Source: an uncultured bacterium
GTDB taxonomy: Bacteria; Armatimonadota; UBA5829
Direction of reading: 5' to 3'
Length of the DNA stretch: 15,363 nt
Assembly (NCBI GenBank): GCA_963775535.1
Contig: CAVZJH010000066.1
Span: forward strand, 1-15,363
In this document: positions 1 through 15,363 of the stretch, one piece after another
Position numbering within the stretch: the stretch's first letter is position 1
How the letters are laid out: each line of letters starts with the position of its first letter
Notes under the pieces: generated by a model
Seen by the model: only the letters and a program-made list of their open reading frames with translations
Databases searched by the model: none
Told to the model about the DNA's origin: nothing
Program-made: the position numbers and the translations under genes

Positions 1-96
1 GATCCACCTGCAGTGGCGGCTTCGGCTGCGTGCAACCGAAGCAACCTGGCTCTGATAAACGTCGGCCGTCAATGACCGTTTTCAGGAGGCTTTGTG

Positions 97-880
97 ATGA
101 GTTTTCATGACATTCTTCAATGGTGGAACCTGATCTACGTTGCTCCGCTGTTCGTCTCCGTCGTCTGGATCGTGGCGACCCTGTTTTCCGGGGTGCACGC
201 CGGGGGCGGCGGCCACTCCGTGTCCCATGGCGTCGACCACGCGGCGCACGGCATCGGACACGCCACGCACGATGTCGGCCACGCAGTGGGCCACGTCGTT
301 CACCACGGCGATGCCGGGGCCGATCACGATGCCGCCCACGCTCACGAAGCCGCGCCGCACGGCGCCCACGCTCACGGCGCGCACGCCGCCCACACCGATG
401 CCCATCAGGAAAGCTTTGGATCGCGCGTGCTTTCGGTGACTGGGAATCGGCCAGGTTCCGATCACGCTGATCTTCGGCATATTCATGCCGTTCTGGGGCG
501 CACTCGGAATGACCACAAACCAGTTCCTGGCCGGCATTTTGAAGTTTCCCCTCATCTACATCTGGCCATCGCTGGGAATCACGTTCGTCGTGAGCTGCGC
601 GGTTACCCGGTCACTGATCGCCGTGATTGCGCGATGCATGCCGAACACCGAGACTTACGGAGTTTCGCGAATGGAGCTTATCGGCTCGCTGGGACGCGCC
701 CTCTATCCCACTACCGAAAGCGCCGGCACAGTAGACATCAAGGACACGTACGGAACGCTCCACCGAGTGCAGGCGAAGACGGAGTCGGGGCAGGAATCGA
801 TACCGTCGGGCTCCGAGGTCATAGTTATCGATTTTGACGAGGAGGACAAACGCTTCGTAGTCAGAATAAGTAGTCTCTAA
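97..880 (+). CDS. NfeD/YqiJ-like inner-membrane protein with a histidine-rich low-complexity insert; the reading frame shifts +1 near 436-445
   Basis: AGGAGG at 84-89 sits 7 nt before ATG 97. Frame 1 (94-~438) encodes a TM helix (LIYVAPLFVSVVWIVATLF) followed by about 70 aa of His/Ala/Gly/Asp repeats (HSVSHGVDHAAHGIGHATHDVGHAVGHVVHH...). Frame 2 (440-880) encodes two further TM helices (LGIGQVPITLIFGIFMPFWGALG..., LIYIWPSLGITFVVSCAV) and a C-terminal beta-rich OB-like tail (SEVIVIDFDEEDKRFVVRI) typical of NfeD. Its position directly upstream of a flotillin gene matches the yqiJ-yqiK pairing. The frame-1 text after ~440 and the frame-2 text before 440 both look non-protein, so this is one gene with a single frameshift. 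Confidence 0.6.
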
Positions 881-910
881 CCACAAACAACAGGAAAGGG
901 GTTCTATCTC

Positions 911-2935
911 ATGGGAATTATTGTGTTAATGGGCCTGATCGGCCTTACGATGATCATCGGGCCATTCTTCTATCCGGTCACGACGATCAGCCGCGGCATA
1001 CTCCTCGGTTTTGGAGCGCTGCTGACGGTCGTTTCCATTGTTCTGACGCTGATCACCCAGTGGTACCAGCGAGCATCGGCTGAAGAAGCTATAGTCAGGA
1101 CGGGTATGGGCGGCAGCAAGGTGATCATCGACGGCGGCATAATGACGGTTCCGGTCGTCCACCGCATCACCCGCGTCTCACTCAAGGTTATTAAGCTCAC
1201 GTGCGTCCGTGAAGGGCCGGACGCTCTTATTACCAGGGATTACCTGCGCGCGGACGTTCACTCCGAGTTTTATATGAGAGTGGGCGCTACGCCGGAGCAG
1301 GTTCTGAACGCCGCTCGGTCCTTTGGCGAGGAATCAGGCACTGAGGAGAGGATCGATGCCAAGGTCGGCGAGAAGTTGATCTCGGCGCTGCGCTCAGTCG
1401 CAGCGAAACACGAACTGGCTGAGCTCCACTCCGACCGCGAGAGCTTTGCTATCGCCGTCCAGGAACTCGTCGCGAAGGAGATCGAGCCCAACGGTTTGAC
1501 GCTGGAGACGGTCACTATTTCCAGACTCGACCAGACCGACCCCGCGCACCTGAACGACAACAACGTCTTCGACGCGCAGGGAAAACGGAAGATCACCGAG
1601 ATCACCACCGCCGCACTCGTCGCACGCAACGAACTGGAGCGCACGGCCGAGCAGGCCACCACGCAGAAGAACGTATCGACCCGAAAGAGCGTTCTTACCC
1701 TGCAGCAAGACCAGGCTACGGCCGAAGCCGAACAGCAGATGCAGATCAACAAGGTCCAGGCCGAAAAGCAGCGCGAGGCCGACGTCTATCGCATCGAGCA
1801 GGAGCGGCAGACCCAGCAGGCGCAGATCGTGGCGGATCAGTCGGTGAGGCAGGCGGATATCGCCAAGGAGCAGACGATCCAGACCACCGAGGTCGACAAG
1901 GTCAAGATGGTCGAGGTTGCCACCCGGGACCAGCAGATCGCTATCACCCAGAAGGAAGCCGAGAGGGCAGATGCCGAACGCGCAAGATACGACGCCGAGG
2001 CCGCGCGCGAACAGGCCAACCAGCAGGTTAAGACCGTTGAGGTTGTGGCGGGGGCCGAGCGCGAAGCCAGGCAAAAGCTGATCGGCGCGGAGAACGAGGC
2101 GCAGCAGGCCCTGGTCCGAAAGCAGAAGGACGCAGACGCCATCGCCTACCAGAAGCAGAAGGAAGCGGAAGGCGAGTTCAACGCCGCGCAGAGCCGTGCA
2201 AAAGCCACCCTCACAATGGCGGACGCCGATTCGCAGGCTAAGATGCGACTGGCTGAAGGTGAAAGAGCCGTCCAGTTCGTTCCTGTCCAGGTAGAAGCCG
2301 AGCGGGTGGAAGTGAACCGCAAGCAGATGGAGGTAGACCGGGCTTCCGCCGAATACAGGCAGCAGTTCGAAAAATCCGCCATCGAGTTCGAGGTTGCCAA
2401 GCTCGAGGTCAATGCGAGAAAAGAGATCCAGATCGCAATGGCGAACGCGATCGGCAACTTCGTCCAGCAGGGCAGCTACACGGTGTACGGGACCCCGGAC
2501 ACAATGGCCGATATGCTCGAGAAACTGTCCAAGGGCCTTGGGGTTGGAGCGTTCATCGACGGTATGGGCAAGAGCATCCTCGGTGGCAACGGCGACCGCT
2601 CACCTGCCGAGACCGTCGGCGACCTCGCCGGCCTGGTCGGAGAGGCCATAAAGAAAGCAACCGGCAAGGACGTGAGCGTTGCTCCGGAGCTCGCCCAGAA
2701 GATCGCTTCCCTGGTCCTGGGCAATGAGCCCGACCAGAAGGCGTCTCGAGTCCGCTCCAAAAGTCGCCGAGGGGCTCCGCCCGGACGGCAGTATCAGAAA
2801 GACCGAGCGGAAACCGCAGGCTTAATTCTGCGTCTATTAGATGGGGGGGTGAGGGTCTTAGGACCCTCACCCCAGTGCTTTCTTGAGCGAGGTGACGCGC
2901 TGGTTCGCTATGCCGCGCGAATTGAGACTTGTTGA
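911..2935 (+). CDS. Flotillin-like SPFH/band-7 domain protein (YqiK-like) with a long Q/E/A-rich coiled-coil region; the true 3' end may be about 2824
   Basis: An RBS (aggaaagggg) lies about 10 nt upstream of ATG 911. The N-terminal TM helix is followed by the SPFH signature (GGSKVIIDGGIMTVPVVHRITRVSLKVIKLTCVREGPDALITRDYLRADVHSEFYMRV). About 350 aa of heptad-like AEQ/ERQ repeats follow. The last about 60 aa in this frame are Arg-rich junk. An alternative frame gives ...ESAPKVAEGLRPDGSIRKTERKPQA and stops at about 2824, just before the hairpin at 2846-2873, which suggests a frameshift in the tail near 2735-2750. Confidence 0.8.
   Translation: MGIIVLMGLIGLTMIIGPFFYPVTTISRGILLGFGALLTVVSIVLTLITQWYQRASAEEAIVRTGMGGSKVIIDGGIMTVPVVHRITRVSLKVIKLTCVREGPDALITRDYLRADVHSEFYMRVGATPEQVLNAARSFGEESGTEERIDAKVGEKLISALRSVAAKHELAELHSDRESFAIAVQELVAKEIEPNGLTLETVTISRLDQTDPAHLNDNNVFDAQGKRKITEITTAALVARNELERTAEQATTQKNVSTRKSVLTLQQDQATAEAEQQMQINKVQAEKQREADVYRIEQERQTQQAQIVADQSVRQADIAKEQTIQTTEVDKVKMVEVATRDQQIAITQKEAERADAERARYDAEAAREQANQQVKTVEVVAGAEREARQKLIGAENEAQQALVRKQKDADAIAYQKQKEAEGEFNAAQSRAKATLTMADADSQAKMRLAEGERAVQFVPVQVEAERVEVNRKQMEVDRASAEYRQQFEKSAIEFEVAKLEVNARKEIQIAMANAIGNFVQQGSYTVYGTPDTMADMLEKLSKGLGVGAFIDGMGKSILGGNGDRSPAETVGDLAGLVGEAIKKATGKDVSVAPELAQKIASLVLGNEPDQKASRVRSKSRRGAPPGRQYQKDRAETAGLILRLLDGGVRVLGPSPQCFLERGDALVRYAARIETC
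2846..2873. terminator. Perfect 12-bp GC-rich stem-loop (GGGGTGAGGGTC-TTAG-GACCCTCACCCC) between the convergent flotillin and pdhB genes; a likely bidirectional terminator or REP-like palindrome
   Basis: I read the palindrome directly from the sequence. It is followed on the plus strand by AGTGCTTTCTTG, which is T-rich, and it lies between two convergent gene ends. Confidence 0.4.
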
Positions 2936-3008
2936 AACTGTGTCCGGGCAGATCAGCAATTCGCGGATTGTGTTCGGGCAGATTTGCAATCTGGCCCGCA
3001 AAAAGCGC

Positions 3009-4016
3009 CTATATCGACGCTGCTATGGCCCCCGCCTGCGCGCCCGTGAGCGCCTTCTTCACCGCTGTCAGGATCTTTGCCTCGTCCGGCAGCGCGGAGA
3101 GCTCCAGTTCCCGGGAATACGGCATCGGGTTGTCCGCGAGGGTGACTCTGTCGATCGGCGCGTCGAGGTAGTCGAATGCGTGGTGCTGGATTTGATCCAC
3201 GATCTGCGCCCCGACCCCGCACATGGGCCAATCCTCTTCTACTATGACAACGTGGTTGGTCTTCTTTACGGACCTGACCATCGTTGCCACGTCCATCGGG
3301 CGCAGGGTCCGCAGGTCCACTACCTCCGCATTGATCCCCTCGTAAGCCAGCTTGTCGGCGGCCTTCATGGCCACGCTGACCATTCTGAGATAGGCGATAA
3401 TCGTGACGTCTGTTCCCTGCCGCTTGATATCCGCCTTTCCCAGCGGGATCGTGTATTCCTCGTCGGGAACTTCGCCCTTCATCGAATAGAGCAGTTCGTG
3501 CTCGAGGAATATGACGGGGTTATTATCCCGGATGGCGCTCTTTAAGAGGCCCTTGGCATCATAGGGCGTGGCCGCGGCAGCCACTTTCAGGCCCGGAACG
3601 TGCACAAACCAAGACTCCAGGTTCTGCGAGTGCTGTGCTCCGAGCTGCATTCCGGCTCCCTCCAGAGCCCGAATCACCATGGGAACACTGAGCTGACCAC
3701 CGCTCATGTATCTGAGCTTTGCGGCGTGGTTTACGATCTGGTCCATCGCCAGCACCGCGAAGTTGATGGTCATCATCTCCACCACAGGCCTGAGCCCCAG
3801 CATCGCCGCACCCGTCCCGATCCCCGCGAGGACCAGCTCGGAAATAGGGCTGTCCCGCACGCGCGTCTCGCCGAACTCCTCGAGCAGCCGCTCGGTCACC
3901 CGGTAAGCTCCCTGGTACTGCGCCACTTCTTCGCCTATGAGAAAGACGTTCTCATCACGCCGCATCTCCTCGCGAAGGGCATGGTTAAGAGCCTGTCTGT
4001 AGTATATCGACGGCAT
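3009..4016 (-). CDS. pdhB: 2-oxoacid (pyruvate/acetoin) dehydrogenase E1 component beta subunit
   Basis: The 335-aa product has the transketolase-like pyrimidine-binding and C-terminal domains of E1-beta (LIGEEVAQYQGAYRVTERLLEEFGETRVRDSPISE..., PMCGVGAQIV). An AAGGAG RBS lies 8 nt upstream of the ATG on the minus strand. It sits immediately downstream of the E1-alpha gene. Confidence 0.85.
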   Translation of the reverse strand: MPSIYYRQALNHALREEMRRDENVFLIGEEVAQYQGAYRVTERLLEEFGETRVRDSPISELVLAGIGTGAAMLGLRPVVEMMTINFAVLAMDQIVNHAAKLRYMSGGQLSVPMVIRALEGAGMQLGAQHSQNLESWFVHVPGLKVAAAATPYDAKGLLKSAIRDNNPVIFLEHELLYSMKGEVPDEEYTIPLGKADIKRQGTDVTIIAYLRMVSVAMKAADKLAYEGINAEVVDLRTLRPMDVATMVRSVKKTNHVVIVEEDWPMCGVGAQIVDQIQHHAFDYLDAPIDRVTLADNPMPYSRELELSALPDEAKILTAVKKALTGAQAGAIAASI

Positions 4017-4033
4017 CGCGGCACACTCCTTTC

Positions 4034-4198
4034 GAGTGGGGGGCTTTGCCCCCTAACCCCCACCAGAGACCGCCGTCTCTGGACTCTGCTGGGGCCAAGG
4101 GCCCCAGACCCCTGGCTCGCTTCGCGTCTATGCTCACCCTAACGGTGAGCATAGACGCGAAGCGCAATATGGGGGTCCAGGAGGCAAAGCCCCCACTT
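4034..4198. repeat. 165-bp nested palindromic element in the pdhA-pdhB intercistronic space
   Basis: An outer imperfect stem pairs GTGGGGGGCTTTGCC (4034-4050) with GGCAAAGCCCCCAC (4183-4196). Three internal hairpins lie inside it. The first is CCAGAGAC-cgcc-GTCTCTGG (4063-4082). The second is CTGGGGCC-aag-GGCCCCAG (4089-4107). The third is a perfect 20-bp stem, GCTTCGCGTCTATGCTCACC-ctaac-GGTGAGCATAGACGCGAAGC (4119-4163). Confidence 0.7.
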
Positions 4199-5154
4199 CA
4201 CGCGTATACGTCCTGCCACAGCGCTTCGGGCGGTGGCAGGGGTGATTTCTCAGCAAACTCAACAGCTTCTTCTATCTCGCTGTCCACATCCGCCTGTATC
4301 TTTTCGATGTCCTCCGGCGTCAGTATTCCCTCATCGAGGAGGACGGCGCCGAAGGTGACTATCGGATCGCGCGTGCGCCACTCCTCGATCTCGTTCCTCG
4401 ACCGATATGTGCCGGGGTCGGACATCGAGTGGCCGCGAAACCGATAGGTTACAGCCTCCACGAACATCGGGCGCTTTTCTTCCCGCACGTGCTTCATGGC
4501 TTTCTGGGCGACCTCGCAGACGGCCAGCACGTCCATTCCGTCCACGCTCTCCACTTCCATGGCGTAACACTGAGCGCGGCGGTGCAGGTTCGGCACAGCG
4601 GATGCGCGCTCCACCGCCGTGCCCATGCCGTATAGATTGTTCTCGCAGACGAACAGAATTGGCAGGTTCCACAGCGAGGCAACGTTGAGGGTTTCGTGGA
4701 ATGCGCCTTCGTTGACGGCGCCATCTCCAAAGAAGCTCAGGCATATCTGGTCTCCACCGCGATAGTTGATGGCGTAGCCGATCCCTGCCGCAAGGGGTAA
4801 TCCCCCGCCGACTATTGCAGTGCCGCCGAGGAATCGCCTGTCCACGTCGAAAAGGTGCATGGAACCGCCCTTGCCGCCCGAGACCCCCGTCGCCTTGCCG
4901 AACAACTCCGCCATGACGCGGCTGGGGCTCGCGCACCTGGCGAGCGCGTGGCCGTGGTCGCGGTAGGCGCCAATCACGTAGTCGTCCGGCCTGAGCGGCC
5001 ACGTGAATCCGCTGGCAACCGCCTCCTGGCCGATGTAGAGGTGCAGGAACCCGCGAACCTTCCCCTGTTCATACATTTCCCCCGCGGCTTCCTCGAACTT
5101 TCTGATCATCGCCATCTCGCGGTAGACGCCTATCTTGTCCTGCTTACTGAGCAT
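4198..5154 (-). CDS. pdhA: 2-oxoacid (pyruvate/acetoin) dehydrogenase E1 component alpha subunit (TPP-dependent)
   Basis: The 318-aa product has the TPP-binding motif region (GDGAVNEGAFHETLNVASLWNLPILFVCENNLYGMGT) and the typical E1-alpha N-terminus (LYIGQEAVASG). It is followed by the beta subunit. Confidence 0.85.
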   Translation of the reverse strand: MLSKQDKIGVYREMAMIRKFEEAAGEMYEQGKVRGFLHLYIGQEAVASGFTWPLRPDDYVIGAYRDHGHALARCASPSRVMAELFGKATGVSGGKGGSMHLFDVDRRFLGGTAIVGGGLPLAAGIGYAINYRGGDQICLSFFGDGAVNEGAFHETLNVASLWNLPILFVCENNLYGMGTAVERASAVPNLHRRAQCYAMEVESVDGMDVLAVCEVAQKAMKHVREEKRPMFVEAVTYRFRGHSMSDPGTYRSRNEIEEWRTRDPIVTFGAVLLDEGILTPEDIEKIQADVDSEIEEAVEFAEKSPLPPPEALWQDVYA

Positions 5155-5180
5155 TGCACACCCCAGGACCTAAAAAACTA

Positions 5181-6022
5181 TCTGGTTAGTCGCGTGGTAT
5201 GAGCTTCTGACCAGCGGTCCTGATTCAACATACCCAAATCCCATATCAAGCGCAATGCGTCTGAGTTCGGAGAATTTCGTCGGGGGTGTAGTATCTGGAG
5301 ATGGGGACGTGGTTTTTGGAGGGGGCAAGGTACTGGCCGATGGTGAGGATGTCGCAGTGGGCTTCGCGCAGATCGCGAATGGCTTCCAGCAGTTCGTCCC
5401 AAGTCTCGCCGACGCCGACCATCACGCCCGACTTGGTGCGGATCGAGGAATCTATGCCTTTTGCCTTCTTGAGCAGCGCGATGGACCTGGTGTAGAGAGC
5501 CTGGGGGCGAACGAAGGGGGTAGCAGCGTTCGACGGTTTCGATGTTGTGGTTAAGGATCTCGGGCTTCGCTTCTACAACAAGCCCCAGAATCGCTCGTCA
5601 CCCTGGAAATCTGGAATAAGCACCTCGACTGAACACTCCTCGACACCCTGGTGTATCAACCCTATGGTCTGGGCAAAAACGTGCGCACCCCCGTCGATTT
5701 GATCGTCCCGGGTAACGCTGGTAACCACCGCATGACGGAGCTGCAAATAAGCTGCGGCCTGGGCCACGCGACGAGGTTCGTCCTCGTCCACAGGCCCCGG
5801 CGCGCCGTGGTTCACCGCGCAGAAGCGGCAGTTGCGCGTGCAGGTGTTTCCGAGAATCATAAAGGCAGCAGTGCGAGAGTGCCAGCACTCGCCGATGTTA
5901 GGGCAGTTTGCGCTCTGGCAGACGGTGTGCAGGTGCGCGGACTCAACGAGCCTTTTCACGCCTTCGTAATTCTCTCCCGCGGGAGCTTTGGCTTTTATCC
6001 AGTCAGGGCGCTGCAATCTCAC
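5181..6022 (-). CDS. lipA: Lipoyl synthase LipA (radical SAM); the coding sequence is interrupted by three single-nucleotide frameshifts
   Basis: The N-terminal segment (GTG 6022 down to 5573) carries both LipA cysteine motifs, CxxxCPNxxEC and CTRxCxFC ([16 protein letters not shown]..., [14 protein letters not shown]). The remainder of LipA can be read on the minus strand in two other frames: ...[24 protein letters not shown], then [80 protein letters not shown], then [34 protein letters not shown] and a stop at 5181. The frame shifts fall near 5575, in the G5/C5 run near 5516-5520, and at the A3 run near 5270. Confidence 0.8.
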
Positions 6023-6163
6023 TCACCAATCCTTACGCGGATATTTTACCACATCGAAAGGGTGGAAGCGCCGATCATCCGGCGTAAGGAGACGCCGGAC
6101 CATCGGGCTTTTCGTGTTTCCTTCCTTTCGTGATTAAACTCCCTTCCCCTTCGGCAATCGACC

Positions 6164-6192
6164 TTGCTAATGCGCAGCAGCCTTGGTAAAAT
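6164..6192 (+). promoter_or_regulatory. Sigma-70-like promoter candidate (TTGCTA -17- TAAAAT) upstream of the deaminase operon
   Basis: Read directly from the sequence: -35 TTGCTA at 6164-6169, a 17-nt spacer, and -10 TAAAAT at 6187-6192. It lies about 29 nt upstream of GTG 6221, in the divergent lipA/deaminase intergenic region. Confidence 0.35.
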
Positions 6193-6220
6193 ACTTCTAG
6201 TACTCTTGTGAGGCTGCCGC

Positions 6221-6670
6221 GTGTCTGACCGACCTTCGTTTGATAGAGTGTATATGGATGTCGTGGATATCATCGCCAGGCGGTCGACGTGCCTGCGAAA
6301 ACACGTTGGGGCAGTGATCACCATCGACCACCGCATACTTTCGCACGGCTACAACGGCGTCCCCAGCGGCCAGGAGCACTGCTGCGATACGAAGCAATGC
6401 CTCAAGGACAGGGCGGGCACCGAAGAATACAAAGTTTGCGTGCATGCCGAGCAAAATGCCATCTGCCAGTGTGCCAAGCGCGGCCTCGCTCTGGAGGGCG
6501 CGACGGTGTATGTGAACGCCGACATCTGCATCACCTGCGCTAAGCTGATGATCTCCTCGGGGATTGCCCGGTGCGTGGTCAAGCGCGACCACAAGGGGAC
6601 CTCGGACGGAGCCGGACTTCTAATAAAATGCGGCGTGGAAGTGGTGGAGTGGCCGGATGGCGCATTCTGA
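6221..6670 (+). CDS. dCMP deaminase family (ComEB/Dcd-type) zinc-dependent deaminase
   Basis: The 149-aa product has the diagnostic motifs ARRSTCLRKHVGAVI, GYNGVPSG..HC, HAEQNAI (the zinc-binding H-x-E) and ICITCAKLMI (PCxxC). The start is GTG. Confidence 0.75.
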   Translation: MSDRPSFDRVYMDVVDIIARRSTCLRKHVGAVITIDHRILSHGYNGVPSGQEHCCDTKQCLKDRAGTEEYKVCVHAEQNAICQCAKRGLALEGATVYVNADICITCAKLMISSGIARCVVKRDHKGTSDGAGLLIKCGVEVVEWPDGAF

Positions 6671-7343
6671 CCCGACCCTGAAAGCGGTAGTATTCGATAT
6701 AGGGGCTACGCTGGTTACGGGACCGCCCGTTGCTCCCAACAAGGTCATTGCCGCGCTCATAGACGGTGCCAGCGCCGCTGAGGTTTCATCGGTGATCATG
6801 ACAACCGAACTGCTCTCCGCCGAGCACGCTTGCGCCGTGCTGCAGGCGAGGTTCGGTTCTCTGAGCGAGACGGCGGTTTCCGGAATCACCCGGCTTTGGA
6901 GATCTCAGATAACGGCGGCGGTGGGGATCGAAGGCGCGTGCGAGACCGCGATGTCGATCAAGCGGCGAGGGCTGAAGCTGGGGCTGTTATCGGACATCTG
7001 GAACCCGTATTACGCAAGTGTTCAGAGGGCGCTGCCGGAGGTCGTGAGGGCCGCGGACGCTGTTGTGCTGAGCTGCAGGACCGGGGCGCGCAAACCGGAG
7101 CGCGACAACTTCCAGGCAGTATTGGACGAGCTGGGATTGGCGCCGGGCGAGGTGGTAATGGTGGGGGATACCTATGCCCACGATATTCTTCCCGCTATCG
7201 AGATGGGAATGCCGACGGTGTGGGTGATGGCGAGGCCGGAGCGCGAGGCGGATTCGATTGTGCGCATCCTGAACGGGGAGAATCCGGCGCCGACGGTGAC
7301 GGTTTCCCACATAAGCCAGGTCGCGTGTCTGAAGATTTTCTAA
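6657..7343 (+). CDS. HAD-superfamily hydrolase; motif I is D-I-G-A-T rather than DxDxT
   Basis: Motif I is VVFDIGATLV. Motif II is LLSDIWNP. The motif III lysine is in ARKPERDNF. Motif IV is MVGDTYAHDI. The gene overlaps the deaminase by 14 nt, indicating translational coupling. Confidence 0.7.
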   Translation: MAHSDPTLKAVVFDIGATLVTGPPVAPNKVIAALIDGASAAEVSSVIMTTELLSAEHACAVLQARFGSLSETAVSGITRLWRSQITAAVGIEGACETAMSIKRRGLKLGLLSDIWNPYYASVQRALPEVVRAADAVVLSCRTGARKPERDNFQAVLDELGLAPGEVVMVGDTYAHDILPAIEMGMPTVWVMARPEREADSIVRILNGENPAPTVTVSHISQVACLKIF

Positions 7344-7360
7344 TCAAGAAAGAATAAACT

Positions 7361-7445
7361 TGGGAGGGTTTCTACCCTCACCCCTGCTGTGGACCCACTG
7401 GACCACAGCACCCCCTCTCCCTGTGAGGGTGAGGATGGAAACGCA
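7361..7445. repeat. Structured GC-rich nested inverted-repeat element in the HAD to ParB-like intergenic space; it shares the CCCTCACCCC core with the hairpin at 2846-2873
   Basis: Outer arms GTTTCTACCCTCACCC (7368-7383) and GGGTGAGGATGGAAAC (7427-7442) are imperfect reverse complements. Inner hairpins are GAGGG/CCCTC (7364-7379), GCTGTGG...CCACAGC (about 7385-7409) and CCCTC...GAGGG (7413-7429). Confidence 0.5.
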
Positions 7446-7479
7446 GCGATCCCAGAAAACCATAGAGAGGTGTTGAGGA

Positions 7480-8094
7480 ATGGAAATACAGCGAGTGGAA
7501 CGTCATAGTGTGGATGAACTGGTGGCCAACCTGCGCAGGGTGGGCATGTTCACCGACCCCGAGGCGCGCGTCTACAAGAACTCGGTAATCGAGCTCACCT
7601 CGTTTCACACAAATGAGATCGCGCCGGCCCAGCGATACGTGCTGGCGAGTGAGATCACAAAGGTGCGCGACTTGAAGTGGGCGCTGGCGGAGCACGCTGT
7701 GGACTTGTTCAGGCTCGATGGCTACGCGACTATCTGGCTGGAGGGCTACGACGATCCGATAGACGTTCTGCCGCCCGTTATCGAACAGTCCGCGGAGGCC
7801 GACGGCAGCGTAGTGAAGATTTTGAACGACGGTATGCACCGGGTCTACCTCGCGAGGATGGAGCGATCCCCGATCCAGGTGGTCTACATCCGCAATGTGC
7901 CGGAGCAGTATCCGTATTACGCGTTCCCGCTCGTGAACGGCTGGAACGATGTTGCGATCATGCAGGACCTGCCCGAGGGCTACATAAAGAAATGGCATCG
8001 CATCAAGAACTACAAGAGCCTTTACAGAGACTTCAACACCGGCTTCCAGAATGTCGGCGGGCCCAGAGGGCACTTCTCTAATGCCGGAAAGTAA
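7480..8094 (+). CDS. ParB/sulfiredoxin-fold (ParB-like nuclease domain) protein
   Basis: The 204-aa product contains VLPPVIEQSAEADGSVVKILNDGMHRVYLARMERSPIQVV. This matches the ParB/Srx core pattern: a Pi.v segment, then l.DGhHR..Aa, then an i.v segment. GAGAGG lies about 9 nt upstream of ATG 7480. The stop codon overlaps the start of the next gene. Confidence 0.5.
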   Translation: MEIQRVERHSVDELVANLRRVGMFTDPEARVYKNSVIELTSFHTNEIAPAQRYVLASEITKVRDLKWALAEHAVDLFRLDGYATIWLEGYDDPIDVLPPVIEQSAEADGSVVKILNDGMHRVYLARMERSPIQVVYIRNVPEQYPYYAFPLVNGWNDVAIMQDLPEGYIKKWHRIKNYKSLYRDFNTGFQNVGGPRGHFSNAGK

Positions 8095-9522
8095 TGATCT
8101 CGAGTTCATTGCGCTTCATTTCCCGGACAAGCTGAGGATCGTTAACCCCCGCGCTCGCCTCGGAGTTATTACGCTCTGGAGCAGGATCGAGTTTGTAGAG
8201 AGCAAGCTCGCTCAGATGGGGGTCGACCTGAACCCTGCAACTTCTAAAATAGCGGTCATCGGCAACCTCTACGGCAACGGCATTCCGCACTTGCTTCGCA
8301 ACCTGCTCTACAACCCGCAGATTCGCGACCTCGTGATATGCGGGGCGAACAAGTCCGGCTCCGCCGAGGAATTGATCGCGTTTTTCGAATCCGGGACCGA
8401 GCGCGCCACGAGCCTTGGAGAAAGCGTCACGCGAATAAAGGGGACAAGGCGGATCATCGACGACGCGCTGACCCCGGAGCATTTCTCGACGAGGCCGCGC
8501 ATCACGAGGTTCGGCGAACTCAGGGACTGCGGGGGGACCTGCGGGCTTACATTGCGGCGTGCTGCCCGGCCCAAGTGAGCGCGGAGCGTGTTAAGATCGA
8601 TCTGCCGGAGGTAAAGGTCACCCACTTCCCGAGCGAGCCGCGCAACCATAACGTGGTAACGGACACCCCGCTGGCGGCCTGGCGCGAGCTTATATTCCGC
8701 CTGGTGCGCTTCGGGCACCTGGTGAAGCTGCGAAAGGGCGACCGGCAGGAGCTGCCCAACGTGCGCGTGGTGGTGCGCGAGCCCGGGGAAGATGATACCG
8801 AGGAACTGGCGAAGTTCAACTTTTCCATTGACGAGCTCAGGCAGTATCAGCGCGACATGCTCCTCGGCCCGCTGCCGGAGGACCACTGCTACACCTACGG
8901 CAACCGGATTAGGGAATACTTCGGCTTCGATTCGCTTGAAAAGTTCGCCCAAAGGCTAAAAGCGAACCCGCAGGATCGGGACTGCTACCTCGCTCTGTGG
9001 GACAGCCATCACGACATCGACGCGGATGACGCTCCGTGCCTGGTCTCGCTGTTTTTCCGGGTGTTCGATGCCAGGCTGACCCTCACCGCGACCTACCGCA
9101 CCCACAACGCGCTCGATGCGTGGCTTAAGAATGTCTACGGGCTGATGAAGGCGCAGGAGATCGTGGCCGAAAAGGCGGGGCTGCCGGTGGGGCCGCTCAC
9201 GGTGATCAGCCACTCGATCAGCATTGACCCGTCCAAGTATGACGCCGCGCTGCGCGTGGCGAATGCCAGGGGGTTCTCGCTCGAGATCGACCCCAGCGGC
9301 CAGTTTATGGTGAGCGTGGAGGATGCGGAGATAGTGGTGCGGCACATGAACGATGACGGCTTCCTGCTCCACGAATACCGCTCCAAAAAGGCCGAGCGCA
9401 TCCAGCACGAGCTCAACCGCGACTGCGCGATCTCGGACATCAACCACGCGATGTATATAGGCCGGCAGCTCGCGAAGGCCGAGATTTGCTTGAGGAGCGG
9501 GGAAGAGTTCGAGGAAGGGTAG
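8081..9522 (+). CDS. Fusion protein: N-terminal MtrA-like domain (tetrahydromethanopterin S-methyltransferase subunit A family) joined to a C-terminal divergent thymidylate-synthase-fold domain; the frame shifts within the G6 run at 8542-8547
   Basis: The N-terminal segment is LGVITLWS...IAVIGNLYGNGIPHLLRNLLYNPQIRDLVICGANKSGS. This aligns by eye to the MtrA core (lGVvTLgS ... GIEKVvAN.ISNPNIRflIlCGSEVqGH). The C-terminus has TS-fold motifs: LKANPQDRDCYLALWD matches TS l.NP.SRR....AWN. DAPCLVSLFFRV matches the PCH nucleophile region with the Cys retained. YRTHNALDA matches QRSxD. SHSISI replaces GDAHIY. Frame 2 (8081-8578) and frame 1 (about 8540-9522) join at CTGCGGGGGGACC. An alternative start is ATG 8051. 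Confidence 0.6.
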
Positions 9523-9535
9523 GACTTCGGTTTTA

Positions 9536-9618
9536 GAATCGCTGAAGCGCTGAAATGAGATGAATGCGCTGAATCCATATCTTCAGCGTCATCACAAAAT
9601 TCAGCGTCTCAGCGATTC
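9536..9618 (+). repeat. 83-bp hairpin-rich repeat element, copy A
   Basis: The sequence is GAATCGCTGAAGCGCTGAAA...CGCTGAATCCATATCTTCAGCGTCATCAC.AAATTCAGCGTCTCAGCGATTC. It has 19-bp terminal inverted repeats with 2 mismatches and an internal stem GATGA..CGCTGAA/TTCAGCG-TCATC. It is about 90% identical to copy B. Confidence 0.8.
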
Positions 9619-9694
9619 GCTGCACTCAAATCTCGAAACATCGGGGCGTGGGTTTCTAAGGGTGAACTTCATTCAAGGCTAACGGAGGTCACAG

Positions 9695-10225
9695 TTGGAT
9701 GTGGATAAATTCATCAATTGCTTTGTAGATGCCATCAACCGTGCCCAAAAGGAGCCAGTTTGGGATAACGAATCTCCCGCCAGCGTCTACATTGGAGAAC
9801 AGTGGGATCAGGACAGGCACGAATGGCGAATTAAGCCTTACGAGTCGGTTGACTGGATCGCACCGTTAGAGCAGCAAATCAAACTCTCTTTTCCCAGGCT
9901 CTACCGCTCGCTTGTGACACGCTACATTTTCCCGGCCTTCGATATCGACGATCTCAACATATCTTTCCTGGGCAATACGCCAGAGGGCACGGACTTCCGT
10001 GAGATGAGAGATCGTCTGCTGACAAGCGGTATGTCTCACATATTGCTGCCTAACGGGTATCTTCACTTTGCAAATCCGCTTGACGGGCGAATGTTTGATC
10101 CGCTGTGCTTTGACACGAAGCGAACGAACGAGCACGGCGACTGCCCCATTGTCAGGATCGATCATGAGGCGATATTAGGTTACAACGAATCATCTATAGT
10201 TGAGGAGATTCGCGCCGTCGTTTGA
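9695..10225 (+). CDS. Low-GC hypothetical protein that resembles SUKH/SMI1-KNR4-type immunity proteins
   Basis: GGAGG lies 6 nt before TTG 9695. The 176-aa product has SUKH-like segments (WIAPLEQQIKLSFPRLYRSLVTRYIFPAF; LLPNGYLHFANPLDGRMFDPLCFD). GC is visibly lower, at about 50%, than the flanking DNA. The assignment is by eye only. Confidence 0.4.
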   Translation: MDVDKFINCFVDAINRAQKEPVWDNESPASVYIGEQWDQDRHEWRIKPYESVDWIAPLEQQIKLSFPRLYRSLVTRYIFPAFDIDDLNISFLGNTPEGTDFREMRDRLLTSGMSHILLPNGYLHFANPLDGRMFDPLCFDTKRTNEHGDCPIVRIDHEAILGYNESSIVEEIRAVV

Positions 10226-10300
10226 GGGGTTGGTAGAGCGGATCATCCAAGGAGTTATATGACGTTTCCTTCGGGGTTTGTTTCTGACCACCACATGTCT

Positions 10301-10383
10301 GAATCGCTGAAGCGCTGAAAGCGGATGAGAACGCTGAATCCATATCTTCAGCGTCATCACGAAATTCAGCGTCTCAGCGATTC
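10301..10383 (+). repeat. 83-bp hairpin-rich repeat element, copy B, a direct repeat of 9536-9618
   Basis: The two copies are identical except for about 7 substitutions, which are clustered in the internal bulge segment (TGAGATGAATG in A, GCGGATGAGAA in B) and one A/G position. Confidence 0.8.
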
Positions 10384-10417
10384 AATGCGCCACCACAACT
10401 AAGAAGCGGATTTTGTG

Positions 10418-10442
10418 TTTCGGGAATCTTGTTCCCGAAACG
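10418..10442. terminator. 10-bp perfect stem-loop GTTTCGGGAA-tcttg-TTCCCGAAAC between convergent genes
   Basis: I read the palindrome directly. It lies 30 nt beyond the stop of the minus-strand secreted-protein gene and downstream of the plus-strand cassette. There is no clear U-tract on either strand, so it could be a terminator or an mRNA-stabilising hairpin. Confidence 0.35.
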
Positions 10443-10472
10443 AACCGTGCATATCGGGAATACCAGCCCCCG

Positions 10473-11153
10473 TCACTCGCTCTTTGGCTGCACGTAATCT
10501 CCCAGCCAGCCCCAGACCGCTACTTTGATGATTGAACTGAACTGGCTTGGGTCGTAGGGCGTGGTCTGCAACTTCTGGCCGTCGAGATAGGCGGTTACAA
10601 GTTTGGCATCGGGGTCCAGGCGCAGGCCTACTACCGCCCATTTCTTGGGAGGCAGGACCGACCTCGTTATAAGGTTCGTCATGCCCATTTTGCCGTTGCA
10701 GATGCCAACACCGTAAGAGGTTTCACCGTGGCTTGCCTGAACCACTGCAACCGACATATCATCCCGGTCATTGCCGGAGCGCACGAGGAAGTTTACGAAA
10801 CCACCACTCCCCTGATCCGCGGCAGGCGGCAGGTAAACGCGCGCGCTCAAGTCCACGGTCCCAGCGCGCGGCACCTGAACATTGTGAAAAGCACACGCCA
10901 CAGGCTGCGTGTCCCGGTTAAGGTACATGCAATAAAGAGGAGGCTGCTCACCCATGCAAACAGTAGTGACGCTGTGGACGGCCGTCCAGGTGCTGATATT
11001 GCCGCTGTCGAAGTTGTCGAAAAAGACTGGATTGCCGTCATTGCGGAGTTGGAAATCCGTAACGTAAATGCCTCCGCCGGCGTGACATGCGAGTGGCGCT
11101 GCAAGGCACAGCGCGACAAAAGCCAACACGGTAAAACCAGTAACTGATCTCAT
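10473..11153 (-). CDS. Secreted hypothetical protein with an N-terminal signal peptide and a beta-rich domain of unknown function
   Basis: GGAGGA lies 6 nt upstream of the ATG on the minus strand. The N-terminus MRSVTGFTVLAFVALCLAAPLACHA is a typical Sec signal. The 226-aa product has Gly/Asn/Asp-rich composition and no recognisable catalytic motif. Confidence 0.65.
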   Translation of the reverse strand: MRSVTGFTVLAFVALCLAAPLACHAGGGIYVTDFQLRNDGNPVFFDNFDSGNISTWTAVHSVTTVCMGEQPPLYCMYLNRDTQPVACAFHNVQVPRAGTVDLSARVYLPPAADQGSGGFVNFLVRSGNDRDDMSVAVVQASHGETSYGVGICNGKMGMTNLITRSVLPPKKWAVVGLRLDPDAKLVTAYLDGQKLQTTPYDPSQFSSIIKVAVWGWLGDYVQPKSE

Positions 11154-11205
11154 ATCTGTCCTCCGGTCACATTATGGTCCCGACCACCGGGACTCGGCTG
11201 CCTGC

Positions 11206-11234
11206 ATGATATGCTTGCTTTGCCGCTATGTCAA
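11206..11234 (-). promoter_or_regulatory. Near-consensus sigma-70-like promoter (TTGACA -17- TATCAT) for the secreted-protein gene
   Basis: The minus-strand sequence reads TTGACATAGCGGCAAAGCAAGCATATCAT. The -10 element ends about 50 nt upstream of the ATG at 11153. Confidence 0.4.
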
Positions 11235-11272
11235 CATACCTGGAACGCAACAATACGTTCGACATATGCGGG

Positions 11273-11301
11273 TTGACGAAACGACGCCTATTTGATACAT
11301 T
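11273..11301 (+). promoter_or_regulatory. Sigma-70-like promoter candidate (TTGACG -17- TACATT) for the amidohydrolase gene
   Basis: Read directly from the sequence. It lies in the divergent intergenic region, about 80 nt upstream of GTG 11382. Confidence 0.3.
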
Positions 11302-11381
11302 GTGGCTAGCAGGCAAGGCTATCATGCATATGACCTGGTGAACGAGCTTATGAACAGCGAGGATGGCTAGAGCCAACACAC

Positions 11382-12712
11382 GTGAGCATCGACCTTTCCA
11401 CCACCCCCAACTTCTGCGCGCACGAGCATTGGGGGTGCATTGATTCCATCGGCAAAAACCCTCAGGACTTCCGCGTCGATCTCGAGCGCGGCGCGACGCC
11501 CAGCGCTTCCCTCGGCTCTTCGACATCCTCGTTGACCCGTATCTGAACTGGATGCTCGGTCTCGCCGGAGTGAATGTCGATGAACTCGCTGGCGGCGATT
11601 TCCGGAGCTTGGCCGCACGCTCACCGGCCGAGGCGATGGCTGTCATTCGTCCGGCCCTGAACCGCCAACGGCTGACAGGAACTTATCAGTGCACCCGCCG
11701 GGGGATGCTGAAGCTCTACGGCTTTGATGTGGACAGCGGCGATCCACGGGAAATCGAAGCGCTGAATGCGGCCATAGCGCACGCCTACTCCAACATGTTC
11801 GCCTGGTACCGCGCCGCTATGGACAAAGCCCATTTCTCGGAGGTGATTCGCCCGGTCCACCCCGAATACTTCACGGCCCAGCAGTCGCCGGAGACGGCCG
11901 CGCGGGAGTCGGCGTTCGTTAATACGATCATGCGTATCGATTCCCTGCTTGCGCTCTGGCCGAGGAAATGCCCGCGCAGGGACGCGCTTGCGAACATACT
12001 CGGCGTCGAGCCGGTCGATGCGAAGAGCTGGCGCGAGTTTATCCACGCGATACTCGACCTTGCCGCGGAAAATGGAACCACCGGCATCAAGCAGGCTCAG
12101 GCCTACGACCGGCGCCTGACGTTCGTCGCGCGCGAGGATTCTGAAGTCGCGTTCTCCGCGGACATGACTCCCGAGCAGGTGCGCGTGTGGCAGGACTGGG
12201 CTGCGCACGTATGCTTCGAATATGCCGACGACCGGGGCTGGCCGCACCAGGTCCACGTGGGAACCCACAACTTGCCTCATTCCTCCCCGCTTCCCCTGGG
12301 TGATGTCGCGGCCCGCTACGGACGAATGAAACTCGTGCAAATCCACTGCTGGCCGTTCCTGAAAGAAGCCGGGTGGCTGGCTAAGCACTACCCCAACGTC
12401 TACATAGACAGTTGCTGGCTGCCGATCCTGAGCCCCGGGTTCTACCGAGAAGCCCTCATGACCTGGCTCAACTATGTGCCCATCCACAAGCTCATGTGCT
12501 CGCACGATGCAACGTGCGTCGAAATGGCGGTCGGGTCTTCGCTCTTCACGCGAGAAATATTAGCCGAAGCGCTCGTAGAGCAAACGCACAGCTTCGGTCT
12601 TTCAACGAGCGATCTCGAGCAAACCGCAGCAGACCTTCTGCATAACAACGCGGCGACGGTCTACGGGATTGGCGTGCAAAAAACTACAACACCAGCACAT
12701 TCTCTCGCGTAG
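11382..12712 (+). CDS. Metal-dependent TIM-barrel amidohydrolase (amidohydrolase-2-like); the frame shifts near 11495-11510
   Basis: The N-terminal piece in frame 3 (VSIDLSTTPNFCAHEHWGCIDSIGKNPQDFRVDLE) carries the HxH metal motif. The main ORF (11552-12712) carries later barrel motifs (QVHVGTHN, QIHCWPF, MCSHDA). The frame-2 upstream sequence ARRDAQRFPRLFDILVDPYLNW connects the two pieces. Confidence 0.5.
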
Positions 12713-12754
12713 TTCTACTGGCGGACGTTCAGGGGCTTCGCCCCCGAACCCTCA

Positions 12755-12799
12755 CCAAGGGCGCTGCCCTTGGATCCCGCCAGGAAACTGTGTTTCCTG
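12755..12799. terminator. Pair of 8-bp stem hairpins (CCAAGGGC-gct-GCCCTTGG and CAGGAAAC-tgt-GTTTCCTG) after the amidohydrolase stop
   Basis: Read directly from the sequence. It is preceded by GGGGC-ttc-GCCCC and a CCCTCACC motif at 12732-12754, and lies between convergent transcription units. Confidence 0.35.
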
Positions 12800-12960
12800 G
12801 ACATTCCGACTCCCTTCGCGTATGTCCACATAAAGAAGATAGATATAATGCGCTCGCAGACAACTTACTTGTAAAACCTGTTCATGACGCCCAAAGCACG
12901 AAGAAGCACCGCTGTCGTTGGGTCTCCAGGTATCAGTGTGAAGCGGTCAATGACGCGAGT

Positions 12961-13790
12961 TTCTCATTGACAAGGTTAAGCAGTTCGGCCTCGGAGGGCT
13001 GCCAGGAGCTCGGCAGGACGTCGCGCAAGCCCGTGACCACAGCCTGCTTGTAAGGCCGGTCGTTTTCCAGCGCGTCTTTGAACAGACCGAATTCCTTCTA
13101 CCGAGTTCGACCGCGCTAATTCTCTCACACAGCTTTCCGCGTAGCCGCCTTTCTTGATCCCTTCCAGCAGTAAGGAACAGCGGCATCACCAAATGCCTGA
13201 TGTATCTCTGAGGCAATCGGGAACATCGGGAAGAAGAACCCATCCAACCTATCCGAAGTATCCGTTGAAGCGAGCAGAGGCCCTAGTTTTTGCAGGTGGC
13301 TGGTTTCGCTGCCTGATGAATGGCCCCCACCGCCTCGTCTCTGACCGATGGAACCTCCGCCAACTGCAACAAGAGATCGTGCGCCCGGTCAGTCTTAAGC
13401 ATCTCGGTCGATTAAACCAGCGGCAGAAGCGCTTCTCTCTGAATAAACGTTCGAATGTGCGGAACTGCTGCCCACACTAAGTCCTGTATCAGTTTCGGCA
13501 CCGCGGGCTGCTCCTTCCATACAACCGCGGCTGCGGATATTCGAGAAGTGAACTGCCTTCAGCGGCATCAAGACGTCCAGGGAGTGGACTGCCGCGCCTG
13601 CCGTTTCCGCGGAATGGAGTGAGAAATGGAATGATCGAGTCTGCCAACCGCCTCGCAGCGGGCTGGAACAAATCCGCGTGTCCGCTCAAATAATAGGCCA
13701 AGTCGTCAGTCAGGTCCCTCTTTGGCCAGCATTAACGCGGGATCTCGCGCCTTATGACATCATCCCCGTAGTAGTCCAGCACATTAAGGC
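12961..13790 (-). pseudogene. Decayed paralogue of the HEAT-like gene at 14529-15363, carrying multiple frameshifts and stops
   Basis: Nucleotide-level similarity to 14551-15363 runs across about 0.8 kb, with long identical blocks such as TTCATTGACAA.GTTAAGCAG.TCGGCCTCGGA.GGCTGCCAGGAG.TCGGCAGGAC and CAGCCTGCTTGTAAGGCCGGTCGTTTTCCAG. There are scattered indels. Only short broken ORFs remain (12947-13243 and 13489-13701). Confidence 0.6.
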
Positions 13791-14501
13791 ACATATTTAT
13801 ACACAAACTCGTCGTAAGATCCTTGCCAGGCGGGATAACCAAAGTGATGATGCAGGCATTTGAACAAGACTGGCAGCACCTGTTCATCGGGCTTCGCAAG
13901 CAGCGAAGGCAAGTCAATATACCTAACATGACGCCCACGTTATCCGGAGGGTGCGATATCTGATCCTCCAACCATCCGCCGCGCTGTTCGGGCGAGAACG
14001 GCTTCACTATCAATGGAGTCCAGTCCGAATAGGAGAAGATCACCCTGGCCAGCTTGTCGAACCATTTGCCATGGCCTTTGTAGCGCACCATGTAAGTGCC
14101 GGGTTTGCTGAACCGGTAGGTACCCAGATGCAGAGGCAATCTTCCCTGCAATGAGGACTGCGGCGTGCCCAACTCGTGGGACCCATCCCCCGTCATTATC
14201 CGAGCGTGGGGGGTATCGCCAGCATGCCCGAGTCGCGGAAGCGGCTTGCCGTTCAGCGTCACTTCAAAATCGTTGGGGCCGAAGAACCACGGTTCACTTG
14301 AATACGGATAGCTAAGCTGAAGTCATACTGCTGTGATCCGCGGCGAACTGAACGTGGACCCACACGGGGCATGTTCGTATACACGGGATCATCGAAAGAC
14401 AGGGTCGCGTGCGGCATGGCATCGTCCGCAAGAGCGGCTCTACCTGGCGCCAGCATCACCAGCAGGACAAAACATATCCTAAGAAACGATAGGTGCGACA
14501 T
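13732..14501 (-). CDS. Secreted hypothetical protein; the frame shifts near 14275-14290 and the 3' end is uncertain
   Basis: The signal peptide is MSHLSFLRICFVLLVMLAPGRAALA (ORF 14259-14501). It continues in another frame as ...SYPYSSEPWFFGPNDFEVTLNGKPLPRLGHAGD...GTYMVRYKGHGKWFDKLARVIFSYSDWTPLIVKPF. A single-nucleotide indel near CTTAGC joins the two frames. Confidence 0.45.
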
Positions 14502-14528
14502 AGACGAATAACCCTTTTGCTCAGCATT

Positions 14529-15363
14529 TCAACGAACCAATGCGCCTGCCAACCTTTCATTGACAATGTTAAGCAGCTCGGCCTCGGAAGGCTGCCAGGA
14601 GTTCGGCAGGACATCTCGCAAGCCCTTGACCACAGCCTGCTTGTAAGGCCGGTCGTTTTCCAGTGCGTCTTTGAACAGCCCGAAGCCTTCTACCGAGTTC
14701 GACCGCGCTAATTCCACCACACAGCTTTCGGCATCGCCGCCTTTCCCGGATCCCTTCCAGCAGGTAAGGAACAGCGGCGTCACCAAATGCACGATGTATC
14801 TCGCCGGCAATCTCGGAGGAGTCGGAGGTTTATCCAACTTATCCCCCAACGCGAGCAGTGGGCCTAACTTCGGCAGGTCCGCTGGATTGCTTGGCCTCAC
14901 AGACACACGACACCGCCAACTCTCTGACCGATGGAACCTCCGCCAACTGCAACAAAAGATCGTGCGCCCGGTCTGAGTTGAGCTGAGTCATAAACAGAAC
15001 CAGCGGCAAAAGCGCTTCGCTCTGAGTAAACGTTCGAATGTGCGGAACTGCTGCCCACACTGCGTCCTCTATCATCTTCCGCACCGCGGGCTGCTCCTTC
15101 CACGTCTGAAACCGCCCCGGAACTTCCGAGAAGTGACCTGCGTTCAGCCCCATCAGGATGTCCAGGGAGCGAACTGCCTCGCCTGCCGTTTTCGCGGAAT
15201 TGGAGTCGAGAAATGGAATGATCGACTCTACCAACTGCCTCACAACGGGCTGGAACAAATCCGCGTGTTGGCTCACGTAGTGGGCCACGGCGTCAGTAGG
15301 TCCTTCTTTGGCCAGCACGCGCGGGATCTCACGCTTTATCACATCATCCCCGGCAACCAGCGC
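14529..15363 (-). CDS. Alpha-helical (HEAT-like) hypothetical protein, 5'-partial because it runs off the window end; the frame shifts near 14905
   Basis: Two overlapping minus-strand ORFs are present (14839-15342 and 14529-14906). Their protein-like portions join as ...LLLQLAEVPSVRE, then ELARSNSVEGFGLFKDALENDRPYKQAVVKGLRDVLPNSWQPSEAELLNIVNERLAGALVR. The helix-rich repeats show no catalytic motif. Confidence 0.4.

Follow-up and report, generated by a model that had tools for sequence, protein, structure and literature searches.

Why is a pair of genes that is normally tightly coupled held apart by 181 nt of strongly structured DNA? This question is raised by the E1-alpha and E1-beta genes of an uncultured bacterium of the Armatimonadota (GenBank assembly GCA_963775535.1, contig CAVZJH010000066.1), which lie in the stretch of 15,363 nt analyzed here and called the window below. 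We consider the palindromic sequence between the two genes (the pdh element) to be a non-coding, non-autonomous repeat, closest to the REP doublets known as REPINs or BIMEs, that entered this lineage of Armatimonadota by insertion between the stop codon of E1-alpha and the ribosome binding site of E1-beta, and we give this reading a probability of roughly 0.7. The odd 181-nt gap would then be explained as a tolerated selfish insertion. Such an insertion is ordinary biology; the surprise is the conservation across phyla of the module from which the element is built.

The palindrome at the E1-alpha/E1-beta junction

The junction is composed of the following features:

3009-4016, minus strand: E1-beta gene (pdhB-like), Pfam PF02779/PF02780 (Transket_pyr, Transketolase_C)
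4026-4031, minus strand: Shine-Dalgarno sequence AAGGAG of E1-beta, with the element 4 nt upstream and the ATG (4014-4016) 9 nt downstream
4035-4197, no strand assigned: whole palindromic element, 163 nt, seen as inverted repeats and bounded by comparison with the 14-nt spacer of a relative (L002)
4198-4200, minus strand (TCA on the plus strand): stop codon TGA of E1-alpha, which abuts the palindromic element directly
4198-5154, minus strand: E1-alpha gene (pdhA-like), Pfam PF00676 (E1_dh, 2.5e-87)

The spacer of 181 nt between the two genes (4017-4197) is therefore exactly as a preliminary description of this DNA had given it. In the sense of the mRNA, the junction reads GCG TGA, then the element, AGTGGGGG...(163 nt)...CCCCCCACT, then CGAAAGGAGTGTGCCGCG and the ATG, and the element thus sits exactly between the stop codon of E1-alpha and the Shine-Dalgarno sequence of E1-beta. 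The spacer minus the element is 18 nt long with the Shine-Dalgarno sequence still intact, and both flanking genes are intact as well. The pair has no E2 or E3 gene beside it, either in the window (911-5154) or in relatives (L002, 8975-12869); its neighbors are lipA upstream and, on the other strand, a Band-7 gene in the window or a DUF169 gene in relatives. The lipoyl synthase gene (lipA, 5179-6022, minus strand) has an in-frame stop at 5573-5575 and a frameshift near 5280. At both sites, single-base indels distinguish it from L001 (ENA ERZ25039519), an independent and noisier assembly of the same organism that is 96% identical over 15 kb, and these lesions probably arose as indel errors during the assembly of one sequence or of both; otherwise lipA would be a pseudogene.

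The pdh element is an inverted doublet of a hairpin-array module arranged around a central hairpin, and its parts are as follows:

4035-4062, plus strand: left outer arm, containing hairpin A GGGGGCTTTGCCCCC (4039-4053) and the linker TAACCCCCA
4063-4082, plus strand: hairpin B, CCAGAGAC-CGCC-GTCTCTGG (stem 4063-4070/4075-4082), an inverted repeat with a covariance-model match
4089-4107, plus strand: hairpin C, CTGGGGCC-AAG-GGCCCCAG (stem 4089-4096/4100-4107), an inverted repeat that is also present in the fold
4118-4164, no strand assigned: central hairpin, an inverted repeat with a perfect 21-bp stem (4118-4138/4144-4164) and a 5-nt loop
4170-4197, minus strand: right outer arm, an inverted and shortened module with hairpin A' GGGGGCTTTGCCTCC (4180-4194) followed by TGGACCCCCA

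Several details of the preliminary description are revised by this anatomy. It had placed the structured element correctly and had extended it by one nucleotide on each side (4034-4198). Its right arm, which was said to overlap the last codons of pdhA, ends at 4197, abuts the stop codon and includes no sense codons. Three enclosed hairpins, one of them perfect, are indeed present, and the perfect stem has 21 rather than 20 bp. The outer stem, described as 14-15 bp, is longer and imperfect: a repeat finder pairs 4035-4062 with 4170-4197 (28 nt, 71% complementary) or 4039-4061 with 4172-4194 (23 nt, 83%), and the computed fold contains approximately 24 outer pairs. The right outer arm is without hairpins B and C.

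The RNA fold of the mRNA strand of 4017-4210 (194 nt, the spacer and the last 13 nt of pdhA) has a predicted energy of -135 kcal/mol (z -12.7), and none of 200 shuffled sequences was as stable. The opposite strand gives -125.5 kcal/mol (z -12.3), and the 163-nt element folded alone gives -126.7 kcal/mol. The fold of the element is predicted to be far more stable than its flanks. In these predictions, the probability that the Shine-Dalgarno sequence of E1-beta is unpaired is 0.96 in the absence of the element and drops to 0.52 in its presence because the terminal CACUC of the element can pair with GAGUG.

The junction in relatives

The homologs of E1-alpha assign the window to the Armatimonadota. 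The assembly L001 carries the element at the same E1-alpha/E1-beta junction (89% identity over 159 nt). The element is absent from the closest relatives: in L002 and L003 (82% E1-alpha identity), the junction is TAG-AGGGAGAATGCCAA-GTG with a spacer of 14 nt, and L131 has a spacer of 34 nt, so that the relatives at 81-82% protein identity have spacers of either 14 or 34 nt. Among the 79 loci with relatives of E1-alpha, the commonest spacer is 2 nt and the majority are 21 nt or shorter, and in relatives at 57-83% E1-alpha identity, the spacer is often 53-420 nt. A scan of the loci of the pdh relatives (360 kb, Armatimonadota-like) with R1, a covariance model built from the alignment of the repeat family described below, returned no family copies at a threshold of E<=1. 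Significant structure is lacking in approximately half of the long spacers, and several others hold palindromes that are unrelated to the pdh element, with z scores from -4 to -13.7. These unrelated palindromes at the junction are listed here:

L004 and L134: L004 5612-5797, 186 nt, z -8
L140: 1095-1309, 215 nt, z -9
L147: 2952-3071, perfect 29-bp hairpin, z -11
L151: 2961-3380, 420 nt, z -13.7
L132: 2201-2412
L155: 966-1044
L165: 2958-3066
L157

The inserts of L147 and L132 share a hairpin type, CCCTCACCC...CCCTCTCCC / GGGAGAGGG...GGGTGAGGG.

Because the spacers of close relatives are without the element and those of other relatives carry unrelated palindromes, comparison of the loci indicates that the pdh element is a lineage-specific insertion and not a conserved regulatory RNA. 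The preliminary description had offered both possibilities, a REP/BIME-like or MITE-like insertion and an intercistronic regulatory RNA. The first is upheld by the empty spacers of relatives and by copies elsewhere. A conserved cis-regulatory or intercistronic RNA is not supported: the element is not conserved across orthologous operons, R1 finds none in the 360 kb of the relatives' loci, and it matches no Rfam family. An intrinsic terminator was rejected, as 4017-4197 contains no site with a GC-rich hairpin and a U-tract, and the spacer contains no sigma-70 promoter consensus.

A different form of the regulatory idea is that the repeat, whatever its origin, was recruited or maintained as a selected intercistronic mRNA element that protects the upstream cistron from 3'-exonucleases, provides an RNase III site, or uncouples or tunes translation. 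The expanded spacers of many relatives would fit this idea, and one junction repeatedly occupied by different palindromes could reflect selection. The Shine-Dalgarno sequence is intact, yet its predicted accessibility is nearly halved, and a perfect duplex of 21 bp is long enough for RNase III. However, the closest relatives manage with 14 and 34 nt and without any such element, and the short spacers of most related loci point the same way. E1 works as alpha2beta2, and unequal output of its subunits would be without obvious benefit. Moreover, comparable palindromes occur in other intergenic regions: in a census of the relatives' loci, inverted repeats whose arms reach 16 nt or more were counted 7 times in junctions and 33 times elsewhere, including other gene boundaries. 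The type of element also varies by lineage, and about one in two of the long spacers shows no significant structure. We therefore regard a selected mRNA element as unlikely, and selection for a structure at the alpha-beta junction as a minority possibility. The most economical interpretation is a clade with an abundance of intergenic palindromes in general, in which the alpha-beta junction offers one permissive landing site that different palindromes have entered again and again in related lineages.

The hairpin-array repeat family

A search with the small hairpin of the element gave a related site at 12731, from which a second copy in the window was traced:

12725-12830, plus strand: copy 2, a single-arm family copy; R1 match at 12725-12781, 63.7 bits, E 5e-13

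Copy 2 begins approximately 14 nt past the stop codon of an amidohydrolase gene (11552-12712) and consists of hairpin A, GAACCCTCA, hairpin B, ATCCCG, hairpin C and then CTCCCTTCGCGTATGTCCAC, with hairpin C followed by CTC-CTTCGCGT. The 26-nt core GGGGCTTYGCCCCCKAACCCYCACCA is present twice in the window, at 4040 and at 12732. In the pdh element, R1 matches the left arm at 4033-4090 (plus strand, 62.2 bits, E 1e-12) and the right arm at 4161-4200 (minus strand, 14.9 bits, E 0.046), which gives 168 nt from arm to arm. By the same model, the 15-kb window holds two high-scoring copies, an additional arm and a weak array. The weak array (7360-7417, 13.8 bits, E 0.08) has the layout hairpin, ACCCCT, hairpin, ACCCCC and lies between a convergent HAD-hydrolase gene (6657-7343) and the ORF 7378-8109. 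Two other repeats were observed in the window. A different palindromic element of 88 nt occurs in two copies that are 90% identical (9536-9623 and 10301-10388; arms GAATCGCTGAAGCGCTGAA / TTCAGCGTCTCAGCGATTC) and flank the ORF 9695-10225, which is a weak SUKH/SMI1-like match and not a transposase or RAYT. A dispersed duplication of approximately 800 nt (12964-13770 and 14557-15352, 86-93% identical, offset by approximately 1,590 nt) spans ORFs of the minus strand, one of which weakly matches HEAT repeats, and resembles paralogous genes.

The copies outside the window define a common unit: the hairpin GGGGCTTYGCCCC, a C-rich linker AACCCCCA, a variable second hairpin, a further C-rich linker, A[AC][AC]CC, and frequently a third hairpin. 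Hairpin B of the pdh element is the variable second hairpin of the family and starts at the CCA of the core. A pattern, GCTTNGCCCCCNAACCCNCACCA, was searched in one genome per species and matched at least 118 stretches; its 20 specified bases are expected by our estimate to give approximately one chance match at uniform base composition. At 146 or more sites in bacterial genomes, the 26-nt core (GGGGCTTYGCCCCC-KAACCCYCACCA) is accompanied by a variable hairpin with a compensated stem, and in 133 of the 146 listed, a hairpin whose 5' arm starts from the CCA of the core directly follows the match. The matches listed for GCTTNGCCCCCNAACCCNCACCA include isolates and metagenome-assembled genomes (MAGs) of Acetobacteraceae, three Magnetococcales MAGs, two Wallbacteria MAGs, one Chloroflexia MAG, about a dozen Clostridia/Bacillota MAGs, and Acidobacteria, Lentisphaerae, Methylacidiphilaceae, Vampirovibrionaceae and Methylococcaceae; Armatimonadota genomes are not among them. 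Many copies are present per genome, for example in Gluconacetobacter entanii, Novacetimonas maltaceti and a Magnetococcales MAG. The GC content of the host loci ranges from 39% to 74%, and therefore the family is not contamination from a single taxon. The module is nearly identical over 26-57 nt in bacteria across phyla: copy 2 has 91-93% identity over 54-57 nt with copies from Acetobacteraceae MAGs, and the left arm of the pdh element has 86% identity over 51 nt with a Chloroflexia copy.

The hairpins of the family show compensatory changes. In an alignment of 66 sequences, 93.9% of the cells pair, a value that exceeds all of 500 shuffles and all slid controls, and three pairs of positions show compensatory swaps (CG 39/UA 20; GC 34/AU 29; GC 44/AU 18). 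The second hairpin varies from 19 to 23 nt, and since such lengths vary by 1-4 nt and not by multiples of three, a protein-coding repeat was rejected. The first hairpin has a recurrent A.C mismatch in many lineages (TCAGGGGC...GCCCCCGA; columns 7/21 of alignment A2; in the window, for example, 12729-12747), corresponding to a G.T wobble if the opposite strand is considered. In total, 42 A.C or C.A cells were counted vs 3 G.T or T.G cells, an excess to which the search pattern itself contributes in part and for which a single position is mainly responsible. This asymmetry hints that the G-rich strand is the one that is read as a single strand; as evidence for single-strand mobilization it is weak because the search pattern biases it. 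The C-rich strand is sense to the adjacent gene in a ratio of 45:24, which is unreliable since crude ORF calling put 59 matches inside extended ORFs.

The arrangement of neighboring copies is informative. In 761 kb of family loci, R1 found 199 copies; 31 neighboring pairs are inverted doublets that converge, span 120-292 nt and have the conserved hairpin on the outside, 6 are divergent pairs, and 36 are tandem pairs with a period of mostly 135-139 nt (Acetobacteraceae). Because its 168 nt from arm to arm lie within the range of these doublets, the pdh element is a standard full-length doublet of the family, and an alphaproteobacterial locus (L069) contains an element nested in the same way: each arm has three hairpins, and a long hairpin occupies the center. 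In syntenic loci, at apparently the same two intergenic sites, Novacetimonas pomaceti has 1, N. maltaceti 3 and Gluconacetobacter entanii 2 tandem units with a period of approximately 136 nt (L019, 1685 and 4405; L022, 1100-1429 and 4043-4376; L035, 1359-1555 and 4128-4321), which suggests copy-number change in place.

These arrangements also bear on whether the palindrome was built where it now lies, that is, whether a single-arm module such as copy 2 was extended by intrastrand template switching or inverted duplication to give the second arm and the hairpin in the center. In favor of construction in place, the central stem pairs perfectly (100%), whereas complementarity between the outer arms is only 71-83%; a single-copy, unpaired segment of copy 2 aligns as a homolog of one arm of the central hairpin (CTTCGCGTCTATGCTCAC); and hairpins B and C are missing from the right arm. 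However, the norm of the family in many genomes is an inverted doublet whose outermost part is the conserved hairpin (31 vs 6), and some of these doublets have long central hairpins. Furthermore, the module would still have had to arrive, as the 14-nt spacer of the relatives is empty. We consider construction in place to be quite improbable. An assembly or sequencing artifact, for example a chimeric fold-back read, has a negligible probability: the window apparently does contain indel errors, as in lipA, where the stop and frameshift differ from L001, but that assembly comes from another data set and has the element at the same junction, the arms of the element match a family with members in hundreds of unrelated assemblies, and the flanking genes are both intact.

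We searched for traces of the family in existing collections. At gathering thresholds for the window and 18 family loci, and by E-value for the spacer, Rfam returned only chance miRNA-like matches and two tRNAs. BLAST against plasmids and phages gave no match to the pdh element and three marginal matches to the Acetobacteraceae unit, and a pattern scan of viral contigs gave only 7 stretches on 5 contigs, two with tandem copies. A metagenome search with the pattern of the three-module unit plus CTTCGCGT returned no match. A literature search with k-mers of the element on both strands retrieved only unrelated primer matches, and the REP/RAYT surveys list neither these host taxa nor the family motif. 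We tentatively propose that the hairpin-array module represents an undescribed cross-phylum family of structured repeats that has been amplified in each genome as its own subfamily, usually as inverted doublets. If this proposal is true, either a non-autonomous element crosses from phylum to phylum, or some widely conserved enzyme, of the host or mobile, recognizes the same folded single strand everywhere. Such a family would also explain many of the spurious Gly/Pro-rich hypothetical proteins that gene callers likely predict over such repeats.

Proposed mode of spread and comparison with known systems

The pdh element, read as an inserted repeat, is built of two modules in inverted orientation; the conserved first hairpin lies at either end and the perfect hairpin in the middle. 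By analogy with the action of RAYT/HUH nucleases on REPs, the element may spread as folded single-stranded DNA through an enzyme that acts in trans. Spread as a folded single strand would fit the compensated hairpins, the inverted-doublet form, the lack of target duplication and the recurrent A.C mismatch. Once inserted, the element would be co-transcribed with the operon and is predicted to form a very stable multi-branch fold. The operon may tolerate this structure since E1-beta still has a Shine-Dalgarno sequence of its own. The mRNA may also be affected secondarily: according to the predicted fold, the element may incidentally be an exonuclease barrier or an RNase III substrate, and it may partly mask the Shine-Dalgarno sequence of E1-beta.

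Two further classes were considered and rejected. A tRNA-like 3' end was rejected on sequence, and the tRNA/tmRNA scan of the window returned nothing. Integron attC sites have core sites R'' RYYYAAC and R' GTTRRRY and lie in cassette arrays in one orientation. The family ends CCCGAAC / GTTCGGG or CCCAAAC / GTTTGGG have C or T where R is required, and the family copies are dispersed among housekeeping genes.

Bacterial MITEs (Correia/NEMIS, ERIC, RUP, Nezha) are similar to the pdh element in being 100-300 nt long, non-coding and intergenic with terminal inverted repeats, and they can also be co-transcribed and fold in mRNA. The element has the terminal inverted repeats, the length within 50-500 nt and the lack of coding capacity by which MITEs are defined. 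However, it has no target-site duplication (its flanks read GCGTGA before it and CGAAAGG after it), and no direct repeats were seen flanking 25 family doublets. No autonomous or parent insertion sequence with the same ends was found in the family loci examined or in the plasmid and phage collections. In addition, the terminal repeats of the family are self-folding hairpin arrays with compensated stems, unlike those of MITEs; transposases that bind double-stranded DNA need no such self-folding terminal repeats.

The REPINs and BIMEs of Enterobacteria and Pseudomonas, which are mobilized by RAYT/TnpA-REP, are the closest parallel. Like the pdh family, they form inverted doublets that fold into a long hairpin and sometimes tandem clusters, and they are non-coding, are without target duplication and lie inside operons right after stop codons. 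REPs are short (20-40 nt), GC-rich, extragenic imperfect palindromes, and the family has hairpins of 15-21 nt after stop codons; the inverted units of REPINs and BIMEs that form a long hairpin or alternating clusters correspond to the arms in the window and to the 31 doublets. According to published definitions, a REP also carries the tetranucleotide GTAG or GTGG 0-2 nt 5' of the hairpin foot (PMC6006769, PMC3733652). The pdh element has no GTAG or GTGG at its hairpin foot; its G-rich strand does have a GTGG (opposite the CCAC of CCCCCACCA), which overlaps the final base pair of hairpin B and is 3-6 nt away from the foot of hairpin A. An arm of the family consists of two or three hairpins joined by C-rich linkers, whereas a REP is one hairpin. 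No Y1 transposase or RAYT was found among the ORFs of the window or beside the family copies examined, and all-against-all clustering of 2,021 ORFs from 118 family loci identified no recurrent neighbor protein; the genes between flanking copies are pyrF and an M48 peptidase. Given that the GTAG tag and a target-site duplication are missing and that no transposase was seen, strict membership in the REP/RAYT or MITE class, as distinct from the REP-like or MITE-like character of the insertion, is not established. Furthermore, published work describes REPINs as lineage-specific and vertically inherited, unlike the family reported here, whose core is the same across Acetobacteraceae, Magnetococcales, Clostridia, Chloroflexia, Wallbacteria and other groups. 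The sharing of one core by Armatimonadota, Alphaproteobacteria, Clostridia, Chloroflexia and several candidate phyla is a misfit with this picture of vertical inheritance, and it would point to an unrecognized mobilizing enzyme or to unusually broad horizontal spread.

A final comparison is offered by the intercistronic REPs of E. coli and Salmonella at malE-malF and hisJ-hisQ, where, as at the pdh junction, a repeat-derived stable stem-loop lies between cistrons of one operon. Unequal expression is useful in those operons, whereas the products of the pdh pair are needed 1:1, and the pdh element is absent from the nearest relatives. By analogy with malE-malF and hisJ-hisQ, the blocking of 3'-exonucleases is the likely physical behavior of the pdh element wherever it is transcribed.

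Follow-up and report, generated by a model that had tools for sequence, protein, structure and literature searches.

A candidate chromosomal deoxyuridylate-to-thymidylate operon around a non-canonical thymidylate synthase fusion in an uncultured Armatimonadota bacterium

Two forms of thymidylate synthesis are known, that of ThyA and that of ThyX. In a contig from an uncultured member of the Armatimonadota (GCA_963775535.1, CAVZJH010000066.1), a gene for a dCMP-deaminase-like protein is followed by genes for a HAD-superfamily hydrolase, a ParB-like protein and a divergent protein of the thymidylate synthase (TS) fold, which raises the question whether this locus provides thymidylate or a differently modified pyrimidine nucleotide. 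A first-pass annotation of the 15,363 nucleotides analysed here, referred to as the window, had left the choice between an alternative thymidylate route, a nucleoside natural-product pathway, DNA hypermodification and defence. A divergent thymidylate pathway is the simplest reading of the locus.

Layout of the operon and reading frame of gene 4

The four co-directional genes of the first-pass annotation are real, as open reading frames were called on the forward strand of the window at positions 6221-6670, 6657-7343, 7480-8094 and from 8081 onward. Direct reading of the sequence likewise bears out the two 14-nt overlaps that had been claimed, between genes 1 and 2 (6657-6670) and between genes 3 and 4 (8081-8094); the latter recurs in a relative (L001), in which the corresponding genes span 7400-8014 and 8001-9455. 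The sigma-70-like promoter candidate at 6164-6192 (forward strand, TTGCTA and TAAAAT separated by a 17-nt spacer, with TG before the -10 element) is present with 9 of 12 matches 29 nt upstream of gene 1 and constitutes weak evidence on its own, because a scan of the region gave three sites of this kind where 1.4 ± 1.2 would be expected. It sits in the intergenic region between lipA and the deaminase gene, which is an appropriate place. The 136-nt spacer separating genes 2 and 3 (7344-7479, forward strand) can fold into a nested hairpin lacking a U-tract (-47.2 kcal/mol, z = -2.2). The corresponding spacers of relatives measure 12-135 nt and do not align with it; as the hairpin is not conserved, we rejected it as a shared regulatory RNA. 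In the window, neither the Rfam nor the tRNA scan gave a match.

Gene 4 had been taken as one intact reading frame, and this did not hold. Frame +2 is open from 8081 to 8578 with a stop codon at 8576-8578, the TS part resides in frame +1 at about 8527-9522, and tblastn with a homologue (P0001) leaves frame +2 at 8524 and enters frame +1 at 8527. The break corresponds to a deficit of one nucleotide in a run of six G at 8531-8536 (forward strand). When a single G is added to this run, the result is a reading frame of 480 aa, of which 97-100% aligns with homologues of 477-509 aa. The frameshift is probably an assembly or sequencing error, because the neighbouring lipA carries at least three frame changes. 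That gene 4 is instead a true pseudogene in a decaying operon, a real inactivation in the source organism that would also count against a thymidylate function, appears improbable: the stop codon in the N-terminal frame and the shift of frame within 8524-8536 are compatible with decay, but the break falls inside a homopolymer, both halves are otherwise intact, free of further stops and 73-75% identical to their homologues, and the state of lipA is typical of an indel-prone assembly rather than of selective decay of one gene.

Domains and active site of the TS fusion

The repaired gene 4 product (480 aa; homologues about 485 aa) consists of an MtrA-fold N-terminal domain with linker (8081-8536, frame +2), a ThyA-superfamily catalytic core of the methanogen type (8536-9288, frame +1) and a C-terminal PterinBD-DUF4346 domain that ends with the stop codon (9289-9522), all on the forward strand. 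The first-pass annotation had described a fusion of a divergent TS fold with an MtrA-like domain; the third domain, a clear member of PF14251 (67.8 bits, cut-off 29.6), had been missed. PterinBD-DUF4346 is also matched within TIGR00284, a dihydropteroate synthase-like protein, and within NF002128 (long MtrA), and since some archaeal MtrA-like proteins have MtrA-fold and DUF4346 domains side by side, it looks as if the TS core had been inserted between the two. Profile searches with the four products matched PF00383, PF00702, ParB-CE and PF00303; with 15 bits against a threshold of 25, the N-terminal domain did not reach MtrA (PF04208), and in place of the cobalt ligand His84 of MtrA there is Ser in the gene 4 product and in 91 of the 113 family representatives compared.

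The core belongs to the ThyA superfamily by its TS fold and by its score to PF00303 (28.2 bits for the window fragment, cut-off 24.3; 24.7-48.7 bits for homologues). Its best-scoring curated family is the methanogen thymidylate synthase TIGR03283 (2.7e-34, profile positions 10-193 of 201), of which it is a relative and not a member, as 118.4 bits fall short of the cut-off of 174.55. Residues were counted in 113 representatives at 50% identity and are given in E. coli ThyA numbering. Cys146, encoded at 9037-9039 in the window, and Pro145 are invariant, Tyr94, Arg166 and Asn177 are each present in 112 of the 113 proteins and Arg126 in 93%, so that the catalytic Pro-Cys motif, Arg166 and Tyr94 of the superfamily are all in place. 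Abditibacteriota possess versions with a tandem second copy of TS plus DUF4346 in which Cys is replaced by Ser, as expected for a TS that is an obligate dimer.

Position 177 distinguishes enzymes for uracil (Asn) from those specific for cytosine (Asp) (PMC13326640), and by the Asn found here the family falls among the TS homologues specific for dUMP rather than dCMP. The folate site, on the other hand, deviates from the pattern of methylating ThyA enzymes (a bulky hydrophobic residue at 143, His147, Gln165 and Asp169), although this rule comes from folate-dependent enzymes and methanogen-type TS may not obey it. The window protein has Asp at 143, where the family shows Ser, Gly, Asn, His, Asp or Lys and never a bulky hydrophobic residue; position 147 is Leu, 165 is Phe or Tyr, 127 is variable, and 169 is Asn in the window protein (Asn in 61 and Asp in 45 of the 113 representatives). 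Acidic residues at 143 mark hydroxymethylases and hydroxylases (PMC13326640). Flavin-dependent 5-hydroxy-dCMP synthase combines D169N, N177D and an acidic residue 143 (PMC13326640; PDB 9iqc); of these three features, the window protein shares Asn169 and the acidic residue (Asp143), whereas 177 is Asn. We rejected D169N as a hydroxylase signature from which function could be called, as it does not define the family and residue 177 stays Asn.

Partner proteins, distribution and neighbourhoods

Gene 1 (6221-6670, forward strand) starts with GTG and encodes a dCMP-deaminase-like zinc deaminase of 149 aa that retains the HAE and CxxC motifs, in the form of CVHAEQNA and CITCAKL, as do 18 orthologues. 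These motifs and a profile score of 66.9 bits to PF00383 (cut-off 25) assign it to the dCMP deaminases, in agreement with the match to phrog_174 dCMP deaminase (2.2e-40), while the score to the ComEB equivalog TIGR02571 (96.8 bits) remains under the cut-off of 219.45. In one Bacillota MAG and two further loci the same operon slot is occupied by a non-homologous dCTP deaminase (98.2 bits to TIGR02274, cut-off 92.8). This points to dUMP as the TS substrate, and two unrelated routes to dU nucleotides have therefore been selected beside the TS fusion. The deaminase-to-TS logic put forward in the first-pass annotation is upheld by this displacement, by a linkage that is kept across phyla and by the uracil-specifying Asn177.

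Gene 2 (6657-7343, forward strand; 228 aa) encodes a HAD-superfamily hydrolase (PF00702, 55.3 bits) with the nucleophilic Asp and HAD motifs II-IV. Its motif I, FDIGATL, is atypical in that it lacks DxD: the general acid at Asp+2 is replaced by Gly, in at least 90% of the 25 orthologues compared. Judged from these motifs, the protein may catalyze chemistry other than ordinary phosphomonoester hydrolysis. It is weakly similar to YjjG-type pyrimidine nucleotidases (8e-9).

Gene 3 (7480-8094, forward strand; 204 aa) encodes ParB-CE, a 'ParB-like catalytic effector' (PF24392), and is placed in the ParB/sulfiredoxin (Srx) superfamily by profile, fold and the nucleotide-binding motif DGxHR, present as NDGMHR. 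It is 65-92% identical across Armatimonadota. A sequence search of the PDB with ParB-CE gave no match and a BFVD search returned only generic viral ParB/Srx proteins. The protein shares only 8-13% sequence identity with the enzymes of the superfamily (sulfiredoxin, the free serine kinase SerK/SbnI and Atu1540), from which it differs by a distinct conserved C-terminal tail rich in basic and aromatic residues (KKWHRI..YK.LYR.FN), and it lacks a DNA-binding HTH domain.

The TS-fusion family comprises 537 clusters at 50% identity (E ≤ 1e-30) from Armatimonadota, Bacillota, Thermodesulfobacteriota, Nitrospirota, KSB1 and a few tailed phages, and the best 150 hits of the representative search are nearly all full-length fusions. 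Cultured carriers include Desulfobacca acetoxidans, Desulfacinum infernum, Desulfovirgula thermocuniculi and Desulfofundulus thermobenzoicus; sulfate reducers and syntrophs, which we take to be strict anaerobes, are numerous among the named carriers. Comparison of neighbourhoods confirmed that deaminase and HAD genes are co-located with the fusion, since deaminase, HAD, ParB-CE and TS occur together, in different surroundings, in each of the 12 Armatimonadota-like loci whose flanks are long enough. In 23 of 41 loci outside Armatimonadota and Bacillota the TS fusion stands alone, so the enzyme appears self-sufficient for its core reaction. The chromosomal neighbours are housekeeping genes (his genes, dnaB, mazG, the rib operon), whereas in tailed phages the TS fusion and ParB-CE lie beside ribonucleotide reductase (RNR) and replication genes. 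Within 8-kb flanks of the fusion, the thyA motif PCHxx[FYW]Q was not found, and the thyX motif RHR-x7-S occurred only in one spurious reading frame, a His_biosynth gene in four near-identical loci of one genome.

Proposed function, alternatives and relation to known systems

We propose, at about even odds, that the four genes form a chromosomal deoxyuridylate-to-thymidylate operon around a non-canonical thymidylate synthase. The gene 1 product would deaminate dCMP to dUMP. The gene 4 product would act as a dimeric ThyA-superfamily enzyme whose conserved Cys attacks C6 of dUMP and which transfers a one-carbon unit from a reduced pterin to C5. We infer dTMP as the product, and instead of the classical folate-binding elements of ThyA, the MtrA-fold and DUF4346 domains would serve as an accessory module that holds or recycles the cofactor. 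ParB-CE would be a nucleotide-binding partner on which TS function or the handling of the product probably depends, because it travels with the TS even in phages, and the HAD protein an accessory phosphohydrolase acting on a nucleotide. The kinship of the core with the methanogen enzymes, the near-invariance of catalytic residues and Asn177, the constant company of the four genes in Armatimonadota-like loci, the exchange of deaminases, the housekeeping contexts and frequent solitary occurrence of the fusion, the Cys-to-Ser second copy in Abditibacteriota, the lack of defence matches and source annotations as thymidylate synthase all argue for this function. Against it stand residue 143, which is acidic in the window protein as in hydroxymethylases and hydroxylases (PMC13326640), positions 147, 165 and 169, which are also unlike ThyA, and the TIGR03283 score below cut-off; furthermore, a ParB-like protein of its own would be superfluous for a plain TS, yet the two travel together in phages.

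We put forward tentatively that TS fusion and ParB-CE may constitute a distinct two-component system for C5 of pyrimidines and not a decorated ThyA. It would be either a new thymidylate route or a cellular and phage-borne synthesis of 5-hydroxymethyl-dUMP. In the former case, one-carbon transfer might proceed from a non-folate carrier on the MtrA-fold/DUF4346 module or, alternatively, hydroxymethylation might be followed by ParB-CE-dependent activation and reduction, so that dihydrofolate is not formed. In the latter, whole lineages of anaerobic bacteria and phages would make 5-hydroxymethyl-dUMP for DNA or a metabolite.

A rather unlikely alternative is that the product of the TS-fold enzyme is not dTMP but a dUMP modified differently at C5, of which 5-hydroxymethyl-dUMP is the most plausible, with ParB-CE as a dedicated kinase for this non-canonical nucleotide, the HAD protein as a phosphatase and a product destined for DNA or a small metabolite. 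The residues at 143 and the prevalence of Asn169 agree with this, as such features go with hydroxymethylation or hydroxylation in phage enzymes (PMC13326640), and so do the pairing of TS fusion and ParB-CE beside phage RNR and replication genes and the presence of phosphotransferases (sulfiredoxin, free serine kinase) in the ParB/Srx fold. As a kinase, ParB-CE would be an analogue of the cognate dNMP kinases with which phages hypermodify their DNA. Nevertheless, position 169 is no fixed signature, given Asp in 45 of the 113 representatives, the higher Z to short phage enzymes perhaps reflects the compact core only, and the locus is not linked to a glycosyltransferase, an amidotransferase or any other gene for downstream modification. 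The broad chromosomal inheritance over several phyla, in housekeeping contexts and often as a single gene, also speaks against modification, and the presumed strict anaerobiosis of many carriers argues against an O2-dependent hydroxylase version. We know of no modified pyrimidine in the DNA of cultured carriers.

A nucleoside antibiotic or antimetabolite module of the MilA/BcmA type, making a 5-hydroxymethyl-pyrimidine, is very improbable: Asn177 specifies uracil and not cytosine, genes for a nucleosidase, a methyltransferase, a ThiD-like kinase, a transporter or resistance are absent from the conserved cluster, the locus in its ordinary chromosomal contexts has no link to natural-product genes such as those for a glycosidase, a methyltransferase or sugars, and the distribution together with the ParB-CE identity within Armatimonadota fits core metabolism rather than a sporadic secondary-metabolite cluster. 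We give hardly any credence to an anti-phage function, in which the deoxynucleotide pool would be depleted or altered. The homology of gene 1 to anti-phage dCTP deaminases (PADLOC dCTPase 7.2e-24; NF041025 3.7e-16) and the Pfam name 'catalytic effector' of the partner are in its favour; however, the homology is limited to the deaminase domain shared with these proteins of 437-630 aa, HAD, ParB-CE and TS have no match in PADLOC-DB 2.0, gene order is stable in non-island contexts with no defence genes nearby, and phages themselves carry the TS and ParB-CE pair.

The combination had been put forward as a candidate undescribed module. A full-text literature search indeed yielded no publication on the three-domain TS architecture, DUF4346/PterinBD or the ParB-CE partner; databases, however, already name gene 4 homologues 'thymidylate synthase' or 'DUF4346 domain-containing protein', and Pfam covers both ParB-CE and DUF4346. 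The family is large and phylogenetically wide, with a ThyA core between MtrA-fold and DUF4346 domains, an altered folate pocket and a ParB-like partner. Should these anaerobes have no other thymidylate synthase, the family would solve in a new way the cofactor problem of a reaction that is essential and a drug target, and DUF4346 and ParB-CE, two domains of hitherto unassigned role, would gain a function. Should it make 5-hydroxymethyl-dUMP instead, cells would possess a counterpart to the chemistry by which phages hypermodify their DNA. The cultured carriers render either outcome directly testable.

Compared with canonical folate-dependent ThyA (PF00303; E. coli), the fusion has a polar or small residue for Leu143, Leu for His147, Phe or Tyr for Gln165, Asn or Asp at Asp169, a variable Arg127 and extra domains on both sides. 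T4 dCMP hydroxymethylase, the CMP hydroxymethylase MilA and flavin-dependent 5-hydroxy-dCMP synthase (PDB 9iqc; PMC13326640) carry the cytosine-specific Asp177 in place of Asn; these phage and antibiotic TS homologues lack MtrA-like and DUF4346 domains, and the hydroxylase needs O2, whereas many carriers here are anaerobes. MtrA, the corrinoid-binding subunit of methyl-H4MPT:CoM methyltransferase (PDB 5laa, 5l8x), has His84 where gene 4 proteins mostly have Ser, and the gene 4 product has no membrane anchor, nor do other mtr genes accompany it. The bifunctional DHFR-TS of protozoa and plants also joins TS to a domain that serves the pterin cofactor, a functional analogy only, as the MtrA-fold and DUF4346 flanks bear no sequence or fold relation to DHFR and a reductase activity would be purely hypothetical. 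Closest are the methanogen enzymes (TIGR03283), a ThyA branch that to our knowledge has never been fully reconstituted biochemically. They share with gene 4 the compact core of about 200 aa and presumed use of a non-folate pterin; their model covers only about 200 residues, so that the archaeal enzymes are without the two flanking domains, whereas gene 4 adds the MtrA-fold N-terminal domain, the C-terminal DUF4346 domain and the ParB-CE partner.

Organization of the operon and its reading frames

Four open reading frames on the plus strand, starting at positions 6221, 6657, 7480 and 8081 of a window of about 60% G+C, bear out the co-directional arrangement given in the first-pass annotation. 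They encode a dCMP-deaminase-like protein (gene 1, 6221-6670, 149 aa), a HAD-superfamily protein (gene 2, 6657-7343, 228 aa), a ParB-CE protein (gene 3, 7480-8094, 204 aa) and a thymidylate synthase (TS) fusion protein (gene 4), whose TS-like part ends at 9522. The two 14-nt overlaps described earlier are evident in the sequence itself, between genes 1 and 2 at 6657-6670 and between genes 3 and 4 at 8081-8094. The promoter-like site at 6164-6192 was likewise found by a motif scan but is weakly supported, as three sites occurred in the region where 1.4 are expected. The 136-nt spacer between the HAD and ParB-CE genes (7344-7479) is predicted to form a nested GC-rich hairpin (-47 kcal/mol, z = -2.2). 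The corresponding spacers of relatives have lengths of 12-135 nt and differ in sequence to the point of being non-alignable; the one at relative locus L016 contains a palindrome unlike that of the window.

Gene 4 is not the single intact reading frame it had been taken for: frame +2 ends in a stop at 8578, and the TS-like part continues in frame +1. In a tblastn search with the homologue P0001, the alignment changed frame between 8524 and 8527, adjoining a run of six G residues (8531-8536). Addition of one G yields a 480-aa protein that aligns over 97-100% of its length with proteins of 477-509 aa, at identities of up to 75%. Just upstream, the lipoyl synthase gene lipA (5155-6022, minus strand) is broken up among three reading frames, changing frame at least three times. 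Its first 149 residues form a single open reading frame, and two segments of 18 and 11 residues lie in others. This suggests that the assembly is prone to indels, and the break in gene 4 is therefore treated as an error. That gene 4 is a true pseudogene in the source organism is improbable, given the position of the break at a homopolymer and the frameshifts in lipA.

Together with the genes for the 2-oxoacid dehydrogenase subunits E1 alpha (4198-5154) and E1 beta (3009-4016), both also on the minus strand, lipA belongs to an ordinary lipoate-dependent dehydrogenase cluster (3009-6022) that lies upstream of the operon in divergent orientation. Just downstream of the operon, the G+C content falls to about 50% (9500-10500), and an open reading frame at 9695-10225 with weak similarity to SMI1/KNR4 (SUKH) proteins (E ~0.009) may be an acquired immunity-type gene.

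Domains and active site of the TS-fusion protein

Instead of the two-domain fusion of MtrA and TS originally proposed, three domains were found, the additional one being a C-terminal PterinBD-DUF4346 domain (PF14251, 67.8 bits). The core is a ThyA-superfamily domain that matches PF00303 above threshold. Its best curated relative is the methanogen-type TS (TIGR03283, 2.7e-34); with a score of 118.4 bits, below the cut-off of 174.55, the gene 4 product is a relative and not a member of this equivalog. As the long-MtrA model NF002128 matches both the N-terminal (profile positions 149-230) and the C-terminal domain (277-366) in neighbouring parts of the profile, the TS core probably sits within an otherwise contiguous MtrA-like/DUF4346 unit. 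In homologues of 786-802 aa from Abditibacteriota and others (P0028, P0051, P0112), the MtrA-like domain is followed by two tandem TS+DUF4346 modules, and in P0051 the catalytic cysteine of the second TS copy is replaced by serine (VPSLTSLFF). The 786-aa Abditibacteriota proteins thus amount to a covalently fused pseudo-heterodimer, which supports a dimeric TS-fold enzyme.

Residues were mapped via HMMER alignments onto solved TS structures and counted in 113 full-length representatives at 50% identity (E. coli ThyA numbering). Cys146 and Pro145 are present in all of them, Tyr94, Arg166 and Asn177 in 99% and Arg126 in 93%. According to a published rule, Asn177 goes along with uracil and not cytosine substrates (PMC13326640), and would mark the gene 4 family as acting on a uracil substrate. 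Differences from ThyA are found on the cofactor side of the pocket, where position 147 is Leu, position 165 Phe or Tyr, and position 169 Asn (61/113) or Asp (45/113). Position 143, Asp in the window protein, is occupied by S, G, N, H, D or K family-wide and never by a bulky hydrophobic residue. In phage enzymes an acidic residue 143 accompanies hydroxymethylation or hydroxylation, and D169N has been suggested to identify flavin-dependent 5-hydroxy-dCMP synthases (PMC13326640). We rejected assignment as a hydroxylase, because position 169 is variable and position 177 remains Asn. The polar residue at 143 is in line with a hydroxymethylase, and the enzyme may be one.

Partner proteins and distribution

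The gene 1 product is a predicted dCMP-deaminase-type zinc deaminase (PF00383, 66.9 bits; phrog_174 'dCMP deaminase', 2.2e-40) with conserved HAE and CxxC motifs; its ComEB match falls below the model cut-off. In a Bacillota MAG the first operon slot is occupied by a bona fide dCTP deaminase instead (TIGR02274, 98.2 bits, cut-off 92.8). The two deaminases are non-homologous, yet both convert dC to dU and take the same operon position. We infer from this displacement, as the strongest evidence available, that a deoxyuridine nucleotide is the substrate of the TS-fold enzyme. The combination of deaminase and TS put forward in the first-pass annotation therefore stands, and its logic is classical.

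The HAD protein (PF00702, 55.3 bits) retains the nucleophilic Asp and motifs II-IV. Its motif I (6690-6710) reads FDIGATL rather than DxDGT, such that the general acid/base Asp+2 is replaced by Gly, as in at least 90% of 25 orthologues; this is unusual in a phosphomonoesterase. The gene 3 product matches PF24392 'ParB CE' (E = 3.6e-61), which UniRef expands to 'ParB-like catalytic effector'. Its DGxHR motif is invariant, and its conservation (62-92% identity) exceeds that of the TS. In delta-type genomes its gene can be unlinked from that for TS. Genes for HhH-GPD DNA glycosylases adjoin the TS operon of one genome from Armatimonadota (L004, 9583-10419) and, in a delta-type genome, a ParB-CE gene that is not linked to TS (L097, 6852-7535), a neighbourhood that may be coincidental.

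With 4359 representatives at E<=1e-3, and 537 when the threshold is tightened to E<=1e-30, the TS-fusion family is large; of the 150 best matches almost every one is full-length. When a single genome was scanned for each species, the family was detected in 167 species, among them Armatimonadota MAGs, Bacillota (Desulfofundulus thermobenzoicus, Desulfovirgula thermocuniculi), Thermodesulfobacteriota (Desulfacinum, Desulfobacca, Syntrophobacterales), Nitrospirota (Magnetominusculus) and Vulcanimicrobiota, and it also occurs in KSB1. Many of the named carriers are sulfate reducers or syntrophs, known as strict anaerobes. Partner genes were tallied for loci flanked on each side by 2.5 kb or more: deaminase, HAD and ParB-CE genes accompanied all 12 Armatimonadota-like loci and two of three from Bacillota, the third having ParB-CE only. 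Among 41 loci from other lineages, 23 had no partner, eight had deaminase and HAD, seven ParB-CE only, two dCTP deaminase, HAD and ParB-CE, and one deaminase and ParB-CE. The flanks vary by genome (his genes, glycyl-radical enzyme, dnaB, mazG, rib genes).

The TS-fusion is also present on four IMG/VR contigs, two of which clearly come from tailed phages with genes for baseplate J, spike, class II RNR and helicase. Both of these encode the TS-fusion together with ParB-CE and a small cupin (L092, 3421-6448; L093, 6401-9479), and neither contig carries the deaminase or HAD gene. The pair of TS and ParB-CE therefore looks like a portable functional core. For a distant member of the family, P0361 (L086, 8001-11340; JGI contig Ga0503111_000031), the surroundings resemble a mobile element (N6 methyltransferase, DUF927 primase, ParM-like protein); its neighbours are genes for a ThiC-like radical SAM protein and for a protein of 223 aa weakly similar to ThyX (E = 2.5e-4).

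Proposed pathway and relation to known systems

We put forward, with roughly even confidence, that the operon provides a non-canonical thymidylate route from dUMP. The gene 1 product would deaminate dCMP to dUMP, with Dcd deaminating dCTP instead in some lineages. In the dimeric TS-fold enzyme the cysteine would attack C6 of dUMP and a one-carbon unit would be transferred from a reduced pterin to C5, yielding dTMP. The MtrA-fold and DUF4346 domains may substitute for the classical folate-binding elements of ThyA or handle the cofactor, ParB-CE could be a nucleotide-binding partner needed for function or product handling, and HAD an accessory phosphohydrolase. The proposal builds on the observed domains, residues, synteny and deaminase displacement; the product, the cofactor and the roles of ParB-CE and HAD are deduced from these. 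A nucleoside-antibiotic (natural-product) module, suggested at first, is very unlikely, as the expected companion genes are missing. The same applies to a defence module, which we regard as scarcely credible; HAD, ParB-CE and TS have no match among the PADLOC models.

The claim that the system is undescribed holds in so far as no experimental or comparative description of it was found in the searchable literature; databases, on the other hand, do name the gene 4 protein ('thymidylate synthase' or 'DUF4346 domain-containing protein'), and Pfam models cover the accessory families. The gene 4 enzyme falls within the ThyA superfamily, and the pairing of deaminase with TS follows a classical logic. 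New are the combination of three domains in one protein, the changes in the cofactor pocket, the conservation of ParB-CE as a partner and a HAD protein without Asp+2.

Follow-up and report, generated by a model that had tools for sequence, protein, structure and literature searches.

The locus raises the question of what kind of enzyme results from the fusion of an MtrA-like domain to a divergent thymidylate synthase (TS) domain, and of where such an enzyme would obtain its one-carbon unit. The window considered here is a stretch of 15,363 nucleotides from an uncultured Armatimonadota bacterium, in which the fusion gene occupies positions 8081-9522. Our best explanation, based on sequence comparisons and held with a probability of about 55%, is that the gene, once its frame is repaired, encodes a three-domain enzyme that modifies dUMP at C5, most probably to dTMP and with an altered cofactor step, and that it is part of a gene cassette. 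The features of the gene are as follows.

8081-8530, + strand, frame A: N-terminal MtrA-fold domain (aa 1-150), with Ser94 at 8360-8362
8531-8536, + strand: G6 homopolymer, site of the frame break; one more G gives back 480 aa
8537-8578, + strand: out-of-frame tail of frame A, ending with TGA at 8576-8578; in the repaired frame B, the bases code for part of the linker
8575-8577, + strand: GTG in frame B, overlapping the frame A stop (GTGA, 8575-8578), as read from the sequence
8632-9255, + strand, frame B: archaeal-type ThyA-like domain (aa 185-392), by PF00303, TIGR03283, Foldseek and hhalign
9037-9039, 9097-9099, 9106-9108 and 9130-9132, + strand (computed coordinates): codons of Cys320, Arg340, Asn343 (D169 position) and Asn351 (N177 position)
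9220-9228, + strand: Ser381 and Asp383 (H207 and Y209 positions), in the motif SHSISID
9289-9513, + strand, frame B: C-terminal PterinBD-DUF4346 domain (aa 404-478), by PF14251
9520-9522, + strand: stop codon

A first, sequence-only reading of this DNA took 8081-9522 for a single ORF. Translation does not bear this out, since frame A ends with the TGA at 8576-8578 and the remainder is coded in frame B. The same reading suspected trouble at a run of G, and rightly so: the frame does break at a G6 run, which is however located at 8531-8536 and not at 8542-8547. Computational addition of one G to this run yields a protein of 480 aa, which matches intact homologues of about 480 aa with 97-100% coverage and 60-75% identity. 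The break falls into a variable interdomain linker. In our best explanation, the gene would be split in the assembly by a one-base homopolymer error. A programmed frameshift was considered and rejected, because the homologues are unbroken single ORFs, the site lies in the variable linker, the run is a G6 and not a seven-base slippery site, and similar breaks are present in other genes of the window. A start at the ATG at 8051 was also rejected, because the homologues start at the MPESD/MQEND position, which is equivalent to 8081.

It could be argued that the break is genuine, either because the MtrA-like and TS-DUF4346 parts belong to a non-functional pseudogene, or because the gene is truly split and yields two polypeptides via the GTGA at 8575-8578. 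The sequence as given does contain the stop, the GTG of frame B overlaps it, and at least one relative (L093) encodes the MtrA-like domain apart from the rest, in a divergent gene. We still regard this alternative as improbable. The break lies inside the G6 run and is repaired by a single G, both halves are free of further stops, and every family-invariant residue is kept. The lipA gene of the same window, 2.5 kb away, also has several frame breaks, some of them beside G5 runs, and yet its protein-level similarity is still high. Finally, a break of the same kind is found in the frameshifted fusion gene of a long-read metagenome contig (L092). The short forms that were checked are confined to these two cases, and in other relatives the halves reside in one gene, as the sequence-only reading had assumed. 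Short TS-DUF4346 proteins were therefore discarded as natural two-domain forms, L092 being frameshifted and L093 encoding its N-terminal domain divergently.

In the best explanation, the repaired locus codes for a conserved enzyme of about 480 aa with an MtrA-like, a ThyA-like and a PterinBD-DUF4346 domain. Two of these had been recognized from the letters of the sequence. The N-terminal domain does have the Rossmann-like fold of MtrA, and its homology to this cobalamin-binding protein is real. The proposed TS fold with its catalytic Cys stands as well, with Cys320 aligned to C146 of E. coli ThyA, and the top 50 Foldseek PDB matches of the structure model are all TS-fold proteins (E down to 6e-13). 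The view of a protein with two domains fails only at the C-terminal part: the last ~85 aa, which had been counted with the TS domain, hold a third one, PF14251 (aa 404-478, E 2e-18, 67.4 bits against a gathering cutoff of 29.6). The confidence of the full-length model is moderate (pLDDT 74, pTM 0.46), which makes its relative placing of the three domains tentative.

The best family match of the central domain is TIGR03283, the methanogen-type TS (E 6.5e-34), with a score of 117.2 bits that is below the cutoff of 174.55. PF00303 is matched marginally (E 2.9e-6, 27.0 bits, gathering cutoff 24.3). Archaeal-type TS has been called uncharacterised in the literature. According to hhalign, residues C146, R166, N177, Y94, R126 and R21 of E. 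coli ThyA are equivalent to Cys320, Arg340, Asn351, Tyr273, Arg300 and Arg222. With ThyA, the window protein has in common the TS fold, the nucleophile and the residues that bind and activate the nucleotide (R166, N177, Y94, R126). Among 107 family representatives, chosen at 50% clustering, Pro319-Cys320 and Arg340 are conserved in 100%, Asn351 and Tyr273-Gly274 in 99%, and Arg300 in 91%; in 116 close relatives, all of them are present in 100%. Counted individually, Cys320 is found in 107/107 and 116/116 sequences, and Asn at the N177 position in 106 of the 107 representatives. [quoted passage not shown]

The differences from E. coli ThyA are as marked as the similarities. D169, H207, Y209, R127 and H147 are replaced, and the window protein has neither the folate-clamping insert nor the C-terminal tail. 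The pterin-binding Asp of the RSxD motif (D169) is Asn343, and the 3'-OH-binding H207 and Y209 of the GDAHIY motif are Ser381 and Asp383. An alignment with ThyA and dUMP hydroxymethylase agrees with the earlier remark that TS motifs have diverged: the N177 equivalent is kept, and D169, H207 and Y209 are changed. With the methanogen-type TS (TIGR03283; ORF59 of Methanobacterium virus PhiF1), the window protein has in common the short fold of about 200 aa, the PCL and YTYG motifs, Arg166 and Asn177. It deviates in having Asn at D169, Ser and Asp at H207 and Y209, Asp at R127, a score of 117 bits where the family cutoff is 174.55, and two additional domains.

The divergence is not an idiosyncrasy of the window gene. 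The three-domain family amounts to about 1,900 clusters when grouped at 50% identity, extends over many phyla, is annotated in databases as "thymidylate synthase", and was the subject of no paper found in our literature search. Two types can be told apart. In type I, the canonical TS residues (RR, RSxD, SAHIY) are retained, as they are in the methanogen-type TS that phage PhiF1 encodes as a standalone enzyme; its members score 164-190 bits on TIGR03283, one of them above the cutoff of 174.55. Type II, to which the window gene belongs, has D169N, H207S and Y209D and has lost R127, a combination that is absent from all aligned reference enzymes of the TS superfamily. In sequence terms, the diverged motifs are the mark of one clade of a large, already annotated family. 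D169N is invariant in type II, but it characterizes neither the family as a whole nor the users of H4MPT, because the Asp is retained in type I and methanogen-type TS, as it is in ThyA and dUMP hydroxymethylase. In Lactobacillus casei TS, exchange of D221, the D169 equivalent, for Asn reportedly abolished dTMP synthesis (Chiericatti and Santi, in 1998). If this is so, the invariant Asn343 would count against canonical CH2-folate chemistry.

The MtrA-like domain was originally taken as a hint at an unusual one-carbon donor, reached through corrinoid-type chemistry. Its scores are low (12.4 bits on PF04208, threshold 25; 11.9 on TIGR01111, threshold 249; 22.4 on NF002126, threshold 161). In MtrA, the corrinoid subunit of methyl-H4MPT:CoM methyltransferase (PDB 5LAA, 5L8X), the three most conserved elements of the cobalamin site are His84, Glu54 and the GAIPF[YF]xEN meander. 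The cobalt-ligating His84 is replaced by Ser94, so that the loss of the ligand noted earlier was seen correctly, Glu54 is replaced by Tyr64, and the meander is absent, as is the membrane anchor of MtrA. Of 107 family representatives, 103 have Ser, Thr or Ala at the position of the His, and the cobalamin-site elements are missing in both types. Because this includes type I, with its canonical TS site, a corrinoid one-carbon donor has little backing, and corrinoid chemistry by the fusion protein appears unlikely from its sequence. The MtrA-like domain might nonetheless bind a corrinoid and hand a methyl group on to the pyrimidine site. In favour of this, both the MtrA fold and the homology are real, and in certain corrinoid proteins, e.g. 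CFeSP, the cofactor is bound without a His ligand. Against this, all three site elements are gone, the same His-less domain is joined in type I to a TS site of the canonical CH2-pterin type, and methyl-Co(III) is not known to act as an electrophile toward the C5 enolate that forms when Cys activates a pyrimidine. Such a relay seems far-fetched to us, and corrinoid binding was dropped as a leading idea with the absence of the MtrA cobalamin-site residues across the family.

The MtrA-like domain is better read as one half of a recurrent accessory pair, MtrA-like plus DUF4346, that appears to accompany pterin enzymes. The two domains are directly adjacent in NF002128 (NCBIfam), and DUF4346 forms the C-terminal end of the DHPS-like family TIGR00284. 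The window protein shares these accessory parts and differs in that a TS domain is placed between the two. Searches for a characterised function of the accessory domains in NF002128 or TIGR00284 proteins, for papers on PterinBD-DUF4346, and for a solved DUF4346 structure (by PDB sequence search) gave no result.

The sequence-only reading passed over the genes next to the fusion. In our best explanation, the fusion gene closes a cassette of four co-oriented, overlapping genes. A promoter-like site is located shortly upstream of this cassette.

6164-6192, + strand: promoter-like site TTGCTA, 17 nt, TG-TAAAAT (3 sites against 1.4 expected in a consensus scan, weak alone)
6221-6670, + strand: dCMP deaminase, ComEB type (PF00383, E 1.6e-18; TIGR02571, E 1e-27, under the cutoff)
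6657-7343, + strand: HAD-family phosphatase (PF00702, PF13419, PF13242), overlapping the deaminase gene by 14 nt
7480-8094, + strand: ParB-CE protein (PF24392, E 3.6e-61), ParB/Srx-like, its stop overlapping the fusion start by 14 nt

The deaminase is presumed to supply dUMP. The phosphatase weakly resembles YjjG and PynA, which are pyrimidine 5'-nucleotidases. The ParB-CE protein contains a DGMHR motif that is invariant across phyla, and has no NCBIfam, PHROG or PDB match. In a comparison of 85 related loci, the deaminase gene is found beside the fusion in 23 and the HAD gene is linked to it in 22, and the ParB-CE gene adjoins a type II fusion in 28, from at least five phyla and one viral contig. 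Adjacency of the deaminase extends over Armatimonadota, Bacillota, Abditibacteriota, Desulfonema and a viral contig (L098) that also has the HAD gene; in a Nanobdellota archaeon, it is at most 1.5 kb away. The four-gene cassette is seen in several phyla, and the same genes are linked despite reordering and a fusion identity of only 31%, including in a 287-kb viral contig. ParB-CE is not an obligate neighbour, since it is absent from 57/85 loci (within up to 8 kb on each side of the fusion). It is still present in those lineages, and is again beside a fusion gene in Desulfobacca-like loci. At other loci, the neighbours are genes of housekeeping or DNA metabolism, such as those for DnaB and MazG in L004 and for topoisomerase I and DprA in L009, and some type II genes reside in phage-like contigs (L008, with a sheath protein and DUF2793; L097, with DNA methyltransferases). 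Glycosyltransferase or other downstream modification genes are not consistently nearby in the loci compared. We found no relevant literature on DUF4346, ParB-CE, or thyA/thyX in the host taxa.

A set of deaminase, TS homologue, kinase-like protein and phosphatase is also in keeping with the phage pathways that lead to modified bases. In these pathways, a TS homologue is coupled with a dedicated dNMP kinase. By analogy, the four genes may make a modified pyrimidine deoxynucleotide and not dTMP: the deaminase would provide dUMP, the type II TS would add another C5 group, e.g. hydroxymethyl, ParB-CE would phosphorylate the non-canonical product, as the ParB/Srx fold includes small-molecule kinases, and the HAD enzyme would remove a competing or toxic nucleotide, in the logic of thymine-replacing phages. 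The linkage of the four genes across reshuffled and viral loci, the type II genes in phage-like contigs, and an active site unlike that of every dTMP-making reference compared are in line with this possibility. Such a TS homologue acting on dUMP is known from the Yuavirus Pseudomonas phage Lydia (SPO1-type logic), where the genes on either side are for a 5-hmdU DNA kinase and a phosphohydrolase-like protein, and has about 31% identity to the window TS domain over aa 236-391. The verified dUMP hydroxymethylase of Yuavirus, however, keeps the D169, H207 and Y209 that type II is missing, and has neither the MtrA-like and DUF4346 domains nor a ParB-CE partner. The position of L143 (aa 317) is Asp in the Armatimonadota clade, and hydroxymethylases typically have an acidic residue at this place (PMC13326640); as a marker, it was rejected, because it is not conserved across type II, and Ser and Gly are the most frequent residues in the family set. 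The assay in PMC13326640 co-expresses a TS homologue and a kinase; for ParB-CE, the kinase activity is putative. Moreover, the gene is chromosomal and has 60-75% identity in the Armatimonadota homologues found, like housekeeping genes, and the neighbourhoods are not consistently equipped for downstream modification. We consider a modified nucleotide as product possible, if doubtful.

Another alternative starts from the structure model. Its best Foldseek matches, 9iqu (TM 0.77, target-normalised) and 9iqc, are of the flavin-dependent dCMP hydroxylase type, and the 9iqc entry contains FAD. The TS-like domain may accordingly have exchanged folate for a flavin in the cofactor pocket, and could act as a ThyX- or TrmFO-like reductive methylase (pterin CH2 to flavin, flavin hydride) or else hydroxylate its substrate in the manner of AfhB and RB69 gp48. 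D169N, invariant in type II, is diagnostic of flavin-dependent 5-hydroxy-dCMP synthases (PMC13326640), and RB69 gp48 shows RSQN in the alignment. Together with the match to 9iqu, this would count against the dTMP reading. In Desulfobacca-like loci, riboflavin synthase and RibBA are encoded 4-5 kb from the fusion/ParB-CE pair, perhaps by coincidence. The 5-hydroxy-dCMP synthases (HY126 AfhB, 9iqu; RB69 gp48) share the compact TS fold with the window protein. In contrast to it, they are phage proteins with only one domain and depend on O2. They have N177D (cytosine) together with an unchanged R126/R127 and H207, whereas type II shows the opposite pattern, with Asn177 kept (uracil). Type II hosts, judged by their names, are apparently mostly anaerobes (sulfate reducers, syntrophs, digester genomes), which argues against O2-dependent hydroxylation. 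The pterin-associated DUF4346 is retained, and the high TM value of 9iqu may just reflect that both TS folds are short. On balance, a flavin in place of the folate is rather unlikely in our view.

We therefore return to dUMP as the substrate and probably dTMP as the product, with altered cofactor handling, as the reading that sequence comparison favours. The deaminase would make dUMP, as its annotation and linkage suggest. The ThyA-like domain would bind the phosphate of dUMP by Arg340, Arg300 and Arg222 and the uracil edge by Asn351; Cys320 would attack C6, and Tyr273 would act as the base, if the conserved residues have the same roles as in ThyA. A one-carbon unit would then be put on C5, most probably to give dTMP. 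The MtrA-fold and DUF4346 domains, free of corrinoid, may serve as an accessory pair that binds or presents the pterin carrier to a minimal TS core of 200 aa without the folate-clamping elements of bacterial ThyA. With D169 changed to Asn, H207/Y209 to Ser/Asp, and R127 lost, the cofactor step is unlikely to proceed exactly as in ThyA, and activation of the one-carbon unit and supply of the hydride may rest on the tightly linked ParB-CE. More speculatively, type II TS and ParB-CE could represent a third route to C5-alkylated deoxyuridylate, with the ThyA fold and Cys catalysis, but with another hydride or one-carbon relay (a flavin or a ParB-CE step) instead of Asp-mediated CH2-folate activation. 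Such a route might be the sole source of thymidylate in many anaerobes, or serve to replace thymine in cellular or jumbo-phage DNA.

Thymidylate synthesis is essential and a drug target, and ThyA and ThyX are the only two enzymes for it that are mechanistically solved. Complete genomes with a type II gene (Desulfonema magnum, NZ_CP061800.1; OW818698.1; OY969108.1) are available, and Desulfonema magnum, Desulfofundulus thermobenzoicus, Desulfovirgula thermocuniculi and Desulfobacca acetoxidans are cultured hosts. The function of type II would validate or correct thousands of database annotations, and would give a function to DUF4346, ParB-CE and the cobalamin-less MtrA fold. It could also bring to light cofactor chemistry that is new for the TS scaffold, or a modified base not seen before.

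The segment at 8081-9522 had been taken for one ORF in the sequence-only reading. Single-frame translation yields only 165 codons before a stop at 8576-8578, and a second frame, open from 8338 to 9522, encodes the remainder of the fusion protein. The switch between frames falls at a G6 run, which spans 8531-8536 (not 8542-8547, where it had been placed). Addition of one G to this run gives a 480-aa protein that aligns over 97-100% of its length, with 60-75% identity, to over 100 proteins of 470-500 aa, each encoded by a single intact ORF and most of them from Armatimonadota metagenome-assembled genomes. The quality of the assembly can be judged from neighboring genes:

5182-6016, minus strand: lipoyl synthase gene, interrupted by an in-frame stop, an out-of-frame segment and one more change of frame, some of these beside G5 runs
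4198-5154 and 3009-4016: adjoining PDH E1 alpha and beta genes, intact

Such breaks beside intact PDH E1 genes suggest that the assembly carries homopolymer indel errors. Less probably, the frameshift in the fusion is real and the gene genuinely split; stop-start coupling might then in principle allow translation of the TS-DUF4346 part, as a GTG of the downstream frame overlaps the upstream TGA (GTGA, 8575-8578). The break falls in the interdomain linker, the most variable stretch of the fusion, and a fusion copy in another long-read contig (L092) is broken in a similar manner. Together with the lipoyl synthase breaks, this makes a homopolymer sequencing error the most probable explanation. 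Elsewhere in the window, a flotillin/Band-7 ORF (911-2935) has a low-complexity, odd tail beyond a G7 run (2843-2849), which may be a further homopolymer frameshift. In the region 13732-15342, consecutive minus-strand ORFs that abut or overlap one another (13732-14262, 14259-14501, 14529-14906 and 14839-15342), with one weak HEAT-repeat match, could represent one or two indel-fragmented genes, or genuinely coupled small genes.

According to Pfam and NCBIfam, the fusion has three domains, not two. The MtrA-like and thymidylate synthase (TS) domains had been recognized from the sequence, and the C-terminal PterinBD-DUF4346 domain had been overlooked.

N-terminal: weak MtrA signal (PF04208, E 0.12; NF002126, E 7e-5)
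Central: thymidylate synthase domain (PF00303, E 3e-6; methanogen-type model TIGR03283, E 6.5e-34)
aa 404-478: PterinBD-DUF4346 (E 2e-18)

The TIGR03283 score of the window protein, 117 bits, is below the cutoff of 174.55. The two folds proposed earlier stood up to structural comparison. The family profile matches ThyA (4dq1, E 1e-5) and MtrA (5laa, E 1e-3) in the PDB, and in a full-length model of moderate quality (pLDDT 74) the central domain has structural matches exclusively to TS-fold proteins. Some relatives (P0028, P0051, P0112, P0241 and P0363) are almost twice as long (786-840 aa). A Pfam scan of the first three finds two DUF4346 stretches in each and, in two of these proteins, two stretches of TS sequence as well; the TS-DUF4346 module thus seems to have been duplicated internally. 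A short metagenomic contig, L093, carries the MtrA-like domain as a separate divergent gene (13-378, minus strand) beside a TS-DUF4346 gene (561-1493, plus strand) and a HAD gene, possibly through natural splitting of the fusion or through misassembly.

The conserved features of the MtrA cobalamin site are His84, Glu54 and the meander GAIPF[YF]xEN (PMC4915002). In a family-profile alignment, the cobalt-ligand His corresponds to Ser94 of the fusion, and 103 of 107 family representatives have Ser, Thr or Ala there. Tyr or Phe occupies the position of Glu54, and the meander was not found among the 107 representatives. The more distant type I members (one of two active-site classes in the family) match MtrA strongly (NF002126, E 6e-27; TIGR01111, E 4e-17) and likewise lack the cobalt-ligand His. 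Hence the homology of the N-terminal domain to MtrA is solid, whereas corrinoid binding in the MtrA mode is unlikely. With all three hallmarks lost, the earlier idea of corrinoid chemistry or an unusual C1 donor becomes the least likely reading. The NCBIfam model NF002128 spans an MtrA-like segment followed directly by DUF4346, and the DHPS-like family TIGR00284 has DUF4346 at its end. This gives the MtrA-like and DUF4346 domains the look of an accessory pair that recurs on pterin-dependent enzymes, here with the TS domain inserted between them.

For the active site, we aligned the 107 representatives with E. coli ThyA (the source of the residue numbers below), the standalone methanogen-type TS of phage PhiF1, a Yuavirus dUMP hydroxymethylase, and RB69 gp48, a flavin-dependent 5-hydroxy-dCMP synthase. 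The nucleophile and the uracil- and phosphate-binding residues are conserved. Common to all members are Pro-Cys (100%), Arg166 (100%), Asn177 (99%), Tyr94-Gly95 (99%) and Arg126 (91%). Type I, about 40% of representatives, also retains Arg127, Asp169 (RS[HN]D) and His207/Tyr209 (SxSAHIY), the pattern of ThyA, methanogen-type TS and the hydroxymethylase. The remaining representatives, type II, take in the window gene and all of its close relatives (116/116). They have RTHN (D169N) and SHSISID (His207 replaced by Ser, Thr or Gly; Tyr209 by Asp or variable residues), and most have lost Arg127. TIGR03283 scores are 164-190 bits for type I and just 103-120 bits for type II. The diverged TS motifs noticed initially are borne out as the mark of the type II clade: they reshape the pocket for cofactor and sugar in a way that defines the clade, and leave the uracil-nucleotide activation machinery intact. 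RB69 gp48 shares D169N with type II, but has N177D and retains RR and His207, so that the type II combination, as aligned, is that of none of the compared enzymes.

The fusion is the last gene of a cassette with a promoter-like site upstream and 14-nt overlaps at two junctions:

6221-6670, co-oriented with the fusion: dCMP deaminase
6657-7343, co-oriented with the fusion: HAD phosphatase
7480-8094, co-oriented with the fusion: ParB-CE (PF24392)
from 8081: fusion, fourth and last gene of the set

The same four genes are found in all recovered Armatimonadota loci and in two of three Bacillota loci, the third lacking the deaminase. The order is HAD, ParB-CE, deaminase, fusion in Desulfonema and one Desulfobacterales genome, and also in the full cassette of a 287-kb IMG/VR viral contig (L098), whose type II fusion shares just 31% identity with that of the window. 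Of 85 loci, 28 have ParB-CE adjoining a type II fusion. In Desulfobacca-like genomes it again comes immediately after a fusion gene; it was seen near type I fusions in neither of the two loci examined. In this ~204-aa protein, a ParB/Srx-type DGMHR motif is invariant and a block towards the C-terminus (PYYA.P, KK..R, LYR.F, NVG..R) is conserved. Its identity among Armatimonadota (70-92%) exceeds the conservation of the fusion. We found no characterized relative, and no match in PDB, NCBIfam or PHROGs. Type II fusions also occur in phage-like loci, with a phage sheath protein and DUF2793 (L008), or with DUF4942 and ParB_N-MT-A70 DNA methyltransferases and a PRTase (L097). In the Desulfobacca-like loci L004 and L094-L096, riboflavin synthase (Lum_binding) and RibBA lie ~4-5 kb downstream of the fusion/ParB-CE pair, and MazG and CvpA are also nearby. 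The proximity of riboflavin genes, though relevant to a flavin hypothesis, may be coincidence.

We infer that the deaminase supplies dUMP as the substrate, that Cys320 of the window protein would add to C6, and that a one-carbon unit would be placed on C5; most plausibly, the accessory domains would hold the pterin carrier in place for a TS core of minimal size. Of the possible products dTMP is the most probable, since type I shades into genuine methanogen-type TS, the gene resembles a housekeeping gene in its behavior, and TS is usually partnered by dCMP deaminase. As to the cofactor step, replacement of the D169-equivalent Asp by Asn is reported to abolish the synthesis of dTMP. Flavin is used by the only published clade that has D169N (PMC13326640). 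Both points lend substantial weight to two alternatives: that a modified nucleotide is the product of the cassette and ParB-CE its dedicated kinase, and that type II enzymes use flavin-based chemistry. O2-dependent hydroxylation is disfavored, as the hosts appear, from their names, to be mostly anaerobes.

A search against 1.84 billion cluster representatives retrieved 1,905 clusters at E<1e-3, of which 279 remained at E<1e-30, and the three-domain layout of ~470-500 aa persists down to 28% identity. Members with a named source belong to Armatimonadota, Abditibacteriota, Bacillota, Desulfobacterota, Planctomycetota, Nitrospirota, KSB1 and a Nanobdellota archaeon, and among the cultured organisms that carry the gene are Desulfonema magnum, Desulfofundulus thermobenzoicus and Desulfovirgula thermocuniculi. 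Thousands of copies are already in databases, annotated as 'thymidylate synthase' or 'DUF4346 domain-containing protein'. A literature search found no publication on the fusion family or its accessory domains, and according to two papers the biochemistry of archaeal/methanogen ThyA is essentially unexplored. The sequence-only description was thus mostly correct though incomplete, and its interpretation holds in part: the fusion is genuine and unusual. The gene is an uncharacterized variant inside the TS superfamily, not a separate new kind of system. Its remodelled active site and its partnership with ParB-CE are of real experimental interest.

What the first reader, a model, noticed from the sequence alone, without database searches (positions are those of the whole stretch)
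9536..10383. Low-GC SUKH-like ORF bracketed by two direct copies of an 83-bp hairpin-rich element, a cassette-like insertion
Two near-identical 83-bp elements (9536-9618 and 10301-10383, about 7 mismatches) lie in direct orientation, 765 bp apart. They flank a single ORF whose GC content, at about 50%, is clearly below the about 62% of the surrounding DNA. Each element has 19-bp terminal inverted repeats and an internal stem-loop. Most differences between the copies fall in an unpaired bulge. The enclosed protein resembles SMI1/KNR4 (SUKH) immunity proteins. These are classically found as orphan or arrayed immunity genes in polymorphic-toxin loci and other mobile contexts. I found no classical integron attC core, neither GTTRRRY nor RYYYAAC. 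The elements may therefore be an undescribed MITE-like or recombination-site pair, or copies of a structured small RNA.
Basis: seen in the sequence. Interest (0 to 1): 0.65.

Follow-up and report, generated by a model that had tools for sequence, protein, structure and literature searches.

The report
Hairpin repeats bracketing a SUKH gene
Two copies of an 83-base palindromic repeat bracket a foreign-looking immunity-type gene, and they belong to a widespread, apparently undescribed family of miniature hairpin elements that elsewhere bracket small 'GxxExxY' nuclease genes, which points to a new kind of tiny mobile element.

Summary
Two 83-nt direct copies (9536-9618 and 10301-10383; 7 mismatches) each have 19-nt terminal inverted arms. 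They bracket a compact SUKH-like gene with low GC (GC3 0.59 versus 0.74-0.85 for neighbouring genes).

They are not attC sites, not an Rfam RNA and not terminators. They belong to a large family (here called R1), and about 60 of the 120 metagenome loci retrieved carry one. R1 elements are 65-185-nt intergenic hairpins. Their arms are inverted arrays of ~8-nt CGCTGA units and their centres vary.

In at least 6 independent loci the same arms, or whole hairpins, bracket a ~130-aa GxxExxY (PF13366/TIGR04256) PD-(D/E)XK gene. One orthologous pair shows a solo hairpin in one contig and hairpin-GxxExxY-hairpin in the other.

GxxExxY genes in Bacteroides, Sphingomonas, Bernardetia, Persicobacter and Gemmatirosa also sit between lineage-specific tandem-unit inverted repeats. 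Two of these have clean empty sites in relatives. Gemmatirosa has at least 70 hairpin places against 3 gene places.

Best reading: the window holds two sister ORF-less (MITE/REPIN-like) copies of a GxxExxY-associated terminal repeat, and they frame a passenger gene. Mobility, and the nuclease's role in it, are inferred and not shown. No empty site was found for this locus.

The parts
9536..9618 (.). R1 hairpin element, copy 1 (83 nt). The 5' arm is 9536-9554 and the 3' arm is 9600-9618. It starts 14 nt after the stop codon of the thymidylate-synthase-like gene.
   Evidence: Covariance model R1 scores it 83.2 bits, E 1.8e-22.
9619..9694 (+). Spacer upstream of the SUKH gene. It contains a fragment (9628-9657) of a second, lineage-native repeat family and a GGAGG ribosome-binding site at 9684-9688, 6 nt before the TTG start codon.
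   Evidence: for the sequence. One search shows a 90% match to the 179-nt tandem unit of L130.
9695..10262 (+). SUKH-like (SMI1/KNR4) gene with low GC3. The window reads a stop at 10225 because of an extra T at 10209/10210. With that removed, the protein is 188 aa and ends ...VEEIAPSFEGLVERIIQGVI.
10301..10383 (.). R1 hairpin element, copy 2 (83 nt). The 5' arm is 10301-10319 and the 3' arm is 10365-10383. It starts 38 nt after the corrected SUKH stop codon.
   Evidence: Covariance model R1 scores it 84.7 bits, E 6.6e-23.

Best explanation
The two 83-nt elements are sister copies of a dispersed, intergenic, palindromic repeat family (R1). Each copy is two ~19-nt terminal inverted arms (GAATCGCTGA-RR-CGCTGAA and its complement), extended inward by further CGCTGA/TGA units, closing a variable centre.

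The same arms form the ends of a ~0.55-0.65-kb unit that carries a GxxExxY (PD-(D/E)XK) nuclease gene. On that basis the 83-nt elements are the ORF-less, non-autonomous form of that unit, comparable to a MITE with its transposon or a REPIN with its RAYT.

Inferred mechanism: a GxxExxY nuclease encoded elsewhere in the genome recognises the arm sequence and mobilises or copies the hairpins, preferentially into the short spacers just downstream of genes. A local copy produced the second, near-identical element.

The two direct copies now frame a compact, compositionally foreign SUKH-like gene. Recombination between the copies, or action on the two outer arms, could delete or move the gene as a cassette, leaving a solo hairpin. 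That is the state seen in L032 compared with L072.

Shown: family membership, anatomy, intergenic and 3'-proximal placement, the association with GxxExxY, presence/absence polymorphisms, and high hairpin-to-gene copy ratio in one complete genome. Inferred: that GxxExxY is the mobilising enzyme, and that the SUKH unit itself has moved.
For: Family:
- One genome hit (L004, an Armatimonadetes MAG) shares the arms but has a different centre.

Placement:
- 11 of 63 elements lie inside long ORFs, against 42 +/- 3 for random positions.
- 27 lie within 60 nt of a gene's 3' end, against 5 near a 5' end.

Link to GxxExxY:
- Every GxxExxY HMM hit in the loci is in an element-bearing locus (L043, L108/L055, L069, L072, L039/L016, L081, L025, L040), and every hit except L040's lies within 400 nt of a model-detected element. 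L040's gene instead carries its own half-arms, visible in its sequence. None is in the ~60 chance-hit loci.
- L025 and L040 show arm-gene-arm, meaning the gene sits where solo hairpins have their loop.
- PDDEXK_3 is the most frequent neighbouring family, and no transposase or integrase recurs.

Polymorphism: at orthologous flanks (88-90% identical), L032 has a solo hairpin and L072 has hairpin-GxxExxY-hairpin.

Generality:
- Gemmatirosa has ~140-nt hairpins of (GGACTGAAGAA)n on both sides of the gene. It has at least 40 + 30 hairpin places against 3 gene places.
- Bacteroides finegoldii and Sphingomonas parapaucimobilis carry tandem-unit inverted repeats bracketing the gene, with empty sites in Parabacteroides and S. 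paeninsulae.
- Bernardetia and Persicobacter are similar.
- The D...ExK catalytic residues are invariant across 13 GxxExxY proteins.

Window:
- There are only two copies in the 23.5 kb of L005.
- They are sisters, with centre identity 0.84 against 0.55 +/- 0.11 for random pairs.
- The duplication ends exactly at the element borders.
- The gene is compact, with its own ribosome-binding site and low GC3.
Against: - No GxxExxY gene or remnant lies in the window or in L005.
- No empty or solo-hairpin allele of this locus was found. Close relatives differ downstream of the thyA-like gene.
- No target-site duplication is visible.
- The copy number in the source genome is unknown.
- The closest SUKH homologues sit in contexts without R1 elements.
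- The upstream spacer carries a lineage-native repeat fragment, so the unit was at least partly assembled in place.
- Sister similarity of adjacent copies could reflect within-genome homogeneity rather than local copying. There was no non-adjacent same-genome control.
- No biochemical or transposition data exist for any GxxExxY protein.
Confidence: 0.6

Rival explanations
1. The two copies arrived by two independent insertions, or one local hop, of a dispersed repeat into two neighbouring intergenic spacers. The SUKH gene is simply the gene in between and has never moved with them. The elements are still R1 family members. Only the 'cassette' reading is wrong.
For: R1 elements favour spacers downstream of genes. 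Sister pairs also bracket ordinary genes, such as an Acyl_transf_3 gene in L075. The spacer upstream of SUKH contains a native repeat fragment. SUKH homologues elsewhere lack R1 elements.
Against: There are only two copies in 23.5 kb, and both flank the one gene with clearly deviant GC3. The solo versus gene-bracketing polymorphism at one orthologous site shows that such brackets do turn over.
Confidence: 0.3
2. The hairpins are host-serving structured elements, such as RNA stabilisers, RNase III processing sites or attenuators in 3' UTRs. They would be conserved for their structure and not mobile.
For: They lie close to gene 3' ends. They fold strongly. Their variable centres still fold, with a median z of -2.1.
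Against: There is no Rfam family at the gathering or E-value thresholds. There is no T-run terminator. Arm positions 11-12 do not covary with their partners: Watson-Crick pairs number 18 and 15 of 45, no more than in shuffles. Conservation is therefore of arm sequence and not of pairing. There is presence/absence variation and a tight link to a nuclease gene. An analogous family has at least 70 places in one genome.
Confidence: 0.12
3. The elements are attC-like recombination sites of an integron-type cassette system served by a tyrosine recombinase.
For: Each is an imperfect palindrome with conserved ends, an often-mismatched 2-nt gap between two boxes, and a variable centre. A single compact ORF lies between two sites.
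Against: There are no R''/R' core motifs. No integrase is called in the 20.3 kb of contig L005 that was retrieved, and that stretch spans the whole window. No integrase recurs beside 63 elements. Most elements are solitary among housekeeping genes and not in arrays next to an integrase.
Confidence: 0.04
4. The elements are ordinary REP/REPIN elements mobilised by a RAYT (an HUH-Y1 transposase).
For: The architecture of two inverted conserved arms around a less conserved spacer, and a small associated gene flanked by its cognate repeats, matches the REPIN-RAYT description (PMC3337134).
Against: No Y1 transposase family appears among the recurrent neighbours of the elements. The recurrent neighbour is a PD-(D/E)XK protein. 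The arms are arrays of 8-nt units rather than a single REP palindrome.
Confidence: 0.03

Closest known systems
REPIN-RAYT systems (REP doublets and their REP-associated tyrosine transposases; PMC3116915, PMC3337134)
   Same: Both are short extragenic hairpins made of two inverted conserved arms around a variable spacer. Both have a small (~0.4-0.5 kb) associated gene flanked by its cognate repeats, lineage-specific pairing of repeat type with gene, and many repeats per gene copy (Gemmatirosa: at least 70 to 3).
   Different: The associated protein here is a ~130-aa PD-(D/E)XK (GxxExxY) protein, not an HUH-Y1 transposase. The arms are tandem 8-11-nt units. GxxExxY genes occur in several copies per replicon and have clean empty sites, so the gene-carrying unit itself appears to move.
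MITEs and MITE-bracketed composite units (two MITE copies flanking a passenger gene; recalled from memory, not checked here)
   Same: These are small non-coding elements whose terminal inverted repeats match those of a gene-carrying relative. Two copies in the window frame one passenger gene, so the outer arms could act as the ends of a composite unit.
   Different: No target-site duplication is seen, and no recognised transposase family is involved. Transposition has not been demonstrated.
Integron gene cassettes and attC sites
   Same: A single compact ORF is followed by an imperfect palindromic site with conserved ends and a variable centre. Direct sites on both sides would allow excision as a circle.
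   Different: There are no RYYYAAC/GTTRRRY cores and no integrase. The sites are scattered among housekeeping genes rather than arrayed.
ORF-bearing intervening sequences of 23S rRNA and free-standing homing-endonuclease genes (recalled from memory, not tested)
   Same: A small selfish ORF sits in the loop of a long stem formed by terminal inverted repeats, and ORF-less hairpin versions also exist. It is wedged into conserved operons such as fabD-fabG and radA-FAD.
   Different: Here the host sites are spacers between protein-coding genes. Cleavage specificity and homing are untested.
SUKH / SMI1-KNR4 immunity proteins of polymorphic toxin systems
   Same: The enclosed protein family matches PF09346 and PF14568. 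It is solitary and compositionally atypical, as orphan immunity genes often are.
   Different: No toxin gene is adjacent here or in the homologue contexts examined (L006-L008). The ORF itself scores just under the Pfam cut-off.

Membership tests
Integron attC site | R'' (RYYYAAC) and R' (GTTRRRY) core sites at the two ends | tested here: not met
   Neither motif occurs in or within 20 nt of either copy on either strand.
Integron attC site | Linked integron integrase (IntI), or an array of many attC sites | tested here: not met
   No Phage_integrase hit among the genes called in the 20.3 kb retrieved from contig L005. Only two sites are present. No integrase recurs beside 63 elements.
REP/REPIN | Two inverted conserved repeats separated by a less conserved spacer, located outside genes | tested here: met
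REP/REPIN | Cognate RAYT (HUH-Y1 transposase) flanked by the repeats | tested here: not met
   The only recurrent neighbour is PDDEXK_3/GxxExxY. No Y1 transposase was seen among the recurrent families.
MITE | Small, non-coding, with terminal inverted repeats | tested here: met
   The elements are 83 nt with 19-nt arms, 17 of 19 positions complementary.
MITE | Shares its terminal repeats with a gene-carrying (autonomous) element | tested here: met
   L025 and L040 show arm-GxxExxY-arm with the same arms. Whether GxxExxY is the mobilising enzyme is untested.
MITE | Target-site duplication | tested here: not met
   The flanks of both copies, and of the whole 848-bp unit, show no duplication.
MITE | Multiple copies per genome and insertion polymorphism | tested here: inconclusive
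   There are many loci in metagenomes, up to 6 copies per contig. One solo versus gene-carrying polymorphism was found. The analogous Gemmatirosa family has at least 70 places. The copy number in the source genome is unknown, and no site that is empty in one contig and holds a solo R1 hairpin in another was found.
SUKH (SMI1/KNR4, PF09346) | Significant match to the family profile | tested here: inconclusive
   The ORF as read scores 17.1 bits and the frame-corrected protein scores 23.4 bits over positions 5-123 of the 125-position model, against a cut-off of 25.4. 16 of 22 homologues match, best E 3e-9.
SUKH immunity gene of a polymorphic toxin locus | Adjacent toxin gene or array of immunity genes | tested here: not met
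   The neighbours are a thymidylate-synthase-like gene and an orphan 226-aa protein. The homologue contexts likewise lack toxins.
Rfam RNA family | Match to a curated covariance model | tested here: not met
   There were no gathering-level hits. Only chance-level miRNA-model hits appeared at E 0.46-2.4.
Intrinsic terminator | GC-rich stem followed by a T-run | tested here: not met
   No terminator-like site falls at either element. The 3' flanks are GCTGCACT and AATGCGCC.
GxxExxY / PDDEXK_3 (the partner gene in related loci) | Match to TIGR04256/PF13366 with conserved D...ExK | tested here: met
   Scores are 108-119 bits against a cut-off of 35. Pfam E-values are 1e-30 to 1e-32. G, E, Y, D, E and K are invariant in 13 sequences. 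No such gene lies in the window itself.

The most novel reading that the evidence does not exclude
GxxExxY proteins (TIGR04256/PF13366; function listed as unknown in the 2012 PD-(D/E)XK survey) are the nucleases of an unrecognised class of very small mobile elements that spans several phyla. Each element is a ~0.5-kb unit consisting of a terminal inverted repeat, the ORF, and a second terminal inverted repeat. The ends are arrays of 8-11-nt units that co-vary with the nuclease lineage. These elements spawn abundant ORF-less hairpins, a PD-(D/E)XK counterpart of the RAYT-REPIN relationship. The hairpins can also frame and shuffle passenger genes, such as the SUKH-like gene in this window. A more speculative extension (about 5% probability): the SUKH-like protein, which belongs to a family of nuclease-toxin inhibitors, sits in the nuclease's usual slot because it counteracts the GxxExxY nuclease.
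Probability: 0.4. Interest if true: 0.8.

Novelty: new variant of a known kind. Interest (0 to 1): 0.66.

Why it matters
GxxExxY proteins form a large family whose members are widely annotated simply as 'GxxExxY protein', with no described function. A 2012 survey lists the family only as unknown with multiple transfers (PMC3424549). Full-text searches for GxxExxY, PDDEXK_3, PF13366 and TIGR04256 found nothing on repeats or mobility.

Linking these proteins to lineage-specific hairpin repeats, with clean empty sites inside conserved gene pairs such as fabD-fabG, gives a concrete and testable role for them: a nuclease partnered with its own repeat. It would add a second, mechanistically different example of the REPIN-RAYT type of long-term repeat-enzyme partnership.

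For genome annotation, it explains a class of strong intergenic palindromes in Armatimonadota and other phyla. It also flags hairpin-bracketed genes, like this SUKH gene, as candidates for recent gain or loss.

Tried and rejected
- Rfam at the gathering and E-value thresholds gave nothing real.
- There are no attC cores and no target-site duplication, and no terminator or promoter signal above shuffles.
- Viral contigs and the plasmid collection contain no R1 element.
- Three of the four genome-scan hits were chance matches to the 20-mer.
- I looked for an empty site through homologues of the upstream thyA-like gene. Relatives L129-L131 lack R1 and have different downstream genes.
- The downstream 226-aa protein has no homologues.
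- An exact look-up of the SUKH ORF failed, because the window copy is frameshifted.
- The SUKH homologue loci L006-L008 carry no R1 element or GxxExxY gene.
- There is no GxxExxY remnant in the window.
- The 'third partial copy' at 14521-14546 (D8) does not fold and is not significant by BLAST, so I treat it as chance.
- The L083/L115 pair was not a presence/absence case.
- RNAalifold found only the invariant outer pairs. The one natural covariation test, arm positions 11-12, was negative.
- PDB sequence and profile searches for GxxExxY found no solved relative, and PADLOC found no defence family.
- Structure prediction for GxxExxY was not possible under the tool's input rule.
- The 38-contig GxxExxY cluster P0120 turned out to be one conserved locus seen in many samples, not many genomic sites.
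Full report
**1. Checking the observation**

The window has two direct copies of an 83-nt sequence at 9536-9618 and 10301-10383, 765 bp apart. They differ at 7 positions, clustered at element positions 21-23, 29-31 and 61. Similarity ends at the element borders. The left flanks are unrelated and there is no target-site duplication.

Each copy has 19-nt terminal arms, GAATCGCTGAAGCGCTGAA and TTCAGCGTCTCAGCGATTC, with 17 of 19 positions complementary. Each folds into one long interrupted hairpin: -26.5 and -29.1 kcal/mol as DNA, z about -5.8, and no shuffle out of 200 folds as well. The arm pattern occurs four times in the window against 0.00 expected.

An independent assembly, L005 (ENA ERZ25039519), is 96% identical over the whole window and has the same two copies.

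The GC content of 9536-10383 is 0.496, against 0.59 for the rest of the window. The enclosed ORF has GC3 of 0.593, against 0.74-0.85 for the housekeeping genes upstream.

**2. The enclosed gene**

The ORF at 9695-10225 has about 30 homologues of roughly 190 aa. It aligns with them over its full length, except that its C-terminus is cut short. L005 shows why: the window has an extra T at 10209/10210. Without it the protein continues ...VEEIAPSFEGLVERIIQGVI and stops at 10262.

The ORF as read scores 17.1 bits against SMI1_KNR4. The corrected protein scores 23.4 bits over nearly the whole model, against a cut-off of 25.4. 16 of 22 homologues match PF09346, with a best E-value of 3e-9. 'SUKH-like' is therefore reasonable at the family level.

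No toxin gene is adjacent here or in the homologue contexts examined. The gene is compact. A GGAGG site lies 6 nt before the TTG start codon, 76 nt after copy 1, and the corrected stop is 38 nt before copy 2.

**3. What the elements are not**

- They match no Rfam family at the gathering threshold or at E up to 10.
- No attC core motif lies in or near them.
- No terminator-like T-run follows them.
- No integrase is called in the 20.3 kb of contig L005 that was retrieved, which spans the whole window.
- They have no match in viral contigs or plasmids.

**4. The family (R1)**

A scan of one genome per species with the 20-mer arm found one true relative. It lies in an Armatimonadetes MAG (L004) and has identical arms but a different, longer centre. 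About half of those loci carry a partner arm 65-185 nt away.

I built a covariance model from 24 of these elements. It finds only the two copies in the window; the next hit scores 16 bits and is an unrelated hairpin. Across the loci it finds about 95 elements, with up to six per contig.

The consensus is GAATCGCTGA-RR-CGCTGAA-n5-TGA-n3-CGCTGAA-loop, followed by the mirror image. Each half is therefore an array of ~8-9-nt units ending in (CGC)TGA. The centres differ between loci but mostly fold on their own, with a median z of -2.1.

The two variable arm positions (RR) do not covary with their partners. Watson-Crick pairs number 18 and 15 of 45, no more than in shuffles. The arms therefore look conserved as sequence, like protein-recognition sites, rather than as base pairs.

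The 7 differences between the window's two copies fall in the positions that vary across the whole family.

The elements avoid coding sequence: 11 of 63 lie inside ORFs of at least 200 aa, against 42 +/- 3 for random positions. They lie close to gene 3' ends, with 27 within 60 nt of a 3' end against 5 near a 5' end.

**5. The partner gene**

In L043, L108/L055, L069 and L072, the small ORF between two R1 elements is a PDDEXK_3/GxxExxY protein (PF13366 E 1e-30 to 1e-32; TIGR04256 108-119 bits; the L072 protein was scanned against TIGR04256 only).

An HMM built from three of these proteins, searched against all ORFs of all loci, hits only element-bearing loci. These are L043, L055/L108, L069, L039/L016, L040, L072, L025 and L081, which amount to at least six independent sites. 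Every hit except L040's lies within 400 nt of a model-detected element. L040's gene carries its own half-arms instead, and the nearest full hairpin is about 470 nt away. None of the roughly 60 chance-hit loci has a hit.

Reading the units shows tight packing: hairpin, ribosome-binding site, ORF, hairpin. Sometimes the stop codon is supplied by the arm. In L025 and L040 the arrangement is 5' arm, gene, 3' arm, so the gene occupies the place where solo hairpins have their loop.

Among 80 ORFs next to elements, PDDEXK_3 is the most frequent family. Nothing else recurs except the sulfatase-related genes from homologous loci and a few common domains at two members each. No transposase or integrase recurs. 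The window itself has no GxxExxY gene or remnant.

**6. Turnover**

L032 and L072 share orthologous flanks that are 88-90% identical on the left and 84% on the right. L032 has a solo 73-nt hairpin where L072 has hairpin-GxxExxY-hairpin. This is the state expected after recombination between two direct copies, or before insertion of a gene-carrying unit.

Adjacent elements are often sisters in direct orientation. Centre identities are:
- window: 0.84
- L075, around an acyltransferase gene: 0.84
- L069 and L108, around GxxExxY: 0.86 and 0.79
- L110: 0.74 and 0.77
- random inter-locus pairs: 0.55 +/- 0.11, 95th percentile 0.69

I had no same-genome, non-adjacent control, so some of this could be within-genome homogeneity.

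**7. Generality of the gene-repeat link**

A tblastn search of complete plasmids and chromids found seven GxxExxY loci in six phyla.

- **Gemmatirosa kalamazoonensis:** the gene lies between two ~140-nt hairpins built from (GGACTGAAGAA)n and its complement.
- **Bacteroides finegoldii:** the gene sits between radA and an FAD-dependent gene, bracketed by CACCACAGAGGACGCAGAGGACACGGAGGAG and CTCTGTGACCTCTGTGTCCTCTGTGGTG. Parabacteroides distasonis has only a 13-nt spacer at that site.
- **Sphingomonas parapaucimobilis:** the gene sits between fabD and fabG, bracketed by CACGCGAAGGCGCGAGGACGCGAAG and CGCGTCTTCGCGGCTTCGCGTG. S. paeninsulae has the empty site.
- **Bernardetia and Persicobacter:** both show the same design with CACAGAGA-type and GGATTGAA-type units.
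- **Treponema and a Fusobacteria plasmid:** Treponema has a 16-nt inverted repeat at the gene borders. The Fusobacteria plasmid has ~50-nt direct repeats.

The GxxExxY motif and the D...ExK catalytic triad are invariant in 13 aligned proteins. No solved structure, defence family or literature on function was found.

**8. This locus in context**

The upstream thymidylate-synthase-like gene places the window in Armatimonadota: its closest named homologue is 85% identical and labelled 'Armatimonadetes bacterium'. Three relatives, 72-77% identical in that gene, have no R1 element and carry three different sets of downstream genes. This position is therefore a synteny break, and no empty site is available. 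The downstream 226-aa protein has no homologues.

The spacer after copy 1 (9628-9657) and the hairpin after copy 2 (10415-10441) belong to a second repeat family. In relative L130 that family forms tandem arrays directly after the same upstream gene. The region is thus a patchwork of small repeats, and part of the SUKH unit's spacer is native to the lineage.

**9. Interpretation**

The best-supported reading is that the two 83-nt elements are sister, ORF-less copies of the terminal repeat of a GxxExxY-carrying unit, and that they frame a compositionally foreign passenger gene.

Shown: the anatomy, the family, the placement, the association with the gene, presence/absence polymorphisms, and the repeat-to-gene ratio.

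Inferred: that GxxExxY recognises the arms and mobilises the hairpins, and that the SUKH unit can be gained or lost through its two direct copies.

The main rival, at about 0.3, keeps the family identification but treats the SUKH gene as a bystander between two insertions. Host-serving RNA structure, attC-type sites and a classical REP-RAYT system are each disfavoured by specific tests.

**10. Comparison with known systems and novelty**

The closest analogue in how it would work is the REPIN-RAYT partnership: inverted arms around a spacer, a small gene flanked by its cognate repeats, specificity of repeat to gene, and many repeats per gene (PMC3337134). It fails membership of that class because the partner is a PD-(D/E)XK protein and not an HUH-Y1 transposase. 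It resembles MITEs in form and in sharing ends with a gene-carrying unit, but no target-site duplication is seen. It resembles integron cassettes only in outline.

I rate it a new variant of a known kind. To my knowledge the gene-repeat link for GxxExxY is undescribed. Full-text searches for GxxExxY, PDDEXK_3, PF13366 and TIGR04256 returned nothing relevant.

Noticed in passing
window 10415-10441 and 9628-9657; L130 5717-6487 and 8980-9459; L081 within about 2900-3000: A second repeat family. The hairpin GTGTTTCGGGAATCTTGTTCCCGAAAC just right of copy 2, and a fragment just right of copy 1, match units that form tandem arrays in relative L130. Those arrays are 95 nt x5 directly after the same thyA-like gene and 179 nt x4.3 elsewhere. 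A related longer hairpin interrupts a GxxExxY gene in L081.
   Followed up: partly
window 4035-4197: A ~160-nt multi-hairpin element in the spacer between the pyruvate dehydrogenase E1 beta and alpha genes. It includes a perfect 21-nt inverted repeat at 4118-4164. The DNA fold is -69 kcal/mol with z -13. It has no Rfam hit and is not an R1 member (16 bits).
   Followed up: partly
window 12964-13814 and 14557-15352 (minus strand); L005 15445-16125: Tandem paralogous genes (81-93% identical blocks, 1583-1594 bp apart). One has a weak HEAT-like hit. L005 suggests a further copy beyond the window end.
   Followed up: no
window 10209/10210, 8051-8578 versus 8338-9522, and 5573-6022: Several genes are split or cut short relative to homologues or to L005. 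These include the SUKH frameshift, the thymidylate-synthase-like gene read as two overlapping ORFs, and a lipoyl synthase reduced to 149 aa. L005 is fragmented at different places. This suggests indel errors in long-read assemblies rather than real pseudogenes.
   Followed up: partly
window 6221-9522; L130 3822-8714: A conserved co-oriented cluster: dCMP deaminase, HAD hydrolase, a ParB-CE domain protein, and a thymidylate-synthase-like protein with a C-terminal PterinBD-DUF4346 domain. It looks like a pyrimidine-modification module and was not explored.
   Followed up: no
L133 (Gemmatirosa kalamazoonensis plasmid 1, NZ_CP007129.1) and NZ_CP007130.1: A ~140-nt hairpin of (GGACTGAAGAA)n flanks a GxxExxY gene on both sides. 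It occurs at 40 or more places on one replicon and 30 on the other, so a cultured organism with a complete genome is available for testing the repeat-nuclease idea.
   Followed up: partly
L140 (Phocaeicola massiliensis) about 740-1417: In the same radA / FAD-dependent-protein spacer that holds GxxExxY in Bacteroides finegoldii and is empty in Parabacteroides, Phocaeicola carries a different cysteine-rich open reading frame (225 aa stop-to-stop), with no obvious inverted repeats. The spacer seems to be an insertion hot spot.
   Followed up: no
L142-L151 (the locus of L108/L055 seen in many samples): The arrangement is FGE-sulfatase, hairpin, truncated GxxExxY, FGE-sulfatase, hairpin, GxxExxY, hairpin, sulfatase, all co-oriented and identical across samples. 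The convergent spacer after the sulfatase varies from 222 to 495 nt between samples without any R1 hit.
   Followed up: no
window 14521-14546: A 26-nt stretch is 81% identical to the 3' arm of copy 2 plus 8 nt of its flank (AATGCGCC). It does not fold and is not significant by BLAST, so it is probably chance.
   Followed up: yes
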